A stretch of 64,000 bases of DNA, from NCBI GenBank assembly GCA_964498425.1, contig CAZCGQ010000001.1, forward strand, positions 5,779 to 69,778, given 5' to 3'. The stretch comes from an uncultured Gammaproteobacteria bacterium (GTDB lineage: Bacteria; Patescibacteriota; Microgenomatia; UBA12405; JAHJSD01). The notes below the pieces were generated by a model. That model saw nothing but the letters and a program-made list of their open reading frames with translations. It ran no database searches and had not been told where the DNA came from. Below, in pieces: positions 1 through 64,000 of this stretch (position 1 is the first letter of the stretch; the number at the start of each line of letters is the position of its first letter). The position numbers and the translations under genes were made by a program.

Positions 1-15
1 CGGTAATTAATCCCT

Positions 16-1017
16 TCATCTTCTTTGATTATAAAAAGCTTCCGCTTCTTCCTTTAACTTTTTCCACCACTCCTTATTTTCTTCATACCAATCGATTGTT
101 TCCGCTAATCCTTCCTCTAAATCCATTTCCGGTTCCCATCCCAGTTCCTGCTTAATTTTTGACCAGTCAACGGCATACCGTCGGTCATGACTTGGTCGGT
201 CCTTAACAAACTCTAATCTATCCTCACCTAAATCCATCACCTTTAAAACTTTTTTGGCCAGTTCCAAATTGCTAACATCCGCCGTCTGGCCGCCAACACA
301 ATAAGTCTCTCCTGGTCTTCCTTGCTTAACCACTAAATCAATCGCCCGGCAGTGATCCTCAACAAACAACCAGTCCCTGACATACTTGCCGTCGCCCCAA
401 ATGTAAATCTTGCCTCCTTCAATCAAACTCGTCACCATCCTTGGAATAAACTTTTCAGGGTACTGATAAGGTCCGTAATTATTCGAACAATTAGTGATTG
501 TTATCGGCAAATCATAAGTATGAAAATAAGCCTTAACCAAGTGGTCAGCCGCCGCCTTCGACGCCGAATACGGACTTCTTGGGTCATACTTTGTTTTTTC
601 ATTAAATTTATCATCCGAATCTAAATCCAATGAGCCGTAAACCTCATCTGTCGAAATATGATGAAAATGCCCAACCTTATTTTCAACAGCGGCATCGAGA
701 AGGACCTGTGTTCCAACAATATTTGTCTCAACAAAAACCGCCGGGCCGTCAATTGACCGGTCAACGTGTGACTCCGCCGCAAAATGGACAATTAAATCAA
801 CGTCCTTAGTTAACTCATCAACCAAATCCGGATTACCAATATCTCCCTCAACAAACTGATAATTACTTTTGCCGTTAAATTCCTTTAAATTATCTAAATT
901 GCCGGCATAGGTTAATTTATCTAAGTTAGTTATCTGATCATCCGGATAATTGCGAAGCCAATAGTGAATGAAGTTACTGCCAATAAAACCTGCCCCACCC
1001 GTTACTAATATCTTCAT
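16..1017 (-). CDS. rfbB: dTDP-glucose 4,6-dehydratase
   Basis: 333 aa. N-terminal Rossmann motif GGAGFIGS and SDR catalytic YSASKAA. TGA stop at 16-18. Last gene of a minus-strand rfbC-rfbD-rfbB run. Confidence 0.9.
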   Translation of the reverse strand: MKILVTGGAGFIGSNFIHYWLRNYPDDQITNLDKLTYAGNLDNLKEFNGKSNYQFVEGDIGNPDLVDELTKDVDLIVHFAAESHVDRSIDGPAVFVETNIVGTQVLLDAAVENKVGHFHHISTDEVYGSLDLDSDDKFNEKTKYDPRSPYSASKAAADHLVKAYFHTYDLPITITNCSNNYGPYQYPEKFIPRMVTSLIEGGKIYIWGDGKYVRDWLFVEDHCRAIDLVVKQGRPGETYCVGGQTADVSNLELAKKVLKVMDLGEDRLEFVKDRPSHDRRYAVDWSKIKQELGWEPEMDLEEGLAETIDWYEENKEWWKKLKEEAEAFYNQRR

Positions 1018-1029
1018 AAACCGCGTTTC

Positions 1030-1959
1030 CTATTCTTGCATTTGGCTGACTAGTTTGTCAACAGATTTTTGCCAAGGGCTAAATACGACATCTAAATCAT
1101 TTTCTGTATTTAAGGTTGCCAACCCGCCTAATCTTGGCCGAGGAGTTACCCCTTCCTTCGACAAATAATCTTCCATAGAGCCTTGCTTAATTTTGTCCGG
1201 GTCACCACCGGTTTGCTCAATTAAATATCTAGCAAACTGGTACGGTGTAGTTAAATTACTGCTGGCCGCGTGAAACACTCCCGAAATTTGTTCATCAGCT
1301 ATCCTATCAATTACACCAACCAACTCATCAATGTATGTTGGTGTTAATTCCTGGTCTGAAAACATTGGATACAATTTACCCCGATTAAATTTAGACCATA
1401 TACCTCGGGCAAAATCTAATTTGCCGTTGTATTCGGCTCGAAACGGATAACTAATTCTGGCAATTGCCGATTGCTCAAGAACTTCTTCTACTCGTGACTC
1501 ACCAACCAATTTTGTCCAACCATACCAACTAAGGCTATCCGGCTGTTTGCCAAATATTGATATAAAAATATCCCTTTCATCTTCAAAATATGGACCAGGA
1601 TAGTCTTCTATTCCTGGAAAAACAAAATCTGTTGACAAGTGAACCAAAAACTTTTCTTCTTCCTGACAGGCTTCAGCTAAATTTTGGGGACCATCAGCGT
1701 TGACCCGCCAGGCTAATTCCGATTTCTCTTTTTCGGCACCATCTACATCGGTCATTGCCGCAAAATTCACCACAACATCACCGCTGAACTCTTCAATTCG
1801 TTCTCTTACTGCTGTTGGATCAGTAATATCCAATTCACTACTTCCAGATATCACTTCCGTCGGAAATTTTGTCAATTGAACGAAGCGGGAGCCAACCAAT
1901 CCACCACCACCGATTACCAAAACTTCTTTATTCATCTTTATCCAGGCTGAACTTCCCAA
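1030..1959 (-). CDS. rfbD: dTDP-4-dehydrorhamnose reductase (RmlD-like)
   Basis: 309 aa. GGGGLVGS Rossmann motif. HLSTDFVFPG and YGWTKLVGE match the RmlD motifs HYSTDYVFPG and YGKTKLAGE. TAG stop at 1030-1032. Confidence 0.75.
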   Translation of the reverse strand: MGSSAWIKMNKEVLVIGGGGLVGSRFVQLTKFPTEVISGSSELDITDPTAVRERIEEFSGDVVVNFAAMTDVDGAEKEKSELAWRVNADGPQNLAEACQEEEKFLVHLSTDFVFPGIEDYPGPYFEDERDIFISIFGKQPDSLSWYGWTKLVGESRVEEVLEQSAIARISYPFRAEYNGKLDFARGIWSKFNRGKLYPMFSDQELTPTYIDELVGVIDRIADEQISGVFHAASSNLTTPYQFARYLIEQTGGDPDKIKQGSMEDYLSKEGVTPRPRLGGLATLNTENDLDVVFSPWQKSVDKLVSQMQE

Positions 1960-2504
1960 AAATCTCTACCAACTTGATGATCATAAGGCAATCGATGTTC
2001 ATCAGTACCATCAAAATGATTACTAACCAGATAAATCAACCCTGCCTTTTCTTGTGACCGATTAGCAACACCATGGGCAACACCTCGAGGAATATGAACC
2101 TGATAAGGTTTACCCTGGCCTAAAATTAACCTCATCACTTCTCCTTTGGTTGTTGATTTCTCCCTTAAATCCATTAAACCAATAATTAAAGGTGGGCTAT
2201 CCGGAGTTGGCATCCAAACTTCATCCTGGTTTAAATGAAAGTGCCAGGCCTTTGTTGTTCCCGGAATCATCATTGAAAAATTAATTTGACGGACTTCCAT
2301 CTCAGGTAATCCTTCAAACTCAATTTTACCTGCTTCGCTCAATCTAGTTACTTCTGAAAAAGTCCCATCTTCAGCAGTAAAATGTTTTGCCTGAGCAATA
2401 CAAACCCCTTCAATTTGGGGGCGGCTTTCATATTCTTGTCGTGAAGCTAAAGAACTGTACTCTTGAGCAATAATTGACTTTGAGTAGTCAAACCTTTCCG
2501 TCAT
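1938..2504 (-). CDS. rfbC: dTDP-4-dehydrorhamnose 3,5-epimerase (RmlC-like cupin)
   Basis: 188 aa. WHFHLNQ and IPRGVAHGV correspond to RmlC LHFQ and GFAHGF. Overlaps the rfbD start, suggesting an operon. Confidence 0.7.
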   Translation of the reverse strand: MTERFDYSKSIIAQEYSSLASRQEYESRPQIEGVCIAQAKHFTAEDGTFSEVTRLSEAGKIEFEGLPEMEVRQINFSMMIPGTTKAWHFHLNQDEVWMPTPDSPPLIIGLMDLREKSTTKGEVMRLILGQGKPYQVHIPRGVAHGVANRSQEKAGLIYLVSNHFDGTDEHRLPYDHQVGRDFWEVQPG

Positions 2505-2585
2505 ATGTATATTATAACTTATTTGATTGAAAGTTGCCCGCCCTCGGCTTCACCGTGGCGAGGCCGGGGAAAATTAGTAAATTAT

Positions 2586-3086
2586 CTAGGTATATTTGTC
2601 AGCAACTGAAGCAGCAGCAAAAGCCCGCGGCTTAACCTTAGCCTTAAAGCCATTCCCATTAACCATCCCAACCAATTCCTTTATCATCTGCCGACTTGGA
2701 CCGTTTTCACCAACGTCAATGTGAATTTCCAACTCTTCATAATGTCCATTTAAATCCTCTTTCAAAATGTCCAATAGACGCCTGGCCGCTTCCAGCGAAG
2801 CAACTGTTTCCCGATAGAGTTTTTCCTTCAAAGAATAGACGTTTTCCACCTTTTCCTTCGACCAGAAATAACGGCCGCCTCGACCCTTACGGTGAATAAC
2901 CACCGCCGTTACTAAATCTATTCCGGGCTTCGTCTTGACGTTCTTTGAACGTGAGTCAGACCCAATAATCAGCTGATAATTCATCTCCGGCTCTTCCAAA
3001 ATAAAGTTCCTAATTTCAGAACCGAGCTGAGACCAGCTAACCTTACCCTTGGTAATATTTCTTAAGTAATCTCTCATTGCCGCCAA
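2586..3086 (-). CDS. DUF458/YkuK-family RNase H-like protein
   Basis: 166 aa. YQLIIGSDSR matches YkuK YRLMIGTDSQ and the C-terminal VKPRAFAAASVADKYT matches VKPDSFVAMSYANRYTK. Confidence 0.65.
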   Translation of the reverse strand: MAAMRDYLRNITKGKVSWSQLGSEIRNFILEEPEMNYQLIIGSDSRSKNVKTKPGIDLVTAVVIHRKGRGGRYFWSKEKVENVYSLKEKLYRETVASLEAARRLLDILKEDLNGHYEELEIHIDVGENGPSRQMIKELVGMVNGNGFKAKVKPRAFAAASVADKYT

Positions 3087-3097
3087 TTATAGCATTT

Positions 3098-3367
3098 TTA
3101 ACCCCGAAGTATAGCCGAAAGGATTATACTTGTCCCCAAAATTGCAAAAAGCAAATACTCAATCCCTATTTTCGGGCAAAAGTCGCCTCTTTGCTTATGG
3201 TGCCAGACCCCCCAGAAAAAATAGAACAGTCCCATAGCAATCACGACCAGCTTTCTAACCATTATAGGATAAGGGAAACTAAAATATACGACAGCCGCCA
3301 CCGAAAAACCCAGGTATAAAATCAAAAAATCAATCGGTCGGTTGTTAATTTCTTTTCTAAAAAACAT
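3098..3367 (-). CDS. small integral membrane protein (3 predicted TM helices)
   Basis: 89-aa hydrophobic ORF packed tightly between neighbouring genes. No recognised family. Confidence 0.3.
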   Translation of the reverse strand: MFFRKEINNRPIDFLILYLGFSVAAVVYFSFPYPIMVRKLVVIAMGLFYFFWGVWHHKQRGDFCPKIGIEYLLFAILGTSIILSAILRG

Positions 3368-4245
3368 TAAAATATTGCTCCCGCCTGACTTCCTAATAAT
3401 ACTAAGATTAATACTACACCCATAAATCCTAAATGCGCAGTTGTCCGTCCGGTTGTCCGATAAATTTTCTTTCTGACGAATAAATACCCGTCCAAAAGCA
3501 AAGCCCCGGTTACTAAACCAATGACAAATGTACTTATCTTCTGGGTTAATCCCAGTGGATTAATTAACGGTTGAACATTGGGTTCTGTTTCTTTTATAAC
3601 AGAAGCATCAGCAACTTTTACCGGAACAGCCTGTTGAACCTCTTTGCTGGCTTGCGGAGCATTCGCTACTTGAGCCTGAGAAGGCGTCCCGAAAAACTGA
3701 ACAACCAAGGTTGTCTTTATTCCTTCTAAAGTTCCATTAACCACAGCCACGCCAATCTCCTTGTACTTCGGATTAACAATATTATCGCGATGAGTTGGAG
3801 ATTCCATCCAGGCTTGAACAACATCGTCAGCGTTCATAAAATCCCTGGCTAAATTTTCACCAGCCACCCGATAATCATAGCCAACCTCTCGGAAAAACTC
3901 CCAGGGTTCACGACCGCTTGGGGACTCATGAGCCCAATAATCAAAAGCAAACATATCTCCCGCCTTCAACTGTGCCCCCTGGCTCAATGTTTGATTAATT
4001 TTCAATGGGGCCAACCCCAATTTAGCTCTTTCCTGGTTGGTATACTCAACAATCTTTTCCGGAGTAATATCAGAGGCATAACCTAACACTCCCGGTTGAA
4101 TCAAGGCAAAAACATTTAAGGAGACCTGACTAAGGAGAAAGGTAACAACTAAAAAAGCCAAAAAGGGCAAATCCAAGATACCCGCTCTATAGTTATTACG
4201 TCGGCGGGGTAAAAAAAGTGCTTCCACTCTTCGTTTTAGACCCAT
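3367..4245 (-). CDS. CAP (SCP/PR-1/YkwD-like) domain protein with N-terminal TM and C-terminal TM segments
   Basis: 292 aa. YWAHESPSGREPWEFF...GENLARDF...AWMESPTHRDNI...EIGVAVV is a CAP-domain signature. Confidence 0.7.
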   Translation of the reverse strand: MGLKRRVEALFLPRRRNNYRAGILDLPFLAFLVVTFLLSQVSLNVFALIQPGVLGYASDITPEKIVEYTNQERAKLGLAPLKINQTLSQGAQLKAGDMFAFDYWAHESPSGREPWEFFREVGYDYRVAGENLARDFMNADDVVQAWMESPTHRDNIVNPKYKEIGVAVVNGTLEGIKTTLVVQFFGTPSQAQVANAPQASKEVQQAVPVKVADASVIKETEPNVQPLINPLGLTQKISTFVIGLVTGALLLDGYLFVRKKIYRTTGRTTAHLGFMGVVLILVLLGSQAGAIF

Positions 4246-4257
4246 TACAACTTCATG

Positions 4258-5505
4258 TTACACTCTTTTTTTGAAAATGTGAAGTGCTAGAAAAGGAAGT
4301 AGCAAACTTAATATGGTTGCCAACCACGTCCAAGAGCAATAAATGCTCGGTTCCCACCAACGGTGAGCCAACTTATCTCCAAGAAAACCAAGCAATGAAA
4401 TCAATACCGGAACCAACCACAATTTCTTGTTCTCATCAAAGTCATCTCTTCTCCGGTAAACAAATATGCTGTTGATAATTAAAGCCACTATCGTCAACAG
4501 CCACCAAAAACAATTCCTGGCCGTCATCACCCCTGCCTCCTGACCTTCTTCAAACTCTCCCTCTCCGCCAACTTCTCCTTCCGTTGCCTCTCCTTGCACT
4601 TCTTCAAATCCTTCCGCCGGCCCTTCCACTACCGGCCCAACCCCAGCACCCTCAACAAACCCAGCAACCCCAACTTCTTCACTTGAATATGGTCCCGGAG
4701 CACAATCATTAACCGCCCTGACCAGGAAATAATACGTTCCGCCCGGAGTTAAACCGGAAACAGTGTAAGAAGTTACATTCCCGACATTATAATTCCCGTA
4801 AAGATAAACCCCCGAAGTTGTTCCGTAAACAATAGCGTAATGGGTAACCGTCCCAGTATCAGGTGGTGTCCAGCTTAAATTAACTTGACCAACCCCACCG
4901 CTAACCGCCGTTAAACCCAAAGGCACACCCGGTTTATCGGCATCACAGCCACCGTCACCGGCCCCGCCAAGCCCCCCATCAGTGGTAGTTGTTGTATCTC
5001 CATCTATATCACCATCCGCTAGACTTTCAAAACCAAAATTAAAATCAAATGATAAATTTTTCGACTGGTAAAGGTTACCCACACTTGTCGGAAGTTCAGC
5101 TGACAATTGATAATCCTTGTCGTCCCCGGTGATTACACTGGAAAGAATTAAATAACCTTCATTTTCCAAATCCGTCAACGTCCCAGAGAACAGACTCGCT
5201 CCAGCCGTTTCTTTGACCTCAACCTCTATCTTTTCACCTAAACTGTCAGGGTCAGTAAAGTTAACTATTTCCAAGGCAAATTCTCGATCCTCACCATAAT
5301 TATTCTCCGCCTTGATTTCTTTAGTCACTGTCCACCCCGGATAAATATTTCCTTCAGAAAATAGCGGCTTGGTTCCGGTTGAACTACACCCGCCAGAATC
5401 ACAGCTGACTGTCAAGTCAACGGCACTCGCCGGCAGACTAAAAATAAACAAACCCAAACCAATCCCGACAAAAAAAATTATTTTCTTGATCATTAATTTT
5501 GCCAA
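4258..5505 (-). CDS. secreted/membrane-anchored fibronectin type III domain protein
   Basis: 415 aa. Sec-type signal peptide (ASA|VD). FN3 signature VNLSWTPPDTGTVTHYAIVYG...YYFLVRAVND. Gly/Glu-rich linker and two or three C-terminal TM helices. Confidence 0.6.
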   Translation of the reverse strand: MAKLMIKKIIFFVGIGLGLFIFSLPASAVDLTVSCDSGGCSSTGTKPLFSEGNIYPGWTVTKEIKAENNYGEDREFALEIVNFTDPDSLGEKIEVEVKETAGASLFSGTLTDLENEGYLILSSVITGDDKDYQLSAELPTSVGNLYQSKNLSFDFNFGFESLADGDIDGDTTTTTDGGLGGAGDGGCDADKPGVPLGLTAVSGGVGQVNLSWTPPDTGTVTHYAIVYGTTSGVYLYGNYNVGNVTSYTVSGLTPGGTYYFLVRAVNDCAPGPYSSEEVGVAGFVEGAGVGPVVEGPAEGFEEVQGEATEGEVGGEGEFEEGQEAGVMTARNCFWWLLTIVALIINSIFVYRRRDDFDENKKLWLVPVLISLLGFLGDKLAHRWWEPSIYCSWTWLATILSLLLPFLALHIFKKRV

Positions 5506-7469
5506 TTAAATTGACGGCTGTCCGTCCCTAAAATATTATTTCCGTCTTTATAAAGCAAGTGTATCTCCATATTATCAACATTTTCATGAGGAGTACATAC
5601 CTCGCCTTCTGTCGAACATGACCCGATGTAAAGCGGATCCAAATTCAAATTTGGCACGTCCAGCTGTTTTTCTTTAACACCTTCAATTTGCATTTGAACA
5701 TCCTGACCTTGATAAACGTGATCATAAAATACCGAGTATTTTACCTGATCAAAACCCTGAGCATTACTAAATCCAATCATCAAATCCTCATTGTCTTGGC
5801 TGATATCAACCTGAATATGACTGTGCGGATTCGTCCCCGGGTTAGGTGACGTCAACACTTCCCAATCCGAAGGGCTATCCGTATCTACCCCTAGGGTTTT
5901 TCTAGCGATTGATCCACCGTCACCCGCTAACGGAGTTACTCCATTACCACTGCCAAAAGCATAACTGTCATCCCCCCAGCTGACAGCGTCAATTAGTGTA
6001 CCATTCCCATCCTTTAGGACTATTCTGTCTCCACTGTTTGATAAGCCATTACCAATTTTTTGTCCCAAAGAAACCTTTACTGCACTAGATGGAATAGTCC
6101 AATTAGACCAGGTACTTGCACTTTTAGCTAAAACCATGTAGCCATTGGCTGGAATATAGGTATTGGAATGACTTATTGTATCCCCTCCACTGTTATCGCC
6201 TAATGTCCAATCCTTCAAATTAACCTGACTGCTTGTATTATTGTAAAGTTCAACCCACTCATCTGGGTTCGAATCATTGCCTTCATTTTCTCCGGACGCA
6301 ACATCATAATAAACTTCATTAATTACCACATCTGCCAATCCATTCTCATTACTATTTCCACTAGAACCGCCTGATGTATCAATAACAAAATGCTCTAAAG
6401 CCGACCACCCGCTCAAGTTGCCGCTGGTATCCTCCGCTTGTACCTGCCAGTAATAATCGTTGTCTGCTGTTGTTCCAGCTTGATACTCAGAATTAGTTCT
6501 GAATAATCCTGTCGGATTAGGCCAAACTGTTCCCGTTGGCGAGCCAATATATATCCGGTAGTAATAACCGGCTATCCCATAATCATCGGTTGAATCCGCC
6601 CACTGCATTAGCGGGGTATTATCAGAAATTACTACGCCATTTATTGGCCATTCCAAAACTGGAATGCTTGGAGGTTGATCAAGGGTTAAATCTCCGCAAA
6701 CATCAGACATATCACTTTCATTGCCGTCCTTATCAACAGCAATAATTGTGTAGTAATAAGGATTATGCCCGGGAGTCATATTAGCTTCGTAATAGCTAAT
6801 TGGTGCATAAACCTTCTTGTGGTACTTATTAAACTGCGTTCCCAGCCAATAGTAATCAATATCCGCTTCCGGATTATCGTCCCAGTCAATTGTAATTTGC
6901 GGACTGGTTGTCAACCCATCACAGCCAACTTCAACTTTACCACTGCCATACCCTTGATAAATAGTCATCCCGCTTGGTTTTGATGGGGCGTTTTTAACTG
7001 TTACCACCACCCAATCAACCGAATCCCCATCAACTTCTGGATCATTAGGCACCGGTGCTAAATTCGGTTCTTTATTTCCAGACCCATCCCGAGCTTCAAG
7101 TTTAATTACATATTGGCCATCTGGAACAGTAGTCGTATCCCAAGTGTACAGAAGCTCGGAGTTAACATTGGTTGTCCGGTTAACTACGCCTGGAAATCCC
7201 GAAACCAAGTTGTTCGTTAACATATCCTCAGCAGCTAACCAATAGTGATGAGGATCATTATCAGTAATACTACCAATAATTGGAACTGCTCCTGATACAG
7301 TATATCCGTCTGATAAGCTTTCTATTTTTACCGCTGGTGCCGTCCAATCCCCTGATGAAAAATTAACCGTCGTAACCTTTTGATCAGTAAAAAAAGAATT
7401 GGTTATTGATATCCCATTAAGATTAAATAGCAATATTAAGAACAGTAGTTTAAATATCTTTTTTTTCAT
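5493..7469 (-). CDS. large secreted lamin-tail-domain (LTD) plus FN3-like repeat protein with SipW-cognate-type signal peptide
   Basis: 658 aa. N-terminal signal ends NSFFTDQKV..SSGDW (TasA-type A-F-x-D motif). LTD motif VINEVYYD...DEWVELYNNTSSQVNLKDWTL. Overlaps the sipW stop by 4 nt. Confidence 0.65.
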   Translation of the reverse strand: MKKKIFKLLFLILLFNLNGISITNSFFTDQKVTTVNFSSGDWTAPAVKIESLSDGYTVSGAVPIIGSITDNDPHHYWLAAEDMLTNNLVSGFPGVVNRTTNVNSELLYTWDTTTVPDGQYVIKLEARDGSGNKEPNLAPVPNDPEVDGDSVDWVVVTVKNAPSKPSGMTIYQGYGSGKVEVGCDGLTTSPQITIDWDDNPEADIDYYWLGTQFNKYHKKVYAPISYYEANMTPGHNPYYYTIIAVDKDGNESDMSDVCGDLTLDQPPSIPVLEWPINGVVISDNTPLMQWADSTDDYGIAGYYYRIYIGSPTGTVWPNPTGLFRTNSEYQAGTTADNDYYWQVQAEDTSGNLSGWSALEHFVIDTSGGSSGNSNENGLADVVINEVYYDVASGENEGNDSNPDEWVELYNNTSSQVNLKDWTLGDNSGGDTISHSNTYIPANGYMVLAKSASTWSNWTIPSSAVKVSLGQKIGNGLSNSGDRIVLKDGNGTLIDAVSWGDDSYAFGSGNGVTPLAGDGGSIARKTLGVDTDSPSDWEVLTSPNPGTNPHSHIQVDISQDNEDLMIGFSNAQGFDQVKYSVFYDHVYQGQDVQMQIEGVKEKQLDVPNLNLDPLYIGSCSTEGEVCTPHENVDNMEIHLLYKDGNNILGTDSRQFNWQN

Positions 7470-8056
7470 TCCTTGTTTGTTTCCTTTCCTGCCATCATCT
7501 CATCAACCTCATCATCAACTTCTTTAACCTTATTAAAGACCTTTCCTAATTCGTTTTTAATGTTGATGATCTCGCTGTAAACAATAATTACTGCTGGTAT
7601 AACAATCAAAACAATTAAACCTTCTTGCGTTTTCGCAAATGATATTATATGCCCAGCTAATGGAATCGAAAAAATCATCCCACCGATAATTTGCCCTTTG
7701 CTAATTGGTTCGCTATCATTCACATCATTGGCATCACCCTTTGTAACATATTGCATTCGATCATTATCCTCAATTATCTCAACTATCCGATGCGTTGTTG
7801 TATTTTCCGGCGTTGGATTATTAATATCACTCCTGGATTTATAGGTAATTACTTGGCCCTCCTTATATTCTCCCTGCGGCTTAACTAGCACTAAACTACC
7901 AACTGGTACACTTGGTTCCATTGAACCCGACAAAACTGTATATAATCTAAAACCCTTAGGCAAATTTAAAGCTGATATTCCAACCGTTCCCGCAATTAAA
8001 GCCAAAAAAATTATTATTAACCAATAGCTTATTTTTTTTACTAGCTTGAGATTCAT
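7466..8056 (-). CDS. sipW: signal peptidase I, archaeal/ER (Sec11/SipW) type
   Basis: 196 aa. N-terminal TM, catalytic-Ser motif LSGSMEPS, conserved TKGDANDVND (GDxN), C-terminal TM. Confidence 0.8.
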   Translation of the reverse strand: MNLKLVKKISYWLIIIFLALIAGTVGISALNLPKGFRLYTVLSGSMEPSVPVGSLVLVKPQGEYKEGQVITYKSRSDINNPTPENTTTHRIVEIIEDNDRMQYVTKGDANDVNDSEPISKGQIIGGMIFSIPLAGHIISFAKTQEGLIVLIVIPAVIIVYSEIINIKNELGKVFNKVKEVDDEVDEMMAGKETNKE

Positions 8057-8104
8057 TTTTTAATATAAATATATATAAACAATTATAATTTCTATGCTTA
8101 GTTA

Positions 8105-8132
8105 GTTGCGCGAAGATCTCTCCTCACGCAAC
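8105..8132 (-). other. GC-rich hairpin (GTTGCG...CGCAAC) between the tasA-like gene and sipW
   Basis: Imperfect hairpin in the 95-nt intercistronic gap with no adjoining U-run. Possible partial attenuator or mRNA processing site. Confidence 0.25.
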
Positions 8133-8151
8133 CCAGCTAAACATAGCTATT

Positions 8152-8748
8152 TTACTCGTTCCAACCAGGATTTATAAACTGAGTACCATCAACAACAATA
8201 TCTGCTACAGCATTAGCTCCTTGAAATTCATTTCCAGCTGATGAATCTAGCTGAAAGTATAATGCAAAACAGTGAGTAATATTGGGTGATAATTTACCTC
8301 CCCCAATTGAATCAGTTGTTGAATCCCAATTCAAATTTTTAAGCTTACCGGTATAGGTATTTTGAATTGGGCTTATATCCTCGAGATTTGCCCCAGTCAT
8401 ACAATTACCATGGTTAACCTTTACATTCAGCTTATTATAAAACCCTGATACTGATTCACTTTCCTTATCATCATAAAAGCGATATTTCATATCTACCGTA
8501 GAGGAAGGTGTGTTTTTATTATAAATTTTCATTTTATAAGGGCCACTCCAATCTCCTCCCGGCTCCAGATCGGATAAAGTTAAACTTACTGATTCCGTCA
8601 TATCACCATTCAAAGTAAAATCAAGTGCTCCAGCCGCAAATGTATTACTCTCAACAACAGCTTGATCTGTAAAATATGCACTGGTGGCACCAACGGTAAC
8701 AGCACTAACTACGCCGATCACGAATAGGCTAATTAAAATCTTTTTCAT
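8152..8748 (-). CDS. TasA/camelysin (peptidase M73) family secreted protein with SipW-cognate signal peptide
   Basis: 198 aa. Signal ends GATSAYFTDQAVVESNTFAAGALDFT, compared with TasA TWAAFNDIKSKDATFASGTLDLS. C-terminal TQFINPGWN compared with TasA ATQWNG. ATGA overlap with the upstream gene. Confidence 0.7.
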   Translation of the reverse strand: MKKILISLFVIGVVSAVTVGATSAYFTDQAVVESNTFAAGALDFTLNGDMTESVSLTLSDLEPGGDWSGPYKMKIYNKNTPSSTVDMKYRFYDDKESESVSGFYNKLNVKVNHGNCMTGANLEDISPIQNTYTGKLKNLNWDSTTDSIGGGKLSPNITHCFALYFQLDSSAGNEFQGANAVADIVVDGTQFINPGWNE

Positions 8749-8981
8749 CTATTTTCACCTCCTTTCCTTTCATCAATCATCAATTCGTCTTCAACCACCA
8801 TTGGGGAATATCTTGGATTTAAAACATCAAGACATTCAACTAAGGTAATAGCACCCCACCGACAAGCCAATATAACCTGATCTGAAATTGCTTTTAATCT
8901 CTCAGTGTCGCCCTCTTGCTCTAACTTCAAAACGATTTCTTGTAATCGTTTTTTTCCCTTTTTCCGTTCAGTTAAAGGCAT
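8745..8981 (-). CDS. small cytoplasmic protein, first gene of the sipW/tasA-like operon
   Basis: 78 aa, charged and helical, no recognisable family. Strong SD AGGGAGGT 6 nt upstream of its ATG. Confidence 0.4.
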   Translation of the reverse strand: MPLTERKKGKKRLQEIVLKLEQEGDTERLKAISDQVILACRWGAITLVECLDVLNPRYSPMVVEDELMIDERKGGENR

Positions 8982-9045
8982 ATGTACCTCCCTTGGGGCT
9001 CTGAGGCAGGAGGTTGAAGATTATTGAGGTATATTTTCATTTATT

Positions 9046-9059
9046 GTTCTTTAGAGAAC
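9046..9059 (-). promoter_or_regulatory. inverted-repeat operator GTTCTTTAGAGAAC (SinR-type GTTCTYT half-sites)
   Basis: Perfect 7+7 inverted repeat located about 15 nt downstream of the -10 element, overlapping the predicted +1. Matches the B. subtilis SinR consensus GTTCTYT. Confidence 0.5.
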
Positions 9060-9074
9060 AAAACTAATACCTTG

Positions 9075-9103
9075 ATAATATAACTCTGCCAATTATTTGT
9101 CAA
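9075..9103 (-). promoter_or_regulatory. sigma70-type promoter of the small-ORF/tasA-like/sipW operon
   Basis: Minus-strand TTGACA, 17-nt spacer, TATTAT, about 95 nt upstream of the 8981 start codon. Confidence 0.55.
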
Positions 9104-9183
9104 GAAAAGATATCCATATAACTAACTTAGGGGATAGCTAATATATACCTAAACAAGCAGTTGATCGTCTTAGATAGTGGAAA

Positions 9184-9903
9184 TTAATTTTGACTATAAG
9201 AAGTAATCTTATTCGCCTCGATATTGCCGGCTGTGTCTTCGCTGAAGAAGCTGATTGTGTTCTCCCCGGTCTGAAGTTGGCTGGTCAAATCAACTTTGTT
9301 TCCGTAAGACGTCGAAATTGGCTGACCGTTAATGGCATAGTGTATCTTTAAAACTCCAGAACCAAAATCATCATCAGCTAACAGCTGAACTTGATTACCG
9401 GAAACATTAAAAATTGTTGTCGGCGGGGAAGTATCAACAAAGATTGTTTTGAAGTCGTTTTCAAAATTCTTTTCTTCTTCATTGACCCGCTTATCAACAG
9501 CCAAAACTTGAAAATCATAAAATCCGTCACCATCCGGACAGTTGAAGTTAATTTCGTTATCAGAATCGTAATCCTTCTTGGTAAAATACTGCCAATTTTC
9601 TTGGTTGAATGAATACCACAGTTCAACGTAGTCTACTCCACTGCCAACATCAGTCGCCTGGTAAATAATTTCAAAACTGCTATCCGGGCTGATTCCTTTC
9701 ACCGGCTGGCTGGCTGTAACTTCGGTTATCTCCGATTCCGGTTTAATCCAGTCCCCCGTTGACAGTCGAAAACCACCAACCGACGCTTTATCCTGAAAAG
9801 CAGAATAAGTAAGCGGAACAAATACTACTGCTGACGAAATCAATAAAACCAAAATTGGCCAACGAAAATACTCCTTCAAGTATTTATCCTTTCTTAATTT
9901 CAT
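9184..9903 (-). CDS. secreted protein with SipW-cognate-type signal peptide
   Basis: 239 aa. Signal ends PLTYSAFQDKASVGGFRLSTGDW. It shares the post-signal S[ST]GDW motif with the 658-aa LTD protein. Confidence 0.5.
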   Translation of the reverse strand: MKLRKDKYLKEYFRWPILVLLISSAVVFVPLTYSAFQDKASVGGFRLSTGDWIKPESEITEVTASQPVKGISPDSSFEIIYQATDVGSGVDYVELWYSFNQENWQYFTKKDYDSDNEINFNCPDGDGFYDFQVLAVDKRVNEEEKNFENDFKTIFVDTSPPTTIFNVSGNQVQLLADDDFGSGVLKIHYAINGQPISTSYGNKVDLTSQLQTGENTISFFSEDTAGNIEANKITSYSQN

Positions 9904-9916
9904 TTGTTATCCAGTT

Positions 9917-10567
9917 TTATAATGCCTGGGTCCCGGTAAACTCAATATTTAAATCAACTGATTTTTCGGCTATTTCATTGCCAGCGTTATCACTGACCCG
10001 AATCCACATAACAAAGTGTCTCAGCTGATCAGGCCCAATCGCTTCACCGGTAATTTCATCTGAATTTCCAGCCCACCATTGCATGTCGTGCCAGTTGGTG
10101 GAAGTAGATACCTTTGACCAGTTATAATCCTGGTTTTCATAAGCCCACCAGGCGTCATCTCGACTGTTATACTCTAAAATTCTCGCTTCTACTGCATTTT
10201 TCAAAACTCCCCATGACCCGGAATAACCATCGGAATTAGCGTAAGCACTTAAAGTTGTCGTCACCACCAAACTAATTTCGGATTGGCTGACATTTTTTAA
10301 TCGGAAATAATCTCCAACCAAATAGCCGGGATACATCCCGGAAATAGTCCCATAGTTAGTTATCGAATCACACAACTTACCGTTGTCGCCATCGGAAATA
10401 CATCCTTCCCCGGTCATCCCTGTTGCTCCGATTTTTAAATCAGCGTTACCGGTCGTCATTGTCATTCCCTTGACCTCGCCCTTATTGTTAAAAACCGCAA
10501 AGGCCGTTCCACTAACTACCCCAACAGTCACTGCAATTATAAATATACTTATAAGAATTCTTTTCAT
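9917..10567 (-). CDS. TasA/camelysin-like secreted protein paralogue
   Basis: Likely start MKRILISIF at 10567, preceded by SD GAGGGGGTGA. Signal ends GTAFAVFNNKGEVKGMTMTTGNADL, resembling TasA AAFNDIKSKDATFASGTLDL. The ORF track extends it to 10609. Confidence 0.5.
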   Translation of the reverse strand: MKRILISIFIIAVTVGVVSGTAFAVFNNKGEVKGMTMTTGNADLKIGATGMTGEGCISDGDNGKLCDSITNYGTISGMYPGYLVGDYFRLKNVSQSEISLVVTTTLSAYANSDGYSGSWGVLKNAVEARILEYNSRDDAWWAYENQDYNWSKVSTSTNWHDMQWWAGNSDEITGEAIGPDQLRHFVMWIRVSDNAGNEIAEKSVDLNIEFTGTQAL

Positions 10568-10714
10568 TAATCTCACCCCCTCTCTTTTGAAGTAAGCAAT
10601 AACTCCCAATTGTTTGAAGCCGATAGTAAAATAATGCCTGGCAGTATTTGGCTAACCACGTTTAATTAGGCTAACACTTTCAGAATAGACCGAAAAAAAT
10701 TCCTTGTCAAGAAT

Positions 10715-11122
10715 TTACGCCTGGGGATACATCTGGCGGAATAATTTTATCTTCTTTAACCTTTCAACGGCAAAGTCAAAAATAAACTGGGAGAAAATTA
10801 TAATACCGAAAAAATCAATTATAACGTCGCGAATAGTTCCCTCCCTAGTCGGAACAAGTGTCTGGTGAAACTCGTCAGACATACCGTAAAGTGTAGCAAT
10901 AATAATCGCCAGTTTATTAGCCGACTTCCTCTCGCCAAGACCCAATCGAAGAAGAGAATATAGAACGCCGTATTCAATAACGTGCAGTGTTTTAAAGATA
11001 GCAAAATTAACCCAATAATTACCCCCCATACCGACCTTGTGCTGACTGGAAGCCCAAAAAATCAAGGACATCCAAATCAAGGCTGGTAAAAATCTAAGAT
11101 ACTTGGTTGCCTTTTTCATCAT
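10715..11122 (-). CDS. VanZ-like family membrane protein
   Basis: 135 aa. LPALIWMSLIFWASSQ is a typical VanZ-family N-terminus. Four TM helices. Confidence 0.5.
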   Translation of the reverse strand: MMKKATKYLRFLPALIWMSLIFWASSQHKVGMGGNYWVNFAIFKTLHVIEYGVLYSLLRLGLGERKSANKLAIIIATLYGMSDEFHQTLVPTREGTIRDVIIDFFGIIIFSQFIFDFAVERLKKIKLFRQMYPQA

Positions 11123-11801
11123 TCTTCATTTTATCAAATAATTCTTTTATTTTCGGGCCAAACCCTACCCCGCCAAGAAGCAGTCCTCCCATGCCAATAA
11201 ACCCACCGGCGATTAACTTACCCTTATCCCGAGGTTCTTTCTGGCTGGTTTCACCAAGAACGTCCCCAGGCCCACTGACCTCAAGATCGTTATCTGAATC
11301 CGAAAGAGTTGGAATTGGTGTTGGTGAAACTTCCTGAGTAGGGGTTGGCGATTTCTTAGGACTTGGTGTCGGGGTTAATGTTTCCGTAGGAGTCGGCGTT
11401 GACGTTTCCTTTGGCGTCTCCGTCGGCTTCTTTGTTGGTGTTGAAGTTGGCTCATCCACAGCACGACAATCCTGATTGGCCTCTCCCTTTGTAGGTTCAG
11501 CCTGACACCAACTGCCGTAAACATAGGCCCAGGTGATCCCCTCCTCCGAATAATCGTATAGTTTGTTATCCTTTTCTAGTTGATCATGGTTAAGTAGACG
11601 TACCTCATCTCCACTGTTGTTGAACATGCTATCCATTTCGATAACTGCCAAACTTTTTGCCTCAATCTCCTTGCTGAATTTCTTTGGAGAACTTTTACCT
11701 TCTTCATCATCAATATACCAATCAATCAAATCAACACTAAAATCATTATCATTGTAAATTTCCACCCATTCATCTTCATTATCCGCAGGTTTAGGCATCA
11801 C
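11094..11801 (-). CDS. lamin-tail-domain protein, downstream half (second LTD, Thr/Pro-rich linker, C-terminal Gly-rich hydrophobic anchor)
   Basis: LTD motif NEDEWVEIYNDNDFSVDLIDWYI. The GTG/ATG start at 11801 is in frame with the upstream LTD ORF through a single TAG at 11973-11975. Confidence 0.5.
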   Translation of the reverse strand: MMPKPADNEDEWVEIYNDNDFSVDLIDWYIDDEEGKSSPKKFSKEIEAKSLAVIEMDSMFNNSGDEVRLLNHDQLEKDNKLYDYSEEGITWAYVYGSWCQAEPTKGEANQDCRAVDEPTSTPTKKPTETPKETSTPTPTETLTPTPSPKKSPTPTQEVSPTPIPTLSDSDNDLEVSGPGDVLGETSQKEPRDKGKLIAGGFIGMGGLLLGGVGFGPKIKELFDKMKNDEKGNQVS

Positions 11802-11972
11802 TTCCCAGATAAAAATGTTGTCATAATCACGCGATGAGTTCCCCTGAGTCGGTGTATCCGTTGGATCATCCCCAGGCGTATTTGTTGGCGTTACTTGCCC
11901 TTGCGATAAACATGAACCGCCTCCCTGATTAAATTGATCGCGGCTGACATTAGTTAGGCTCTGCCAGCCCCC

Positions 11973-12356
11973 CTAACCATCTGGCTTTCTCCCATAAGTA
12001 ACATTCTCCCCAGGACTTTGTTGATAATCATAGGAATCTACCGTAGATTCATTATTATCTAATAATCTTAGTGTATCAGCGGAAGAAACATTTAAATTAA
12101 AATTGCCGCTTTGAAAAGACAAACAGCTTTGGCCATCTAATACCGTACCGCTAGAAATTACATACTTTTGGGTTCCACCGCTGTCATCAATAATCCATCC
12201 GCTGACATCAACGCTATCATAACCGGTGTTATAAATTTCAACCCATTGCTCACTGCTTGGCTCAATTAAAAATTCATTTAGCTTAACTTCGGCTTGACAT
12301 CGGAGAGGAAAAAACATAAGCAAAACAAAGAAAAAAATGAATTTTCTCATTACCAT
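11973..12356 (-). CDS. lamin-tail-domain protein, upstream half (signal peptide plus first LTD)
   Basis: 127 aa. Signal peptide ending RCQA. LTD motif LNEFLIEPSSEQWVEIYNTGYDSVDVSGWII. Ends at TAG 11973-11975, and the reading frame continues open for 57 codons into the next ORF. Confidence 0.5.
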   Translation of the reverse strand: MVMRKFIFFFVLLMFFPLRCQAEVKLNEFLIEPSSEQWVEIYNTGYDSVDVSGWIIDDSGGTQKYVISSGTVLDGQSCLSFQSGNFNLNVSSADTLRLLDNNESTVDSYDYQQSPGENVTYGRKPDG

Positions 12357-12414
12357 TCATCATACCAACAAATTTACTATTGACGCAAGAAAAGCTCTCT
12401 TCGCTACCTAAGAA

Positions 12415-13641
12415 TTATTTAACGTGCCAGTACATTGTCATTTTCCCGTTCGGGTGGAAGACAAAAACGCCGTTACCGCCGTCGCCGAGGCAGTTGCGGC
12501 AGAAGTAGGCCTCACCTTCGTCAACAGAATAAATTTGGGTATTCATCGGCCCAACCAAATCTATCGCCGGATGCGGTCGCCCGCCGTAAAGGGCATTGGA
12601 ATGACAAGTATAACCATAACCTTGAGAAATATAACTCAAATCCTTCATTGGCCACGGCCACCCGCCGCCGCCAACACTTTTTGTTCCGTCTGATCCGCAA
12701 CCGGACCTCCAACTAACCTCTTGCCCCGCTAAATAATCTAGCGGATTGACGTAATTAGAGTAATACCAACTATCACCAAGATCATCAATTGAACCATAGT
12801 TATAAACACCAAAATGTAAGTGGTCACCGGTAGAATACCCAGTATTTCCTTGTATTCCAATAAACTCCTGTTTATCAACCTTGATTGATTTCCCGCTTTG
12901 CTTTAAAAATAAAGCAGCTTGCTGAATTTCAGCTATTTCTTTTCTAGCTTCAGCCAACAAATTTTGATACCGACGTTCATTATTCTGAGTAACCGTCAGC
13001 AGGTATTCTTTTTCCTGTTTCTGCTGGGCCAAGTTGTTTCTCTGAGCATCTAACTGTGCCTTAAGTTCTTCCAATTCTGCCTGCTTTACTTCCTTTTCCT
13101 CTTTTCGCTGATCGTAATCCGCCCGCATTTTTTCCATTGCCATGAGCATTTTTCGGTCATTGAGCTGGGCAACCTGAAAATATTTCCATCGACGATAAAA
13201 ATTGCCAAACTTTTCTGAAGAAAGAAGCAAATCCACCGAGGAAACCTGTCCTGCCTTATAAGTAGCAATTACTCGGTTAATGAATAAGGCCGAAACATCA
13301 TCTAGCGAGGTATCCAAAATGCCAATTTTTCGGCCGAGTTCATTAACTTGGGCCTCTAACAAACTAATCTTGCTCTGAGTTTGGCCAATTTTAGCCTGAG
13401 TCAACTGAATCTGAGAATTCATATAGCTAATCTGATTCTTTAAGGAAGATTTTTGATTAGCAATATTCGATAACTCCTGTTGACAGTCACTTTGAACCTC
13501 GTTATAAATCTCTAATTGTTCTTCCTGAGATCGGTTATCAATGTCATCGGGGATCTCGCAAGCAGCTCTTAAAGACTGAGCCCCAAGTAAAATGGAAAGA
13601 AGCCCAACTGTCAAAACTGCTGCCAGAAGTTTGCGTTTCAT
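12415..13641 (-). CDS. EnvC-like coiled-coil M23 (LytM) metallopeptidase, FtsEX-associated
   Basis: 408 aa. Signal peptide and about 200-aa coiled coil. GNTGYSTGDHLHFGV (M23 HxH segment) precedes WPMKDL...HPAIDLVGPMNTQIYSVDEG...HPNGKMTMYWHV (M23 HxxxD N-terminal segment). Immediately downstream of ftsX. Confidence 0.75.
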   Translation of the reverse strand: MKRKLLAAVLTVGLLSILLGAQSLRAACEIPDDIDNRSQEEQLEIYNEVQSDCQQELSNIANQKSSLKNQISYMNSQIQLTQAKIGQTQSKISLLEAQVNELGRKIGILDTSLDDVSALFINRVIATYKAGQVSSVDLLLSSEKFGNFYRRWKYFQVAQLNDRKMLMAMEKMRADYDQRKEEKEVKQAELEELKAQLDAQRNNLAQQKQEKEYLLTVTQNNERRYQNLLAEARKEIAEIQQAALFLKQSGKSIKVDKQEFIGIQGNTGYSTGDHLHFGVYNYGSIDDLGDSWYYSNYVNPLDYLAGQEVSWRSGCGSDGTKSVGGGGWPWPMKDLSYISQGYGYTCHSNALYGGRPHPAIDLVGPMNTQIYSVDEGEAYFCRNCLGDGGNGVFVFHPNGKMTMYWHVK

Positions 13642-14549
13642 CGCTTAATATACCGCCGACTGGCTAACCAGGCAGCGAATAAACCCAACAATAAACCAAC
13701 ACCTATTTGTCCGCCTAAAAAGATGGCCAAGGTTTGCGGTTCAGTTGGCAAAACCGAAATTGGGGCAAAAAATGACAAAATTTGTTCACGCCAATAATAT
13801 ATTCCACCGACAACAAACAATTCTCCGAGCAAAGCGCCAATAAAGCCGTAAAATAAGCCTTCCAAAAGAAAAGGGGACTGAACATAAAAACCGCTGGCTC
13901 CAATTGATCTCAAAGCAGCAATTTCATCACGGTGCGTGCCAATCTTCATCCCGATAATAACCATAATCACCACCAAAGAAACAAATCCGTAAACACCAAC
14001 CATAACTAAACCAACATTGCGAATATTCTTGACCCAAAAGGATAATTTTTGGACAACCTCTTTCTGAAAAATAACTTCTTGAACGGAATTTTCCTTAGTA
14101 CTTAAAAAATCAGCAATTGAATTTAAATATTCCGGGCTTGTGGCTGATATTTCCAATGAGGCTGGTAAAATATCTGCACTGACCATTTCTAAAAGCAAAG
14201 GATTATCCTCATTATCCTCTTGATAAATTTTTAAGGCTTCCTCTTTAGACACAAACCTAACTTCCTTTATTCCTTCCTGACTACCAATTTCCTCCTTCAG
14301 TTGGTCAACTTGGGCTGAAGAAAGACCATCTTTCAAAAACGCGGTTACTTCCGGCCGACTTTCAAAATAATTAAGAAGGATCCCAAAAACAAAAATTACA
14401 GCAATAAGCAAACTTGTCATAAAATAATTCAGCCACATAACCAAAATAGCCGCAAAACTCTGAAAAGGTGCCCGCCTCATATGCTGCCAAGTTCTGCTTA
14501 AACTACCCAATTTGGTTTTAATTTTAGTTTCTTTATTCATACTTTCCAT
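13638..14549 (-). CDS. ftsX: cell division permease-like protein FtsX
   Basis: 303 aa. N-terminal TM, periplasmic domain, three C-terminal TM helices. Overlaps ftsE. Confidence 0.85.
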   Translation of the reverse strand: MESMNKETKIKTKLGSLSRTWQHMRRAPFQSFAAILVMWLNYFMTSLLIAVIFVFGILLNYFESRPEVTAFLKDGLSSAQVDQLKEEIGSQEGIKEVRFVSKEEALKIYQEDNEDNPLLLEMVSADILPASLEISATSPEYLNSIADFLSTKENSVQEVIFQKEVVQKLSFWVKNIRNVGLVMVGVYGFVSLVVIMVIIGMKIGTHRDEIAALRSIGASGFYVQSPFLLEGLFYGFIGALLGELFVVGGIYYWREQILSFFAPISVLPTEPQTLAIFLGGQIGVGLLLGLFAAWLASRRYIKR

Positions 14550-15213
14550 TTTCTTTGTCGTGAGCTAATCCTCCATCCTCTAATTTCACTACCCGCTTCC
14601 CAGCAGAGTTAACTATATCAAAATCGTGAGTTGCCATCACTACTGTCGTTCCCGTTTGATTAATTTTTTCAAGTAAATCCATGATTTCCCAGCTTGTTTC
14701 TGGATCCAGATTTCCTGTTGGCTCATCAGCCATCAACAAATCCGGCTCAATAATCAAAGCCCTAGCTAAACATACCCGCTGGAGCTCTCCGCCTGAAAGC
14801 TGGGCCGGAAACATATTTATCCGGCTGAGCAAATTGACTTTATCCAAAACTTCCTTAAGCTTTTCTTCCCGATTTTCATCCTTATCACCAACAACAGCCA
14901 AAGCCATTAAAATGTTTTCGGCAACAGTCTGCCGCCTAAGCAGTCGGTAATCCTGATGGACCATGCCAATTCTACGCCGAAGTGAAAGAATATCCTTGCG
15001 CTTGGTCTTTTTGTTGATTTTCAGGTCATCAACAACTACCTCGCCATTATCTGGGAAATATTCTCCCCGAATTAATTTTAGAACCGTACTTTTTCCCGCT
15101 CCAGATTTGCCGGTAATAAAAATAAATTCTTTCGGCTTAACCTCAAAAGAAATGTCATGAATGGCTTTTACAACACCAAATTCCTTGGTTACATCAGTAA
15201 ATTTTATCCGCAT
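14533..15213 (-). CDS. ftsE: cell division ATP-binding protein FtsE (ABC ATPase)
   Basis: 226 aa. Walker A GKSGAGKST, ABC signature LSGGELQRV, Walker B LLMADEPT. Confidence 0.9.
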   Translation of the reverse strand: MRIKFTDVTKEFGVVKAIHDISFEVKPKEFIFITGKSGAGKSTVLKLIRGEYFPDNGEVVVDDLKINKKTKRKDILSLRRRIGMVHQDYRLLRRQTVAENILMALAVVGDKDENREEKLKEVLDKVNLLSRINMFPAQLSGGELQRVCLARALIIEPDLLMADEPTGNLDPETSWEIMDLLEKINQTGTTVVMATHDFDIVNSAGKRVVKLEDGGLAHDKENGKYE

Positions 15214-15217
15214 CAGT

Positions 15218-15691
15218 TTATTCCAAGACCTTTACCGCGCCCACATCCATCAGCCAACCAACTTTTTGAGCAGCAAAGGTCTCCCCCCAAACCTTGACCT
15301 TGCGGTTAACAAAGCGGTTTAAATCAACTAATGAAGAAGTTAAATATGCTGTTTGCGATTCTCCACCTTCCCGAACCAATTTATGAGTCCCCTCACCCTC
15401 TTCACTGTTTTTTTGAATAACCCCAATCGCTTCGTCGGTAAATTGTTCACTCTGGTTACCATAAGTTTGGCCAACTTTAACACTCTTTCCACTGGCCTGA
15501 CCTGCAGTACCCGTTTGCCCAGTACCAGCACTCCCTTCATTGCCCGAAACTTGCAGTCGGGAAAGCCCAAACCCGCTACCTAACCCAAGCAAGGTTATTC
15601 CGGCAAAAAGTAAAATTAGCCGGATATCAATTAAATTATCTTTTTTTTCTGTTATATCCCCTGGTTGATTCATTTCCACCTGATTATTCAT
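15218..15691 (-). CDS. hypothetical membrane-anchored protein
   Basis: 157 aa. One TM helix and a Gly/Ser/Thr-rich linker. No recognised family. Confidence 0.3.
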   Translation of the reverse strand: MNNQVEMNQPGDITEKKDNLIDIRLILLFAGITLLGLGSGFGLSRLQVSGNEGSAGTGQTGTAGQASGKSVKVGQTYGNQSEQFTDEAIGVIQKNSEEGEGTHKLVREGGESQTAYLTSSLVDLNRFVNRKVKVWGETFAAQKVGWLMDVGAVKVLE

Positions 15692-15713
15692 CTACACTTA
15701 CATTATAATAAAC

Positions 15714-16820
15714 TTAGTCATTTTGCAACTGTTTCAGCTCTGCCTGTATAAACCCTTCCAAATCCCCATCCAAAACCGCCTGTGCATCGTTTGTTTCATG
15801 TTCAGTCCGAGTATCCTTAACTAATTGATAAGGATGAAGAACATAATTTCTGATTTGTTCGCCCCAGGTCGGAACCGCGTTCTTTCCCTTCAAACGTCGT
15901 CTTTCAGCTCGTCTTTCTTTTTCCTTTTGTTCCCAAATTTTAGACTTTAAAATCTGCATTGCAATCTGCTTATTCTTAACCTGCTTTCTTTCCGCCTGAC
16001 AGGAAACAACCAATCCAGTTGGCTTATGCCGCAGACGAACAGCCGTTTCCACCTTATTTACATTTTGACCTCCGTGGCCGCCAGCCCGAAAAGTCTCCAT
16101 TTCAATTTCATCCGGGCTTATCTCTACTTCCAAATCTTTTTCAATAACAGGCAAAACCTCGACTTTGGCAAATGAAGTCTGGCGTAAATTCTGAGCATTA
16201 AACGGAGATACCCGAACCAAGCGGTGAATACCGGATTCCTTTTTCAAATAGCCATAGGCAAACCGCCCGGAAACCTGCAGGGTGACCGATTTGATGCCAG
16301 CCTCTTCACCAGAAATCATATCAACAACCCTGACCTTCCAATCCTTGCTTTGACAATACTTCATATACATTCGCTGTAAAATAGCTGACCAGTCCATCGC
16401 TTCTGTCCCCCCTTGTCCGGCATGAATGGATAGAAGGGCATCACTCTTATCATACTCCCCGGAAAGGAATGTTCTAATTTCTAAATTCGATAATCGGCCT
16501 TCCAATTGGCGAACTTCCCTTTTCAAGTCCGATAAAACCTCATCTTCCGCCTCCATCTTCTCAGCCATTGTAATCAACTCCTCAAGCTCTTTAATTTTGC
16601 TGGAAAACCCTGCTACTTCCTCCAATTCATTATTAATCTCCCCTAATTGGCTCATCACCCTTTGTCCATAATTAGCGTCTTCCCACAAATCTTCTTTTCG
16701 GCTTTCTTTTTCTAATTTTTCTCTTTCCTTTTTCAATTCGGCTAAATCTAATTGGGATTTAACCAACTTAAATCGTTTTTTTAGTTCTTCCAATTTATTC
16801 TTGATTTTGTTCATCTTCAA
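15714..16820 (-). CDS. prfB: peptide chain release factor 2
   Basis: 368 aa. SPF tripeptide (VRVSPFNAQ) and GGQ ([19 protein letters not shown]). Continuous ORF with no +1 frameshift site. Confidence 0.9.
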
Positions 16821-17277
16821 CCTCCTTCAGTAACGTATCACAAACCTGCTTGATCGCTTCCCGCTTAATTTCTTGCTTTTGTTTATCCGGAAATCCTTCA
16901 ACTTCCTCAGTCGTTTCAATAATTATTTTTTCTATTTCTTCAGCCACCTTTGTTTCCCGGATAACTTTTTCGGTGTCTCTAATTACTTCCTCACCCTGCT
17001 GATAAAACCGCTGATTTATTTTCTCTATTTGAGTTTTAACTACCTCCGGCAAAATCCGGTTGATTTCTTGATTAATTGTCTCTATGTCCGTTACCTTTTC
17101 AACCTCTTCACCCCGAACTTGACCCTTGGTATTATCAGCTTGATCAGCTGTCCCTAAACTAACTTGTGTTGACAGCCAATAAACACCGCCCCCAACTAAG
17201 GCCAGAAAGATGATAATTCGAAATAATTTCGGCCGAGGTTTCTTTTCGTCCTTTTTCCCCATACCCAATTGTATCAA
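16795..17277 (-). CDS. hypothetical protein, N-terminal TM plus charged coiled-coil
   Basis: 160 aa, Glu/Lys-rich. No recognised family. Confidence 0.3.
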
Positions 17278-17280
17278 ATC

Positions 17281-19983
17281 TCACTCATATTTCGGGTAGC
17301 AGCATTTTTTATATTTCTCGCCTGACCCACAAGGGCAGGGGTCATTCCGACCAGGTGAAGGTTGATCTGATACTATCGGTTGGATTTTCTTGCCTTGTCT
17401 TTCATCTTGAGCGGGCTGACCGAATTGAGGCTGATTAGGCTTAATCATTTCCCCTCTGCCTTCCTGAACCCCGGCTGTTTGCTGACGCAAACCAACTTCA
17501 ACCCTTAGTATCCGCCGGGCTACGTGGTTATCAATTTTAGCCAGCAAATCTTGAAACATGTCATAGCTTTCCTTCCGATATTCAACCAGCGGGTCCCTTT
17601 GACCGTAACCGCGGAGTCTAACCCCCTCTTTCAAGCTGTCTAAAGCGGTCAAATGATCAACCCAAAGATTATCAATTGTGTAGAGAAGAACAGATTTTTC
17701 TATTTCCCGAGAAGCATCCGTTCCCAGAACTTCTTCTCTCTTCTTGTAAATTTGCTCAAATTTATCAAATAACCAATCAATTGCCTCCGCTTCTTCTTTA
17801 TCCTCAAGTCCCTCTTCCAAATCCTTCCTCTCTTTTTCTGGAATCGGAACAACTTCTCCAAAGCCAAGAACCAATTTCCGGTAATCCGGCTTCATTGTTC
17901 CCGGATCCAAGCTCATATTCCATATTGTTCTTAATTCCTCATCGATAATTTCCATTATCCTCTCCCGCAATTTCTCTGGCTGATCGCGGTAATCTTCCAA
18001 AATATTTCTTCGGCGGTCATAAATTATTTCCCTCTGCTTATTAACAACATCGTCAAACTCGACCAAACTCTTCCGCATATCATAATTAAACCCCTCTACT
18101 TTAACCTGAATTTGCTTAATCATTTTAGTAACCATGGGATGACTGATTGGGGTATTCTCTGGCATTTGAAGCCGATCCATCATATTGGCAATTCTTTCAC
18201 CGCCAAAAATCCGCATTAAATCATCTTCCAAAGATACGAAAAACTTTGATGCCCCCGGATCTCCCTGACGTCCAGACCGACCCCGAAGCTGATTGTCAAT
18301 TCGTCGGGCCTCATGACGTTCAGTTCCAAAAACATACAAACCGCCTAACTCTAAAACCTTATTTCGCCTCTCCTCCCACTGATCATATTCTTTTTGAAAA
18401 TTGGAGCTTGAAAATTGAGATTTCTTAGGAGGTTCTCCTCCCAAAACAATGTCAACACCACGTCCTGCCATGTTTGTCGCCACAGTCACGGCCTTCGGCC
18501 GACCAGCCTGGGAAATAATTTTTGCTTCTTTTAAGTGGTGTTTTGCATTCAAAATCTCGTGAGGTATATTCTTCTTTTTCAAATAATTGCTGACCATTTC
18601 ATTCTTTTCAATCGAAGTCGTTCCCACCAATACCGGTTGACCGCGTTTATAGCATTCCTCAATTTCAGCGGCAACAGCAGTAAACTTCGCCCGTCTTGTT
18701 TTGTAAATCTCGTCCGGATAGTCCTTCCTGATTACCGGTTCGTTCGTCGGAATTGCAATAACGTCTAAACCATAGATATTCTTAAATTCCTCTTTCTCCG
18801 TCATCGCCGTTCCTGTCATTCCCGAAAGAGTATCGTATTTTCGGAAATAGTTTTGAAAAGTAATCGTTGCCCAAGTTTTTGATTCCCGTTGAATCGGCAC
18901 ACCTTCTTTGGCTTCAACCGCCTGATGTAAACCGTCCGACCACCGTCTACCCTCCATCAACCGACCAGTAAACTCATCAACGATAATTACCTGGTTGTCT
19001 TTGACAACATAATCATCGTCTTTTTCAAACAAAGTCCTTGCTTTAAGCGAATTTTCAATTTGATGAATTGTTTCAAACTCTTCTTCATAAAGATTATCAA
19101 CTCCCAGCTTTCTCTCAACCTTGCGAATCCCATATTCGGTCAGCATAGCTGTCCGGGCTTTTTCGTCAATAATGTAATCGGTTTCCGGAAACAGCTCTTT
19201 AGCTAACCGGGCATACTCATAATACTTATCCGTCGCCTTACTTTCCGGAGATGAAATGATCAACGGCGTTCTGGCTTCATCGATTAAGGCAAAGTCAATT
19301 TCGTCAACAATAGCAAAATTATGACCACGTTGAACAACATCGTCCAATGATTGAGCCATGTTATCCCGAAGGTAATCAAAACCAAACTCATTATTTGTCC
19401 CGTAAGTAATATCCGCCTGATAAGCGTTTTTTCGCTCAATTGGTTTAAGGTTTTCCAATCGCCAGTCATCAGCTGAAGTCGAAAAATCTTGATCATATAA
19501 AAAAGACTGGTGAGGGATAATACAACTAACACTTATACCTAATAAATTAAAAACGGGCCCCATCCAGCCGCAGCCTATTCTAGCCAAATAGTCATTGACC
19601 GTAACCAAATGTACACCTTTTCCTTCTAAGGCCCGAAGATACAAGGCCGGGGTAGCTGACAAAGTTTTTCCCTCACCTGTTTTCTGCTCAGATATTTTAC
19701 CTTCCCATAAAGCAATCGCCGACATCATCTGAACATCATAATGCCGCATTCCCAACGTTCTTACCGCCGCCTCTCTAACCACCGCAAAGGCCTCAGGAAT
19801 TAACTCCCTAGGGTCAGTTCCGTCTGCAACTTGCTGCCGAAAACGCTCTGTTCGAGATCTTAATTCAGCATCATCCAAGGATTCTATTTCTTCCTCAAAG
19901 CCGTTAATTCCTTCAACAATTGAACTTAATCGTTTCAATTGTTTTTCGTTATAGTCAAATAGTTTCGAGATAAAATTTAACAT
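17281..19983 (-). CDS. secA: preprotein translocase ATPase SecA
   Basis: 900 aa. DEAD-like motor motifs and C-terminal zinc-binding CPCGSGEKYKKCC. Confidence 0.95.
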   Translation of the reverse strand: MLNFISKLFDYNEKQLKRLSSIVEGINGFEEEIESLDDAELRSRTERFRQQVADGTDPRELIPEAFAVVREAAVRTLGMRHYDVQMMSAIALWEGKISEQKTGEGKTLSATPALYLRALEGKGVHLVTVNDYLARIGCGWMGPVFNLLGISVSCIIPHQSFLYDQDFSTSADDWRLENLKPIERKNAYQADITYGTNNEFGFDYLRDNMAQSLDDVVQRGHNFAIVDEIDFALIDEARTPLIISSPESKATDKYYEYARLAKELFPETDYIIDEKARTAMLTEYGIRKVERKLGVDNLYEEEFETIHQIENSLKARTLFEKDDDYVVKDNQVIIVDEFTGRLMEGRRWSDGLHQAVEAKEGVPIQRESKTWATITFQNYFRKYDTLSGMTGTAMTEKEEFKNIYGLDVIAIPTNEPVIRKDYPDEIYKTRRAKFTAVAAEIEECYKRGQPVLVGTTSIEKNEMVSNYLKKKNIPHEILNAKHHLKEAKIISQAGRPKAVTVATNMAGRGVDIVLGGEPPKKSQFSSSNFQKEYDQWEERRNKVLELGGLYVFGTERHEARRIDNQLRGRSGRQGDPGASKFFVSLEDDLMRIFGGERIANMMDRLQMPENTPISHPMVTKMIKQIQVKVEGFNYDMRKSLVEFDDVVNKQREIIYDRRRNILEDYRDQPEKLRERIMEIIDEELRTIWNMSLDPGTMKPDYRKLVLGFGEVVPIPEKERKDLEEGLEDKEEAEAIDWLFDKFEQIYKKREEVLGTDASREIEKSVLLYTIDNLWVDHLTALDSLKEGVRLRGYGQRDPLVEYRKESYDMFQDLLAKIDNHVARRILRVEVGLRQQTAGVQEGRGEMIKPNQPQFGQPAQDERQGKKIQPIVSDQPSPGRNDPCPCGSGEKYKKCCYPKYE

Positions 19984-20052
19984 AGCTACTATTATAACAG
20001 GTATAAATAGGCTGCAAAAACCTGCGAGGTTGAATCTTAAAAACCTCGGAGG

Positions 20053-21321
20053 TTATTGTTTGGAGATTACCCTTTTACCGAGATATTTTTGAAGCACTTT
20101 GGGAACCTTAACCGAACCATCCTTTTGCTGATAATTTTCCAAAATTGCCAACATTGCTCTTGGCGTAATTCCTGTCGCGTTTAAGGCGTGAACATATTTA
20201 TGCTCACCTTGATAATCGACCTTGATATTCAACCGACGGGTTTGATAATCAGTACAGCTACTGCATGAATGCGTTTCCCGATACTCATCTTCTCCCGGAA
20301 ACCAGGCTTCCAAGTCGTACATCATTCGGTTAGGAAAGGGCAGATCACCGGTGCAACTGGCAACAATTTGATAAGGAATTTTCAACGCCTGCATAATTTC
20401 CTCCTGAATCTCCAACATTTCTTGACAAACCTGATCAGAAATTTTTGTATCCGGCACAGTGTAAATATTCATTTCCACCTTATTAAACTGATGAACCCGA
20501 AACATCCCTCGAACATCCTGACCGTAACTACCCGCTTCCCGCCGAAAACAAGGTGAAAAATTAACATACTTAATCGGCAAATCATCCTGATTAAATACCT
20601 CTTCAGTATGCATTGGAATAACTGAGTGTTCTGATGAAGAAGCCAAAATCAAACCGTCTTCTTCCGTCTTGTACATTTCCCGCCAATTACCGTGTTCAAC
20701 GTAACCCATACCCCGTTCAACTTCCTTTTTAATTAATACCGGCGGAATAACCAAAGTAAAACCTTTGCCACTAATCACATCAATGGCATACCTCATTAAG
20801 GCCATTTCCAACATCGCCCCGTCGCCAATAAAATAGCCAAATCTCGGCCCAGACACCTTTCCGGCTCGATCAACGTCAATAATCCCTAACTCCTGGCCAA
20901 TTTCCAGATGATTTTTAGGTTCAAATTTAAACTTTGGCCGTTCACCCCAAGACTTGATTTGCGGATTTTCGCTGTCATCCTTACCGAAGGGAACTTCTTG
21001 AGCAGGAACATTAGGAATCGCTCTTTGAGCTTCCAGCCGTTTTTCTTCTTGCTTGTCTAATTCCTCTTCTAACTCAGATATCTTTTCCTTAATTTCCCGC
21101 CCCTTGGCAATAACATCTTCCGGCGGCTTTTCTCCTCTCTCTTTGTATTCATCAACTAAGGCATTGCGTTCGGCTCGAAGAGACTCAACTTGGGCTAATA
21201 TTTCTCGCCATTGTTGATCATATTCAAGCCAATCATTAACCAACTGTTCATCCATTCCCCGGTCAACAACCGCCTTCTTAACCCTATCTGTTTTTTCCCG
21301 AAGATAGTTAGCGTCAAGCAT
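20053..21321 (-). CDS. serS: seryl-tRNA synthetase
   Basis: 422 aa. N-terminal coiled-coil arm and class II core (FRREAGS motif 2). Confidence 0.95.
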   Translation of the reverse strand: MLDANYLREKTDRVKKAVVDRGMDEQLVNDWLEYDQQWREILAQVESLRAERNALVDEYKERGEKPPEDVIAKGREIKEKISELEEELDKQEEKRLEAQRAIPNVPAQEVPFGKDDSENPQIKSWGERPKFKFEPKNHLEIGQELGIIDVDRAGKVSGPRFGYFIGDGAMLEMALMRYAIDVISGKGFTLVIPPVLIKKEVERGMGYVEHGNWREMYKTEEDGLILASSSEHSVIPMHTEEVFNQDDLPIKYVNFSPCFRREAGSYGQDVRGMFRVHQFNKVEMNIYTVPDTKISDQVCQEMLEIQEEIMQALKIPYQIVASCTGDLPFPNRMMYDLEAWFPGEDEYRETHSCSSCTDYQTRRLNIKVDYQGEHKYVHALNATGITPRAMLAILENYQQKDGSVKVPKVLQKYLGKRVISKQ

Positions 21322-22633
21322 TGCTGAAGAACCTCCGGCTGAATTCCAAACCTTTCTTAACTAAATCAATTCGGAAATTCTCATCAACTCCGTGCATGTT
21401 GCAATCTTCATTGGCTAGAGAAATTGACACCGTTTCTTTCCCTAAAGATTCCTTAAAGTCAACAATAACCGGAACTCCACCACCAACAAATTTATAGACA
21501 ATGTCTTTTTGATAAACCTCTTCCAAAACCTTTCTTGCCGCTTGAATTCTATCAGAACCGATATCCAACTTAATCGGCTTGTATGTTTGGATACCAAAAA
21601 TTTGATAGTCAATATAATCCGGCGTGTTTGCTTCGACAAAATCCTTAAACAAGTCTGCAATTTTGTCCGGGTCCTGAGAATTAACTAACCGAAAATTTAT
21701 TCTTGCCTCGGTCTGACAGGGGATAATATTACTGTACCCCTCGCCGGTGTAGCCGGAAACCAGTCCGGTAACTGTTAACATCGGGCGTAACCCAGTCTGA
21801 GTGTAAAAATCATATTCCGGCTCTGTCAATAATTTTTTAATTCCAATGCTTTCCTTCAGCTCTTTCAAATTAAAAGGAATAGATTGGTTATTATCCACTT
21901 CCGCCTGACTTATTTCATCAACATCAGCGTAAAAACCGGGAATTGTCACTCGGTTTTCTTCATCATAGAATTTTGCAATCAGTTCAGCCATCTCGTGACT
22001 GGAATTGGCTACCGCCCCACCATAGAGGCCAGAATGCAAATTATTATCAGCTGACTGATACTTTAGGGTCAAATTGATTCCGCCCCGAAAACCAACATCA
22101 ATTGTCGGCCGGTCAGCGGCCACTTCCCCATCAGACAATATCACATAATCACAGGCCAATAACTCCTGGTTATCCTTGATAATCCGGCTGATTTCAGCGT
22201 TTCCGGTTTCTTCATTGCCTTCAAGAAAAAACTTAACATTGCACCTAAGCTTATTTTCCTTAATTAGTTCTCCAATGGTCAATAAATGTATCAACAACTG
22301 ACCCTTATTATCGACTACTCCCCGACCCAACAGCCGGCCATCTTTCTCCGTTAGGCTAAAGGGGGGAGCTGACCAAGCCTCGGCGTCATTAACCGGTTGA
22401 ACATCGTAATGACCGTAAATTAAGATGGTTTCCTGGTCCGGCCCAACTTGATAACTGCCATAAACATAGGGATTAGTTTTTTGGCCAGAAATTAATTGTG
22501 CCTGAAAGCCATAGCTGTCTAATAATGTCTTCAACCACTCCGCTGTTTTTTCAACTTCCTCACGATAAGCAGAATCCGTCGAAATGCTCTTAAATTCAAT
22601 TAACTTTTTGAGTTTAGCAAGATAATCATTCAT
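21314..22633 (-). CDS. M20-family dipeptidase/peptidase
   Basis: YGHYDVQP...GRGVVDNKG M20 motifs. Probable start MNDYLAKL at 22633. The ORF-track N-terminal extension overlaps the upstream gene. Confidence 0.75.
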   Translation of the reverse strand: MNDYLAKLKKLIEFKSISTDSAYREEVEKTAEWLKTLLDSYGFQAQLISGQKTNPYVYGSYQVGPDQETILIYGHYDVQPVNDAEAWSAPPFSLTEKDGRLLGRGVVDNKGQLLIHLLTIGELIKENKLRCNVKFFLEGNEETGNAEISRIIKDNQELLACDYVILSDGEVAADRPTIDVGFRGGINLTLKYQSADNNLHSGLYGGAVANSSHEMAELIAKFYDEENRVTIPGFYADVDEISQAEVDNNQSIPFNLKELKESIGIKKLLTEPEYDFYTQTGLRPMLTVTGLVSGYTGEGYSNIIPCQTEARINFRLVNSQDPDKIADLFKDFVEANTPDYIDYQIFGIQTYKPIKLDIGSDRIQAARKVLEEVYQKDIVYKFVGGGVPVIVDFKESLGKETVSISLANEDCNMHGVDENFRIDLVKKGLEFSRRFFSNA

Positions 22634-23729
22634 TGATTTTGACCTCCTTGCTGTCAACCAAAATCTTCGATCCTTCCAAGCGCATATCTTTAACCAAATC
22701 CCAGTGAATTGAAGATTCATTTTTGCCTCCACCCCGGTCTTCTTTATACGCCCGGCCGAGAGCCATATGGATTGTACCCCCAATTTTTTCATCAAAAAGG
22801 GTATTTTTCATCGCTTGGGTGATGCCAGGGTTGGTTCCAATAGCAAACTCGCCAAAACTTTTTGCTCCTTCATCCGTCGCCAACATCTTGTCTAACCCTT
22901 CTTGTCCAATATCAGCCTCGGCTTTAACAACCTTCCCGTCTTCAACCTTGAGGTAAATACCACAAACTTCACGACCATAAGCTGTCGTCGGCAAATCAAA
23001 ATAGATCTCACCCTGAACACTGTCCTCTATTGGGCAAAGAAAAACCTCCCCATCAGGAATATTTCTTTTACCGAAACAGGCTTTGGCCAACCGACCATCG
23101 ACTGAAAAGGTAAGGTCCGTCTTCTTGCCAACTATTTTAATTTTTTTGGCATCATCGAGAACTTTTTCTAGTTTTTTCAACTTCTTTTTCATTGCCTGAT
23201 AGTCAACAGTGCAGGCTTGATAATAAAAATCAACCAGCCAATCAAAAGCCACCCCGGCCTGTTGAGCCATAGCTGGAGTTGGATAATATGTCAGAACCCA
23301 CCGGTCCTCATCAATCATCTTGTCAAATAATGGCTGAATTAACCGATTACGGATATTAATTCTTTCCGGATCAATCTGGGCAAACTCGGCAACATTGTCC
23401 AAACTGGTTATCCGGACAAAGGCATCCGCCCAATCAATTTTTGCTTTGACAATTTCTTCCGGAATTGTATTCATTTGCCAGTCATTGGCTTTTTTTAAGA
23501 ATTGATAAGCAAAGCCGCCCAAATGCGACCGGCCGAGTTCAAAATCAATACCGGCAACATCAACAACCGGGTATGCACCAATATCTAACGTTTCCAGGTA
23601 AACTGCCTTAACTAAATTAAAAGCGGCCGAATCTGAACAAGTTATTAGAACCTTTTCTTTCGGCTTTATCTCTAAAGAATGGTTTAAAAAAATCTGAGCT
23701 AATTTTTTATCCTTCGGATTCACCATCAT
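22626..23729 (-). CDS. M29-family aminopeptidase (AmpS/PepS-like)
   Basis: 367 aa. VKAEADIGQEGLDKMLATDEGAKSFGEFAIGTNP matches the aminopeptidase T C-terminal signature. Confidence 0.7.
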   Translation of the reverse strand: MMVNPKDKKLAQIFLNHSLEIKPKEKVLITCSDSAAFNLVKAVYLETLDIGAYPVVDVAGIDFELGRSHLGGFAYQFLKKANDWQMNTIPEEIVKAKIDWADAFVRITSLDNVAEFAQIDPERINIRNRLIQPLFDKMIDEDRWVLTYYPTPAMAQQAGVAFDWLVDFYYQACTVDYQAMKKKLKKLEKVLDDAKKIKIVGKKTDLTFSVDGRLAKACFGKRNIPDGEVFLCPIEDSVQGEIYFDLPTTAYGREVCGIYLKVEDGKVVKAEADIGQEGLDKMLATDEGAKSFGEFAIGTNPGITQAMKNTLFDEKIGGTIHMALGRAYKEDRGGGKNESSIHWDLVKDMRLEGSKILVDSKEVKINE

Positions 23730-23742
23730 TTCAATTTATAAT

Positions 23743-24327
23743 TCATAATTCTAAACTTTTACTAATTTCCTGCATTGCTTCCAAATTTATCCTAACATAT
23801 TCTTCCAAAGGAATGCCTAACTTTTCTTCACACATCTTAATGTGATCCCGCCTTGTTCCAGCAGCAAACCGAGGTTCATCAAAGCGATTAAGAACATTGT
23901 CAACACTGACATCAGCTAATTTCCGGCTGGGCAAAACCAGGGTAGCAGCAACAATCAGGCCGGTTAAACTGTCCACTGTGAATAAGGCCCAATCCATGAC
24001 TGATTTTGGCTTTATTCCAGTATGTTCCCAATTGTGAGCAGCAATAGCATAAAGAACTTCTTCCGGAAGTTTAATTCCTTCTTGCTCGAGGATTTGATTA
24101 GTCATCGTTCCGTGATCTTCCTCCGAAATTCCCTCCTGATAGTCAAGATCATGAGCCAACCCCGCCAATCCCCAGATTTCTTCATTAATTTTTAACTTTT
24201 CATTTTTAACTTTTAACTTTCTTGCTAATGCTCGCATACACGCTTCCACCGCTAACATGTGTTTAATAATGTTTTTATTATCAATCTGGTCTTCAATAAC
24301 TTTCAGTACTTCTTCTCTTTTGGCCAT
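23743..24327 (-). CDS. HD-domain phosphohydrolase
   Basis: 194 aa. H...HDLD...HNWEH metal-binding pattern. Confidence 0.55.
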   Translation of the reverse strand: MAKREEVLKVIEDQIDNKNIIKHMLAVEACMRALARKLKVKNEKLKINEEIWGLAGLAHDLDYQEGISEEDHGTMTNQILEQEGIKLPEEVLYAIAAHNWEHTGIKPKSVMDWALFTVDSLTGLIVAATLVLPSRKLADVSVDNVLNRFDEPRFAAGTRRDHIKMCEEKLGIPLEEYVRINLEAMQEISKSLEL

Positions 24328-24341
24328 TTTTTATTATAATA

Positions 24342-25361
24342 TCACTCCTTAACTCCGGTTTCTAGTAACTCTAGTGTCTTTTCATCAGCGTTCATTTCCG
24401 CCTTGATTCCAATCGGCAAAGTAAAAATAGGGTCGGTGTGACCAAAATCCAAGTCCAACATCGTTGGTAGCCTTTTTTTACCAACTAACCGCTTAACCAT
24501 CATCGCTAAAGAATTATCTTCACTAAAACCGCTTTCAGTTCTTGGTCGACCAAAAAGCAAGCCAGCTATCTGATCAAATACCCCTGTCTGCTTCAAGTGA
24601 GTTAAGTGTCGATCATAAGTTGCCGGGTCATCTTCCTCATCATCCTCTAGAAATAAAATTGCTCCCTTCATGTCCGGCCAATATTCCGTGCCAATTAAAT
24701 TAACTAAGGTAGACAAATTCCCACCGATTAATCGCCCCTTCACCTTACCTGAAAATAGAACTTGCCAACCTGGGTTTTGCTTCTTCTCTCTTGGTCGGTC
24801 GTCTGCTGTATCCCAATCCAGGCGTTCATCCGTCCACCATTCACTCGGGCTATAATCTACTTTTTCAGCCGCAATTAACAAATCTTTAAAATATTTCCAA
24901 GTATAGTCATATATTCCGTCAAATTCCCCAAACTGAGGTAAAATCATCGGGCCATAATAAGTTACTAGCCCAGTTTTAACTGAAATTGCGTTCAATAAAG
25001 CGGTTATGTCACTGTATCCAACAAAAATTTTTGGATTTGATGAAATTAAGCTGTAATCTATTTTATCTAATAATTGGTTGGAATTTAAGCCACCAATAGT
25101 TGCGATTATTGCTTTTACTTCCGAGTCCGCAAACATCGCCTGTAAATCACTCAACCGCTGATCAATTGTTCCGGCGGTATAATTTACTCTTTCTTCAACG
25201 TACTGGCCTAACTTGATCTGAAAACCAGACTTTTCCAACTGCTTAATTCCTCTAGATAGCCGCCTCGGGCAAAAACTGGCTACAGGTGAAGAAGGGGAAA
25301 CAATTCCAATGACATCACCCTTTTTTAATTTTGGCGGTTTTATTATTTCCAGCTTAGTCAT
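24342..25361 (-). CDS. ldcA: LD-carboxypeptidase (peptidase S66, LdcA-like)
   Basis: 339 aa. GDVIGIVSPSS N-terminal motif and catalytic GYSDITAL. Confidence 0.8.
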   Translation of the reverse strand: MTKLEIIKPPKLKKGDVIGIVSPSSPVASFCPRRLSRGIKQLEKSGFQIKLGQYVEERVNYTAGTIDQRLSDLQAMFADSEVKAIIATIGGLNSNQLLDKIDYSLISSNPKIFVGYSDITALLNAISVKTGLVTYYGPMILPQFGEFDGIYDYTWKYFKDLLIAAEKVDYSPSEWWTDERLDWDTADDRPREKKQNPGWQVLFSGKVKGRLIGGNLSTLVNLIGTEYWPDMKGAILFLEDDEEDDPATYDRHLTHLKQTGVFDQIAGLLFGRPRTESGFSEDNSLAMMVKRLVGKKRLPTMLDLDFGHTDPIFTLPIGIKAEMNADEKTLELLETGVKE

Positions 25362-26805
25362 CCTTTGGTCGCATAATTGGAAATAACATGACCTCTTTTA
25401 TTGACCAAGTATCAGTATAGAACATCGCCAAACGGTCAATACCAATACCAATTCCACCAAGAATCGGCATACCGTATTCCATCGCTTCCAAGAAATCCTC
25501 ATCTAAAGGATGAGCTTCCTCCTTACCCCGCTGCAATTCTTTTTGCTCCTCGTCGAATCGCTTTCTTTGCTCTAGAGGATTTACAATTTCTGACCATCCA
25601 TCACAAATTTCTTCTCCCCCGATGTAACCCTCGAACCTTTCAACCCATCCTTCCTTTGTTCGGTGCCTTTTCGACAAAGGGCTAACTTCAACCGGATAGT
25701 CTATAACCCATACAGGCTTGATTAACTTTGGTGGAACTAAGCGGTCAAAAATTTTATAAATCAACTCCCCCTTACTTTCTTCTCCACTAACTTCAACCTG
25801 ATTATCTTTAGCAAATTTGATCAATTCTTTCTTCGTACTTTTTTCAACATCCAAATTTAGCTTATCTTTAATGACATCTACCATTTCAATTCTCGGCCAT
25901 TCTCCAGATAAATCTATATTTTCTCCATGTACCGTCAATTTTTCTTCTCCATAGATTTCATTAGCTGCAAATTTGAACAAGCCCTCTGTTACATCCATTA
26001 TTCGATGATAATCAGCGTAGGCTTCATAAAACTCAATCATTGTGAATTCCGGGTTGTGAGATAAATCCATTCCTTCATTACGAAAATCTTTACAAATTTC
26101 ATAAACCTTCTCTAATCCACCAACGACCAGTCTTTTCAAATAAAGTTCGTCAGCAATTCGCAAGTATAAATCTATATCCAAAGCATTAAGATGGGTTTTG
26201 AATGGTCGGGCATTTGTTCCCCCATAAAGCGGCTGTAAAGCTGGAGTTTCGACTTCAATATATCCTAAACCATCCAAATATTTTTGAATTGCCCTAATTA
26301 ACTTCGTTCTAATCCTAAACCTGTTCATAACTTCCGGATCTAAAAGCAAGTCCAGGTATCTTTTTCGATAGCGTTCTTCGGTGTCTTTCAGGCCGTGCCA
26401 TTTTTCCGGTAAAGGCCGGAGCGACTTTGATAGAAGTTTGAAACTAGCTACATCAATTGAAATCTCACCGGTTTTTGTTTTGACAACTTCTCCCTCAACG
26501 CCAATAAAATCTCCCCGATCGAGTAGACTCAAAATTTGATAATCATCACCCAAATCGTCTTCTTTAAACCAAACTTGGATTTGCCCCGACTGGTCTTGAA
26601 GGTCAGCAAAGGTCATTGCCCCATGCGAACGCATGGCCATTATTCTCCCTGCTGTTTTAACTTTGTCACCTAAGCAATCACTTGCTTCCTGACAGGTGTG
26701 GGTTTTGTCATATTTATACGGATAGGGATTTATCCCCATCTGACGAAGTTCTTCTAGTTTTCTAAGTCTATCCTCGCGGATAGCATCTAAACGTGAATTG
26801 GCCAT
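25354..26805 (-). CDS. lysS: lysyl-tRNA synthetase, class II
   Basis: 483 aa. OB anticodon-binding domain and class II core (FRNEG motif 2, GGIGIGIDRL motif 3). Confidence 0.95.
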   Translation of the reverse strand: MANSRLDAIREDRLRKLEELRQMGINPYPYKYDKTHTCQEASDCLGDKVKTAGRIMAMRSHGAMTFADLQDQSGQIQVWFKEDDLGDDYQILSLLDRGDFIGVEGEVVKTKTGEISIDVASFKLLSKSLRPLPEKWHGLKDTEERYRKRYLDLLLDPEVMNRFRIRTKLIRAIQKYLDGLGYIEVETPALQPLYGGTNARPFKTHLNALDIDLYLRIADELYLKRLVVGGLEKVYEICKDFRNEGMDLSHNPEFTMIEFYEAYADYHRIMDVTEGLFKFAANEIYGEEKLTVHGENIDLSGEWPRIEMVDVIKDKLNLDVEKSTKKELIKFAKDNQVEVSGEESKGELIYKIFDRLVPPKLIKPVWVIDYPVEVSPLSKRHRTKEGWVERFEGYIGGEEICDGWSEIVNPLEQRKRFDEEQKELQRGKEEAHPLDEDFLEAMEYGMPILGGIGIGIDRLAMFYTDTWSIKEVMLFPIMRPKDD

Positions 26806-26828
26806 TAAACTTATTGTACACGAAAAAA

Positions 26829-27278
26829 TTAATGCACTTCAACAATCTTGTACATGGACTTACCAGCCGGCGTTTCAACTTCGACTGTTTCGCCCTTTTT
26901 ATGACCAATCAAGCTGGCCCCAATTGGAGATTCGTAAGATACTTTCCCGGCTATAGGATCTGCTTCTCCACCGCCAACTAACTGCATTTCTCTGGTTTTA
27001 CCATTGACTTCAACAACCACCTTATTACCAACTCCAACTGTACCATCACCATTTTTCTCGGTAATTTCAACATTAGCTAACCTTTGCTCTAAATCGCCTA
27101 TTTGGTTGCGAACTATGGTCAGATTTTCCCTCAAATTGTGATAAGCGGAGTTTTCTGATAAATCGCCTTCCTGACGGGCCGCTTCCATATCTTCAACTAG
27201 GCGGTCACGCTCTTTTTCTAACTGGCGTAATTTTTTCTTTAGTTTTCTGTAACCTTTTTTAGTTAATATGTTTTTCAT
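26829..27278 (-). CDS. greA: transcription elongation factor GreA
   Basis: 149 aa. Coiled-coil N-domain plus FKBP-like C-domain. Confidence 0.9.
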   Translation of the reverse strand: MKNILTKKGYRKLKKKLRQLEKERDRLVEDMEAARQEGDLSENSAYHNLRENLTIVRNQIGDLEQRLANVEITEKNGDGTVGVGNKVVVEVNGKTREMQLVGGGEADPIAGKVSYESPIGASLIGHKKGETVEVETPAGKSMYKIVEVH

Positions 27279-27303
27279 TTCTATCTATTTTTAAATTTAA
27301 GCA

Positions 27304-27330
27304 ATAAAAAAACCCCGACTGTGCGGGGTT
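27304..27330 (-). terminator. intrinsic terminator (CCCCG-ACUGUG-CGGGG stem-loop plus U7) in the greA leader, downstream of tRNA-Glu
   Basis: Minus-strand reading aaccccgcacagtcggggttttttt. Perfect 5-bp GC stem with a 6-nt loop, followed by T7. Confidence 0.6.
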
Positions 27331-27425
27331 AATAACCTTCCAATACTTACTAACCCCCTATTTAAAAGGCTTAATCTCCTTTCGAGAGAAAATGTAAGTA
27401 TGTCGGTTTCGCACTTCCATGAGGT

Positions 27426-27453
27426 ATTATAACAATTTCCAACCCCTTGTCAA
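27426..27453 (-). promoter_or_regulatory. consensus sigma70 promoter (TTGACA, 16 nt, TATAAT) driving the greA leader or a small RNA
   Basis: Minus-strand TTGACAaggggttggaaattgtTATAAT begins 13 nt downstream of the tRNA-Glu 3' end. Predicted TSS near 27418, about 90-110 nt upstream of the terminator. Confidence 0.55.
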
Positions 27454-27465
27454 ACAATCTTTTTG

Positions 27466-27538
27466 TGCTCCTACGGGAATTCGAATCCCGGTCTTCAGGA
27501 TGAGAACCTGATGTCCTAGGCCTCTAGACGATAGGAGC
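27466..27538 (-). tRNA. tRNA-Glu (anticodon CUC)
   Basis: 73-nt cloverleaf with acceptor GCTCCTA/TAGGAGC, anticodon loop TTCTCAT and T-loop TTCGAAT. No encoded CCA. Confidence 0.85.
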
Positions 27539-27622
27539 ATAGGCTAATTATACAATTTAGGGTTAGTCTTTTTCAACTCGTTGGCAAAGACTTCTCATGG
27601 GGCCAGCGCGGCCGGTCGGGGG

Positions 27623-30043
27623 TCATTTCACTGCTTCTGCCAAAACGTCTGACAACTCGTCGGCAAAGACAAACTCTAATTCTTTCTTAACTTCCTTGGG
27701 TACATCCCGTAGATTCTTTTTATTTTTCTTGGGTAAAATAATCTTTTCCAAATCAGCCCGGTGGGCAGCTAAAACCTTTTCCTTAATTCCGCCAACTTCC
27801 AAAACACGGCCTCGAAGTGTAATTTCTCCAGTCATACCAACATTACGCTTAACTTCTTGACCAGTTAAGGCTGATACCAAAGCTGTTGCAATAGCTACTC
27901 CCGCTGACGGGCCGTCCTTAGGAACCGCTCCTTCCGGAACGTGAATGTGAAAATCATATTTTTGGGCAAAATCGGCATCCTTGATTCCCAAATCTTTCCA
28001 ATTACTTCTTACATAAGACAAAGCCGCCTTACAGGATTCCTGCATGACATCGCCTAACTGTCCGGTTAAAGTCAATTCTCCTTTGCCCGGCATCAAGGCA
28101 ACTTCAATGAAAAGGATTTCACCACCAGATTGGGTCCAAGCTAATCCGGTTGATACTCCGCTTTCGTCCTCTTTGCCCTTAATTTGAGGGCTGAACTTCG
28201 GCGGACCAAGCAAGCGATGGGCCGTCCGAATATTCATCTCTGGCTTAATATCCTTATCTTGAGCCAAACGCATCGCTACCTTCCGGCAAAGTTTGGCAAT
28301 AACACGTTCTAAATTTCTCACTCCCGCTTCCCGGGTATATTTCTCAATTAAGTCTTCTATTAGTTCATCCCCAAGAACCAAATCATCCTCAGTTAAACCA
28401 TGGCCCTTCAACTGCCGGGGAAAAAGATATTTCTTGGCAATGTTCAACTTCTCTTCCTCGGTATAACCTGGAAAACGAATTATCTCCAGCCTATCTTGCA
28501 GGGGAGCTGGAATAGTATCCGTTACATTACCGGTAAGAATAAAAAAGACCTTGGATAAATCGTAAGGAATTTCCAAGTAATGATCAGAGAACTCTCTGTT
28601 TTGTTCCGGATCCAAGGCCTCAAGCAAAGCAGCACTCGGGTCTCCGCGAAAATCAGACCCTACCTTGTCAATTTCATCAAGCATGAAGACCGGGTCCTTG
28701 GCTCCAGCGTTCTTAATTCCCTGGATAATTCTTCCCGGCATTGATCCAACATAGGTTCGACGGTGGCCGCGAATTTCTGCTTCGTCGCGAATACCACCAA
28801 GCGAAATCCGAACAAATTTTCGTCCTAATGCCCGAGCAATGGATTTACCAATTGAGGTCTTGCCAACCCCAGGCGGACCAATAAAGCAAATAATATTCGG
28901 CGTTCCGTTTTCTTCTTCCAACTTTTTCCTTGCTTTTTTGTCCTTGGCCACCTGCTGATTCCGTAACTTCATTACCGCTAAATGCTCAAGTATTCGCTCC
29001 TTAACCTTTTTCAAACCGTAATGGTCTTTATTAAGAATATTTTTGGCCTTTTTGATACTGACATCCCCCTCACTCTTTTCCTTCCAAGGCATTTCAATCA
29101 GAGTTTCTACATACGACCGAATGTAACTTGCTCCCGGAGCATAAGGTGACATTTTAGCCAAACTATCCAACTCTTTGTTTGCTTTCTTTGCAACCTCCTT
29201 TGGCATTTTTGCCTTTTTGACCTTGGTTCTTAATTCCTGAATTTCATCACGATCGCCGGAATCCACTCCCATTTTTTCCAGCTCCCGGTCAATTGCCTTC
29301 TTCCTTTCTTCCAAAACAGATTGCTTCATCTTTTGTTCAAATTTATCTTTGGTTTTCTTTTCAATTGACTGATCAAGCTTAAGAACCTTAATTTCGTGTG
29401 ATAACTGCTCACTAACCTTTTTAATTCGGCCATCCAAGCTTTCTGTTTCCAATAAATTTTGTTTATCAGCCACAGAAGCACCTAAAGCAAATGAAATTTG
29501 GTCAGTTAATTGCACTAAGTTTACTTTTTCACCGGCACTCAACTTTTGGAGGACTTCCGGATCAAAACCCTTGCCTAAGTTGAAAGCCTTCCGGACTAGA
29601 TTCAACATGTGGTCAACAACGACCTTAACTTCCTGTTTATTTTCAATCTTGGTTGGAAACGCTGAAGTTCTAACCTTCAAAAATGAGTCGTCATCTAGAT
29701 ATTCCTCTAACCTAACCCGGGCAATTCCGGTGAAAGAAGCGTGAACGGTCCCGTCCACCCGAACAACGTGTTCAACCCGGCAAACAACCCCAACCGGATA
29801 AATATCTTCTGGGCCAGGCTTATCAATGCCGGATTCTTTTTGAGCAGCTACAACAACTAAACTTTCCTCCTCATCCTTATCAAAGGCATGCATTAAAGCA
29901 TTGACAGACTTTGTCCGCCCAAAGATTACCGGAAACTCAATTCCCGGAAAAGGAACCATGTTCCTAACTGGAATAAGGGGAAGAACTTCATCATCCACCT
30001 TGTCAATCTTTTTTTGGTCTCTGTTTGGTAGTAATACTGCCAT
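27623..30043 (-). CDS. lon: ATP-dependent protease Lon
   Basis: 806 aa. Lon N-domain, AAA+ Walker A GPPGVGKTS, C-terminal S16 protease domain with PKDGPSAG. Confidence 0.95.
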   Translation of the reverse strand: MAVLLPNRDQKKIDKVDDEVLPLIPVRNMVPFPGIEFPVIFGRTKSVNALMHAFDKDEEESLVVVAAQKESGIDKPGPEDIYPVGVVCRVEHVVRVDGTVHASFTGIARVRLEEYLDDDSFLKVRTSAFPTKIENKQEVKVVVDHMLNLVRKAFNLGKGFDPEVLQKLSAGEKVNLVQLTDQISFALGASVADKQNLLETESLDGRIKKVSEQLSHEIKVLKLDQSIEKKTKDKFEQKMKQSVLEERKKAIDRELEKMGVDSGDRDEIQELRTKVKKAKMPKEVAKKANKELDSLAKMSPYAPGASYIRSYVETLIEMPWKEKSEGDVSIKKAKNILNKDHYGLKKVKERILEHLAVMKLRNQQVAKDKKARKKLEEENGTPNIICFIGPPGVGKTSIGKSIARALGRKFVRISLGGIRDEAEIRGHRRTYVGSMPGRIIQGIKNAGAKDPVFMLDEIDKVGSDFRGDPSAALLEALDPEQNREFSDHYLEIPYDLSKVFFILTGNVTDTIPAPLQDRLEIIRFPGYTEEEKLNIAKKYLFPRQLKGHGLTEDDLVLGDELIEDLIEKYTREAGVRNLERVIAKLCRKVAMRLAQDKDIKPEMNIRTAHRLLGPPKFSPQIKGKEDESGVSTGLAWTQSGGEILFIEVALMPGKGELTLTGQLGDVMQESCKAALSYVRSNWKDLGIKDADFAQKYDFHIHVPEGAVPKDGPSAGVAIATALVSALTGQEVKRNVGMTGEITLRGRVLEVGGIKEKVLAAHRADLEKIILPKKNKKNLRDVPKEVKKELEFVFADELSDVLAEAVK

Positions 30044-30224
30044 CTCGTTAGCAGTCTAACAAATAATTTGCTAATTGTAAAGTGACTAATGTCATCCTGA
30101 GCGTAACCCAAACCCCATGTGGTCTGCGGTAAGTCGAAGGAACCCCAAAAAGGATTCCTCAACTACGGCAAGTTAAAAATTGCCTACGTTCGGAATGACA
30201 GCTTAAGTACGATATAATAATAAC

Positions 30225-31082
30225 ATGAAAACAGGTATGGTAGCCGTCATTGGTCGACCGAACGCAGGCAAATCAACCTTAATCAACGCCCTGGTCGGCC
30301 AAAAGATATCAATTGTAACCAACAAACCACAAACAACTAGGAAAATCACTCAGGGGGTTTATTGGGATGAGCGCGGCCAGGTTATTTATATGGATACTCC
30401 CGGCGTCTTTGCCAAAATCAAAGGCCCCGTAAGCAATAAGATTAATACCGCCGCTGAAGAACACTCATCAAACGCCGATGTAATTCTCTATTTGGTTGAC
30501 CACACCCGCTACCGCGGTGACGAAGAAAATAAAGTTCTCGGCATTGTCAGGCAAATAAATAAACCCAAAATCCTCGTTCTTAACAAAACCGACATCAAAG
30601 ACCCCGATTACACTTACGAATACAAATTTCTTGAGGATGAATTCGATGAATGGATTGAAATCTCGGCCTTAAAAAAACATAATCTTGACCAGCTCCAAGA
30701 TTTAATTTTTAACTATCTGCCGGAAGGCGAGCCCTTATTTAATCCCGATAATTATCAAGCCTTTCCAGCTATCAACATCACTCCCAAAGACTTTATCAGC
30801 GAAATTATCAGGGAAAAAGCCTTTATGACCCTTTACCAAGAAGTGCCCTACCGCCTGGGCGTTGTTGTTCATCAACTAGAAGAAAAAAAAGATATTTACT
30901 ATATTAAAGCAGAAATTTTAACAACTTCTGACCACTACGTCCCAATAATCATCGGTAAAGACGGCCAAACAATTAAAAAAATCGGCAGTCTAGCCCGAAA
31001 AGAGCTGGAGTTAATCACCAACAAAAAGGTTTACCTGGATCTAGACGTCACTGACAACCCCCACTGGGTCCAACGCCTTTAG
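30225..31082 (+). CDS. era: GTPase Era
   Basis: 285 aa. G1 GRPNAGKST, G3 DTPG, G4 NKTD, C-terminal KH domain. TATAAT at about 30213 upstream. Confidence 0.95.
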   Translation: MKTGMVAVIGRPNAGKSTLINALVGQKISIVTNKPQTTRKITQGVYWDERGQVIYMDTPGVFAKIKGPVSNKINTAAEEHSSNADVILYLVDHTRYRGDEENKVLGIVRQINKPKILVLNKTDIKDPDYTYEYKFLEDEFDEWIEISALKKHNLDQLQDLIFNYLPEGEPLFNPDNYQAFPAINITPKDFISEIIREKAFMTLYQEVPYRLGVVVHQLEEKKDIYYIKAEILTTSDHYVPIIIGKDGQTIKKIGSLARKELELITNKKVYLDLDVTDNPHWVQRL

Positions 31083-31136
31083 GCCAAACAAACTATTGAC
31101 AAACGGTGGGTGATTTTTATAATAATAGTGTTGAAA

Positions 31137-31832
31137 ATGGTAACTGTAAGTAACCTACATAAACATTTTGGCAAAGTTAAAGCTGTTGATGGAATCGACT
31201 TTGAAGTCAACAAGGGGGAAATCGTTGGTTTTCTCGGTCCCAACGGGGCCGGAAAAACAACGACAATGAGATTAATAACCAGCTTTCTTACCCCAACTAA
31301 GGGGAAAATAACCGTCAACGGCAAAGCCCCCAAAAAAGCCCGGGCAATCATCGGCTACCTACCTGAAGAAAATCCTCTTTACTCGAAAATGACACCTGTT
31401 GAATATTTATACTTTATCGGAAAAATGCACAAAATGTCTGCCAAAGACCTTGATAAGCAGTCAGCCTTTGTGACTGCTAAATGTGGTTTAGGGGAGGTAA
31501 TCAACCGGCCAATTGAAACACTTTCCCGAGGTTATCGGCAAAGAGTAGGGCTAGCCGCAACTCTAATCCATAATCCTCAAGTCCTAGTTATGGACGAACC
31601 AACTTCAGGTCTCGACCCAAACCAGCAGGATGAGATTAAAAAGTTGATTAAACAACTAGCTAAAGACAAAGCCGTCCTCTTCTCTACCCATATTCTTTCA
31701 GAAGCAGAATCAATTTGTCAGCGAGGCTTAATCATCCACCGAGGTAAAATTGTAGCTAAAGCAGACATCAAAAAAATGAAAAAGGGGGAATTAGAAAAAC
31801 TGTTTAAACAAAAAACTAAAGATGAAAAATAA
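31137..31832 (+). CDS. ABC-2-type transporter ATP-binding protein (GldA-like)
   Basis: Walker A GPNGAGKTT, signature LSRGYRQRV, Walker B VLVMDEPT. Likely start MVTVSNLHK at 31137. Confidence 0.85.
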   Translation: MVTVSNLHKHFGKVKAVDGIDFEVNKGEIVGFLGPNGAGKTTTMRLITSFLTPTKGKITVNGKAPKKARAIIGYLPEENPLYSKMTPVEYLYFIGKMHKMSAKDLDKQSAFVTAKCGLGEVINRPIETLSRGYRQRVGLAATLIHNPQVLVMDEPTSGLDPNQQDEIKKLIKQLAKDKAVLFSTHILSEAESICQRGLIIHRGKIVAKADIKKMKKGELEKLFKQKTKDEK

Positions 31833-32553
31833 GAATACCAGCAACTTTATTGTTTTACTTGCTAAGGAAATTTATTTAAATTACTTGGTATCTCCACTTG
31901 GCTATCTTTTTGCCGGTTTATTTTCAATTATCAATCTCTGGCTCTTTTTTCAAAATTTCTTCTTAATTAACCAGGCCAGTCTAATCCCACTTTTTGACTT
32001 AATGCCCTTTCTTCTACTTTTTTTCATTCCAGCCATAACAATGAACCTTTTCGCCGATGAAAAGAAAACTCGCACCTGGGAGATACTTCTAACTCTACCG
32101 ACAACAGAACTGCAGATTGTCCTTGCCAAATTCTTGTCCAGTTTTACCTTCGCTCTTTTCGGCTTAATCCTAACTTCCCCAGCCGCGATTTTAGTCTGCC
32201 TTCTTGGTAAACCAGACTTTGGCATTATTCTCTCCGGCTATCTCGGAGCTGTTTTAATTGCCGCCGCTTACTTATCGGTCGGCTTATTCATTTCCAGCTT
32301 GACCAATAATCAAATTGTTGCCTTCATTACCACCATCTTTATTCTTCTTCTTAATTTTTTCAGCGGCCAGCAATTTATTCTTCAACGACTACCGGAATTT
32401 TTAACAACAGTTATTTCTCGACTAAGTATGAGCTATCACTTCCAATTTTTAATCAGAGGACAACTACCTTTAGCCAGCTTGATTTTTTATTTTTCCTGGC
32501 TGGCAATCTTTATTTGGTTAACCGTTATTTCCCTAAAAAGCCGTGATTATTAA
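31822..32553 (+). CDS. ABC-2-family permease (GldF-like)
   Basis: 243 aa with 6 TM helices. Overlaps the upstream ATPase gene. Confidence 0.65.
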   Translation: MKNKNTSNFIVLLAKEIYLNYLVSPLGYLFAGLFSIINLWLFFQNFFLINQASLIPLFDLMPFLLLFFIPAITMNLFADEKKTRTWEILLTLPTTELQIVLAKFLSSFTFALFGLILTSPAAILVCLLGKPDFGIILSGYLGAVLIAAAYLSVGLFISSLTNNQIVAFITTIFILLLNFFSGQQFILQRLPEFLTTVISRLSMSYHFQFLIRGQLPLASLIFYFSWLAIFIWLTVISLKSRDY

Positions 32554-34048
32554 ACAATTGAAAAAATTCCGCCATACCAAGCTTTGGGCAACTTCCCTCA
32601 ATGTTATCCTGGGCTTAATTGTTCTTAACTTAATTATTCAATTCTTTCCAATCAGTCTTGACCTCTCTGCTAATAAGATTCATTCCCTCTCCCCGGCAAC
32701 AAAGAACGTCCTTAATCAAACTGACGATTTAGTTACTATCAAAGCCTACATTTCTAATAACCTTCCCCCCCAACTTCTACCACTAAGACAAACCGTTATT
32801 TCAACTTTAAACGAATATGACCAACACGGGGGAACCAAAGTAAAGGTCATTATCAAAGACCCACAAAAAAGCTCAGAGGCGGAAAGCGAAGTCCAGTCCT
32901 TGGGTATCCCGCCAATGCAGTTTTCCTCAGTAAAAAGTGACCAATACCAGGTTGTTAAAGGTTATTTTGGACTCGGTGTTTTTTATGCCGGTAAGAAAGA
33001 AATCATCCCGGCCCTTCAAAACATCAACAATCTCGAATACCGGTTAACTGCAGCCATTAATAATCTCACCAAGGACGAACTTACTCAGATTGGGATTACC
33101 TCCGGTTCTGGTGAAATTGAGCTGGCTCAACTGCCAGCCCTGCGTCAAGCCCTTTCGGTTAATTACAACCTTCAGCCAATTGATTTAACTGGAGAAGAAA
33201 CCGATTTATCAAATCTAGAAACTCTTTTAGTAATCGGGCCAAATGAGATCAGTGAGGATATCCAGAAAAAGCTTGACGACTATCTAATGTCCGGTAAGGG
33301 CCTGATCTTCCTCCTTGACAAAGTCGCGGTCGGCCCAAACTTATTTGGCGAAAAGATCAGTTTAAACCTTGACGACTGGCTGAAACATTACGGTCTGGAA
33401 GTAGAAGATAAATTAATTGTTGATGCTTCTTCAGCAATCGCCAATTTTCAAACTCAACAAGGAAGGTTTATTACGCCTTACCCTTTCTGGGTCAAAACCA
33501 GAAGCGAAAATGCCAACAAGGAGATACCGGTCACCGCCAGTCTAGAAGAAGTGATCTTTCCTTGGGCTTCACCGGTTAAACTGTCCAAAGACGCAGAATT
33601 CTTATGGAAAACAACCAATTCCGCCAAATCAACTGATCAAATAAACAACCTTGGGCCACAACAAACCTGGAACTTTCAAACAAACACCGAGCAGTTAGTC
33701 TTGGCTGGAATCCAAAAAGGAGAGCTGGCCTCATATTTTGATGACAATAAAACCAGTGAAATAAAACTTGCTGTTGTTGGCGACGCCGACTTTGTTTCTA
33801 ATCAAAACGCGGCAACTAGCCCAGAAAATATTAATTTCATCTCCAACTTAGTTGATTATCTCACCCAAGATAACAATCTCATTGATATCCGCAGTAAGCA
33901 AATTGCCTCTCGTCCCTTGGAAAACATTGATGAAACCCAAAAACAAACCTACAAATATGTCAGTTTGGCAGCCGGACCAGTATTACTTGTTTTACTTGCC
34001 GGGTTAATCCGCTGGCAAAGAAAGAAATTCAATGAAAAAGTTATTTAA
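32543..34048 (+). CDS. GldG-like auxiliary component of an ABC-2 transport system
   Basis: 501 aa. N- and C-terminal TM helices bracket a large extracytoplasmic domain. The ATPase-permease-GldG gene order is typical of COG3225 systems. Confidence 0.5.
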   Translation: MIIKQLKKFRHTKLWATSLNVILGLIVLNLIIQFFPISLDLSANKIHSLSPATKNVLNQTDDLVTIKAYISNNLPPQLLPLRQTVISTLNEYDQHGGTKVKVIIKDPQKSSEAESEVQSLGIPPMQFSSVKSDQYQVVKGYFGLGVFYAGKKEIIPALQNINNLEYRLTAAINNLTKDELTQIGITSGSGEIELAQLPALRQALSVNYNLQPIDLTGEETDLSNLETLLVIGPNEISEDIQKKLDDYLMSGKGLIFLLDKVAVGPNLFGEKISLNLDDWLKHYGLEVEDKLIVDASSAIANFQTQQGRFITPYPFWVKTRSENANKEIPVTASLEEVIFPWASPVKLSKDAEFLWKTTNSAKSTDQINNLGPQQTWNFQTNTEQLVLAGIQKGELASYFDDNKTSEIKLAVVGDADFVSNQNAATSPENINFISNLVDYLTQDNNLIDIRSKQIASRPLENIDETQKQTYKYVSLAAGPVLLVLLAGLIRWQRKKFNEKVI

Positions 34049-34598
34049 AGACCCACTGCTAATCAGCTCGATCAGTCTAATTATTCTTATCGGCATCTTT
34101 TGCTATCTAAAATTTCAGCCGGAAATAATTCCTCAAAATGAAATAAGCCCATCTATTTCTCCCCAGGAAATTACTAAAATTGAAATTGAAGACGATCAAA
34201 AAATAACCCTGGTTAAAAGTAATGACCAATGGGAAATTAAATCCGAAAACAATCTTGAGGCAGATCAAAATAAAGTAACCGAGTTGCTGGAGACACTAGA
34301 CCAATTGGCAATTAGTGAAACTGTTTCCCAAAATCCAGACAATTTTGACACCTACAATCTTAATCAGGAAAAAGCAATAAAGGTAAAGCTGTTCCAAGAA
34401 GAAGAACAGGTGTTTGAAGTTTGGGTTGGCAGTGCCGGTCCAGCCTTCAACAAATCTCATTTCCGCTTCCCCGACGAAGATAAGGTCTACCTTTCAACAA
34501 CCAGTTTAAGAAGCAAGGTTATTCAAACAAGTTGGGCTAAGCCGACTCCGACTCCAAGTGATCAAGAAAAAAGTCCAACCACGCCGGCTTCTGATTAA
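34032..34598 (+). CDS. DUF4340-like membrane-anchored protein (follows the GldG-like gene)
   Basis: 188 aa with an N-terminal TM. Position and size are typical of the gene that follows gldG-like genes. Weak call. Confidence 0.3.
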   Translation: MKKLFKDPLLISSISLIILIGIFCYLKFQPEIIPQNEISPSISPQEITKIEIEDDQKITLVKSNDQWEIKSENNLEADQNKVTELLETLDQLAISETVSQNPDNFDTYNLNQEKAIKVKLFQEEEQVFEVWVGSAGPAFNKSHFRFPDEDKVYLSTTSLRSKVIQTSWAKPTPTPSDQEKSPTTPASD

Positions 34599-35793
34599 CC
34601 TTAATCCTCTCCGAAAAAATATAGCCGTTGGACTCCATTGTTCCCTCCGACTGCATTGAATCTAAAGGAACAACATTTATTTCGTACCCTCCATTGTTAA
34701 CCCAGATCATTGTTCCGTATCCCATCCCCGGCCGAAGAACAACCTTTTCTTCACCAAACCATGAAGCTAAATCTCCCGCTTGGTCAGTTGTCAGACTTTG
34801 ACATACCTGATCAATTTTTTCATTATCAAAGTCAACTCCAAACTTTCTTCCCAACCGTTGAAGCTCTTTATTAACCAAATCCTTGACAACACCAAGATCT
34901 CTTTCGTAACCCAAAAGAATTAAATCCTCCAATTCCTTTTGCATTTCTTTCAAGTCCATTGTTCTAGCAAAATCCGATAACTTATCCAGAAATTGTTCAC
35001 TGTCCTGATAGAATGAGTAAATCAAACTTAATTGAACCTGATACATCAACTCATCCAATCTGCCAATAATTGCAATCAGCTCTTCTATCTCACCCTCAAA
35101 GTTAAATCTAATCCCCCGATCAGTTTCCTCATACTTACTCTCGCCTTTGAAAACAAACTCTCTCATTCCCTCTTGGTTAAAAATCAATTTCAAGAGTAAA
35201 TGGCTGAACTCTGCCGGATAAACCAAAACTGCTTCCTTTTCATCTAATTTTTTCGTTTCTAAATCTTGAGGAATCCCTAAAAAATGTAAATGAAAGGTCC
35301 GAACCGACTGACCGCCGGCAAAATATTTCCCTTCCTCATTCTTAATAAAGGCAAAGGGGGTAGCGTTAATAGCCAAACCTAATTTGGCATTTTCATACTT
35401 TTGCTCCTGGCTAAATAAATCCTGATAAATATCAACCAAAAGCTTTACTCCTTTTTGAAAATCCTTACGTTCATTAAAATCAATAAACTGCAGTGACGGA
35501 GCAAAGTTTTTTCCTAAATACCACATTTGCAAATGCGGATAATCCGGAGGTAAATAACTTCTTTTAGGAAAAAGCAGTCCCCAATAAGGCATTTCTACTT
35601 CTTCGTCAGGCTTACCAATAAAAACCTGATTGTTTTTGAAGTAAGCAATAAAGTCCGGGGAAAGCTTTTGGCGAGTATAATCCGGGATTAAAGAAGACCA
35701 GGGGTCCAGAAAACCGCCCTTACCTTTTTTTTCTTTCTCATTTTTATCCTCGAGAAGTGTGCCCTGAAGTACCTGAGCAGAATACTTACTCAC
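34537..35793 (-). CDS. hypothetical protein with HIT-like FHLHF motif
   Basis: 418 aa. SVRTFHLHFLGIP resembles the HxHxQ-type nucleotide-binding motif of GalT/Apa-like HIT enzymes. No confident family call. Confidence 0.3.
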   Translation of the reverse strand: MSKYSAQVLQGTLLEDKNEKEKKGKGGFLDPWSSLIPDYTRQKLSPDFIAYFKNNQVFIGKPDEEVEMPYWGLLFPKRSYLPPDYPHLQMWYLGKNFAPSLQFIDFNERKDFQKGVKLLVDIYQDLFSQEQKYENAKLGLAINATPFAFIKNEEGKYFAGGQSVRTFHLHFLGIPQDLETKKLDEKEAVLVYPAEFSHLLLKLIFNQEGMREFVFKGESKYEETDRGIRFNFEGEIEELIAIIGRLDELMYQVQLSLIYSFYQDSEQFLDKLSDFARTMDLKEMQKELEDLILLGYERDLGVVKDLVNKELQRLGRKFGVDFDNEKIDQVCQSLTTDQAGDLASWFGEEKVVLRPGMGYGTMIWVNNGGYEINVVPLDSMQSEGTMESNGYIFSERIKVNQKPAWLDFFLDHLESESA

Positions 35794-36382
35794 GGCTGTA
35801 CCGACCCATTACCCCTGCTTTGCTGATAATGTGGCCTTCCATCGATTCCTCCAATTGTGTTCGATCAGCCGATGAAGCTAACTCTAACTCTTTATCCAAG
35901 GCGTACAGTCTAAACATATATCGATGTTCACCGGACGGCGGACAAGGGCCAGAATAGCCAAATTCACCAAAGTCATTCATCCCAACGTTGGCCCCGCGCG
36001 GAACTGACCTCAAACCAATCGAATCAATCGTCGGCGGAATGTTCCAAACCAACCAGTGGTCCCAAACCTCACCGACTGCGTCCGGGTCGTCAAAAATTAA
36101 AACCAAGCTTTTCGTCCCAAGCGGAACATTATTAATTTCCAGCCGGGGATTGATATCACTGCCGTCACAAGTATATTGTTCAGGAATATCCTCCCCATTT
36201 TCAAAAGCTGTGCTGGAAATAGTCATTTTGATTTCCTTCCCGGTAAGAAGCTCTCTCTGGTGGTTAAATTCCGACTTTCGAACATGGCTCATCTTTTCAA
36301 TTTTGCCGCCAAAAGCCTTTATGCCAAGAAAAACAACAACGCCAAATGCCGCCAGCAGGATCATTGTAATTTTTGATGACAT
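35786..36382 (-). CDS. YbhB/YbcL-family phosphatidylethanolamine-binding protein (PEBP)
   Basis: 198 aa. N-terminal TM. LVLIFDDPDA...WDHWLVWNIP...GPCPPSGEHRYMFRLYALD is a PEBP signature. Confidence 0.8.
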   Translation of the reverse strand: MSSKITMILLAAFGVVVFLGIKAFGGKIEKMSHVRKSEFNHQRELLTGKEIKMTISSTAFENGEDIPEQYTCDGSDINPRLEINNVPLGTKSLVLIFDDPDAVGEVWDHWLVWNIPPTIDSIGLRSVPRGANVGMNDFGEFGYSGPCPPSGEHRYMFRLYALDKELELASSADRTQLEESMEGHIISKAGVMGRYSRE

Positions 36383-36425
36383 TAAGGTCAGTATACCAGA
36401 AGATTTTTTAGGATGTCAAAAAGAA

Positions 36426-36761
36426 CTATTTTAGGCTGAAAAGAACAGAACTGATTATTGACAAAATAATACTAAAGAGTAAACCCGATAAAAAGGAATT
36501 AACCGTAAACTGTGGAATTAAATTATCAACTATTAAAATCAACAAACCGTTAATAACCAGAAGAAATAAACCAAAGGTTAAAATATTTATCGGCAAAGTA
36601 AGAAAAACTAAAATCGGTTTAACTAAGGTATTCAATACCGCCAAAGAAATTGCCACTAAAACCGCCGTCATAAAGTCCTCAACATTAACCCCCGGAACAA
36701 CATACGAAGACAAAATTACCGCAAAACTACGAATAACCAGTTTAATCAATAACTTAACCAT
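36426..36761 (-). CDS. YvlD/DUF360 (Phage_holin_4_2) family membrane protein
   Basis: 111 aa. VPGVNVEDF...VLNTLVKPILVFLTLPINILTFGLFLLVINGLLI closely matches the YvlD family. Confidence 0.65.
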   Translation of the reverse strand: MVKLLIKLVIRSFAVILSSYVVPGVNVEDFMTAVLVAISLAVLNTLVKPILVFLTLPINILTFGLFLLVINGLLILIVDNLIPQFTVNSFLSGLLFSIILSIISSVLFSLK

Positions 36762-36822
36762 AATCTAATCATAACATATTGTTTATTAACACGTAACCCG
36801 ATAACCCGTAACCAATAAACTC

Positions 36823-37587
36823 TTAGATTTCTAGCTCCAACAAAATCGGGCAGTGGTCGGAACCAAAGACGTCTTTCATAAGTTCTGACTTTGAAATTTG
36901 GGGAATTAAATTTTCAGAAGCCAAAAAGTAGTCAAACCGCCAGCCGTGATTCTTGGTTCGGTCTTTGTCATCAAAACTCCACCAGGTGTAATGGCCGCTT
37001 TCTTTTTCAAACAGCCGAAAAGTATCAACCAGACCAACTTCTAACAGCTGATCAAATAAATCCCGCTCAACCGGCAAAAAGCCAGAGCTATTTTTGGCTG
37101 TCTCCGGCCGATAAGTATCCTTTTCAGTGTGGCCAACATTCATATCTGCCCCAACAATAATCTTTTTCCCTTGGCTGATCAATCTCTCTACTAATTCTTT
37201 CATCCCTGACAAAAAATCAAATTTGTACTGCAACCGCCGATTACTGGAATTACCGTTTGGAACATAAAAATTAAGTAAACTTATTTCATCCAAGTCCAAT
37301 CGCATTCCCCGTCCTTCTTCCCCTAAAACCGATTCGACAAATTCAGTGTTTATTTGACCATCCAAATCATTGCGATAATAAACAGCTGTCCCACTATACC
37401 CCGGTCTTTCTGCTGGGTTGAACTCAACCTGATAACCGTCAACCATTTTTAGAAAAAAGCTCAAATCGTTAGGGTGAGCCCGAAGCTCCTGAAGCAGTAA
37501 GACCTCTGGCCGATATTCGTCAAGAAAGGCGATTAATTCCTTCTCTGCCGACCGGATACCGTTAACATTCCAGGAAACAATCTTCAT
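36823..37587 (-). CDS. xth: exodeoxyribonuclease III
   Basis: MKIVSWNVNGIRS start at 37587. C-terminal SDHCPILLELEI. The ORF track extends it upstream to 37638. Confidence 0.9.
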   Translation of the reverse strand: MKIVSWNVNGIRSAEKELIAFLDEYRPEVLLLQELRAHPNDLSFFLKMVDGYQVEFNPAERPGYSGTAVYYRNDLDGQINTEFVESVLGEEGRGMRLDLDEISLLNFYVPNGNSSNRRLQYKFDFLSGMKELVERLISQGKKIIVGADMNVGHTEKDTYRPETAKNSSGFLPVERDLFDQLLEVGLVDTFRLFEKESGHYTWWSFDDKDRTKNHGWRFDYFLASENLIPQISKSELMKDVFGSDHCPILLELEI

Positions 37588-37601
37588 GCCTAATTCTAAC
37601 A

Positions 37602-39002
37602 TTAACCTCTGCCGCGACTGTACTCTTCCTGAATCCATCTTGCCGTCTCATCCATTATTCTTTCTTGAATCCACATTCTAGCCTTTCTAGTTCCACTTAC
37701 CATTAGTTGGGAAACTCTATTTGGAGTTAAACCACATTCGCTGGCAATAACATCCAATGACCGACCATTCTCAATTATTTCAGATAGAATCCTTCTTTCC
37801 AAGCTACTTAAATTAGAATTTTTATACCAAAGCATTGAACCATGACCGTTACCACCCAGATCTACTGCTTCCTCATGTTCACTTAAAGCTTGTCTAAGCA
37901 GTTCATTTTCTTTTTTTAATTCTTCCCGACTCAATTCCCGGTCGTAAGTGTTTTTACCCCATTGTCTTTTTCTTGGATATTTTTTTTCCTCTTTTTCACT
38001 TTTATCATCGGACAACTCCTCCACCTTTTCAATTTCCATTTTCCCAAGACTAATTAATATTTCTTCAGCAATTGTTTCTGGATCTAATTTCATTGCTGCC
38101 ACTGTTTCCTCTACTGGAAAACTGCTTCCTGCCTTCCCAGATCGTAGAAAGGCCAACGCTTCCGCCACTAACTCCACCTTGTCGGTAGTTAAATCATACT
38201 CTCTAATCAAATCAACCATTTGTCTCTGACCTTCTAAGTCATCCGGTAAAAATTTAAGCATTTGTTTAAACCGTGATGGGTTTAACATTCCATGCCCCCT
38301 TCCATGCCCGCCGCCACCGGTTCGAACTTCCTCAACAATTTCAGGAAAGGAATGTTCAACCGCATTAATATCGGAATAAAAGCTACTTATTTTACCCTGC
38401 CATACGGTTTGTTTATCCTCCAGCCAGTCCTTTAATTCTATTGCCTCATCAGTAGTCAAGCCTAACCGTTTACCTGGTGACTCTGAAACTCCCCAATTCA
38501 TTGCCAAACACAAAGCCTGAGATAGTTTTATGTCCCTATCTCCCCATTTTGAAGAAGAAAATGATTTTTGCATCCAATAAGCTAACCGCGCAAACTTTAC
38601 CGCCTTCACTGAGCTGGCCGCCAATACTCTCAAATCGTATATTTCTTCCATTGTCAGACCGTAAAGGACAACCGCATCTATGGTTGGTTCATTTAATTTT
38701 CTTTTGACTGCTGTTCGATGAAACCCATCGGTTATATGAAAAATAACCTGACCATTTTCACATTGTGCACCAACCGTAATCGGCGTTGTTTGGCCGCATT
38801 TTTTTTTCATTGAAGCCTCTAAGTCATCGACATGTACCTCATCAACAATTGAGTCCTCAACAGCTATCTGATCAACCCTAATCTCTTCGAATTGTTTATG
38901 AAATTCACCTGCCTGACATAATTCCCGCCGCAATTGTTTTCTTCCATCTTCCAATAAATCCGCAAATGCCTCTGCTGATAATTGTTTGGCTCGTTCAGTC
39001 AT
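37602..39002 (-). CDS. ParB/Srx-like N-terminal domain protein with C-terminal sigma-70 region-4-like HTH
   Basis: 466 aa. ParB-type motif PITVGA...QVIFHITDGFHRTAVKRK, Gly-rich GGGGHGRGHG segment, C-terminal SSLERRILSEIIENGRSLDVIASECGLTPNRVSQLM (sigma region 4/LuxR-type HTH). Starts 4 nt after the sigma gene. Confidence 0.5.
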   Translation of the reverse strand: MTERAKQLSAEAFADLLEDGRKQLRRELCQAGEFHKQFEEIRVDQIAVEDSIVDEVHVDDLEASMKKKCGQTTPITVGAQCENGQVIFHITDGFHRTAVKRKLNEPTIDAVVLYGLTMEEIYDLRVLAASSVKAVKFARLAYWMQKSFSSSKWGDRDIKLSQALCLAMNWGVSESPGKRLGLTTDEAIELKDWLEDKQTVWQGKISSFYSDINAVEHSFPEIVEEVRTGGGGHGRGHGMLNPSRFKQMLKFLPDDLEGQRQMVDLIREYDLTTDKVELVAEALAFLRSGKAGSSFPVEETVAAMKLDPETIAEEILISLGKMEIEKVEELSDDKSEKEEKKYPRKRQWGKNTYDRELSREELKKENELLRQALSEHEEAVDLGGNGHGSMLWYKNSNLSSLERRILSEIIENGRSLDVIASECGLTPNRVSQLMVSGTRKARMWIQERIMDETARWIQEEYSRGRG

Positions 39003-39006
39003 TGTG

Positions 39007-40044
39007 CTATTCTAATACTCCTTCTATTCGTTCCATTAACGCCTCATCCTCTACAAGCCTAGTTGTAAACTCTGCCTCAATTTGCCTAATTCGCTCCCGG
39101 CTTAAGCCGAACTCAACACCAACTTCTCTTAAGGTCCTACCTTTTCCATCTAATAAACCATGTCTAAGAACGGCAATCACTCTCTCTCTTGGCTCAAGTG
39201 ATTCCATCATATCCACAACACATGCTTCCATTTCACTCTGCCTGCTTTGACTAATCAGTGAAAAACTTTCATCTTTAATGAAGTCACCCAACTCGCTATC
39301 ATCGTCATCATCCATTGGTCTATTTAATGAAAGTGGAGCCCAAAAATCCATAAGTTTTAGCTCTAATTCCTGACGGGTTAAATCGTATTCTTTTGCTAGT
39401 TCCTCCATAGTTGGGTTTCGGCCAAGTTCATGAGTCATAACAATTCTTTTTTTAAGAAATCGCCGGTACCAATCTCCTGAATGAGTAGGTACTCTTATTA
39501 ACCTTCCCTTATCACTAATTGCCCGAGTAACCGCTTGTCTTATCCACCAAGTAGCATAAGTAGAAAATTTATATCCAAGTGTGTAGTCATATTTATTTAC
39601 CGCTCGATTTAGCCCAATAACTCCTTCTGAAATTAAATCCTCAAACTCAACCCCTCTACCTCTATATTTCTTACTTATACTAATCACTAACCGGAGATTA
39701 CAAAGAACAAGTTTTTCCTTTGCTTCCTCGGCTAAACCAATTTCATATTTCAGCTTATCCTCTTCTTTCTGACTTAAATCAGGCTGATTAAGTTTAACCT
39801 CTGCTTCTCTTCCTGCCGATATCCATCGTCCCAAAGCTATTTCCCCCTCATGAGTCAACAATGGTTCCTTATCAGATTCATATATCCACCAGCCAACACA
39901 ATCACTGGCATCCATGGGTGGATTATAAGATTCTTCATCTTCTGGTTCTTGAATGAATCGTGGAATAGAAGTTATTTCCGCAGGATAAATAGTATCGCGT
40001 TCTTTGGGGCTTTCTGATGTTTTTATTTTTTCACTTGACATCAT
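39007..40044 (-). CDS. RNA polymerase sigma factor, sigma-70 family (RpoD-like regions 2-4, no region 1.1)
   Basis: 345 aa. LISEGVIGLNRAVNKYDYTLGYKFSTYATWWIRQAVTRAISDKGRLIRVP (regions 2.2-2.4) and TLREVGVEFGLSRERIRQIEA (region 4.2). Confidence 0.85.
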   Translation of the reverse strand: MMSSEKIKTSESPKERDTIYPAEITSIPRFIQEPEDEESYNPPMDASDCVGWWIYESDKEPLLTHEGEIALGRWISAGREAEVKLNQPDLSQKEEDKLKYEIGLAEEAKEKLVLCNLRLVISISKKYRGRGVEFEDLISEGVIGLNRAVNKYDYTLGYKFSTYATWWIRQAVTRAISDKGRLIRVPTHSGDWYRRFLKKRIVMTHELGRNPTMEELAKEYDLTRQELELKLMDFWAPLSLNRPMDDDDDSELGDFIKDESFSLISQSRQSEMEACVVDMMESLEPRERVIAVLRHGLLDGKGRTLREVGVEFGLSRERIRQIEAEFTTRLVEDEALMERIEGVLE

Positions 40045-40102
40045 TTAATATAAATTTCCACCATTATAATTTTTTTATTTATATTTTTCAAGAAGAAAAT
40101 TT

Positions 40103-41359
40103 TCAGGTGTCAGATTTGACCATCAAGGAAATATAAGCCTTATCCCAAGCTAAATAATCCCGCAAAAATTCCCGGGCATAAGTTTCAGTCACTCCGCTGA
40201 TCGCCTGCCTGTAATCATTTGGAGTACGAGGTGGGTCATCATTATAAACATTACTGGCTATTCTTCTACAAATATTATCGCCGTGGTCGTAATGCATCGC
40301 CGTTGACAAGTCCATAACCGTTTTAATCTGATCAAACCGGACTTGGCTAATTCCATCTTTTAGATATTTTTCAACTATTATTTTTATTTCAGCAATTACT
40401 TCTTCAATTGCCTCTTCCTTTGTCCGACAACTGATTTTAAAAATACTAATCTCCGGATAATCATAGATAGCAGCATTTATCCCATAGACTAATCCCAATT
40501 CATCTCTTAATCTTTCAAACAACAATGAAGTTGACCAGCCAGCAAGAATATTTTTAACAATACCTGCTGTTAAGCTATCTTTTAAATTCAGTTTGAATAA
40601 GCTGGGGATATGCCAACTGATAACTATTGTTGGGTGTTGAATAACATCCTGATGAATTATCTTTTTATCTTGAGTTGTAATTTTTCCCTCGTCGAGCTCT
40701 ATTTTGGTCTTGTTTTTCTTGCCTTCTAACATCGTCTCCATTCTTTCCCTTACCTTATCTGGCTGAACATTACCAACAAAGCTGAAAACCATATTTTGAG
40801 GCTGCATATATTGACGATACAAATCAAGTAAATCTTGACGATTAACTTTTTCAAGCTTATCCGGTTGGCCTAAAGTGTGTCGGCAATATTGATGTCCCGA
40901 ACCAAATAACTGTTTAAGTCGCAGATTATAAAAGCGGTTGTAGGGGTTATCCCAATATTCGCGATGCTCCTGTTTAATTACTGATAATTCGTTAACTAAT
41001 CTTTTTTCTAGAAACAAGGGATGGAAAAAGAATTGTTCCATCAATTCGATACCCTGGCTAAGAAAAATATCAGGAATTATAAACCAATACCTCAAACCCA
41101 TCCCGTAGGTTGAAGCATTATAATATAAGGCGTTATTATCCAAAAATTCATTGAGATTCTTCAAAGTCGGCCATTTTTCTGTTTCTAGTAAGGAAAGATG
41201 TTCAATGAAGTGGGTAATACCCTGAACCTCTTTGTCCTCATGCCAAGCACCACCTTTGGTTCTAACCTCTGCCCAAACTGATCGAACATTTTTCAACGGC
41301 CAGACAACTATTTTAGCCTTATTTATCTCGAAATAGTCGAAAGGTTTGGACTTTGACAT
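40103..41359 (-). CDS. M16-family zinc peptidase (insulinase-like)
   Basis: 418 aa. Inverted zinc-binding motif HFIEHL (HxxEH). Confidence 0.8.
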   Translation of the reverse strand: MSKSKPFDYFEINKAKIVVWPLKNVRSVWAEVRTKGGAWHEDKEVQGITHFIEHLSLLETEKWPTLKNLNEFLDNNALYYNASTYGMGLRYWFIIPDIFLSQGIELMEQFFFHPLFLEKRLVNELSVIKQEHREYWDNPYNRFYNLRLKQLFGSGHQYCRHTLGQPDKLEKVNRQDLLDLYRQYMQPQNMVFSFVGNVQPDKVRERMETMLEGKKNKTKIELDEGKITTQDKKIIHQDVIQHPTIVISWHIPSLFKLNLKDSLTAGIVKNILAGWSTSLLFERLRDELGLVYGINAAIYDYPEISIFKISCRTKEEAIEEVIAEIKIIVEKYLKDGISQVRFDQIKTVMDLSTAMHYDHGDNICRRIASNVYNDDPPRTPNDYRQAISGVTETYAREFLRDYLAWDKAYISLMVKSDT

Positions 41360-41409
41360 GTAATTATCTTACCATCATCCGTCCCCTTGTGCTAAAATTG
41401 AAAATTAGT

Positions 41410-41769
41410 ATGACCACACCCGTTCTCGAACACCACGTCTTCAACATACGAAAACAAGTTCCCGGATCGGACATTGAATCAAACCAAGCTAAACGCATCG
41501 CCAAACAACATGCAACAAGACTTTCTCGGCTGTTCACTAAAGATGGAACCCCCGTTTATCCAGGATTAAGAGAACCCCAGACTAAAAGGGATTTTGTTCA
41601 AGCTAAAACCCAACTTATCCTAGATGTTAAAACTGGGAATCATCGAGTTATCCCTGATATAAATGAAGACGGCTCACATAACTTTGACTCTCTCTGTCAT
41701 TATTGCGGAAACTGTATTGACGGCCAATGTCGTAAACCCAATCCCCCCTATATTCAATCTAAAGTTTAA
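41410..41769 (+). CDS. small hypothetical protein with C-terminal Cys cluster CHYCGNCIDGQC
   Basis: Probable start MTTPVLEHH at 41410. The ORF-track start at 41353 overlaps the M16 gene on the other strand. No recognised family. Confidence 0.3.
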   Translation: MTTPVLEHHVFNIRKQVPGSDIESNQAKRIAKQHATRLSRLFTKDGTPVYPGLREPQTKRDFVQAKTQLILDVKTGNHRVIPDINEDGSHNFDSLCHYCGNCIDGQCRKPNPPYIQSKV

Positions 41770-41822
41770 TCCGCTAAAAATTTGAATTGACATTTAATGG
41801 GGAGAAGACTAGACTGTAGTTA

Positions 41823-42842
41823 ATGCAACGTTTAGGAATTACCAAAGGATTAATAATTCTATTATTTACTGCCCTTGTTATTGGGGGTGGGATATATTAC
41901 GTTAAAAAAACTCAAACTATTTATCAAGGGGAATTTGCCACAGTCCGTCTCGCCTTGCCCAAAACCGAGGCAACGGCGATGCCAAGAATTGCCATTCACA
42001 AAAGATTTTTTAACAATCATGGAATTAAAATTAAATTAAGTGAACAGGACTTAAGTAAAAACTCGTTTCAAGAATTATTGAACGGCAATGCCGATCTAGC
42101 AGCAGTTGAAGAATCACCAATAATTCATCAAGCCATGGAAGGCAAAGAATTTGTTATTTTGTCTACTATCCACACCGCAACTAGAAACGTTAAACTTCTG
42201 GCTAAAAAAAGTAATGGGATTACGGCTCTTACTGAACTTCGAGGGAAAAAAATTGGGGTTGTCGAAGAAACTTCGGCTGAATTTTTCTTATTTGAAATAC
42301 TTCGCCATCTTGATATGAGTTTTGATGATGTTCAGGTTGTATATGGAAGTGATGATGAACTAAAAAATAAATTTCAAGCTGACGAAATTAATGCTGTTTG
42401 TCTTCGTGAACCCCATATCCACTTACTAAGTCATCAACTAGACCCAGAAAATATATTCATCAGCCACGGTAAGGATAACTACTTAACTGTTGTTAATTTG
42501 GTCGGCAATAAAGAATACGTCAATAATAACCAAGAAGTTGTTAAAAGATTTCTGAAAGCTCTCAAAGAGGCTGAAGAGGAAATTGAAAAAAACAAAGAGA
42601 AAGCCATAGGAATTGTTGCTGACGACTTAAATTTGCATAGAGATTATCTTTATGAATCATGTATTGGTGCTAGTTGTAACCTAGCTTTAAACCAACGCCT
42701 ACTAATGGAATTGGAATCTGAAGCTGCTTGGCTAATTAATAACAAGGGTTATTCTGACCAAACCATGCCTGACTTTAAAAACTACTTTGCCTTGGACCTT
42801 CTGGAATCAGTTAAACCTGACTCCACCCGCGACTTCCGCTGA
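41823..42842 (+). CDS. ABC transporter substrate-binding protein, NMT1/SsuA/TauA-like
   Basis: 339 aa. N-terminal TM/signal and periplasmic-binding-protein type 2 fold pattern (PRIAIHKRFFNNHG...LLNGNADLAAV). Confidence 0.6.
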   Translation: MQRLGITKGLIILLFTALVIGGGIYYVKKTQTIYQGEFATVRLALPKTEATAMPRIAIHKRFFNNHGIKIKLSEQDLSKNSFQELLNGNADLAAVEESPIIHQAMEGKEFVILSTIHTATRNVKLLAKKSNGITALTELRGKKIGVVEETSAEFFLFEILRHLDMSFDDVQVVYGSDDELKNKFQADEINAVCLREPHIHLLSHQLDPENIFISHGKDNYLTVVNLVGNKEYVNNNQEVVKRFLKALKEAEEEIEKNKEKAIGIVADDLNLHRDYLYESCIGASCNLALNQRLLMELESEAAWLINNKGYSDQTMPDFKNYFALDLLESVKPDSTRDFR

Positions 42843-42846
42843 TAAC

Positions 42847-43017
42847 TTAAAGGCCTAAAAATCCGAGCAGGTTATAAACAACCATCGCCGGCCAGACCAT
42901 GGCTTTTAAAAAGCCAACCACTACCTGACCAAAAGTCGCCGCTTGTTGTATGTAGTAGATCAAAGCTCCAACAAAGCCAAGACCATAAACAGCATTTCCA
43001 CCTGATTTATGACTCAT
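42847..43017 (-). CDS. small membrane protein (56 aa, two TM helices)
   Basis: Start MSHKSGG at 43017 is preceded by a strong SD AAAGGAGG. The ORF-track N-terminal extension is unsupported. Confidence 0.35.
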   Translation of the reverse strand: MSHKSGGNAVYGLGFVGALIYYIQQAATFGQVVVGFLKAMVWPAMVVYNLLGFLGL

Positions 43018-43039
43018 TTTTTCCTCCTTTCTAATTAAA

Positions 43040-43414
43040 TTACTCCTTTTTCTTGGGAAGAGATTCGCAGGCAACGCCGTCGTTATCCCCGTCAAGTTTA
43101 TTTACGTCCTCATCGGGGCCGCCGGCATTTTCAAAAAAGATTTGGGCTTCCGGTTGGGTATCAAAATCATCACAGTTGTACTCATCAGTATATTTTCCAC
43201 CACTGGTTACCACATTTCCTTTTTTGTCCCGTAGAACTCTAGCTTCCTCAAAAGAAGAGCCCGACAATAGTTCTCCCAAGTCCCAATCGGTATTAGTAGC
43301 TTCCAAACCCAAAGCACCCAAAAGAATTGCTAATAGAGCGATTAAAATTGGTTTTATTTTTTTCTTCCCCTTGTCACTCAAATTTTCAAGAGGTTTAAAT
43401 TTAGGTACAGCCAT
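43040..43414 (-). CDS. secreted Excalibur calcium-binding domain protein
   Basis: 124 aa. N-terminal TM/signal and C-terminal [10 protein letters not shown] (Excalibur DxDxDGxxCE motif). Confidence 0.6.
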
Positions 43415-43542
43415 TTTACATCACCGAATACAACATATAACCAACGACCAGAATCAGCAGTCCAATGACAATTAAACGAACCTTTTTGTTTTTAATTAGA
43501 AACTTGCTCATGAGTTAATACTAGACCTATTAGAAACAAAAA

Positions 43543-44058
43543 TCAAATTTTACGGCTGTCGTAGGCCCAGTGAAGCAAAGCCTGTCGCTGTTTCGGCCGG
43601 CAGCTCAAATCTTTTGGCGGACAATTTTTTTTAACCGCTCCTAAATGTCGGCGAAACGACCGCCATCTTTTTATCTGTCGTTCATCTTCCTCAGCAATCC
43701 TTCTTCCCATGTAATATCGGCAGTACCATTGAAACCATCCGCGGGGATCATTTTTATAAATCCAACCCTTTTTCTGCCAAACCGACAAAGGCTGAGAAGC
43801 CTCAACCTGGAAATAATTCAAATTCTTATCATGCCCCGGCTCACCAACCGGATGAAATTTAGCCTGCTCAAACCAACTATCTGGGAACTCATCCGTGCAA
43901 TCCCGCATGTATCGACCGCCAAAAACTCCCAAAGTCAACATTTGTTTTGGCGTCAATTCCGGCTCAAAATCCGGGTCGAAGTTTTTTCCTGCCGGTTCAA
44001 CCAGCTCATACTTATATCCCGACTGCATCTTGTCATTAACAACCACCGTCTTTGCCAT
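43543..44058 (-). CDS. hypothetical protein
   Basis: 171 aa. Trp/Tyr/Arg-rich segment GWFQWYCRYYMGRR. No recognised family. Confidence 0.3.
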   Translation of the reverse strand: MAKTVVVNDKMQSGYKYELVEPAGKNFDPDFEPELTPKQMLTLGVFGGRYMRDCTDEFPDSWFEQAKFHPVGEPGHDKNLNYFQVEASQPLSVWQKKGWIYKNDPRGWFQWYCRYYMGRRIAEEDERQIKRWRSFRRHLGAVKKNCPPKDLSCRPKQRQALLHWAYDSRKI

Positions 44059-44096
44059 AAGTTAATTATATCAATAATCATTTGTTATAATTTTTT

Positions 44097-45041
44097 ATGG
44101 ACCAAATTAAACAAATTCTTGTTGACAATTATTCTGCCGACCCAAAACAGCCGGTTGATTTAATTCGGGATGGTATCGACAATGATGTTTACACCTTTTA
44201 TACTCTTGATAATCAAAAAGTCATTGCCAGAATTAATAAGACTGGCAAGATTCCCTCTCTTAAATTTGAAGTAAAATTAGTAGAAGAATTAATCAACCAA
44301 AATGTTCCCACCGCCAAAATTATCCCCAACAGCGAACAAAAATTATTTACAAAAATATCCTCTACCCAAGCCTTAGTTTGTTTTGAATTTATTCAGGGAA
44401 AGCCAATAGATTATGGCCCGGACTATGTTCCTGAAGAAGATCTAGTTAATCAAGCCGGTTCCGCCTTGGGCCAATTCCACCATGCAACTTTAAACCTAAA
44501 TTTAGATGAATCTAGGAAAAGAACAATTTATACTGAACTTGAAAATGCCCTTAACAACAAAACCAAGATAATTAATACTTATAACGACGGTAAATCATTT
44601 ATTTATGAAGTTAAAACCGCTCTGGAAAAAGCTAAAAATAAGGAATTTGAATCCCCAGATGGCATTATTCACAACGATTACAATGCTTCCAATGTCCTTT
44701 TCAAAAACAAACAGCTTCAAGCAATTTTAGATTTTGATTGGGCTTGTCCGGGACCTTTATTGATGGATGTTGGTTATGGGGCAATGAGCTGGTCAACTGC
44801 TGAAAAAGATACCGAACCAAATAAAAAAGCTTTTAATGCATTTGTTAACAACTACAACTCAACTAGTCCGCTAGAGGTTGTCCTTGATGGTAATTTCTGG
44901 TTTTGGACTGCCTACAGCTGCCTTTATCTCGGCTGTGGCTTCCTCACCCGAATGGCAAATAACAACAAATATAATCTAACTTCAACAACCCAAAGCCATA
45001 TGTATAGAAGATATCTCCACTACATCAAAAAGACTATTTAA
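44097..45041 (+). CDS. aminoglycoside/choline-kinase-like phosphotransferase (APH family)
   Basis: 314 aa. Brenner catalytic motif IHNDYNASNVLF and ILDFDWA (DFD). Confidence 0.65.
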   Translation: MDQIKQILVDNYSADPKQPVDLIRDGIDNDVYTFYTLDNQKVIARINKTGKIPSLKFEVKLVEELINQNVPTAKIIPNSEQKLFTKISSTQALVCFEFIQGKPIDYGPDYVPEEDLVNQAGSALGQFHHATLNLNLDESRKRTIYTELENALNNKTKIINTYNDGKSFIYEVKTALEKAKNKEFESPDGIIHNDYNASNVLFKNKQLQAILDFDWACPGPLLMDVGYGAMSWSTAEKDTEPNKKAFNAFVNNYNSTSPLEVVLDGNFWFWTAYSCLYLGCGFLTRMANNNKYNLTSTTQSHMYRRYLHYIKKTI

Positions 45042-45095
45042 ACTTCTAAACTAAAAATTATAATAAATCTAATAACTGGTTTATAATTAGTCATT

Positions 45096-45710
45096 ATGGA
45101 TATTTTTATTGGAACTCAAAATCAATATAAAGCAAAAGAGATGACTTCTTTTCTTGATAATCTTCCCAATGTAAATATTCATTTTTGGGAAGAACTAAAT
45201 TTAAACGTTGATGTTAAAGAAGATCAACCTAGTTTAGAGAAAAATGCCCAAAAGAAAGCTGTTGAAATTTCCCAATTAACAAATTGGTATGTTTTAACCT
45301 CAGACGGAGGAGTAGATATTCCTGGATTAGGCAGCAAATGGGATATTTTAAAAAATCAGAGAATCGTTGGAGAAAATAAAACAGACCTTGAAAAAGCATA
45401 CAAACTTATAAACCTAATGAAAGGCCTAAGTGGCGAGGAAAGAAAAGCCACCTTTTATCTAGCACTCGCTTTAGCCAAAAATGGCAAATTAATCTGGTCG
45501 GATGTACAAATAACCGACCAAGGATACATCTTGGAAAAACTTCCAGACGAAGATATTCCTCAATATAAATGGATGAGTCATCTTTGGTATTATCCGAAAT
45601 ATGATAAGGTTTTTAATAAATTATCTGACAGGGAAAAAAGCGAAGTCAGATTAAAGGCTGAAAAGATAAAGAAAAAACTTAGAAATATAGTTAACAAACT
45701 CCAAGGCTAA
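45096..45710 (+). CDS. divergent Ham1/RdgB-like (ITPase-fold) protein
   Basis: 204 aa. IFIGTQNQYKAKE matches VVLATGNVGKVRE, ERKATFYLALALA matches QRQARFHCVLVYL, and LSDREKSEVRLKAEK matches LTREEKSAISHRGQA. The DDSGL and FGYDP motifs are altered. Confidence 0.5.
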   Translation: MDIFIGTQNQYKAKEMTSFLDNLPNVNIHFWEELNLNVDVKEDQPSLEKNAQKKAVEISQLTNWYVLTSDGGVDIPGLGSKWDILKNQRIVGENKTDLEKAYKLINLMKGLSGEERKATFYLALALAKNGKLIWSDVQITDQGYILEKLPDEDIPQYKWMSHLWYYPKYDKVFNKLSDREKSEVRLKAEKIKKKLRNIVNKLQG

Positions 45711-45740
45711 TTTGATAAAATTAGCAGAATGATTTTATTT

Positions 45741-46511
45741 TCAATCGTGCCAGAAATTGTAGTCGAAAGGAACTCGTTCCTTGTATTCCTTTGAATTCAT
45801 CAAAGCCTTTCCCTGATAATCCCAATAATACATATTTAATCTTAAATCATCTGCCACAAATAAATTCATCTGCTTTGCCGCTTCTCCAAAACCCCTTACT
45901 TCCGGCAAATGATCAAACATGTGCAGTGTGTTGTCCGCATAACCATGAACGGTCTGAGGAACATACTTCCAACTTATAGTTTTCAAAATCTTTTGCCTAG
46001 TTTCTTCTGTTCCAACCGCAATAACAAAAAAATCCTTTCCAATTGCCCCTTCTACAACACAATGTCTGTCTCCAATATTACAAACTATCGAGGCAATATC
46101 GCCCGGACTTAAAAAATTGGATCTTTCTGACCCGTCCTCAAATCGGCAAAATGGATGAAAATGAATGTGAGCTCGCTGGGTATATCTATCTGGAACATGA
46201 AAATCACGAAAATCAATCGACATCGCTCGCCCGCCGACTAAATATTCCCTATCCTTGTACCACCGACTATCGCTTTCAAAAATTCGAAATCCTTTTTCCG
46301 GTACATCTAAGGTTAACCGCTCAGCGGCTTCTCTTCCCGCTAATAATTCTGTCTTAAAAACATCCGGCAAAGCTACTTCTGTATCTCCCCGCTCAATGGA
46401 TTGAAAAAAAGTGTCCAGTTTCTCTGCCTCTCCCAATTCACCTAACTCAACCGGCTGAAAAGTACTGTCCTCAACTGACGCTGGTTTAAACTTTTTTTCT
46501 ACTTCCATCAT
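45741..46511 (-). CDS. hypothetical protein with HIHFH metal-binding-like motif
   Basis: 256 aa. No confident family. RAHIHFHPF...SPGD is only loosely JAMM-like. Confidence 0.3.
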   Translation of the reverse strand: MMEVEKKFKPASVEDSTFQPVELGELGEAEKLDTFFQSIERGDTEVALPDVFKTELLAGREAAERLTLDVPEKGFRIFESDSRWYKDREYLVGGRAMSIDFRDFHVPDRYTQRAHIHFHPFCRFEDGSERSNFLSPGDIASIVCNIGDRHCVVEGAIGKDFFVIAVGTEETRQKILKTISWKYVPQTVHGYADNTLHMFDHLPEVRGFGEAAKQMNLFVADDLRLNMYYWDYQGKALMNSKEYKERVPFDYNFWHD

Positions 46512-46679
46512 AGTTATTAATTCCGTAGAGCATTTAGAGCAAAGCGGGCATGTTTTAAAATTATATATTCTTTAACATTCATAATTTCAATAAAGTCTGC
46601 TTAGCTAATCGGCTTAGACTCTTTCCGTTATTATAACTAAGATCTTTTATAAAATCATTAATTAATGTATATTAAGTAA

Positions 46680-47339
46680 ATGGAAAATAAAACGTTAATC
46701 GTTGGGTTATTCTTGATTCCATTTGTAATTTTAGCGATTTTACTTTTTTCACAAAAGCCAAAGACGGAAAAAACCGACGAGCAACCATTAAATATTAATC
46801 AACAAACTAAACCAACAATGACAAATGAAAAAACATCAAAACCAGAAATGATTATCGATAAAACCAAAGATTATAAGGCAATTTTAAATACATCAGAAGG
46901 GGAAATTACCATTGATTTAAATGAAACAGAAACCCCAATCACCGTAAACAATTTTGTTTACCTTGCTCAAAACGATTTTTACAACAACACAATTTTTCAT
47001 CGCGTAATAAAGGGTTTCATGATTCAAGGCGGTGACCCTAAGGGCAATGGTACTGGCGGCCCAGGTTATCAATTCGATGACGAGCCTTTTGACGGCGAAT
47101 ATACCCGAGGAACAATAGCAATGGCCAACTCCGGCCCAAACACCAACGGGAGCCAATTTTTCATAATGCATCAGGACTATGATTTGCCCAAAAATTATGT
47201 TATTTTCGGAAAAGTTACTTCGGGCATGGAAACAGTTGATGAAATTGCTAACAGCCAAACTAAAAAAAGTCCAACCGGGGAAGATTCAGTCCCGGTTACT
47301 CCAACAACTATTAACTCAGTAAAAATAACCTCGAATTAA
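46680..47339 (+). CDS. peptidyl-prolyl cis-trans isomerase, cyclophilin type, exported
   Basis: 219 aa. N-terminal TM/signal. FHRVIKGFMIQGGDP...GTIAMANSGPNTNGSQFFI. Confidence 0.9.
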   Translation: MENKTLIVGLFLIPFVILAILLFSQKPKTEKTDEQPLNINQQTKPTMTNEKTSKPEMIIDKTKDYKAILNTSEGEITIDLNETETPITVNNFVYLAQNDFYNNTIFHRVIKGFMIQGGDPKGNGTGGPGYQFDDEPFDGEYTRGTIAMANSGPNTNGSQFFIMHQDYDLPKNYVIFGKVTSGMETVDEIANSQTKKSPTGEDSVPVTPTTINSVKITSN

Positions 47340-47375
47340 AAATCAACAAGCCTATTTCTAAAGAAGACAAACCGT

Positions 47376-47397
47376 TCATTTTGTTGCCGGGCGTGGA
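47376..47397 (-). repeat. 22-bp direct repeat duplicating the 3' end of tRNA-Gln (putative attachment-site remnant)
   Basis: tgttgccgggcgtggattcgaa is identical to 47984-48005 (tRNA-Gln T-arm plus acceptor 3' strand). Confidence 0.6.
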
Positions 47398-47404
47398 TTC
47401 GAAT

Positions 47405-47944
47405 TTATTTTACAGAGTATTTTTTAACTAATTCAATTTCTGGAATAAATTTCCCAGAGGGTAATTTGGCTGCACCATCAAGTGTGCCTTTTTTCCCAGT
47501 TTCAGCAAAACTATACTTCTTATAAAAACTAATTGCCTGCTTATTGTACCGTGCAACATTTACTAATATATCTTTTTTATCCCCCAACCAAGCGAAAGCT
47601 TTTTCAATTAATTGTCCGCCCAATCCCTTTCTGTGATAATTGGGTAAAACATATATTGCTCCAACTCGGTTATGCTCACCCTCCTTAATTGCCATACAGA
47701 AGCCAATAATATTATCATCAGCTTCTGCTACCCATATACCGATATTTGCATCTTCATACATCTTCTTTCTTTCTTTAATTCTTTTTTTACCTTCCGGGGT
47801 TTTATCAATATCGAATTTCCTTATAATGTCCTCTGTAGTTATTCCTTCTTCACTATTCGGATAAGTTTTTAACCAAGTAACCCTTTGAACCTCACGAATT
47901 CCATAAACATCATTCGGAATAGACTTTCGTATCGTTGTTTTCAT
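47405..47944 (-). CDS. GNAT-family N-acetyltransferase
   Basis: 179 aa. Acetyl-CoA binding motif region HRKGLGGQLIEKAF. Sits exactly between the two tRNA-Gln 3'-end repeats. Confidence 0.8.
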   Translation of the reverse strand: MKTTIRKSIPNDVYGIREVQRVTWLKTYPNSEEGITTEDIIRKFDIDKTPEGKKRIKERKKMYEDANIGIWVAEADDNIIGFCMAIKEGEHNRVGAIYVLPNYHRKGLGGQLIEKAFAWLGDKKDILVNVARYNKQAISFYKKYSFAETGKKGTLDGAAKLPSGKFIPEIELVKKYSVK

Positions 47945-47984
47945 AACTGAAGTATATCAGGTATACTATAATCCGGAAAAAGCC

Positions 47985-48055
47985 GAAGACGTGTTGCCGG
48001 GCGTGGATTCGAACCACGATTAACACGTTCAGAGCGTGCCGTCCTACCATTAGAC
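47985..48055 (-). tRNA. tRNA-Gln (anticodon CUG), U1:A72
   Basis: 71-nt cloverleaf with acceptor TGCCGGG/CCCGGCA, anticodon loop CTCTGAA and T-loop TTCGAAT. No encoded CCA. Confidence 0.85.
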
Positions 48056-48109
48056 GACCCGGCAAGCAAAAACTATTATATTTTACCATTTCCACCCCAA
48101 CCTCAAAAA

Positions 48110-48140
48110 TATTTTTTCTCGAAATGCGCGATCGCACATT
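48110..48140 (-). repeat. copy 1 of palindromic element TGYGCGATCGCGCATTTCGAGAAAAAA
   Basis: Inverted orientation relative to copies 2 and 3. Lies immediately upstream of the -35 of the 5S rRNA promoter. Confidence 0.55.
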
Positions 48141-48150
48141 CTGGGAAATA

Positions 48151-48179
48151 TTTACAAATAAATCTAGGGGTGGTAAAAT
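48151..48179 (+). promoter_or_regulatory. sigma70-type promoter of 5S rRNA (TTTACA, 17 nt, TAAAAT)
   Basis: -10 element ends about 10 nt before the 5S 5' end. Confidence 0.5.
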
Positions 48180-48188
48180 ATAGCTGAT

Positions 48189-48309
48189 TGCCCGGTCTTT
48201 GGAGCGAGGTGGAACCACCTGTACCCATTCCGAACACAGAAGTGAAACTCCTCAGCGCTGACGATAGTCTATCGGCAACGGTACGCGAAAATAGGTCAAG
48301 GCCGGGCAT
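48189..48309 (+). rRNA. rrf: 5S ribosomal RNA
   Basis: CACCTGTACCCATTCCGAACACAGAAGTGAAACTCCTCAGCGCTGACGATAGT aligns with E. coli CACCTGACCCCATGCCGAACTCAGAAGTGAAACGCCGTAGCGCCGATGGTAGT. Helix I is GCCCGGTC/GGCCGGGC. Confidence 0.9.
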
Positions 48310-49711
48310 TTAATTTATTTATACTTGCTTCCAACCTCTTTAAAGCCTCTTCTTTTCCAATTAATTTTAAAGCCGGTAAAATTGGCGGGGTAACAGCCTT
48401 AGCACAAATAGCAACTCGAAAAACCATAAAGAAATTTCCGGTTTTCCACCCTTCACTTTCAATTTCTTCCATTATTCTGTCTTGAAGCAAATCTTCATTA
48501 TCAATACCAACCTCCGAAATTAACTCCCGGGCAAAAACCAACATTTGCTTAGACAAGTCCGGGTCAATGCCTTTTGGTAAAAGCAGTTCGGAATCATATT
48601 CCAGATAATGCCAAACAAACTCCAACATTTCCTTAGCCTCTGACAAACGCTTAATTCTGTCCTTAATCAAAGGAGCTGCTTTTTTAATCTTATTTTCATC
48701 CATTTCAGGCAAAAACGGCTTCAAATCCTTAGCTAACTCCTTATCAGATTTCTTACGAATATATTGACCATTCATCCACTCGAGCTTGTCAATATCAAAA
48801 ACCGGGGCAACTGGACTAACATCTTTCAAATCAAAAACCCTGATAAACTCGTTAACTGAAAAAATCTCTTTTTCCTTGGGATGAGTCCAACCAAGTTGAC
48901 CTAGAAAATTAAGAATTGCCTCCGGTAAAAAACCCTGGTCACGATACCAGGATAAAGAAGTATGTCCACTTCGCTTGCTTAACTTTCCCCCTTCGGGATC
49001 GAGTAACACCGGAGTATGCAAAATTTCTGGCATTTCCCAGCCAAAATATTGATACAACAAAACATGCTTGGGCGAAGAAGGCAGCCATTCCTGACCGCGA
49101 ACAACATGGCTAATTTTCATCAAGTGATCATCAACAACTACAGCCAAGTGATAGGTCGGATAGCCATCGGACTTAACTAATACTTGATCATCAATTAAGT
49201 TGGAATCAAATTTAACTTCACCTCTTATTAAATCGTTGACTCTAATTGTTTGGTCATCAGGAATCTTCATTCTAATGACGGCTGACTCGCCAGACTCAAT
49301 TCGTTTTTTGGCTTCTTCAAGGGGAATATCCCGACAATGACGATCATACATTGGCGGCTTACCAGCTTTTTTTTGTTTCTGGCGAACTTTTTCCAAGCGA
49401 TCCTTTGAACAAAAGCAATAGTACGCCTTATCCTGGTTGAGTAGCTCCTTTGCATGTTTTTGATAAATATCTAATCTATCGGACTGATGAATTGGCTCAT
49501 CGTCAAAATTGATTCCAACCCATGCCAGTCCTTGAATAATTCCCTCCACTGCCCCTTCAACATATCGATCTCTGTCCGTGTCTTCAATTCTTAAAAAAAC
49601 CTTGCCGCCATGTTTTTTAGCAAAAGCATAATCCAGTAAAGCGCTGTAAACTGAACCAATATGAATTTCTCCGGTTGGGCTGGGGGCAAATCGAGTTCGA
49701 ACTTGACTCAT
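48296..49711 (-). CDS. gltX: glutamyl-tRNA synthetase
   Basis: 471 aa. HIGS variant of HIGH (PSPTGEIHIGS) and KLSKR (KMSKS-type) motifs. Its 3' end overlaps the 5S 3' end, convergently. Confidence 0.95.
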   Translation of the reverse strand: MSQVRTRFAPSPTGEIHIGSVYSALLDYAFAKKHGGKVFLRIEDTDRDRYVEGAVEGIIQGLAWVGINFDDEPIHQSDRLDIYQKHAKELLNQDKAYYCFCSKDRLEKVRQKQKKAGKPPMYDRHCRDIPLEEAKKRIESGESAVIRMKIPDDQTIRVNDLIRGEVKFDSNLIDDQVLVKSDGYPTYHLAVVVDDHLMKISHVVRGQEWLPSSPKHVLLYQYFGWEMPEILHTPVLLDPEGGKLSKRSGHTSLSWYRDQGFLPEAILNFLGQLGWTHPKEKEIFSVNEFIRVFDLKDVSPVAPVFDIDKLEWMNGQYIRKKSDKELAKDLKPFLPEMDENKIKKAAPLIKDRIKRLSEAKEMLEFVWHYLEYDSELLLPKGIDPDLSKQMLVFARELISEVGIDNEDLLQDRIMEEIESEGWKTGNFFMVFRVAICAKAVTPPILPALKLIGKEEALKRLEASINKLNARP

Positions 49712-49756
49712 ATTTGAATTTTAACATATTCGATTGGTATACTGGCTTTAGAGAAA

Positions 49757-50812
49757 ATGTCTCAATTAACAATAACTTCCCACTACGTCCGAAGAGGAAT
49801 AAAGATTGGAGTAATTACCCTGCTGTCTTTTTTCATTCTTAAAACAAGCTTTACCATTGCCCGAGCTTACTGGCGGAAATTAAATCCACCTCCAGAAGCA
49901 CCACCAGATACCGCTTACGGCAAACTACCGAGCATTGCTTTTCCAAACCAGAAGATGCGCCTACCGGTCAACTTTAACCTCCAAACAATCGACAACCAAC
50001 TGCCGGCAGACTTAAAAGACAGAGCTAAGGTCATTTATCTGCCCAAAATAGGCGGCAAGTTTTCTAAACTTGATGACGCTCAAGAAATGGCTGAACAGCT
50101 GGATTTAAATCCAAAAGGTGAGGAACTTTCTTCCAATATCTACCTGTTTAAAAATTCAGCTAATCGAACCCAAATGAAAATAAATGTCTTAACCCAAAAC
50201 TTCACTTATACCTATGATTATGTTCATGACCAAACCTTAATTAACCCTCCTGTCCTCCCAACCAAGGAAAAAGCGATTTCTATTGGTGAACGATTTTTAA
50301 ACAGCATTGGTAAAATGACCGAAGAATTAAGTACGGGTGAAAAAGAAATCAGCTATTGGAAAGTCAAGGGTGAAAACTTGGTCTCTGCTATTTCCGCCTC
50401 TGAGGCAGACTTTATCCGGGTCAACTATTTCCGTCAAATAGTTGAGGAAAAATATCCGATCATGCCGCCAACTTATCCCCAAGCCCAAGTCTCATTACTA
50501 ATTACCAGTCAAAGCATCCAGGGAAAACAGGTAGTGCAAGCTAAATACACTTATTTTGAAAGCGATCGGGAAGAATATGCCGTTTACCCCCTCCTCCCGA
50601 TAGACGCCGCCTGGGAAAGAGTCAAAGACGGAGATTACTATCTGGCCTCCTTTGACGGCCAACCAGAAAACGGGGTGACCATCCGGGAAGTTTATCTAGC
50701 TTACTATGATCCGCCCCAACCAACTCATTTCCTACAGCCAATTTATGTTTTCCAGGGAGACGATAATTTTGTCGGTTACTACCCAGCCATTCCGCCGGAG
50801 TGGAGAGAATAA
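49757..50812 (+). CDS. hypothetical membrane-anchored protein
   Basis: 351 aa. N-terminal TM. No recognised family. Confidence 0.3.
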   Translation: MSQLTITSHYVRRGIKIGVITLLSFFILKTSFTIARAYWRKLNPPPEAPPDTAYGKLPSIAFPNQKMRLPVNFNLQTIDNQLPADLKDRAKVIYLPKIGGKFSKLDDAQEMAEQLDLNPKGEELSSNIYLFKNSANRTQMKINVLTQNFTYTYDYVHDQTLINPPVLPTKEKAISIGERFLNSIGKMTEELSTGEKEISYWKVKGENLVSAISASEADFIRVNYFRQIVEEKYPIMPPTYPQAQVSLLITSQSIQGKQVVQAKYTYFESDREEYAVYPLLPIDAAWERVKDGDYYLASFDGQPENGVTIREVYLAYYDPPQPTHFLQPIYVFQGDDNFVGYYPAIPPEWRE

Positions 50813-50846
50813 TTCGAAATCCTAATTAACCTAATTGGTCTAATTT

Positions 50847-51716
50847 CTAAAGGCTTGCTTTCAGCCAGTTGATCAGTTGTTTAGTCTCGCCGAAACGGTC
50901 TTCACTACCTAAAATAACCGTAATAAACTCTTTGCCATCTAATTCGATTAATCCGATAAAGCATTCTCCGGCTTCCGGGGTCCAACCAGTCTTAATTCCC
51001 TTAACTTCGGGTAATTGGCCCAAAAGTTCATTTGTTGTTTCTAAATTGTGTTCAATTTCACCACTGACATCAGTCACCGTCATTTCCTGCCGCCTTATCG
51101 ATTGATAAAAAACTTTGTTCTCTAAAGCAAATCTTGCTATATGGGCCAAATCATACGCAGTTGAATAATGATTTTTATCATCCTCTCCGTCAAAATTCTC
51201 AAAATTAGTATCATTCAAGCCTAGTTGTTTAACAAAATTGTTCATTCTAACTACAAAGGCTTCAATTTTAGTTTGGGTTTGGCCTGCCAAAACAAAGGCA
51301 GCATCATTAGCGGAGTGGACAATTAGGCCATAAATTAAATTTTCAATCGTCATTTTTTCTCCTGGTTGAAGCTCCATATTTTTCCCAACTGGGTATTCTT
51401 CTTGGATCGTAATAACCTCATCCAAGGGAAAGCTTTCTAACGCACTTATTGCTGTAACCATTTTTGTTATCGAGGCAGGATTAAGCTTCAAGTGAGGATT
51501 CTTTTCAGCTAAAACAGTGCCTGACCCAGATTCCATGACCAAATAAGATTTGGACGTTAACTCTGGAAATCTCGTATCCGCAATATCTGGATACTCCCGA
51601 CTTTGATAATTAATACTAGCTCTTCGTCTTCGACTTATATCTAAACGCAGGGAAGCGAAAAAGAAAAAAACTATCAGGAGCAGCAACCAACCAAAAAGTA
51701 TTCGCTTAACTTTCAT
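50847..51716 (-). CDS. D-alanyl-D-alanine carboxypeptidase (peptidase S11, PBP5-like)
   Basis: 289 aa. N-terminal TM. SITK (SxxK), SAND (SxN), KTGWT (KTG). Confidence 0.85.
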   Translation of the reverse strand: MKVKRILFGWLLLLIVFFFFASLRLDISRRRRASINYQSREYPDIADTRFPELTSKSYLVMESGSGTVLAEKNPHLKLNPASITKMVTAISALESFPLDEVITIQEEYPVGKNMELQPGEKMTIENLIYGLIVHSANDAAFVLAGQTQTKIEAFVVRMNNFVKQLGLNDTNFENFDGEDDKNHYSTAYDLAHIARFALENKVFYQSIRRQEMTVTDVSGEIEHNLETTNELLGQLPEVKGIKTGWTPEAGECFIGLIELDGKEFITVILGSEDRFGETKQLINWLKASL

Positions 51717-53091
51717 CTTTGTCTAAATCAGGATGAAGCATTATCCCCAATTCTTTCAACTGTTCCGGTTCAACCTTACTCGGGGCAGACATTACCGCCG
51801 TCTGACCAGATGAGGTCTGCGGGAAAGCAACAACTTCCTTCATTGATTCTTCACCTTGCAAAACCATCATTAACCGGGCAATTCCACAAGCTATTCCGCC
51901 ATGAGGTGGAGCACCAAATTTAAATGCCTCGAGCATGTGACCGAATTGTTCTTCAATTTTTGTTTCAGAGTGTCCTAGTACTTTTAAAACCTTTCTTAAA
52001 ATCCTCGGGTCACTTGCCCTGATACTCCCTCCACCAGCTTCATAACCGTTACAAACCAAATCGTATTGTGTCGTCAATACTCCTTCAATTTCACCAGCCA
52101 AAAACTTATCTTTGTGCTCAGGAATTGGATCAGAAAAAGGATTATGAGTAAAGGTCCAACTTCCATCTTCTTTCTTTTCAAAAAAGGGAAAATCCTTAAC
52201 CCAGGCGAAAGCAAGAACGCCTTCTTCTTTTTCTTTTTCCGTTCTCAAATCGAATTTATCGGCCCCAAATTTCTCTATTGCCTGTTGATAAGTAAATACC
52301 GGAAAGGGCTTATTCTTCAGCTTTGCCCCCATTTTTTCAAAAACCTGGATGAACATTTTTTCAACTAGGTTCATTACATCAACCTGCTCAACAAAAGACA
52401 TTTCTATATCCAGCTGAGTATGTTCAAAACCCCTATCTGCCCTTAAGTCCTCATCCCGTAAGCATTTTGCAATTTGAAAGTAACGTTCAAACCCGGCAAC
52501 CATTAATAACTGCTTGTACTGCTGAGGAGACTGGGGTAGGGCATAAAATTCGCCTGGCTGTAATCTAGAAGGAACTAAGAAATCTCTCGCCCCTTCTGGA
52601 GTGGACTTAGTTAACAAGGGAGTTTCTATTTCAACAAAATCATCACCAAAAAGAAATTGCCGAAAATAATCAATTAACTTACTTCTTTTTCTAATGTTTT
52701 CTTGCATTCTCTGTCGACGCAAATCCAAATAGCGATATTTTAGTCGAACCCGCTCATCTACATCCCGCCCGTCTGCGGTTACTTCGAATGGGGGCGTTTC
52801 AGCAGAAGACAGTTCTTGCAAATCACTAACCTTTATTTCAACCTCGCCTGTAATTATTTTTTTGTTAAGATATTTTTTCTCCCGCTTGACAACTTCTCCC
52901 CTTACTTTGACAGCTGATTCCTTTTTAACCGTAGCTAAATTGCTTGTGCCAACTAATTGGATCAGACCGGAACTATCGCGGAGGTCAATAAAAACAACAT
53001 TGCCGTGCTCACGAACAGAGTTAACCCAGCCGAAAAGTACGACTTCCTCCCCAACTTTATCAATTGTTTCCTTGGCTAAAGTCCGTTGCAT
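51706..53091 (-). CDS. aspS: aspartyl-tRNA synthetase, bacterial-type core lacking the GAD insertion domain
   Basis: 461 aa. LPQSPQQYKQLLMVAGFERYFQIAKCLRDEDLRADRGFEHTQLDIEMSF matches bacterial AspRS motif 2 almost residue for residue. Only about 12 aa separate DKFDLR from the resumption of the core, where E. coli has a roughly 130-aa GAD domain. Confidence 0.85.
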   Translation of the reverse strand: MQRTLAKETIDKVGEEVVLFGWVNSVREHGNVVFIDLRDSSGLIQLVGTSNLATVKKESAVKVRGEVVKREKKYLNKKIITGEVEIKVSDLQELSSAETPPFEVTADGRDVDERVRLKYRYLDLRRQRMQENIRKRSKLIDYFRQFLFGDDFVEIETPLLTKSTPEGARDFLVPSRLQPGEFYALPQSPQQYKQLLMVAGFERYFQIAKCLRDEDLRADRGFEHTQLDIEMSFVEQVDVMNLVEKMFIQVFEKMGAKLKNKPFPVFTYQQAIEKFGADKFDLRTEKEKEEGVLAFAWVKDFPFFEKKEDGSWTFTHNPFSDPIPEHKDKFLAGEIEGVLTTQYDLVCNGYEAGGGSIRASDPRILRKVLKVLGHSETKIEEQFGHMLEAFKFGAPPHGGIACGIARLMMVLQGEESMKEVVAFPQTSSGQTAVMSAPSKVEPEQLKELGIMLHPDLDKDES

Positions 53092-53101
53092 AGTGATTAT
53101 T

Positions 53102-54745
53102 TTAGCACAATTCCAGGTCCTTAATCTTCAATTGCAAAGTTTCTTTGCCATTCCACTGATTAAGGTTGAAACTAAAAACTAAATTAACTGTATCTCCGGC
53201 CGATAATTTCTTCCCCCACTCTCCCCAACCAAATCCAATTGCCTCGGCAGAAATACGTTCAACCTTTGGTGTTTCAGGATCATCAAGCCAAATCTTTAAA
53301 TGCGATTGGTCACTGCCAATCAGCTGGGTATTAACCACCCTCGCCTGGTTGAGCAGGAAAGTCGGTCGAGGATTGCCAATTCCAAAAGGAGATAACTTTT
53401 CAGTTAATTTATAAAAAGGTTTATTAATCAACGAAAAATCAATTTCAAAATCTAATTCCCTCTCGGCAATCAAATCATCCTCAGAAATCATTTCGCCAGC
53501 AATATCGTGCAAACGTGTAAATAAATCCTCTAATCGGTTTGTCTTGACCGAAAAGCCCGCCGCCATTGGATGCCCACCGACATCAATCAAAATATCTTCC
53601 GCTTGCCTAATAATTTCAACAATATCCACTCCCGGAACAGAACGGGCTGAACCTTTACATACTTCTTCGTCCTGAGAAACGGCAATAGCTGGCTTTGAAT
53701 ACTTTTCCGACAACTTACCAGCAATTAGACCAATTATCCCGGGATGAAAATCTGGACTGGCGGTCAAGATTAATCCGTTTTTCTCTAAAGATATTTCTTC
53801 CGCCAAAGAAACACTAAAGGACATCATATCCTGCCGCTGGCGGTTTAAACTGTCCAACTTTTTAGCTAATTTCAAGGCCCGTTTTCGGCTTTTGGTGCAA
53901 AGAAGCTGCAAACTCAACATCGGGTTGGCAATACGCCCAGCAGCATTTAATCTCGGGCCAAGAATAAAGGATATCTGCCAAGGCTCCAACGGTTCATTAA
54001 AAGGAATTCCGGCAATTTTTTTAAGCATTTTAATTCCCGGACGCTTAGTTTTTCGCATTTCTTCCAACCCATATTTAATAAAGCTTCTATTTGGTCCTAA
54101 GGCTGGAAGCAAGTCTCCAATTGTTCCTAGGGCAGCTAAATCAGTTAATTGGTAGTCAAACTCTCGGGCTAAAAACCAGGCAACAACACAACCAGCAACT
54201 TCGGTGGTATGAACAATAACGTCGGCTGAAGGTAATGACTCTCCTTGAAGGTGGTGATCGGTTAAAATTACCTTAAGTCCTTGTTTTTTGGCAAATTCTA
54301 TTTCTTTATCAGCAACAATCCCATTATCAACCGTGATTATCAGTTCTAAGTCCGGATGTTTTTCAACCAACTGCTTAATTACCTCCTTCTTTAGACCGTA
54401 ACCTGTTTCCCGACTGGGGATAAATGGCAAAACATTATATTCTTGTTTCCACAAGGCTTCCCAGATAATCCCGGTTGCCGTCAAACCGTCAATGTCATAA
54501 TCCCCATAAATAATAATTTTCTTTTTCTTGCCGATATCTTTAATCAAACTTGCCGCTGCCGATAAATCTTCCGAATCTAAACCAACCGCTTCAGGAGAAA
54601 TTTCTTTAGGAAGAGTGGGACTTAAAAAATCGTCTAACTCTCCCGCTTTTACCCCACGATTATCGGACAAAATACCTAAAATATCCTTCGGTTTTAATTT
54701 CTTGGTTATTTTTTCAGAATATTTACTGACCCAATTACTTTTCAT
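53102..54745 (-). CDS. recJ: single-stranded-DNA-specific exonuclease RecJ
   Basis: 547 aa. DHH motifs (IIIYGDYDIDGLT, ILTDHH) and DHHA1 domain. Confidence 0.9.
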   Translation of the reverse strand: MKSNWVSKYSEKITKKLKPKDILGILSDNRGVKAGELDDFLSPTLPKEISPEAVGLDSEDLSAAASLIKDIGKKKKIIIYGDYDIDGLTATGIIWEALWKQEYNVLPFIPSRETGYGLKKEVIKQLVEKHPDLELIITVDNGIVADKEIEFAKKQGLKVILTDHHLQGESLPSADVIVHTTEVAGCVVAWFLAREFDYQLTDLAALGTIGDLLPALGPNRSFIKYGLEEMRKTKRPGIKMLKKIAGIPFNEPLEPWQISFILGPRLNAAGRIANPMLSLQLLCTKSRKRALKLAKKLDSLNRQRQDMMSFSVSLAEEISLEKNGLILTASPDFHPGIIGLIAGKLSEKYSKPAIAVSQDEEVCKGSARSVPGVDIVEIIRQAEDILIDVGGHPMAAGFSVKTNRLEDLFTRLHDIAGEMISEDDLIAERELDFEIDFSLINKPFYKLTEKLSPFGIGNPRPTFLLNQARVVNTQLIGSDQSHLKIWLDDPETPKVERISAEAIGFGWGEWGKKLSAGDTVNLVFSFNLNQWNGKETLQLKIKDLELC

Positions 54746-54767
54746 TGCTATAATAGGTTAGTTTAAC

Positions 54768-56207
54768 ATGAACAGTAATAATTCACTTTCTATCCAGTAT
54801 AAGGCAGGTGACAAAATTGAACTACCGGAAAAAGTTGCCGAGCTGATTTGCCGATTTCATAAAAACGACTATCCAATATATATTGTCGGCGGCACAAGCC
54901 GGGGCTTACTAACCGATTATCCAATAGCCGACTGGGACTTTGCCACTAAGGCAACTCCTCAGGAAATGCAAAAAATGTTTCCAAAAAACCATTTCTACAA
55001 TAATGAATTTGGTACGGTAAGCATTGTTATGGGAAAAAGCAAAGAAAATGTTTTTGAAGTAACTACCTTTCGAACTGAAAAGAATTACCAAGACTTCCGC
55101 CGACCGGAACAAGTGGAATGGGGAGAAACACTTGAGGAGGATTTGTCCCGTCGAGACTTCACCGTTAATGCTATCGCCTTAAAGTTTCAGCCAGAGGCTG
55201 ATGGGCCTCTGGCCCAAAAAAGCAGGTGTAGAATCGCCAAAATAATTGATCCTTTTGATGGAAGAAAAGATTTGGAAAATCAAATCATCCGAGCAGTAGG
55301 AAACCCCGATCAACGCTTTCAGGAAGATGCCCTGCGGTTAATGCGAGCGGTAAGAATTGCCACCCAACTCGGCTTTGTCATTGAACCAAAAACCTTCGAA
55401 TCGATCCAAAAAAACAGTCAGCTGATTACTAACATTGCTTGGGAAAGAATCCGAGACGAAATGCTCAAGCTGATTGCCAGTGAACATCCGGCCGACGGAA
55501 TCATTCTCCTTCACAACGCTGGCCTGCTCGAACATATCATTCCAGAATTAATTTCCGGCAAAGGCATAGACCAACCTAAGCACCACATCAGCACTGTTTG
55601 GAAGCACTGTATTGACTGCTTGCGCTATTGTCCATCGGAAGATCCCATCGTCCGCTTAGCGGCGTTACTCCACGATATTGGTAAACCGGTTACCGCCGAG
55701 GGGGAAGGTGAAGAAAGGACCTTCTATAACCATGAAGTTGTTGGAGCCAGAATCGCAAAAGAAATCGGCCAGAGACTAAGATTATCTAAGGACCAAATTG
55801 ACCAATTATGGCGGCTGGTCCGGTGGCATCAATTCGCTCCCGATGAAGACTTGTCAGATTCGGCAATACGCCGATTCATCCGCCGAGTTGGTAAAAATAA
55901 CCTTCAAGATATTTTAGATATCCGTACCGGCGATCGACTCGGCTCAGGAGTTCCAGCCACTTCCTGGCGAACAGAGCTATTCAAAAAAAGACTCCAAGAA
56001 GTTCAAAAAAGACCATTTTCGGTTAAAGACCTAAAAATTGACGGTAATGATGTTATGGAAGCATTAGATCTTTCACCAGGCCCGGAAATTGGCCAGATAT
56101 TAGAAGCTTTATTTGAAGAGGTTAAAGATGCCAAAGACAAAAATAATCGCGAATATCTTCTCGAACAACTTCCCAAAACCGCTCAAAACCTAGGCCTCAA
56201 ATCCTAA
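54768..56207 (+). CDS. cca: tRNA nucleotidyltransferase (CCA-adding enzyme/poly(A) polymerase family) with HD domain
   Basis: 479 aa. Pol-beta head motif GGTSRG...DWDF, RRD motif, HDIGKP HD domain. Confidence 0.85.
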   Translation: MNSNNSLSIQYKAGDKIELPEKVAELICRFHKNDYPIYIVGGTSRGLLTDYPIADWDFATKATPQEMQKMFPKNHFYNNEFGTVSIVMGKSKENVFEVTTFRTEKNYQDFRRPEQVEWGETLEEDLSRRDFTVNAIALKFQPEADGPLAQKSRCRIAKIIDPFDGRKDLENQIIRAVGNPDQRFQEDALRLMRAVRIATQLGFVIEPKTFESIQKNSQLITNIAWERIRDEMLKLIASEHPADGIILLHNAGLLEHIIPELISGKGIDQPKHHISTVWKHCIDCLRYCPSEDPIVRLAALLHDIGKPVTAEGEGEERTFYNHEVVGARIAKEIGQRLRLSKDQIDQLWRLVRWHQFAPDEDLSDSAIRRFIRRVGKNNLQDILDIRTGDRLGSGVPATSWRTELFKKRLQEVQKRPFSVKDLKIDGNDVMEALDLSPGPEIGQILEALFEEVKDAKDKNNREYLLEQLPKTAQNLGLKS

Positions 56208-56234
56208 TCCCTAGCCCCTAATTTCAAATCCCAC

Positions 56235-56270
56235 TTCAATTATTGCACGATCGCGCATTTCGAGAAAAAA
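56235..56270 (+). repeat. copy 2 of palindromic element (ttcaattattGCACGATCGCGCATTTCGAGAAAAAA)
   Basis: Lies between the convergent cca and PaaX-like genes. One mismatch in the palindrome. Confidence 0.55.
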
Positions 56271-56272
56271 TA

Positions 56273-57070
56273 TCATAAAATTGAAGATTGAAGCAGACGC
56301 GTTTTATTCCATAGTTTACTTCTAATTAATTTATCCTCAAAAAATTCAGCCGGTATTCCCTTATCCTCAACAACTAAATCTGGAAATTTTTTTAATAAAT
56401 CAACTTTCATAGACTCTTTGTTTGATCTCCTTGCTGTCTCAACCAACCCTAGGAACTTTCTAAAATTATCTTCAATCTCGTGGGGCTTAAAAAGAGTTTT
56501 TATAATCTCCTCGTCCTTATTGTTGAAAAGACTCTTGGATTTAAAGCAAAATAAGTTAGGCTGGAACTGAACAAAAATTCCTTGAAGATATTCCCTAACA
56601 TCATTGATAGTCAACCATACCGATCTATGCAGTTGAACAAAACCTAACTTCACTAGCAAATTTCTAATATCACGCCGAGATGATTTTTGAGACTCTGGTA
56701 TGTCATAGGAAACTATTGTCCAACTGCCATCCCATTTTCTAGGTGCAGTAAAAAATCTAAACTTAAGATTAAAAACATCCTGCCACCATTTAGAATTCAG
56801 ATTAATATTTATTTTCTCATCTCTGTTGTTAAAGATACCTTCGTTTTTCAACCGATATAGAGAAGTACTTGCTGCAGATTTTTCCTTTCTGATCTTTTCT
56901 AAATATTCATTAAAAAATTGAAAGGGAAGGTTATGAATGGGTCGTCTATTTCCACGACAAAAATCACGTCCATGAATATTTATGTCGATAAGCAAAAGTA
57001 AACCCAAAATAATCGAATCCTTAAAGGTTATCGAAGAATACCAACGTGGAGTTTTAATTCCTTTTTGCAC
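56273..57070 (-). CDS. PaaX-family transcriptional regulator-like protein
   Basis: 265 aa. STSLYRLKNEGIF matches PaaX RTALFRLNKEGWL and RKWDGSWTIVSYDIPESQKSSRRDIRNLLVKLGFVQL matches PAWDGKWLLLLSEGLDKSTLADVKKQLIWQGFGAL. Cas2-like PaaX_C fold pattern. Confidence 0.55.
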   Translation of the reverse strand: MQKGIKTPRWYSSITFKDSIILGLLLLIDINIHGRDFCRGNRRPIHNLPFQFFNEYLEKIRKEKSAASTSLYRLKNEGIFNNRDEKININLNSKWWQDVFNLKFRFFTAPRKWDGSWTIVSYDIPESQKSSRRDIRNLLVKLGFVQLHRSVWLTINDVREYLQGIFVQFQPNLFCFKSKSLFNNKDEEIIKTLFKPHEIEDNFRKFLGLVETARRSNKESMKVDLLKKFPDLVVEDKGIPAEFFEDKLIRSKLWNKTRLLQSSIL

Positions 57071-57111
57071 TAATTAATTTCTATCACAAACCCCAAATTA
57101 TTTCAATTATT

Positions 57112-57148
57112 GCGCGATCGCGCATTTCGAGAAAAAAAATGGAGATGG
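57112..57148 (+). repeat. copy 3 of palindromic element (ttcaattattGCGCGATCGCGCATTTCGAGAAAAAAAA), perfect 14-nt palindrome
   Basis: Located about 40 nt upstream of the PaaX-like start codon on the minus strand. Same orientation as copy 2. Confidence 0.55.
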
Positions 57149-57153
57149 GGAAA

Positions 57154-58056
57154 TTAATTTTTGTCAAATAACTGATGCCAGAGAGAGAGTAAGGGAATAG
57201 CAGTGAAAGTTGAGGAATAAGTACCAGCTATCGTTCCAATCAATAAAGCAACAGCAAACCAATGAATGGTTGAGCCACCTAATACCGACAAAGCAACCAG
57301 CATGAAAATAATGGTTAAGCTATCATTAATTGATCTAACTAGTGTTTTATCTATTGCCTGGTTAGCAAGTTGATCAAAGCTATTTTTGGAATTATTTTTT
57401 ATTAGCTCCGCAATTCGATTATAAACAACTACAGTATCATGTACAGAAAAGGAAAGGGTAGTAATAATTACAGTAACTAGAAGAATCCCTATCTCTACTC
57501 CATAAAAGTAACCCAACAAAGAGTAACTACCAATCAAAATTAAACTGTCATGAATCATCGCCAAAATTGCACAAATACCAAAAGACTTGTCTTTAAACTG
57601 TAAAGTTACGTATATTAGTATACCTAAAATCGCTAATCCCAAGCTAATTCCAGTTTTTAGTAGTAACTCCTTACCCAAAGAAGGCCCCAAAGTCTCATAT
57701 CTAATTATTTCTATTGTTCCATAATCCTCTTCAAGATTACTGATTAACTGTTCCTTTTCATCTTCGGTAACAGGATCCAATCTCATCAAAATAGTCTTAT
57801 CCCCAGTCGTATGCAAACTTTCCAACTTCAAATCCATATTCATAATCATATTATTAATTTCTTTATTTTGGTCAAAAGTCCATTCCTCTTTGGTAGAAAC
57901 CTCTAGTAATGTGCCTCCTGTAAAATCAATTGCCGGATTTATACCCCAACGCGCCAAAGAATAAACCCCGGGAACAATGAAAACTAAAGATATCAAAAAA
58001 TATATCCAGCGATATTTTAACCAATCAATTTTCATCTTACTTTTTCCTCCTTGCAA
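57154..58056 (-). CDS. secF: protein translocase subunit SecF
   Basis: 300 aa. Six TM helices of the SecDF family. Overlaps secD. Confidence 0.9.
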   Translation of the reverse strand: MQGGKSKMKIDWLKYRWIYFLISLVFIVPGVYSLARWGINPAIDFTGGTLLEVSTKEEWTFDQNKEINNMIMNMDLKLESLHTTGDKTILMRLDPVTEDEKEQLISNLEEDYGTIEIIRYETLGPSLGKELLLKTGISLGLAILGILIYVTLQFKDKSFGICAILAMIHDSLILIGSYSLLGYFYGVEIGILLVTVIITTLSFSVHDTVVVYNRIAELIKNNSKNSFDQLANQAIDKTLVRSINDSLTIIFMLVALSVLGGSTIHWFAVALLIGTIAGTYSSTFTAIPLLSLWHQLFDKN

Positions 58057-59323
58057 AAACCCTTAATAATTCCCTAGTTATAATAAATTCGGTAAATAAT
58101 CCAACAAAAATACCTAACGCAAGTGTAACAGCAAATCCTCTCACCGCACTAGAGGAGTTTAAAAAGACCCAATCAAAAGGATTAAAAAGTAAAAAACTAA
58201 TAATCAGAGTACAAATGTCAGCATCCCGAATTGCATCCCAACCCCGGCCAAAACTTAGTTCCATCGCCGCATTCCAAGAACGCCCGTCCTTAGTTTCCTC
58301 TTTTATTCTCTCAAAGATTAAAATATTACTATCAACCGCCATACCAATTGAAATTAAAAAACCAGTAATTCCCGGTAAAGTTAAGGTTACTGGAATAAGT
58401 TTGTATAAGGTTAAAGTAATTAAACCATAAATAATCAAACCTAAAACAGCGATTAATCCCAACCAGCGATAATAGGCAATCATAAAAAGAATAACGGCCG
58501 ATAAACCAACTAAACCTGCTCGGAAACTTTTTTCTAACGACTCTTGCCCCAAAGAGGGCCCAATTTGACGCCGTTCAATTAGCTCAATAGAAACTGGCAG
58601 TGCTCCAGCATTTAACTGAGATGATAGCTGTTTCGCTTGCTCTAGATCGAAATCCCCACTAATTGAGGCTTTTCCTCCAGTAATTTTCTCATTAACCCGA
58701 GGAGCCGAAACCAACTGATCATCTAAAAATATTGCTAAGGGTTCACCAATATTGGCTTCAGTTATTTCTGCAAAAAGATCTCCTCCTTCTTTATTAAATT
58801 CCAAACCAACCTCGGGTTGCCCAGTATTAGGATTAAACTGGACTTCCGATCTAATCAAATGCCCTCCGGTAAGGTCTGTTTTTTTTCTAAAGACATCGTT
58901 AAGCGTGGCTGACTCCGTTGCTTCCGGCTCTAACTCTACTCTCTCTCGAAACTCTAGTTGTGCAGTCCTACCAATCAAATCCACGGCTTGATCAACATCA
59001 ACAATGCCGGGCAATTCAGCGATCAACCTATATTCCTCTCCAACTCGAGAAGTTTGTACAATTGTTTCGCTTACACCAAAATAATCTACACGCCGTTCTA
59101 TGTTTTTCTTTAGAGCCTCAAGTGCCTGATCCTTATCATCAGAAGAGATTTCCTCCATATCAGCCAAAAACATCAATTGAACTCCACCGGCTAAATCTAA
59201 ACCCTTAACTAAATCATATGATTGTAAGAATCTAAAAGGACGATATCTTTTAGGCAAATTAATAATAATTGCCACTAAAGTAACTAGAAAAATTAACCAG
59301 AGTAAATATTTTCTTTTTCGCAT
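58037..59323 (-). CDS. secD: protein translocase subunit SecD
   Basis: 428 aa. N-terminal TM, periplasmic domain, C-terminal TM bundle. Confidence 0.9.
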   Translation of the reverse strand: MRKRKYLLWLIFLVTLVAIIINLPKRYRPFRFLQSYDLVKGLDLAGGVQLMFLADMEEISSDDKDQALEALKKNIERRVDYFGVSETIVQTSRVGEEYRLIAELPGIVDVDQAVDLIGRTAQLEFRERVELEPEATESATLNDVFRKKTDLTGGHLIRSEVQFNPNTGQPEVGLEFNKEGGDLFAEITEANIGEPLAIFLDDQLVSAPRVNEKITGGKASISGDFDLEQAKQLSSQLNAGALPVSIELIERRQIGPSLGQESLEKSFRAGLVGLSAVILFMIAYYRWLGLIAVLGLIIYGLITLTLYKLIPVTLTLPGITGFLISIGMAVDSNILIFERIKEETKDGRSWNAAMELSFGRGWDAIRDADICTLIISFLLFNPFDWVFLNSSSAVRGFAVTLALGIFVGLFTEFIITRELLRVFARRKK

Positions 59324-59916
59324 TAGAATTCAACCATCTTTTGCTCGTCACCAATAACCATTACTCGACCTTGAAGTAAGATCTGAGTCAAAAATGGGTC
59401 CCGGTTCTTCTTACGATAGGAAAACTCCTCCTCTTCCATAACTGTATAATTAATTTCTCGTTGTCGAAATTTCTCCTCTTCCCGAACCAATGCACCCAAC
59501 TCTGGTAAAACCACTTGACCAACGATCAAAATCTCTATTTCATCATCTTTCGGCGGTCTCCCTCGAACGAACTTGCCAGAAAAAACAGCAAACTTTATTT
59601 GACCTAACTTCTTTTCCTGATTAATAATCTTCTTGCCTAATCCCTTGGTTTTCATTACCATTCCCAACAATTCCTGGTAAAAAACAAACTCCTGATTAGC
59701 CCAATAAAAACGCTTATTTCCCCGCCATTCGCTATTCAATACACCGGCCTTATCCAAATTTTGAAGCTCACGCCGAATTGAATTCAACTTCTCCCCGGTC
59801 ATCCGTGTTAACTGGCGGATATAGAACATTTCTTCAGGTTGATAATATAATTCTTGCAGAAGCTTTATCCTGGATTCGGAAACAATAATTTCTTTCAGAG
59901 AATTAGCTGGCTTCAT
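59323..59916 (-). CDS. winged-HTH domain protein, putative transcriptional regulator
   Basis: 197 aa. N-terminal wHTH-like segment LQELYYQPEEMFYIRQLTRMTGEKLNSIRRELQNLDKAGVL. No confident family. Confidence 0.35.
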   Translation of the reverse strand: MKPANSLKEIIVSESRIKLLQELYYQPEEMFYIRQLTRMTGEKLNSIRRELQNLDKAGVLNSEWRGNKRFYWANQEFVFYQELLGMVMKTKGLGKKIINQEKKLGQIKFAVFSGKFVRGRPPKDDEIEILIVGQVVLPELGALVREEEKFRQREINYTVMEEEEFSYRKKNRDPFLTQILLQGRVMVIGDEQKMVEF

Positions 59917-61093
59917 AGTCTACTTGATTTCCAAGAGGCAGGACTTCGATCCAAATTTGACCGCGATTGAATTTTACTTCATTGCCGGAATCATCGAAAA
60001 ATAAGGTTCTATCCTGACGTGAATCCTTTTGCCAACTACCCTCAATAACCTGCCCGTCCTGGAAAATTAATGCATCCCCGCTTCCAATCGTTTCATAAAC
60101 CAAGTGCTTATGCTTATCAACCGGTCCAATTTCCTCGGCAAACTGAACAACAACTACTTTGCTTTCAACTTGATCTCCAGTTAAAAACTCTTCATGAACC
60201 TCCCCGCCATTAAAACGTAAGTAAGAATTATCTTCCTGATTGTACTGCCAAGTTACCTGGTAGGCACTGTAACCTTCCCAGAAATTAAAACTGAATTCAT
60301 CAACATCTCCCCGCTGATCAGACTTGGCTTCATCCTTAAACTCCCAGGAAACAAAATCTTCTTCCCAGCCCTCAGTTACTCCCCGGTCCTTAGCCTCTTG
60401 CCATAAACTGGTCGTATCACAATACATTGTGTGTTCGGTAGCCTTAGCAACACCAGTTCTTTCGGGTTCCCGACGGCACTGTTGGTAAGACAAGGCAAAC
60501 TGATTCATGTCACTTCGGTGATCGCTATCCAACCAACCGTATTGACCGATCTGCTCTAAGGCTTGAGCCCGAGGGTCAGTTGTACACCGACCGCCTTCTT
60601 GACTACAATGTGCTCCGCCAACATGTACATATAATGGATAATCAGCATATTCCGAAGCCCAATCTAGAAAATAAGTCCGTGCCGATCGGACCGGCCCTAA
60701 ATCATACTCACGCTGATAGGGTTCAGTCGCCCGACAGTAATAAACCCCCATCAATCTGGTAATTCCACCTTCCGCTACCACTTCGTAAATCACATCGGCC
60801 CGGGATAAACCAGATTGCGGACGGGATTCTTCATGATTTTCAATCATCACTAATAACGGCCGACGCTCTTCCCAAATCTTCTTTTGTTCCTTAGTATATT
60901 TAGCCCCATTAATTGGGCAGACTTCTGTTCTTGGGCCTTGGAAAGTTTGTTGTTGATCAGGATTTTCCTCATCTACTACCGGCGTAACAATAGTTGAGGC
61001 CTGACCAAACTTAGAAAACACCCCAAATGAAACACCAGTGGTTAAAAAATAAACACCTAACCCGATTAAAATTAGTTTTGTTTTTTTATTCAT
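59903..61093 (-). CDS. DUF3048 (YerB-like) secreted/lipoprotein-like protein
   Basis: 396 aa. N-terminal TM. MIENHEESRPQSGLSRADVIYEVVAEGGITRLMGVYY matches the DUF3048 core. Confidence 0.5.
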   Translation of the reverse strand: MNKKTKLILIGLGVYFLTTGVSFGVFSKFGQASTIVTPVVDEENPDQQQTFQGPRTEVCPINGAKYTKEQKKIWEERRPLLVMIENHEESRPQSGLSRADVIYEVVAEGGITRLMGVYYCRATEPYQREYDLGPVRSARTYFLDWASEYADYPLYVHVGGAHCSQEGGRCTTDPRAQALEQIGQYGWLDSDHRSDMNQFALSYQQCRREPERTGVAKATEHTMYCDTTSLWQEAKDRGVTEGWEEDFVSWEFKDEAKSDQRGDVDEFSFNFWEGYSAYQVTWQYNQEDNSYLRFNGGEVHEEFLTGDQVESKVVVVQFAEEIGPVDKHKHLVYETIGSGDALIFQDGQVIEGSWQKDSRQDRTLFFDDSGNEVKFNRGQIWIEVLPLGNQVDYEAS

Positions 61094-61506
61094 TTTTTAG
61101 CTCTTGTTGCCTGCTTTACCGCCTTCTTTTCCTCTTCAGATAGCTTTACTTTACCATCTCCGACTACCTTTGTATATATTCTTGTTGCCTGACGTCCGTG
61201 CAAGCTAGTTATTACTATACCGCGGTTCTCATCGTCAAGCAAGGCCAAAGAAAAACTCTGGTCTCCACCCAGCTCAGCAAAAGGATTAAATTTTACTAAA
61301 CTTGACTTCTGAAAATGAAATTTACCATCCTCTTCAATTTTTTTCAACCGCTTTTCAATTGTCTCAAAGCCGCCTAGAACCTCTTTAAGCTGTTCCTTAT
61401 TAAATCCTTTACTAACCCGCCTAAATTCCCGGGCCATCCGCCATAACAAGTAAGATAAAGTTAAATTCCATACCCCAAGTACAACTAAAAAAGCTTCTAA
61501 TTTCAC
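61090..61506 (-). CDS. hypothetical membrane-anchored protein
   Basis: 138 aa. N-terminal TM. No recognised family. Confidence 0.3.
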   Translation of the reverse strand: MKLEAFLVVLGVWNLTLSYLLWRMAREFRRVSKGFNKEQLKEVLGGFETIEKRLKKIEEDGKFHFQKSSLVKFNPFAELGGDQSFSLALLDDENRGIVITSLHGRQATRIYTKVVGDGKVKLSEEEKKAVKQATRAKK

Positions 61507-61637
61507 CTTAAATTCATTTTACAATTCACATCTCTTTAATGTCAATAATGAAAACCTCCTTGCATTCTCTACCTAATGTGTGATATATTGTGCCTGTTAG
61601 TAACTCCTGCCTCAGGGAAAGGAGGTGAAATACAAAA

Positions 61638-61787
61638 ATGACCTTTTATTGTGTCAAGTGCCGCGAAAAAAAAGAAGTAGAAGACTTCAATGTGGAACAC
61701 GGAACTGCAAAGAATGGACGGCCTTTTGTTAAAGCAGAATGTCCAACATGCGGTACAAAAATGTTTAAATTCGTCAAAGCTGAGTAA
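61638..61787 (+). CDS. small zinc-ribbon protein (49 aa, CxxC...CxxC)
   Basis: Not in the ORF track (<60 aa). Strong SD GGAAAGGAGGTG 8 nt upstream. MTFYCVKCREKK...ECPTCGTKMFKF. Confidence 0.5.
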   Translation: MTFYCVKCREKKEVEDFNVEHGTAKNGRPFVKAECPTCGTKMFKFVKAE

Positions 61788-61799
61788 TAATAAATATTA

Positions 61800-61808
61800 T
61801 GGTATAAT
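61800..61808 (+). promoter_or_regulatory. extended -10 promoter (TGgTATAAT) of rnpB
   Basis: Ends 5 nt before the rnpB P1 start. Confidence 0.5.
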
Positions 61809-61812
61809 ATTT

Positions 61813-62100
61813 AGCAGGGTGGGATAGTTCACTCCGCAGTTGCGGGGAGGAAAGTCCAGACTCAAGAAGGCAAGGAAGAGATAGGGCCACAGAGACGAGC
61901 CATGTACCGTACTTTGTACTGGTGCGTGGGTGAAACGAGGCAACCCTCCCTTGAGCAATCTCAAATATCAGCTAGAAGCTGACCGGCCTCTGGTCGGGGC
62001 TAGGGAGCCTTCCCCTAAGGCCAGGTAGAGAGCTAAGATAAATGAACTAATCCTCGATTTAAGATCGGGAGAGAACAGAATCTGGCTTACTCACCCTGCT
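61813..62100 (+). ncRNA. rnpB: RNase P RNA (bacterial type, compact, about 288 nt)
   Basis: P1 is AGCAGGGTG/CACCCTGCT. P4 5' strand is GAGGAAAGTCCAGACTC. 3' conserved region is GATAAATGAACTAATCC...ACAGAATCTGGCTTAC with P4 covariation (CCAGA/TCTGG) relative to E. coli. Followed by a T5 run. Confidence 0.85.
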
Positions 62101-63124
62101 TTTTGAAGATTGGAATAAATTCTTTCGCAAAGACTTCAATTGTTAGATAAACCGGCAAAGATAGTATTGCGCCTGCAACTCCACCTAACTTAAAGCCAAT
62201 AGCTAAAGCAACAATTGTTATTAATGGGTTAACACCCAACGCCTTCTTAATCAGCATTGGAACCAAAAAGTTGCTTTCCAACTGTTGAACTATCTCGCTC
62301 CAAATAAAGGCCATTAAACCAATCAACGGTGACTGCAGCAGGCCTACAATTAAAGCCAAAAGAGCGGCAATGACTGGCCCAACATAAAGTAAAATCTCAA
62401 GAAGTCCAGCAATTATGGCTAATGGCAAGGCAAAATTCAGGTTTAAGATTCGAAAACCAATATAACTGAAAACTCCAATAATCGTCATTAACAAAAATTG
62501 AGTTCTAACCCATCCTCCAAGTCGTCTCTCCAGCTTGTCAATTACGCTGTTTGCCCGATCTTTCCCGTTTTGACCGAATAAATAAAGTAAAAACTCTTCC
62601 AAGTTTGCCCGTTCCATCAGCAAGTAAAAAGCCATAATTAAAACTCCGATAACCGAAGCAATGTTTGAGAGTATGGAAACTGAAAGTTTAAGAATTTGTG
62701 ATGGCAAGCCGCTTAATTCCTGAAGCTGGGCTTGAATTTTTGTTGAAGACAAACCAAAGGCCGACAAGCGGTCAGCCAAATCCATAACTGTTTGAATTAA
62801 ACTATCCGTTTGCTCAACCAACGGTGGAATTAAGCCAGCAATAGGCCCGGCAAACACTACAAAAATTAGTAAATAAAGCAGTAAAATACCCGCCCATCTC
62901 GGCAAGCCCCATTTCTCGATCCTATCGACAATTGGGTTCAAAGCCGCCATAAGAATAATCGCAATATAAAGGGCAAGCAGAATCGTTCTTATCTCATACA
63001 AAAAACGTAAAGAAAGTATAAATAAAACCGTAAAGATTATTGTTCGATGGGAGATTTCAATTTTTTTTGCTTCATCCATTGATTTAACTATACCAATTAT
63101 GGACCAACTTTTCCAAATCGTCAA
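62087..63124 (-). CDS. AI-2E family (UPF0118/PerM-like) transporter
   Basis: 345 aa. Eight TM helices in the characteristic family layout. 3' end overlaps the rnpB 3' end, convergently. Confidence 0.65.
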   Translation of the reverse strand: MTIWKSWSIIGIVKSMDEAKKIEISHRTIIFTVLFILSLRFLYEIRTILLALYIAIILMAALNPIVDRIEKWGLPRWAGILLLYLLIFVVFAGPIAGLIPPLVEQTDSLIQTVMDLADRLSAFGLSSTKIQAQLQELSGLPSQILKLSVSILSNIASVIGVLIMAFYLLMERANLEEFLLYLFGQNGKDRANSVIDKLERRLGGWVRTQFLLMTIIGVFSYIGFRILNLNFALPLAIIAGLLEILLYVGPVIAALLALIVGLLQSPLIGLMAFIWSEIVQQLESNFLVPMLIKKALGVNPLITIVALAIGFKLGGVAGAILSLPVYLTIEVFAKEFIPIFKKQGE

Positions 63125-64000
63125 ACCAGTTATCCTCCGTCACATCAAACCAACTTATTTCTTTATCCCGTTTAAACCAAGTCAGCTGTCGCCGAGCATA
63201 GCCGTGCTCATCGTATTTCCAACGTTGAATACAGTCCTGCAGTCTACGCTCCTGGAGCGTAGGTTTTTTCGCTCCTGGAGCAAATATACTTTGAAATTCT
63301 TTGTAAGCTAAAGTATTCATTCCCGGATCATCCCAACGATATCCCTTCGATAGCAACCCTTTTATTTCATCCAGTAATCCCTGTTCAAGCCGTTGGGCCA
63401 CTCGCTGGTCGATCCTTTCATAAATAACTTTCTTGGGCGCTTTTAAACCAATTTTTAAAACCTCTTCCCCACCCCATCCACCAGTACTATGGTTCGAACT
63501 ATGGTACTTTCCATCTTTTTTAGCCAAGGCTATTTCAATTTTCCTAATTAAGCGATGGGGATTATGTCTGTCTGACCGATTTAATCCCTGATAAACATCC
63601 GCATCCAGTTTCCTTAATCTAGCTTGAAGTTTATTTACTGACCAGTCTTTTAACTTCTGCCGAAGCTGATTATCAGGCGGAATGCCAATCGTATCAATCT
63701 CCTCAACTAAAGATTGGATATAAAAACCGGTCCCACCAGCAACAATTGGGAGTTTATTTTCATTCAGTAATTGCTTAATTACCTTTTCCGCTGCCTTATT
63801 CCAATCAGCAACAGTAACTTGTTTATCCGGCTCAGCCATATCCAACAGCCAAACCGGAATGGACTCAATTTCATAATACCCAACATCAAACTTATTTATT
63901 GAAAATTGTGAATTGAAAATTGCTGAATTTTTAATGTCTTTTCCTGTTCCAATATCCATTCCCTTATAAACCTGTCTGGAATCAGCGGAAATAATTTCTC
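63084..64000 (-). CDS. miaA: tRNA dimethylallyltransferase MiaA (5' end beyond window)
   Basis: ISADSRQVYKGMDIGTGK and PIVAGGTGFYIQSL MiaA motifs. Reading frame stays open to the window edge, so the P-loop N-terminus is missing. Confidence 0.85.
   Translation of the reverse strand, partial: EIISADSRQVYKGMDIGTGKDIKNSAIFNSQFSINKFDVGYYEIESIPVWLLDMAEPDKQVTVADWNKAAEKVIKQLLNENKLPIVAGGTGFYIQSLVEEIDTIGIPPDNQLRQKLKDWSVNKLQARLRKLDADVYQGLNRSDRHNPHRLIRKIEIALAKKDGKYHSSNHSTGGWGGEEVLKIGLKAPKKVIYERIDQRVAQRLEQGLLDEIKGLLSKGYRWDDPGMNTLAYKEFQSIFAPGAKKPTLQERRLQDCIQRWKYDEHGYARRQLTWFKRDKEISWFDVTEDNWFDDLEKLVHNWYS

What the first reader, a model, noticed from the sequence alone, without database searches (positions are those of the whole stretch)
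3367..10609. tapA-sipW-tasA-like surface-fibre locus: archaeal-type signal peptidase SipW embedded among four proteins with SipW-cognate signal peptides
Seen in sequence: the 7466-8056 ORF carries the Sec11/SipW catalytic motifs SGSMEP and GDAN. All four neighbouring secreted proteins (8152-8748, 5493-7469, 9184-9903, 9917-10567) end their signal peptides with the TasA-type motif hydrophobic-A-[YFV]-F-[TQN]-[DN] (AYFTDQ, SFFTDQ, SAFQDK, AVFNNK). The 198-aa protein also aligns to TasA/camelysin at both ends. Two of the proteins share a post-cleavage S[ST]GDW box. Genes overlap by 4 nt (ATGA), indicating one operon: small ORF, tasA-like, sipW, 658-aa LTD/FN3 adhesin-like protein, FN3 membrane protein, CAP-domain protein. 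Established knowledge: in Bacillus, SipW is dedicated to processing TasA and TapA for amyloid-like biofilm fibres. Inference: this is a dedicated secretion and assembly system for a TasA-like fibre or adhesin apparatus in what looks like a reduced-genome (CPR-like) bacterium. Such a system could mediate attachment to a host cell or surface and has not, to my knowledge, been characterised in such lineages.
Basis: partly seen in the sequence, partly recalled or inferred. Interest (0 to 1): 0.8.

Follow-up and report, generated by a model that had tools for sequence, protein, structure and literature searches.

The report
TasA-type fibre locus with membrane anchor
This is a real gene cluster for a TasA-like surface filament with its own SipW-type signal peptidase, probably in a candidate-phyla-radiation (CPR) bacterium; it appears to encode shaft, tip and membrane-anchor parts, a layout already proposed for archaeal "tafi" and some Firmicutes but not studied in CPR.

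Summary
On the minus strand, 3098-10567, lies a SipW/archaeal-type signal peptidase (TIGR02228, 107 bits against a cut-off of 51.85). Around it are four secreted proteins whose hydrophobic leader is followed by x-F-[TQN]-[DN]. In the whole window this motif occurs only in these four proteins.

- **216-aa protein:**
- **"FN3 membrane protein":** it starts with a TasA-like jelly-roll that lacks the N-terminal donor strand. It has an ordinary AxA signal peptide and three C-terminal membrane helices.
- **The shared motif:** it is the start of the mature donor strand, not the end of the signal peptide.

Best reading: a donor-strand-exchange filament. The 658-aa LTD protein and the 239-aa Ig protein would be tips or initiators, the 198-aa (and 216-aa) proteins the shaft, and the anchored domain the base.

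The order tasA-like, sipW, donor-strand protein, anchor recurs in CPR MAGs. The same logic is published for archaeal tafi and for AbpX loci, and TasA homologues in Patescibacteria were already noted. Verdict: a new member of a known kind. No function was tested.

The parts
9917..10567 (-). 216-aa secreted protein: a second, divergent TasA-like subunit (candidate minor or adapter subunit). Leader ...GTAFA|VFNNKGEV.
   Evidence: hhalign against the TasA-like family A1: 97.8%, E 7e-13, over the full length. BLASTP against the 198-aa protein: 24% identity, E 9e-11. No Pfam or TIGR04088 hit.
9184..9903 (-). 239-aa secreted protein: leader, then a TapA-like donor-strand segment (YS|AFQDKASVGGFRLSTGDW), then Ig-like (OmpL47-type) domains. 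Candidate donor-only tip or initiator.
   Evidence: NF047446 51.8 bits (cut-off 40). Resembles the TasA family only over the leader and donor strand, and weakly. Picked up by the motif scan.
9075..9103 (-). Promoter-like site TTGACA-17-TATTAT in the 202-nt gap upstream of the 78-aa ORF.
   Evidence: 11 of 12 consensus match. This is a consensus match only.
8745..8981 (-). 78-aa ORF with no signal peptide, a GGGAGG ribosome-binding site, and an ATGA overlap with the tasA-like gene. Function unknown.
   Evidence: The only homologue found is on a contig carrying an identical 198-aa protein (L001).
8152..8748 (-). 198-aa TasA-like major subunit. Leader, then donor strand at about residues 24/25-39 (AYFTDQAVVESNTFAA; nt 8632-8679), then a jelly-roll core.
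8092..8146 (-). Strong RNA stem-loop between the tasA-like gene and sipW. Candidate attenuator or mRNA stabiliser that raises the major-subunit ratio.
   Evidence: MFE -34.2 kcal/mol, z -6.4. Hairpins of unrelated sequence sit at the same position in 7 of 8 CPR-type loci.
7466..8056 (-). 196-aa SipW/archaeal-type (S26B) signal peptidase I with N- and C-terminal membrane segments.
   Evidence: TIGR02228 107 bits (cut-off 51.85); NF046067 111 bits, below its 190 cut-off. Invariant GSMxP, THR and GDAN. TM segments.
5493..7469 (-). 658-aa secreted protein: leader, donor-strand segment (TNS|FFTDQKVTTVNFSSGDW), then Ig-like domains and a lamin-tail domain. Candidate tip adhesin and initiator, analogous to TapA or TafC.
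   Evidence: LTD 74 bits, plus Ig_Rha78A_N and Big_13 below their cut-offs. TIGR04088 14.7, below the cut-off of 19. Matches the TasA family only over residues 2-40. The gene after sipW carries a donor motif in all CPR-type loci.
4258..5493 (-). 411-aa protein (415 aa from the TTG at 5505): ordinary signal peptide (PASA|VD), donor-strand-less TasA-like jelly-roll (about residues 29-160), fn3 domain, acidic linker, three C-terminal TM helices. Candidate acceptor-only membrane anchor and terminator, like TafF.
3367..4245 (-). 292-aa membrane-bound CAP/YkwD-domain protein, conserved next to the anchor gene. Role unknown.
   Evidence: CAP 79 bits. Adjacent to G-like genes in L039, L040 and L044, and nearby in L002/4, L006, L010 and L017.
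3098..3367 (-). 89-aa protein with three TM segments, joined to the CAP gene by a TAATG overlap. Conserved partner of the CAP gene.
   Evidence: Homologues follow the CAP gene in L039, L040 and L044.

Best explanation
The locus encodes a TasA-superfamily filament that is assembled outside the cell by donor-strand exchange and held on the cell by its own anchor subunit.

Shown:
- A SipW/archaeal-type signal peptidase I is encoded here.
- There are two TasA-like subunits, of 198 and 216 aa.
- Two multidomain proteins (658 aa with LTD and Ig-like domains; 239 aa with Ig-like domains) resemble TasA only in a leader plus an N-terminal donor-strand-like segment.
- A membrane protein has a TasA-like jelly-roll that begins exactly where the donor strand would end.

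Inferred:
1. SipW cleaves the four precursors at [TA]-x-[AS]|x-F. This leaves Phe at P2', as in TasA, and exposes the donor strand.
2. The donor-only proteins insert their strand into a 198-aa subunit. This releases that subunit's own strand and starts a head-to-tail polymer, as TapA does for TasA and TafC does in tafi.
3. The donor-only proteins therefore end up at the distal tip, with their LTD/Ig domains as adhesins.
4. The 216-aa paralogue would act as a minor or adapter subunit.
5. The last free donor strand is accepted by the anchor protein. That protein has no strand of its own, so it both terminates the polymer and fixes it in the membrane through three C-terminal helices.
6. The hairpin after the major-subunit gene and the translational coupling of the tip and anchor genes fit a stoichiometry of many shaft subunits to one tip and one base.
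For: Family assignments.

Donor strand: the motif aligns with TasA residues 28-38, which form the donor strand. The TapA N-terminus mimics that strand (PMC9674648; PMC10151520). An aromatic P2' residue is what makes TasA depend on SipW (PMC10269814 abstract).

Synteny:
- tasA-like and sipW are adjacent in 31 of 33 loci.
- The order tasA-like, sipW, donor-motif protein, anchor-type protein occurs in all loci from named CPR MAGs and in relatives (L002/3, L005, L008, L010, L016, L017, L025).
- The same order appears twice in tandem in a locus found starting from an anchor protein (L043).

Anchor family:
- 3634 cluster representatives at E<=1e-3.
- In the top 151, 138 have at least one C-terminal TM segment, 14 have an LPXTG signal, and only 4 show a regex hit to the donor motif.
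- Clostridial counterparts carry three SLH domains instead.
- So the donor-less domain is always joined to some surface anchor.

[quoted passage not shown] AF3 models place LPXTG anchors in donor-strand oligomers with AbpX.
Against: - Polymerisation, polarity, SipW dependence and anchoring are all inferred.
- TIGR04088 supports only one of the four leaders. The 239-aa protein's resemblance to the donor strand is weak (hhalign probability 7%).
- Foldseek against the PDB gave no hit with E<=1e-3 for the 198-aa model, and TasA was absent from the top 50.
- The anchor domain keeps the segment that self-complements monomeric TasA, so it may not offer an open groove.
- In one related locus (L040) no sipW lies within 7 kb.
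Confidence: 0.6

Rival explanations
1. Bacillus-type released matrix fibres. The TasA-like proteins form unanchored biofilm or aggregation fibres nucleated by the donor-only proteins. The membrane protein with the donor-less domain is not a structural base; it would be a chaperone, an inhibitor, or a sensor that holds or caps subunits at the membrane.
For: TasA fibres in B. subtilis form an extracellular scaffold, and TapA acts only at initiation. Nothing here shows that fibres stay attached to the cell. The anchor domain keeps the self-complementing segment.
Against: The donor-less domain is consistently fused to anchoring modules of four different kinds: several TM helices, a single TM helix, LPXTG, and SLH. 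It is translationally coupled to the tip gene. That pattern is what a structural base would show, and it matches TafF and the AbpX anchors.
Confidence: 0.2
2. Two-piece anchored adhesins rather than a filament. The 658- and 239-aa proteins dock directly by single strand complementation onto the membrane-anchored acceptor domain. The 198- and 216-aa proteins would add at most a very short spacer.
For: The tip and anchor genes are adjacent and coupled in every locus examined. A donor-only and an acceptor-only protein are complementary by design.
Against: The most conserved and probably most highly expressed gene is the 198-aa TasA-like subunit, which is followed by a strong hairpin. Its homologues TasA, AbpA, CanX and TafE all form filaments.
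Confidence: 0.12
3. Secreted camelysin-like metalloprotease(s), or unrelated envelope proteins that merely share a dedicated signal peptidase.
For: Pfam names the family Peptidase_M73.
Against: There is no HExxH or other metalloprotease motif in the 198- or 216-aa sequences (read). The best structural matches are filament subunits. The literature treats TasA as a non-proteolytic fibre subunit.
Confidence: 0.03

Closest known systems
B. subtilis tapA-sipW-tasA (and B. cereus sipW-tasA-calY)
   Same: A dedicated archaeal-type signal peptidase sits next to its substrates. The major subunit is homologous to TasA, with an N-terminal donor strand beginning x-F-[NT]-D right after the cleavage site. 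An accessory protein shares only the donor-strand segment, as TapA does. There are two TasA paralogues, as in B. cereus.
   Different: The SipW is below the Bacillus equivalog cut-off (111 against 190). The accessory proteins are not TapA homologues; they carry LTD and Ig-like domains. Gene order differs (tasA-like, sipW, tip, anchor). A donor-less, membrane-anchored TasA-like subunit is present, and the Bacillus operon has no counterpart for it.
Archaeal Tat-fimbriae (tafi) of Haloarcula hispanica / Natrinema: TafA, TafC, TafD, TafE, TafF (PMC11821415, PMC12337348)
   Same: The parts list and proposed logic are the same:
- a tip protein with an N-terminal donor strand plus an adhesin domain;
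- a minor or adapter pilin and a major pilin;
- a dedicated archaeal-type signal peptidase;
- an anchor with a pilin-like N-domain and three C-terminal TM helices, which uses a different signal-peptide type from the pilins and is proposed to terminate assembly.
   Different: The leaders here are Sec-type, not Tat. No DUF5305 (TafG) partner and no TafB regulator was detected among the cluster proteins scanned. The subunits are closer to bacterial TasA (PF12389). The host is a bacterium. Sequence homology to the Taf proteins was not tested.
Bacterial AbpX/TasA-superfamily loci with SLH or LPXTG anchors (bioRxiv 10.64898/2026.01.04.697558)
   Same: A TasA-superfamily subunit lies beside a signal peptidase I, together with putative tip and minor components and surface-anchor proteins predicted to join the donor-strand oligomer. 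I found the same SLH-anchored, donor-less domain in Lutispora and Clostridiaceae loci.
   Different: Here the anchor is an integral membrane segment rather than SLH or LPXTG. The peptidase is the two-TM SipW type, not the ten-TM type described for AbpX. That paper does not mention Patescibacteria.
Chaperone-usher type 1 / P pili
   Same: Donor-strand complementation between Ig-like or jelly-roll subunits. A single tip adhesin, many shaft subunits and a terminator. A hairpin after the major-subunit gene.
   Different: There is no chaperone, usher or outer membrane. Polarity is reversed: here the tip is donor-only and the base acceptor-only. The systems are not homologous.

Membership tests
SipW / archaeal-type signal peptidase I (TIGR02228, MEROPS S26B) | HMM score above the curated cut-off | tested here: met
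   TIGR02228 107 bits against 51.85, covering 5-164 of 196 aa.
SipW / archaeal-type signal peptidase I (TIGR02228, MEROPS S26B) | Catalytic Ser in the GSMxP box, His (not Lys) in the THR box, and a conserved GDAN..D box | tested here: met
   All three boxes are invariant in an alignment of 15 homologues that includes the window protein.
SipW / archaeal-type signal peptidase I (TIGR02228, MEROPS S26B) | Ortholog of Bacillus SipW (NF046067 equivalog) | tested here: not met
   111 bits, below the 190 cut-off. It is the same type of enzyme but not the Bacillus equivalog.
SipW / archaeal-type signal peptidase I (TIGR02228, MEROPS S26B) | Cleaves the neighbouring precursors | not testable with these tools
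   Needs co-expression and N-terminal sequencing.
TasA / camelysin (Pfam PF12389, TasA superfamily) | Sequence model above the gathering score (198-aa protein) | tested here: met
   32.6 bits against 22.5, residues 12-179. The family profile hits TasA 5of1/8aur at E 3e-7.
TasA / camelysin (Pfam PF12389, TasA superfamily) | Jelly-roll fold like TasA | tested here: met
TasA / camelysin (Pfam PF12389, TasA superfamily) | N-terminal donor strand directly after the cleavage site | tested here: met
   AYFTDQAVVESNTF aligns with the TasA 28-41 region. The role of that region is taken from PMC9674648.
TasA / camelysin (Pfam PF12389, TasA superfamily) | Membership of the 216-aa protein | tested here: inconclusive
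   No Pfam hit, but hhalign gives 97.8%, E 7e-13 over the full length, and hmmsearch with the family profile gives E 5e-17.
TasA / camelysin (Pfam PF12389, TasA superfamily) | Polymerises into fibres | not testable with these tools
   Needs in vitro assembly, cryo-EM or multimer modelling.
SipW-cognate signal peptide (TIGR04088) | HMM above the cut-off of 19 bits in each of the four proteins | tested here: inconclusive
   198-aa protein: 31.4-34.5, met. 658-aa protein: 14.7, below the cut-off. 216- and 239-aa proteins: no hit. The motif-level match is unique to these four proteins in the window.
TapA | Homology beyond the donor-strand segment | tested here: not met
   The 658- and 239-aa proteins match LTD, Ig and OmpL47-type models only. 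They match the TasA family over the leader and donor strand only. They may work like TapA but are not members.
Tafi-like / anchored TasA-superfamily pilus | Anchor subunit with a pilin-like N-domain lacking a donor strand, plus a C-terminal membrane or wall anchor | tested here: met
   Family-wide pattern.
Tafi-like / anchored TasA-superfamily pilus | Tat signal peptides on the pilins and a DUF5305 (TafG) partner | tested here: not met
   The leaders are Sec-type, with K/R then a hydrophobic stretch and no RR motif. No DUF5305 hit appeared among the cluster proteins scanned.
Tafi-like / anchored TasA-superfamily pilus | Sequence homology to TafA, TafE or TafF | not tested

The most novel reading that the evidence does not exclude
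Many CPR/Patescibacteria (Saccharibacteria, Berkelbacteria, Moraniibacteria and relatives) build a second class of surface filament besides type IV pili. It would be a Sec/SipW-dependent, TasA-type donor-strand pilus, anchored in the membrane by a previously unmodelled acceptor-only subunit family and tipped by lamin-tail-domain proteins. Such filaments could mediate attachment to host cells, or capture of DNA or polymers. That would make them a direct handle on the episymbiotic lifestyle.
Probability: 0.3. Interest if true: 0.75.

Novelty: new member of a known kind. Interest (0 to 1): 0.5.

Why it matters
How ultrasmall CPR bacteria recognise and hold their hosts is an open question. So far only type IV pili, a type IV secretion system (T4SS) and a few adhesins have been implicated.

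This locus, and the recurring four-gene module in CPR MAGs, gives a concrete and testable candidate for a second filament system. Its parts are defined: shaft, tip, anchor and peptidase.

It also shows that the anchor-type, donor-less TasA domain belongs to a large family: at least 3,600 clusters at 50% identity. No Pfam or NCBIfam model covers this domain, so such loci are under-annotated.

The mechanism itself is not new. The same logic is already proposed for TasA/TapA, for tafi and for AbpX loci.

Tried and rejected
- **The search for related loci with the full 24-sequence TasA-like alignment** failed because no stretch was conserved enough. A 15-sequence subset worked.
- **The search for homologous proteins with the anchor N-domain alone** found nothing. 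An 8-sequence alignment found only 3 proteins. The exhaustive HMMER scan was needed to see the family.
- **The metagenome scan seeded with the anchor alignment** returned only 3 loci.
- **The listing of cluster members** gave no names or taxonomy. The organism could not be placed directly, and the single genome-contig scan did not return the source genome.
- **TIGR04088** did not confirm the 216- and 239-aa leaders.
- **Camelysin protease reading:** rejected, because no metalloprotease motif is present.
- **My early idea that the fn3 domain is specific to this window:** rejected, because fn3 or PurAcPhosph_N-like inserts are common in the anchor family.
- **My first impression that the acceptor-only anchor was a new concept:** withdrawn after reading the tafi and AbpX papers.
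- **Multimer modelling** could not be done with the tools available.

Full report
**What is in the sequence**

All ORFs of the finding exist on the minus strand. From upstream to downstream they are:
- a 216-aa protein (9917-10567);
- a 239-aa protein (9184-9903);
- a 202-nt gap with a promoter-like site (9075-9103);
- a 78-aa ORF (8745-8981);
- a 198-aa protein (8152-8748);
- a 95-nt gap;
- a 196-aa peptidase (7466-8056);
- a 658-aa protein (5493-7469);
- a 411/415-aa protein (4258-5493 or 5505);
- a 292-aa CAP protein (3367-4245);
- an 89-aa membrane protein (3098-3367).

ATGA overlaps join the 78-aa and 198-aa genes, and the peptidase and 658-aa genes. TAATG overlaps join the 658-aa and anchor genes, and the CAP and 89-aa genes.

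**The peptidase**

It scores 107 bits on TIGR02228, the archaeal/SipW-type signal peptidase I model (cut-off 51.85). It scores 111 bits on the Bacillus SipW equivalog, below that model's cut-off of 190. The GSMxP, THR and GDANxxxD boxes are invariant in 15 homologues. It has N- and C-terminal membrane segments. It is therefore a SipW-type enzyme, though not the Bacillus ortholog.

**The four leaders**

A strict five-residue motif occurs three times in 21,067 residues of window ORFs. All three lie at positions 24-38 of cluster proteins, where 0.003 would be expected. A relaxed motif that also requires a preceding hydrophobic stretch selects exactly the four proteins.

HMM support is uneven:
- TIGR04088 passes only for the 198-aa protein;
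- it is sub-threshold for the 658-aa protein;
- it is silent for the other two.

In B. subtilis, TasA is cleaved before A28. Residues 28-38 are the donor strand that completes the next subunit's fold, and the TapA N-terminus mimics that strand (PMC9674648; PMC10151520). The Phe at P2' is what makes TasA a poor substrate for ordinary signal peptidase (abstract of PMC10269814).

Aligning on that Phe gives these sites:
- TSA|YF (198-aa protein);
- TNS|FF (658-aa protein);
- TYS|AF (239-aa protein);
- AFA|VF (216-aa protein).

The shared motif is therefore the start of the mature protein, meaning the donor strand. It is not the end of the signal peptide. The cleavage sites are inferred.

**The TasA-like subunits**

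The 198-aa protein:
- passes Pfam PF12389;
- has 27 homologues, almost all from metagenomes;
- gives a family profile that hits TasA structures 5of1 and 8aur at E 3e-7.

The 216-aa protein has no Pfam hit, but it is a full-length divergent paralogue (hhalign 97.8%, E 7e-13).

The 658- and 239-aa proteins resemble the family only over the leader and donor strand. Otherwise they carry LTD, Ig-like and OmpL47-type domains.

**The "FN3 membrane protein"**

The conserved parts are an N-terminal domain of about 150 aa and the C-terminal membrane region.

An alignment of this domain from eight loci matches the TasA-like family at 98.5%, E 2.7e-15. The match starts at TasA column 40, immediately after the donor strand. 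Plain hmmsearch cross-hits in both directions.

The leader is an ordinary AxA type (PASA|VD). Three membrane helices close the protein.

The family is large. It has 3634 cluster representatives at E<=1e-3, and no Pfam or NCBIfam model covers the domain. Among the top 151:
- 138 have C-terminal TM segments;
- 14 have LPXTG signals;
- the donor motif is essentially absent.

In Lutispora and Clostridiaceae loci, the last gene of the sipW/tasA cluster is the same donor-less domain fused to three SLH domains.

**Synteny**

The tasA-like and sipW genes are adjacent in 31 of 33 genome loci, spanning CPR, Chloroflexota, Actinomycetota and Bacillota.

The full order (tasA-like genes, sipW, donor-motif protein often with LTD, anchor-type protein) is seen in:
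- Saccharibacteria, Berkelbacteria and Moraniibacteriota MAGs, and related contigs;
- loci found starting from anchor proteins, including one contig with two complete modules in tandem (L043).

The CAP protein, the 89-aa protein and an RNaseH-like gene follow the anchor gene in L039, L040 and L044, as they do in the window.

A strong hairpin follows the major-subunit gene here (z -6.4). Hairpins of unrelated sequence sit at the same place in 7 of 8 CPR-type loci.

**Mechanism**

Putting this together, the most likely product is a donor-strand-exchange filament with three kinds of part:
- donor-only tip or initiator proteins (658 and 239 aa);
- a shaft of the 198-aa subunit, with the 216-aa paralogue as a minor subunit;
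- an acceptor-only, membrane-anchored terminator.

The pieces and their homologies are shown. The assembly order, polarity, SipW dependence and any role in host attachment are inferred.

**Comparison with the literature**

- PF12389 homologues in Patescibacteria were already noted (PMC9245690).
- The tip/adapter/core/anchor/peptidase model is published for archaeal tafi. It includes an anchor with a pilin-like N-domain, three C-terminal TM helices and a different signal type (PMC11821415; PMC12337348).
- A 2026 preprint reports SLH and LPXTG anchors in bacterial AbpX loci, predicted to join the donor-strand oligomer.
- I found no paper treating this system in CPR.

The locus is therefore a new member of a known kind. 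What it adds is the CPR-wide module, the LTD tip, and the size of the unmodelled anchor family.

**Taxonomy**

The source organism could not be identified. Its cluster proteins are closest to CPR MAG proteins. The TasA-like protein is 55% identical to one from Moraniibacteriota. SipW E-values are 1e-30 to 1e-40 (1.9e-50 for L016, a MAG labelled Pseudomonadales) against CPR-type loci, compared with 1e-6 to 1e-27 against others. The CPR assignment is likely but not proven.

Noticed in passing
window 8092-8146 (-); L005:10320-10381, L007:1228-1301, L008:9598-9667, L010:6897-6954, L025:709-766, L016:9622-9719, L002:10571-10700: A strong RNA hairpin (z -3.3 to -6.4) sits directly after the TasA-like major-subunit gene in 8 of 9 CPR-type loci. 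The sequences are unrelated. In L005 nearly the same hairpin follows both TasA-like genes. It is probably an attenuator or mRNA stabiliser.
   Followed up: partly
window 8745-8981 (-): A 78-aa ORF with no signal peptide has a GGGAGG ribosome-binding site and an ATGA overlap with the tasA-like gene. No family hit. The only homologue found is on a contig carrying an identical 198-aa protein (L001). It could be a small regulator or chaperone.
   Followed up: no
window 5493-7469, 11094-11801, 11973-12356 (all -): Three lamin-tail-domain proteins lie within 7 kb. One is the 658-aa tip candidate. One is a 235-aa protein with a Pro/Thr-rich linker and a C-terminal TM segment but no evident leader (its start may be mis-called). 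One is a 127-aa protein with an ordinary signal peptide.
   Followed up: partly
window 3098-4245 (-); L039, L040, L044: A membrane-bound CAP/YkwD protein and an 89-aa three-TM protein, followed by an RNaseH-like gene in the window and L044, sit directly downstream of the anchor gene in distant relatives. The CAP protein is better conserved than the anchor. Its link to the filament is unexplained.
   Followed up: partly
L043:5008-12434: A 349-kb metagenome contig carries two complete modules in tandem (tasA-like, sipW, donor-strand protein, anchor). One anchor ends in an LPRTG sortase signal and the other in several TM helices.
   Followed up: partly
window 8152-8748 (-), residues H113, C116, H159, C160: Two His and two Cys are invariant in the 15 closest homologues of the 198-aa protein but not in more distant ones. 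They could form a disulfide or a metal site. The AbpX preprint predicts a disulfide bond in AbpX and reports calcium-mediated donor-strand complementation by other residues.
   Followed up: no
window 48191-48307 (+): A 5S rRNA gene stands alone next to tRNA-Gln (47993-48064, -). There is no 16S or 23S rRNA in the 64-kb window, so the 5S gene is not in a standard rrn operon here.
   Followed up: no
P0094, P0119, P0182: Some database proteins combine an anchor-type domain with a second leader plus a TasA-like N-terminus, and in one case with LTD and PG_binding_1 (sub-threshold match). They are either real fusions or run-through gene calls of adjacent module genes.
   Followed up: no
window 12415-15213 (-): An FtsE-FtsX-M23 peptidase (coiled-coil EnvC-like) cell-division hydrolase module lies just upstream. 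It is followed by a peptide chain release factor (PCRF/RF-1 domains), SecA and SerRS.
   Followed up: no

Follow-up and report, generated by a model that had tools for sequence, protein, structure and literature searches.

A sigma-70-type promoter and conserved leader, with a palindrome of SinR-like half-sites, ahead of a TasA-like operon from a probable Patescibacteria bacterium

Just downstream of a near-consensus promoter in this DNA lies a short repeat of two heptamers that look like half-sites of the Bacillus subtilis repressor SinR, and the question is whether it works as a SinR-type operator. An initial annotation had proposed an operator lying over the start site of a sipW/tasA-like operon and bound by a SinR/XRE repressor, as part of a conserved Bacillus logic for the repression of tapA-sipW-tasA. 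We followed this up computationally in the window, by which we mean the whole 64-kb stretch of DNA analysed, and in related loci. The nearest genome locus belongs to a Candidatus Paceibacteria MAG (57% protein identity) and Patescibacteria are among the bacteria known to have TasA homologues (PMC9245690), which makes a Patescibacteria (CPR) host probable. Two of the related loci matter most below: L059, a metagenome contig from ENA that encodes, upstream, a 236-aa protein with 72% identity to the 239-aa protein of the window, and L062, a more distant relative whose upstream protein is 52% identical.

The genes that follow the repeat, and the ribosome-binding site ahead of them, are these:
8992-8986, minus strand: Shine-Dalgarno (SD) sequence of the 78-aa ORF, AGGGAGGT, with the core GGGAGGT (GGGAGGU in RNA), 4 nt before the ATG at 8981
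8981-8745, minus strand: 78-aa orphan ORF, flanked by the conserved leader and the TasA-like gene
8152..8748, minus strand: TasA/camelysin-family protein, 198 aa (PF12389, 32.6 bits, cut-off 22.5)
7466..8056, minus strand: SipW-like (archaeal-type) signal peptidase I, 196 aa (TIGR02228, 107 bits, cut-off 51.85)
4258..7469, minus strand: a 658-aa lamin-tail-domain/Ig protein and a 415-aa fn3 protein, in overlapping, co-directional genes

The 198-aa protein also matches TIGR04088, the SipW-dependent signal peptide (31.4 bits, cut-off 19), and since PF12389, TIGR04088 and TIGR02228 all score above their cut-offs, the annotation of a sipW/tasA-like operon stands. The genes of the 658-aa and 415-aa proteins are probably in one transcription unit with it. 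Two more proteins with TasA-type N-terminal regions are encoded upstream, in the same orientation. The strong SD reported ahead of the first ORF is also there, AAGGGAGGT being followed by ACAT and then by the ATG at 8981. The ORF that it serves, however, is not tapA, sipW or tasA but the 78-aa orphan, which is absent from the closest relative, L059, and thus an insertion relative to it; L062 has a different small ORF at the equivalent place. The stop of the 78-aa ORF overlaps the TasA-like start (ATGA), and its codon-usage score is 0.369, against a mean of 0.33 for real genes, a value that no off-frame control reaches. A search of 5.8 billion clustered proteins and 1.84 billion cluster representatives returned no homologue save a weak ankyrin-repeat match, and an AF2 model gives three helices (pLDDT 80) with no significant fold match in the PDB. 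We considered this ORF as an autoregulator and rejected it, given its orphan status, its generic three-helix model, the lack of a PDB match and a similarity to ankyrin repeats only.

The promoter consists of the following elements:
9103-9098, minus strand: -35 hexamer TTGACA, a sequence match, invariant in L059 and L062 and inside the conserved CTTGACAAAT
9080-9075, minus strand: -10 hexamer TATTAT, 17-nt spacer from the -35, identical in L059
A9068, minus strand: predicted +1, the seventh nucleotide after the -10, placed by promoter geometry and conserved in L059

TTGACA-17-TATTAT scores 11/12 and is the top promoter match between 3 and 15 kb of the window; both its coordinates and its score agree with the near-consensus minus-strand promoter described at the outset. 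In L062 the -10 is TAAGAT, with the spacing unchanged. Sites that score at least 11/12 are enriched in the window as a whole (8 observed, 1.8 +/- 1.4 in first-order Markov simulations of the window) and are mostly intergenic, ahead of genes. A gene of the sigma-70 family, with the domains Sigma70_r2, r3 and r4, is present in the window at 39007-40044. The 11/12 match, the enrichment of such sites and the sigma-70 gene together make the promoter call sound, and from its sequence we identify TTGACA-17-TATTAT as the predicted sigma-70-type promoter of the TasA-like/SipW-like operon. The arrangement is a recurrent one: at many TasA-like loci a promoter of the form TTGACA-N16-18-TANNNT is found 110-300 nt upstream of the gene.

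The repeat itself can be described in two ways:
9059-9046, minus strand: 14-mer GTTCTCTAAAGAAC (GTTCTTTAGAGAAC on the plus strand), inside an 18-bp palindrome
9061-9044, minus strand: 18-bp palindrome TTGTTCT-CTAA-AGAACAA, a perfect dyad with 7-bp arms, at about +8 to +25

The 14-mer lies exactly 15 nt from the -10 box, as the initial annotation had it, but it is not the perfect inverted repeat of 7+7 nt that was described, GTTCTCT and GTTCTTT differing at one position. The perfect dyad is the 18-bp sequence, whose arm centres are 11 bp apart. Nor would the repeat overlap the start site: with A9068 as the predicted +1, the palindrome is downstream of it.

What speaks for SinR is the half-sites. 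GTTCTTT (9046-9052, plus strand) and GTTCTCT (9053-9059, minus strand) both fit GTTCTYT exactly, as claimed, with a spacer of 0 bp between them, and the high-affinity SinR oligonucleotide TTTGTTCTCTAAAGAGAACTTA begins with the same 15 nt as stand in the window, TTTGTTCTCTAAAGA (15/15). By chance, a window would hold an abutting inverted pair of GTTCTYT heptamers only 0.0015 times, a figure that ignores the multiplicity of known operator motifs that could have been matched, and the operon is of the TasA/SipW type. Against this stands the geometry. The oligonucleotide is an inverted repeat, GTTCTCT-AA-AGAGAAC, with a 2-bp spacer (PMC3163267); the SinR-1 site of kinB has heptamers at -57/-51 and -48/-42, also with a 2-bp spacer (PMC5733473); and the SinR repeat of PepsA, GTTCTCTAAAGAGAAC, is 16 bp long and has the geometry GTTCTYT-N2-ARAGAAC (PMC12010548). 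All characterised SinR inverted repeats have these 2 bp, and the window has 0: its sequence TTTGTTCTCTAAAGAACAAT matches the first 15 nt of the oligonucleotide and then falls 2 bp short. The half-site centres are accordingly set 7 bp apart, against 9 bp in SinR inverted repeats, which would turn one half-site by about 70 degrees against the other and leave a SinR-like dimer unable to contact both at once.

Number and distribution speak against SinR as well. At SinR-regulated promoters there are several sites, spread over 80-100 bp (PMC3163267), whereas here there is one. Further inverted GTTCTYT repeats, which the initial annotation had suggested looking for, did not appear in the 64-kb window, where the palindrome is a singleton and the heptamer occurs at chance frequency (21 observed, 24.6 +/- 5.2 expected). 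Three other matches to the 14-mer are found in the window, each with 2 mismatches and each inside an ORF. The looser pattern GTTCT-N0-8-AGAAC is seen once in 64 kb (0.62 expected) and was not found in 58 related loci (209 kb), more than 50 of which are TasA-like loci; the palindrome is likewise not present in L054, L003, L061, L056 and L002, and L062 lacks it. As far as these sequences tell, the palindrome is restricted to the clade of the window and L059.

We then have the matter of a regulator. An XRE profile HMM was built from SinR, SlrR, 434 Cro, 434 cI, P22 C2 and Xre, and it detected the controls DicA, HipB and C-protein at E values of 1e-9 to 1e-20. Neither this HMM nor phmmer with the six proteins as queries found a SinR/XRE homologue in six-frame ORFs of the window and 61 related loci, and the best HMM match among the window ORFs (E 0.0024) was the sigma-70 gene. 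Pfam and NCBIfam models, run on about 48 window proteins, returned as DNA-binding candidates only the sigma-70 protein and one other:
56273-57070: gene of a PaaX-like protein, candidate DNA-binding regulator by Pfam/NCBIfam

Both scans agree with the remark of the initial annotation that no XRE/SinR-like gene is visible in the window. SinR/SinI is a Bacillus-group system, whereas the nearest genome match here is the Paceibacteria MAG. Taking the 0-bp spacer, the single site, the lack of an XRE gene in the window and 61 loci and the absence of the site from L062 and 58 loci together, we consider it very improbable that the 14-mer is a SinR-type operator. The idea that the Bacillus repressor logic is conserved at this matrix-fibre operon is left unsupported, the site being conserved no further than L059, and the two outcomes that had been named as telling against it, a motif at random frequency and no XRE-type regulator, are largely what the available sequence holds. 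Two other operator families seem not to fit the palindrome: the Cheo/LexA box GAAC-N4-GTTC has its arms in the opposite order, and the Rex box TTGTGAA-N4-TTCACAA has only the outer TTGT/ACAA in common with it.

The intergenic architecture is common to L059 and the window, and the part nearest the operon is conserved to an unusual degree:
9105-9003, minus strand: conserved promoter-leader block, running from the -35 box to about +66, with 93.2% identity to L059 in its 103 nt

Elsewhere the two loci have diverged much further: identity is about 77% over coding nucleotides, about 55% in the upstream (distal) half of the intergenic region and, in the adjacent gene, 52% at third codon positions. 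The difference between 93.2% in the block and 52% at third positions points to strong purifying selection on the block, unless it was exchanged recently. The longest perfect run between the window and L059 is of 39 nt (9070-9032) and holds the whole palindrome (18/18). Comparison with L062 separates what lasts from what does not. The -35 box, a AUGAAAAUA motif and a CCUCCUGCCU tract are kept in all three lineages, and the leader of L062 retains CTTGACAAAT, AGUUUU, AAUGAAAAUA, UCAA and CUCCUGCCU, with an 11-nt gap at the right arm of the palindrome. The palindrome stem is therefore identical in two of the three lineages compared (the window and L059) and absent from the third. Further copies of the leader, searched with blastn-short and nhmmer over the collected sequence, were confined to L059, L060 and L062, and a scan of viral contigs found none. 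In L059 and L053 the same leader 3' end and signal-peptide start stand before TasA-like paralogues that differ, a hint that a promoter-leader-signal-peptide cassette has been exchanged.

A palindrome so placed could still be a DNA operator for a dimeric repressor other than SinR, which, bound at +8 to +25, would block promoter escape or elongation. Its form invites this reading: the 7-bp arms are perfect, their centres are 11 bp apart, and the site lies just downstream of the strongest local promoter and is fully conserved in L059. A dyad of such quality within 60-70 nt is found at 1 of 9 strong window promoters, namely that of the TasA-like operon, and the PaaX-like protein is a candidate regulator encoded in the window. 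Nothing, however, connects the PaaX-like gene with the palindrome. No second site was found in 64 kb either: matches to the 18-mer with up to 3 mismatches number 3, against 6.4 expected, and none is in a promoter. The site is absent from 58 related loci and from L062, whose leader is otherwise kept, and in L059 the non-palindromic flanks are conserved as well as the palindrome is. We regard an operator of this kind as possible but doubtful.

The same figures bear on whether the palindrome does anything of its own. It could be a chance dyad or a lineage-specific insertion in an otherwise conserved leader, or the whole block could be alike in the window and L059 by recent cassette recombination, as the shared leader end and signal-peptide start of L059 and L053 would suggest. 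Given the 7% divergence of the block, 0 changes in 18 nt have a probability of about 0.28, no more conservation than expected, and L062 does without the right arm. Perfect palindromes with 7-bp arms and spacers of 0-8 nt are common in the window, at 0.84 per kb. From this density, on the other hand, the probability that a given 45-nt stretch holds one is about 0.03, which is modestly low; the dyad also sits inside the longest perfectly conserved run, and hairpins occur at the same relative position in other lineages. A palindrome without function of its own is, in our judgement, rather unlikely. The leader would have other grounds for conservation in any case, in the promoter escape region, the anti-SD tract and the AUGAAAAUA motif.

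We next consider the leader as RNA. Its relevant parts are:
9040-9032, minus strand: AUGAAAAUA motif, invariant in the window, L059 and L062
9040-8972, minus strand: small ORF of 22 codons, lacking an SD, that starts at the AUGAAAAUA motif and is probably not translated
9014-9003, minus strand: pyrimidine-rich anti-SD tract ACCUCCUGCCUC, of which CUCCUGCCU is invariant in three lineages

The small ORF was examined as a conserved peptide and rejected, for it has no SD, its counterpart in L062 is in another frame and L054 has no equivalent peptide. Since the frame in which the conserved tract is read differs between the window and L062, the constraint would be on nucleotides and not on a peptide. 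For the CCUCCUGCCU tract, whose nucleotides are conserved in three lineages, pairing with the SD downstream of it is predicted. In the window, pairing of CCUCCUGCC (9014-9006) with the SD GGGAGGU at 8992-8986 is predicted at -10.4 kcal/mol; in L059, which lacks the 78-aa ORF, the predicted partner of the anti-SD tract is the SD region ahead of the TasA-like gene. Masking of the SD is thus predicted in both lineages despite the different genes that follow the leader. The leader of L059 folds at -33.9 kcal/mol (z -2.25), whereas the whole leader of the window folds no better than shuffled sequence does (z -1.05).

As RNA the palindrome would form a 7-bp stem with a 4-nt loop (-5.5 kcal/mol, z -2.47 against shuffled sequence). 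At the position of the palindrome in L062, AGUUUUC is predicted to pair with GAAAAU, and in the leaders of L054, L061 and L006/L007/L017 unrelated hairpins with loops of 3-17 nt begin 4-11 nt past the predicted start. That equivalent positions hold palindromes unrelated in sequence and spacing counts against the non-SinR operator: the place is the same across leaders while sequence and spacing change, which fits an RNA stem-loop better than an operator of fixed geometry. Extra 5' structure in the first 70 nt is not general across about 14 independent TasA-like leaders, whose z-scores are mostly near zero, and an Rfam search, run at the gathering score and with E values up to 1, gave no match save a chance-level one to an snRNA.

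The reading that we prefer, tentatively and with rather less than even confidence, is that of a sigma-70 promoter followed by a conserved, SD-masking leader, in which the palindrome would serve as a 5' stem-loop peculiar to this lineage and not as a SinR operator. Transcription would start near A9068 and give an 87-nt leader that folds, with the palindrome as a 5'-proximal 7-bp stem-loop at +8 to +25; an A-rich linker would follow, and then the anti-SD tract, which would mask the SD of the first cistron. Control would thus be exerted mainly at the RNA level, on translation initiation, mRNA stability or both. The promoter part draws on the 11/12 score, the best in its region, on the enrichment of such sites and on the sigma-70 gene in the window. 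For the leader, the points in favour are the high identity of the block to L059 beside far lower values at third positions and in the distal intergenic half, the retention in L062 of the -35, AGUUUU, AUGAAAAUA and CUCCUGCCU but not of the palindrome right arm, and the SD masking predicted in two lineages with different downstream genes; for the stem-loop they are the z-score of the hairpin and the hairpins of other sequence in L054, L061, L006/L007/L017 and L062. Several observations weigh on the other side. Conservation of the stem is no more than the block average predicts; the stem-loop is weak and, at about 7 nt, stands farther from the predicted 5' end than a classical 5' stabiliser would; and neither the whole leader of the window, by its z-score, nor the set of about 14 leaders in general is more structured than shuffled sequence. 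Moreover, a dimeric-repressor site would look exactly like this: a perfect 7-bp dyad at +8 to +25 whose arm centres are 11 bp apart.

A bolder form of the preferred reading would make the block an undescribed cis-regulatory leader RNA of Patescibacteria TasA-like fibre operons, a translation gate that works by SD masking and moves as a mobile cassette; we offer it as a speculation that is more likely wrong than right by some distance. Its parts would be the -35 box, the 5' hairpin, the AUGAAAAUA motif and the CCUCCUGCCU anti-SD tract, seen in three metagenomic lineages so far. The promoter-leader-signal-peptide cassette seemingly stands before varied TasA-like cargo genes and small orphan ORFs.

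The element, whether the promoter goes with a leader or with an operator, is of an ordinary kind, and its lineage has been little studied. CPR bacteria (Patescibacteria) are mostly uncultivated and encode few transcription factors, and to our knowledge almost nothing is known of their gene regulation. They appear to place strong sigma-70-type promoters and long conserved leaders before TasA-like surface-fibre genes, and the block described here is a concrete candidate for a regulatory element, open to testing, at an operon with a likely part in host or surface attachment. The case also illustrates how little an exact match to the well-known operator half-site of a distant phylum proves when geometry, regulator and regulon do not bear it out.

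Set beside known systems, the locus shares with the SinR operators of B. subtilis at PepsA and PtapA the same heptamers in inverted order, 15 contiguous nucleotides of the eps-derived oligonucleotide and a place at the promoter of a TasA/SipW-type operon. It differs from them in its spacer (0 bp, not 2 bp), in having a single site and not several over 80-100 bp, in that no SinR/SinI/SlrR-like gene was found in the window or the related loci, and in a host that is probably CPR, with the site conserved in the closest relative only. The operator lac O1 is bound by a dimeric HTH repressor and is centred around +11. Operators of that downstream type resemble the palindrome as dyads of about 18-21 bp just past the +1 of a strong sigma-70 promoter, but for the window site the searches of the window and related loci turned up no cognate regulator, auxiliary sites or regulon copies. 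The leaders of aprE and ermC carry 5'-proximal stem-loops that stabilise these Gram-positive mRNAs. The likeness here is a short 5' stem-loop in a long leader before a highly expressed secreted-protein gene, and the difference is a weak stem (-5.5 kcal/mol) preceded by about 7 unpaired nucleotides. Finally, although the window leader has no recognisable ligand-binding or thermosensor architecture and no Rfam match, it resembles SD-sequestering leaders such as RNA thermometers and translational riboswitches in its conserved CCUCC-containing tract, for which pairing with the SD ahead of the first cistron is predicted in two lineages.

The following segments were compared between the window and two related loci, L059 (the closest relative, an ENA metagenome contig) and L053:
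Window, 8626-8796
L059, 1392-1691
L053, 1-170

In L059 and L053 the final 48 leader nucleotides, the SD and ~19 nt at the beginning of the coding sequence are identical, and the start of the signal peptide is near-identical over about 35 nt. The SD and the signal-peptide start are also shared by the window. Beyond the signal-peptide start the mature proteins diverge, and identity to the window's TasA-like protein is 79% for the L053 gene and only 43% for the L059 gene. This pattern suggests that recombination has joined a promoter-leader-signal-peptide cassette to differing TasA-like cargo genes.

A small ORF separates the conserved leader from the TasA-like gene:
8745-8981 (-), orphan ORF of 78 aa whose codon usage is gene-like

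This ORF is missing from L059, and in L062, a more distant related locus, the equivalent slot holds a different, unrelated small ORF (1524-1748). The slot seems to gather lineage-specific small genes. Ankyrin repeats are the only sequences that the 78-aa ORF was found to resemble (E 3.5e-5). Its stop overlaps the start codon of the window's TasA-like gene (ATGA).

The operon sits amid a dense cluster of secreted-protein genes (4258-12356, minus strand), whose products include three lamin-tail-domain proteins, one fn3, one CAP-domain and one VanZ-like protein. At least three more have N-termini of the TasA type. A promoter-like site also stands ahead of the upstream gene pair (TTGACA-17-TATTCT, 10710-10682), so the 9103 promoter may lie inside a larger transcription unit.

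In many related loci, a TTGACA-N16-18-TANNNT promoter is found 110-300 nt 5' of the TasA-like gene. Inside their leaders (L040, L003, L056, L026, L019, L023 and L005) a GC-rich hairpin precedes a T-run, resembling an intrinsic terminator, and these hairpins are possible attenuators or could yield small terminated transcripts. No structure of this type occurs in the leader of the window. The leaders of L006, L007 and L017 have in common a 9-10-bp hairpin (GACCATTCTC...GGGATGGTT) in the first ~50 nt past the predicted start, followed in L006 and L007 by a second hairpin, equal in position and different in sequence between the two. With z-scores of -2.9 to -4.4 for their first 70 nt, these three may represent another conserved leader RNA.

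Two further genes were noted:
39007-40091 including promoter (-), short sigma-70-family gene (345 aa), with its own 11/12 promoter (TTGAAA-17-TATAAT, 40091-40063)
56273-57070 (-), PaaX-like protein with a PaaX_M/Cas2-like domain

The PaaX-like protein is the sole conventional transcription-regulator candidate detected across the 64 kb, and nothing connects it to the palindrome.

RNA genes were also located:
48191-48307 (+), isolated 5S rRNA, with neither 16S nor 23S in the 64-kb window
47994-48064 (-), adjoining tRNA on the opposite strand

Mechanically called ORFs overlap the two RNA genes.

A separate structured element precedes greA:
27466-27538, tRNA just upstream of the element, with its own 11/12 promoter (27576-27547)
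27301-27453 (-), structured element directly upstream of greA
26829-27278, greA, immediately downstream

Here a perfect 12/12 promoter (27453-27426) drives a structured transcript of ~150 nt, ending in a terminator-like hairpin. Rfam gave only sub-threshold matches, including the enterobacterial rnk leader (E 0.76); the element may be of the GreA-leader type.

Follow-up and report, generated by a model that had tools for sequence, protein, structure and literature searches.

Peptidases of the M23 (LytM) family, such as lysostaphin, LytM and ShyA, and the related activators EnvC and NlpD are central to bacterial division and serve as templates for enzybiotic design, and the solved or described members that we could find all share one chain order. 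In EnvC-type activators, including E. coli EnvC and NlpD, the metal ligands have been lost. EnvC itself (E. coli, V. cholerae; PDB 6tpi, 8tzl, 8hd0), whose gene is functionally tied to ftsEX, consists of a signal peptide followed by a long antiparallel coiled coil and, at the C-terminus, a LytM-type domain of canonical order that is catalytically degenerate and acts as an amidase activator. PcsB (S. pneumoniae) and RipC and CwlO (Actinobacteria, Bacillus) are FtsEX-activated hydrolases held by an FtsX-binding coiled coil, with cysteine peptidases of the CHAP or NlpC/P60 type as catalytic domains. To our knowledge, the division machinery of CPR/Patescibacteria is almost unstudied.

Changes of chain order have precedents in related contexts. 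One lies within a cell-wall peptidase superfamily: PMC6403190, citing Anantharaman and Aravind 2003, presents the YaeF/poxvirus G6R and LRAT-like families of NlpC/P60 as naturally occurring circular permutants with a swapped order of catalytic residues, although these families differ from M23 in both fold and catalytic type. M23 has also been listed among the families that share the core of HABAS, or barrel-sandwich hybrid, domains, for which three topologies exist that are circular permutations of one another (PMC11515920); that work deals with RNA polymerase insertions and reports no permuted M23 peptidase. Apart from these NlpC/P60 and HABAS precedents, the literature that could be searched yielded no account of a permuted M23, LytM or EnvC protein, and a circularly permuted M23 peptidase appears to be undescribed.

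Here, we analyzed a stretch of 64,000 nt (hereafter the window) from an ultra-small bacterium of the CPR/Microgenomates type, in which the gene of interest starts with ATG and lies next to ftsX (Table 1). We consider it likely that this gene encodes a secreted peptidoglycan hydrolase that is the partner of FtsEX and carries a genuine, evolutionarily fixed circular permutation of its M23 domain. Like EnvC, the protein has a putative signal peptide and a long antiparallel coiled coil, and its LytM-type domain lies at the C-terminus; unlike in EnvC, this domain is permuted and all catalytic residues are kept. It likewise shares with the FtsEX-coupled class as a whole (EnvC, PcsB, RipC, CwlO) both the linkage to ftsE and ftsX and the predicted secreted coiled coil, while differing from PcsB, RipC and CwlO in having a metallopeptidase of the M23 type as its presumed catalytic module.

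Table 1 Coordinates of the permuted peptidase gene, its domains and its upstream neighbors in the window.
Feature	Position	Strand	Evidence
Putatively secreted coiled-coil protein with circularly permuted M23 (LytM) domain; 408 aa + stop	12415..13641	-	Listed ORF; Pfam in two stretches
Putative N-terminal signal peptide or membrane anchor, residues 1-26, MKRKLLAAVLTVGLLSILLGAQSLRA	13564..13641	-	Read from sequence
Coiled-coil region, residues ~39-249, presumed FtsX-binding module	12895..13527	-	AF2 secondary structure; Foldseek
Canonically C-terminal M23 half, encoded first, residues 250-304	12730..12894	-	Pfam; PDB sequence alignments
New connector from old C-terminus to old N-terminus, residues 305-328, AGQEVSWRSGCGSDGTKSVGGGG	12658..12729	-	AF2
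Canonically N-terminal M23 half, encoded last, residues 329-408	12418..12657	-	Pfam; PDB sequence alignments
ftsX, 303 aa; stop overlaps start of peptidase gene by 4 nt	13638..14549	-	Pfam
ftsE, 226-aa ABC ATPase; 17-nt overlap with ftsX	14533..15213	-	Pfam ABC_tran E 8.7e-35
Conserved 157-aa ORF between prfB and ftsE	15218..15691	-	Homologues at same position
prfB (release factor 2)	15714..16820	-	Pfam PCRF, RF-1

The 408 residues can be divided into successive modules. Residues 2-21 are modeled by AF2 as a helix, followed by a coiled coil of ~210 residues with predicted helices at 39-61, 67-131, 145-218, and 222-249. The half of the domain bearing GxTGxSTGxHLH comes next, and includes a hairpin (GKSIKVDKQEFIG), the motif GNTGYSTGDHLH with H274 and H276, and the tail NPLDYL; it corresponds to positions of about 53-91 of the Pfam profile and aligns with the C-terminal parts of M23 chains in the PDB. 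The connector is modeled as a β-hairpin (strands 307-311 and 319-323, block pLDDT ≥89), and its C315 is invariant within the core subfamily. The half bearing HxxxD...YxHL comes last, with WPWP, ISQGYGYT, HPAID (H357, D361), a CRNC loop, FHPNG (H396), and YWHV (H406), and matches profile positions 2-52 as well as the N-terminal parts of PDB M23 chains. After YWHV there is only a lysine before the stop codon, and the polypeptide ends one residue past the catalytic histidine of the YxHL motif. Relative to canonical coiled-coil-M23 proteins, the last ~55 residues of the domain directly follow the coiled coil and precede the remainder of the domain. This displaced piece contains the G-x-x-V-x-x-G-x-x-IG hairpin together with the GxTGxSTGxHLH motif and the NPxxYL tail, and the new connector of ~24 residues links the former termini. 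In terms of the HABAS core, the cut falls just before the GD-box-like hairpin (VxxGxxIG).

The original prediction, made from the letters and translated reading frames, held that the LytM/M23 elements of this protein occur in reversed order with all zinc ligands in place, and profile and sequence searches bore this out. Both peptide segments on which it relied are present, one at residues 260-304 (IGIQGNTGYSTGDHLHFGV...NPLDYL) and the other at 330-407 (WPMKDLSYISQGYGYT...HPAIDL...MYWHV), as are the four predicted ligands (H357, D361, H274, H276) and, in addition, the third catalytic histidine, H406. The spacing between the two zinc-ligand motifs, given there as about 85 aa, was measured at 81-83 aa, and is preserved in the permuted order because the cut falls near the middle of the domain. 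Pfam Peptidase_M23 (PF01551) matched the whole protein at 44.6 bits (gathering cut-off 28.7) in two stretches, and the native domain alone at 47.7 bits, again in two pieces. In phmmer searches against PDB sequences, residues 330-407 aligned with the first half of solved M23 domains (e.g., residues 39-116 of TagE, 5j1l_A) and residues 255-279 with the second half (5j1l_A 127-151), and the domain order is therefore reversed. When the domain was re-circularised in silico, by joining residues 326-408 to residues 244-312, it yielded a single Pfam match covering positions 2-91 of 96 at 58.2 bits, along with single alignments to 26 PDB M23 sequences that ran straight across the artificial junction, the best PDB E-value being 5e-12 as against 2e-6 for the native order.

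A similar contrast was obtained with a metagenomic protein of canonical coiled-coil-M23 order and intact active site (P0166, 416 aa), which resembles the permuted protein in length and overall architecture and shares with it the sub-motifs QGYGYT, GxTGYSTGxHLHF, NPLxYL, and LYxH. In native order, the two proteins can be aligned along their coiled coils, and residues 251-304 correspond to the C-terminus of P0166 (residues 360-416), whereas the re-circularised domain aligns with P0166 at 36% identity over 146 aa (E 1e-19). P0166 differs by its canonical order, by a linker of ~35 residues between coiled coil and domain, and by a gene that adjoins ftsW-murG rather than ftsEX. The arrangement that characterizes M23 (HxxxD, YxHL, and HxH, in this order, within one contiguous domain) was not found in the permuted protein; given the reversed two-piece match, it is therefore a homologue of M23 peptidases with permuted topology and not a canonical member. 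The permutation of the M23 domain is genuine and evolutionarily fixed.

This conclusion extends to a large family of proteins. Among 579 homologues, the 120 closest all share the permuted order and end in YWH[LVM]x-stop, and the order was found in 55 of the top 150 representative clusters (50% identity), so that the question of whether orthologues share the permutation, raised with the original prediction, could be answered positively. Relatives are encoded by at least 291 GTDB species representatives, the named taxa being Roizman-, Gottesman-, Levy-, Davies-, Pace-, and Shapirobacteria, WWE3, and Patescibacteria. H274, H276, H357, D361, and H406 do not vary among 114 sequences, and across a broader set of 167 members including 47 divergent clusters, each is kept in 166 or 167, with H357 of the HxxxD motif (HPAID) in 166/167 and D361 in 167/167. 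Some family members carry the JGI annotation “septal ring factor EnvC”.

The coiled coil is, according to structure models, EnvC/RipC/PcsB-like. In the full-length AF2 model (pLDDT 88), the best Foldseek PDB matches were EnvC in FtsEX complexes (8tzl_E, 6tpi_A), RipC, and PcsB, with EnvC at the top. The RipC matches also come from FtsEX complexes (8idc_E, and 8idd_E with a TM of 0.73 over the target), and its coiled coil superposes on the full-length model with TM values of 0.45-0.73 over the target. Sequence similarity to EnvC is weak: the NCBIfam EnvC model (NF008644) matched residues 50-240 at 34.2 bits against an equivalog cut-off of 270, which together with the intact active site places the protein outside EnvC proper, and no NCBIfam model reached its cut-off for the 408-aa protein. 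Matches to CC_PcsB (PF24568) were found in homologues. For the domain alone, AF2 predicted a compact structure with high confidence (pLDDT 93.1, pTM 0.90), yet modeling did not confirm the M23 fold: no M23 chain appeared among the 50 PDB Foldseek matches listed for the domain model, whose best E-value was 0.9, and among the 50 matches listed for it there was not even a partial M23 match to the 80-residue half. Foldseek is an order-dependent aligner and would be expected to do poorly on a permuted domain, although this does not explain the missing match to that half.

The proposed association with FtsEX is supported by gene order both in the window and across related genomes. ftsX (Pfam FtsX_ECD E 5.7e-19, FtsX E 2e-11) and ftsE lie immediately upstream of the peptidase gene on the same strand, and in 80 related loci ftsX was found directly upstream in 71 and ftsE upstream in 68. 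About five of the 80 loci examined have full upstream flanks without ftsEX nearby. The same ftsEX arrangement was observed for two divergent permuted subfamilies (members P0177 and P0211). The conserved array reads prfB-orf-ftsE-ftsX-M23, with prfB as the first gene; prfB was present in 44/80 related loci, and a homologue of the intervening 157-aa ORF, for which no Pfam match was found, occupied the same position in 43/80 as well as in locus L084. No other M23 gene was found in the 64,000 nt.

We next considered what this protein does. Since none of the five metal-binding and catalytic residues has been lost, the protein is in all likelihood a working Zn-dependent endopeptidase rather than an EnvC-type degenerate activator, in line with the earlier suggestion of an intact active site unlike that of E. 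coli EnvC. From sequence, operon linkage, and models, its most likely function is that of an active, FtsEX-controlled septal peptidoglycan endopeptidase. The long coiled coil probably docks on the extracellular domain of FtsX, so that ATP hydrolysis by FtsE would switch on septal cell-wall cleavage. In the AF2 model, the last helix of the coiled coil (to residue 249) leads almost directly into the first catalytic β-strand (from 252), which starts ~20 residues upstream of the HxH motif, and movement of the coiled coil could therefore, if the model is correct, pass directly into the active-site region. Enzymatic activity, FtsX binding, and the coupling between coiled coil and active site are, in this respect, expected rather than observed properties.

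Alternatively, the permuted LytM domain might be a non-catalytic activator similar to EnvC, which would switch on a separate amidase or hydrolase upon a conformational change of FtsEX. EnvC is indeed among the closest structural matches from Foldseek and provides the best NCBIfam match, the JGI label of some family members points the same way, and the operon position is as for envC-type partners. Nevertheless, we regard this as improbable, as the near-complete retention of the five residues (in at least 166 of 167 members) includes divergent subfamilies, which argues for selection on catalysis, and as the permuted module is also used in a type of locus other than ftsEX, i.e., a T4SS locus. Another reading would be that the two half-domains are not complementary within one chain, but instead form a domain-swapped dimer or oligomer, or adopt a fold other than M23. 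This would fit the Foldseek result for the monomeric domain model, whose 50 listed PDB matches included no M23 chain, and FtsEX coiled-coil partners such as PcsB form dimers in crystals (4cgk, among the Foldseek matches). On the other hand, the monomeric domain is predicted to be compact with very high confidence, the 24-residue connector is conserved and modeled as an ordered hairpin, and the permuted domain aligns contiguously over the junction of natural tandem M23-M23 proteins, making such a swap or alternative fold very unlikely.

Finally, the unusual order could in principle stem from an assembly or annotation artefact in this contig, such as a local duplication, inversion, or frameshift, which had been named beforehand as an outcome that would overturn the permutation. 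We found no point in support of this explanation, and its probability is negligible: the order and the C-terminal end recur in each of the 120 closest homologues, whose sequences stem from independent assemblies and sources, the order was also seen in 80 genomic loci, and the coiled coil aligns to P0166 as far as the domain boundary and leaves no half-domain remnant. Only 58 nt separate the peptidase stop codon from the next gene, so there is no hidden second half downstream. A duplication or inversion was accordingly ruled out, on the basis of the family-wide order and C-terminus and the absence of spare downstream coding space.

Returning to an active, FtsEX-controlled endopeptidase, a more far-reaching and rather doubtful extension is that the permutation is a functional rewiring instead of a neutral accident, and that the module has spread as an autonomous unit representing a new topological class of M23. 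Under such a scenario, chain entry would have moved to the hairpin before HxH and the chain would end right past the catalytic histidine of YxHL, which would tie the coiled coil, driven by FtsX, rigidly to the strands of the active site. ATP hydrolysis by FtsE might then gate catalysis through mechanical distortion or completion of the active site, a mode of control that would differ from both the restraining arm of EnvC and the occlusion seen in PcsB-type systems. The module may have spread to a protein of a T4SS locus and possibly to the C-termini of cyanopodovirus internal virion proteins. If this extension were true, it would define an unrecognised class of M23 that current structure-search pipelines miss.

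A 1118-aa protein in a T4SS locus has the permuted module at its C-terminus with the ligands intact. The cell-wall enzymes that accompany known T4SS systems are active. Searching the domain model against BFVD with Foldseek returned two probable matches, both of them large virion proteins of phages; canonical M23 endolysins were not among the results. By tblastn, no permuted phage homologue of the domain was found in 50,697 phage records; the four matches obtained came from three Arthrobacter phages (one represented by two records) and covered the HxH piece in tape-measure proteins. An HMM of the permuted family gave no significant match to gp33 of phage P60, so the phage lead derives from Foldseek and from motifs read by eye. 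As for a possible precursor, no intermediate with a coiled coil and tandem M23-M23 domains was found among tandem M23 proteins, those detected having other N-terminal modules (BlaR1-M56 and Rod-binding). With regard to a single or multiple origin of the permutation, in a crude NJ tree based on a short and noisy alignment, 41 of 51 permuted representatives grouped in one clade and 10 fell outside.

As a widespread and conserved natural permutant, this family suggests that the M23 fold tolerates new termini beside the active site, which would offer protein engineers a ready-made alternative fusion point, and it may serve as a natural experiment on the transmission of force from FtsEX to its hydrolase. 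Because Pfam splits its match, no NCBIfam model reaches its cut-off, and Foldseek lists no M23 chain among its 50 PDB matches for the domain, annotation pipelines under- or mis-annotate the permuted family. The labels that such pipelines assign to its members are “hypothetical”, “CwlO-like”, or “EnvC”.

The original prediction, whose coordinates coincide exactly with a minus-strand open reading frame (ORF), held that the LytM/M23 elements of this peptidase occur in reversed order, and profile and pairwise searches bore this out. Pfam Peptidase_M23 matched the protein (44.6 bits, gathering score 28.7) in two stretches and not in one canonical run, the best stretch aligning profile positions 2–52 of 96 to residues 356–407. 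In a phmmer search against all PDB sequences, residues 330–407 matched the first half of solved M23 domains (e.g., TagE 5j1l_A residues 39–116; 3slu_A residues 224–295) and residues 255–279 the second half (5j1l_A 127–151; 3slu_A 308–329), i.e., the half-domain order is reversed, with the same pattern for every M23 chain among the alignments listed. When residues 326–408 were placed before residues 244–312 in silico, the two pieces matched by the native domain alone (47.7 bits) became a single Pfam match (profile positions 2–91 of 96, 58.2 bits), single alignments to 26 PDB M23 sequences were obtained, and the best PDB E-value went from 2e-6 to 5e-12. These PDB alignments cross the artificial junction uninterrupted (...YWHVK joined to LFLKQSGKSIKVDKQEFIG... 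versus ...YAHLNKIVVKTGEFVKKGQLIG...). P0166, a canonical coiled-coil–M23 protein of 416 aa from a metagenome, aligned to the re-circularised domain with 36% identity over 146 residues (E 1e-19); in native order, the coiled coils of both proteins align and query residues 251–304 form an insertion matching the P0166 C-terminus (360–416). Compared with the canonical architecture, the last ~55 domain residues now sit between the coiled coil and the remaining domain. This moved piece comprises the VxxGxxIG hairpin, the GxTGxSTGxHLH motif, and the NPxxYL tail, the old termini are bridged by a connector of ~24 residues (305–328), and the chain ends one residue past the YWHV motif. Taken together, these sequence comparisons indicate that the circular permutation of the M23 domain is real.

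An artefact as the origin of the permutation is ruled out by family-wide conservation of the order and of the C-terminal end. A search of 5.8 billion proteins yielded 579 homologues, the best 120 of which share 40–100% identity over nearly the full length and end, in 120/120 cases, at ...YWH[LVM]x-stop. An exhaustive domain-only HMMER search of 1.84 billion 50%-identity representatives gave 3319 matches (E up to 1e-3); sorted by the order of their two half-domain matches, the best 150 of these comprised 55 permuted, 92 canonical, and 3 partial representatives, and nearly all of the 55 terminate at YxH[LVM]x. The permutation is thus common to related genomes. An alignment of 114 family members shows no substitution at H274, H276, H357, D361, or H406, and these residues are kept in 166–167 of 167 permuted members, including 47 divergent clusters, so that the complete set of Zn ligands (H, D, H, H) first noticed in this protein extends across the permuted members. 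Conservation of four cysteines, namely C315 in the new connector hairpin, C346 after QGYGYT, and C381 and C384 (a loop CxxC), is limited to the core subfamily, which includes the window protein; these residues may either staple the connector through disulfides or make up a second metal site. At least 291 genomes encode a relative in a scan of GTDB species representatives, including named Roizman-, Gottesman-, Levy-, Davies-, Pace-, and Shapirobacteria, WWE3, Microgenomates, and ‘Patescibacteria group’; many others are MAGs of 0.6–1.6 Mb whose labels, e.g., ‘uncultured Gammaproteobacteria’, are apparently taxonomic placeholders. The permuted family is widespread in Microgenomates and WWE3-type CPR bacteria.

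Coordinates of the peptidase gene, its neighbours, and other features discussed
Feature	Position	Strand	Remarks
Permuted M23 peptidase gene	12415..13641	-	ORF, 408 aa, ATG start
Segments with conserved cysteines	12658-12729 and 12418-12657	-	
ftsX	13638..14549	-	Pfam FtsX_ECD E 5.7e-19, FtsX E 2e-11
ftsE (ABC ATPase)	14533..15213	-	next gene upstream of ftsX
157-aa ORF	15218-15691	-	between prfB and ftsE; one predicted membrane helix; Pfam match absent
prfB	upstream of 157-aa ORF		array prfB-orf157-ftsE-ftsX-M23
Two secreted lamin-tail-domain (LTD) proteins	11973-12356, 11094-11801	-	directly downstream of peptidase gene
VanZ-like gene	10715-11122		after the two LTD genes
Phage P60 gp33	L081:2778-5780 = NC_003390.2 22777-25779		virion protein
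P0160	L085:4001-7357		1118 aa

The proposed association with FtsEX is likewise upheld by genomic context. The peptidase start and ftsX stop overlap by 4 nt, and across 80 related loci an FtsX homologue is directly upstream in 71 and FtsE upstream in 68; several of the loci without ftsEX are truncated contigs, and ~5 with full flanks genuinely have no ftsEX nearby. Genes of the divergent permuted subfamilies P0177 and P0211 also lie immediately downstream of ftsE-ftsX. The complete array from prfB to the peptidase recurs in 43–44 of 80 loci, with the 157-aa ORF kept between prfB and ftsE in 43/80 and a similar small ORF near one divergent member (L084), and this ORF may belong to the Microgenomates prfB-ftsEX operon as a component that has so far gone unrecognised. 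Beyond these loci, P0160 carries a C-terminal permuted M23 domain with intact ligands in a type IV secretion/conjugation-like locus (six T4SS_pilin genes, PrgI, a TraC-like gene, and a VirB4/TraG-type ATPase); it is probably the enzyme with which this apparatus opens the cell wall. P0197, a short permuted M23 protein (175 aa), has a YGHM end that precedes a PEP-CTERM-like sorting tail (Pfam PEP-CTERM 17.6 bits, under the cut-off of 20.7), a hint that the permuted form is not confined to the FtsEX context, and possibly not to CPR. Because it is found in FtsEX-linked subfamilies, a T4SS-like locus, and a PEP-CTERM-tailed member, the permuted unit behaves as an autonomous module.

As read from sequence, the peptidase begins with a signal-like hydrophobic segment (residues 1–26), followed by a helical region of ~210 residues and segment 250–408. 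A full-length AlphaFold2 model built from the 114-sequence alignment was confident (mean pLDDT 88.3), with helices at 39–61, 67–131, 145–218, and 222–249 and then, from a first strand beginning at residue 252, a beta-rich domain. Its best Foldseek matches in the PDB were EnvC in FtsEX complexes (8tzl_E, 6tpi_A), consistent with the EnvC-like coiled coil originally proposed, along with RipC in FtsEX complexes (8idc_E; 8idd_E, TM 0.73 over target, rmsd 3.3 Å) and PcsB (4cgk). The proteins matched by the model are exactly the known FtsEX partners, although E-values were weak (1e-3 to 0.2) and it is the coiled coil that carries the match. The domain-only model was very confident (pLDDT 93.1, pTM 0.90), yet no M23 chain was among the 50 PDB matches listed by Foldseek (best E 0.9), i.e., a standard structure search misses the permuted M23 family. 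Permuted domains may escape an aligner that depends on chain order, but the lack of even a partial match is not accounted for. The M23 fold assignment therefore rests on sequence homology.

Tandem M23-M23 proteins were among the best matches in the search of 50%-identity representatives (P0151, P0154, P0162, P0168, P0170, P0219, P0236, and P0258, some with BlaR1-M56 or Rod-binding N-terminal modules), because the permuted domain aligns contiguously across their inter-domain junction (e.g., query residues 254–407 on P0219 residues 409–534). This contiguity makes duplication followed by truncation a plausible route to the permutation. No coiled-coil–M23–M23 intermediate was found among the tandem proteins, and a crude NJ tree is compatible with one or several origins.

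Purifying selection on the five catalytic and ligand residues, operon fusion with ftsEX, and the EnvC/RipC/PcsB-like coiled coil together favour an active enzyme, and we infer that the permuted protein is probably a Zn endopeptidase rather than a degenerate activator of the EnvC type. How coiled coil, FtsX, and FtsE work together is established from the 6tpi, 8tzl, and 8idc systems. By analogy, the permuted protein would dock through its coiled coil on the extracellular domain of FtsX, and ATPase cycles of FtsE would free the hydrolase, or switch it on, at the septum. In canonical P0166, a linker of ~35 residues precedes the M23 domain; in the permuted AlphaFold2 model, the last helix passes almost directly into the hairpin ahead of the HxH motif and the chain terminus adjoins the catalytic His. 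The permutation thus alters the attachment point of the coiled coil, and might make its coupling to the active site mechanically more direct.

The permuted protein would work like the FtsEX-controlled cell-wall enzymes EnvC, PcsB, RipC, and CwlO, yet is set apart from EnvC proper (34 bits against a cut-off of 270) by its own intact active site. Its catalytic domain is homologous to family M23 but departs from the canonical order. Circular permutation has a precedent in NlpC/P60 peptidases (PMC6403190) and is known in hybrid-barrel-sandwich domains, a group including the M23 core (PMC11515920). The original prediction knew of no described permuted M23 domain; full-text searches, with subscription journals mostly outside their reach and an earlier mention therefore possible, returned no permuted M23, LytM, or EnvC domain, and Pfam and NCBIfam hold no family-specific model. 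Both the observation and its interpretation hold, the latter for a function that we infer. Enzyme and system are well known, and the permuted M23 is a new topological variant rather than a new kind of system; it would genuinely surprise those who specialise in M23 enzymes and FtsEX, and has uses in engineering and annotation.

As a lead only, Foldseek against predicted viral structures matched the whole domain to two large virion proteins (probability 0.99–1.0, TM 0.49–0.53 over query), Synechococcus phage P60 gp33 (1000 aa; probability 0.99, TM 0.49) and a 1191-aa protein. By eye, the last ~140 residues of gp33 follow the permuted order (GYGSTGPHLD, then GSFGVDFATPDG, then ...YAFVHGTVPNA-stop), and two of the ligand positions are occupied by other residues. 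Pfam detected only Phage_lysozyme2 (residues 712–837), and sequence-level comparison gave no support for homology of gp33 to the permuted domain. Internal virion proteins of cyanopodoviruses may contain an M23-like module that is permuted and possibly degenerate.

Downstream of the peptidase gene, the second LTD protein contains a linker rich in Pro and Thr and, at its C-terminus, a hydrophobic segment, and LTD genes also occur downstream in 12/80 related loci and near divergent members (L083, L084). Across positions 1–64000, every 2-kb bin has negative GC skew (cumulative -6.5), and all genes inspected in the 9–17 kb interval lie on the minus strand, a pattern suggestive of a single replichore in which gene orientation is strongly biased.
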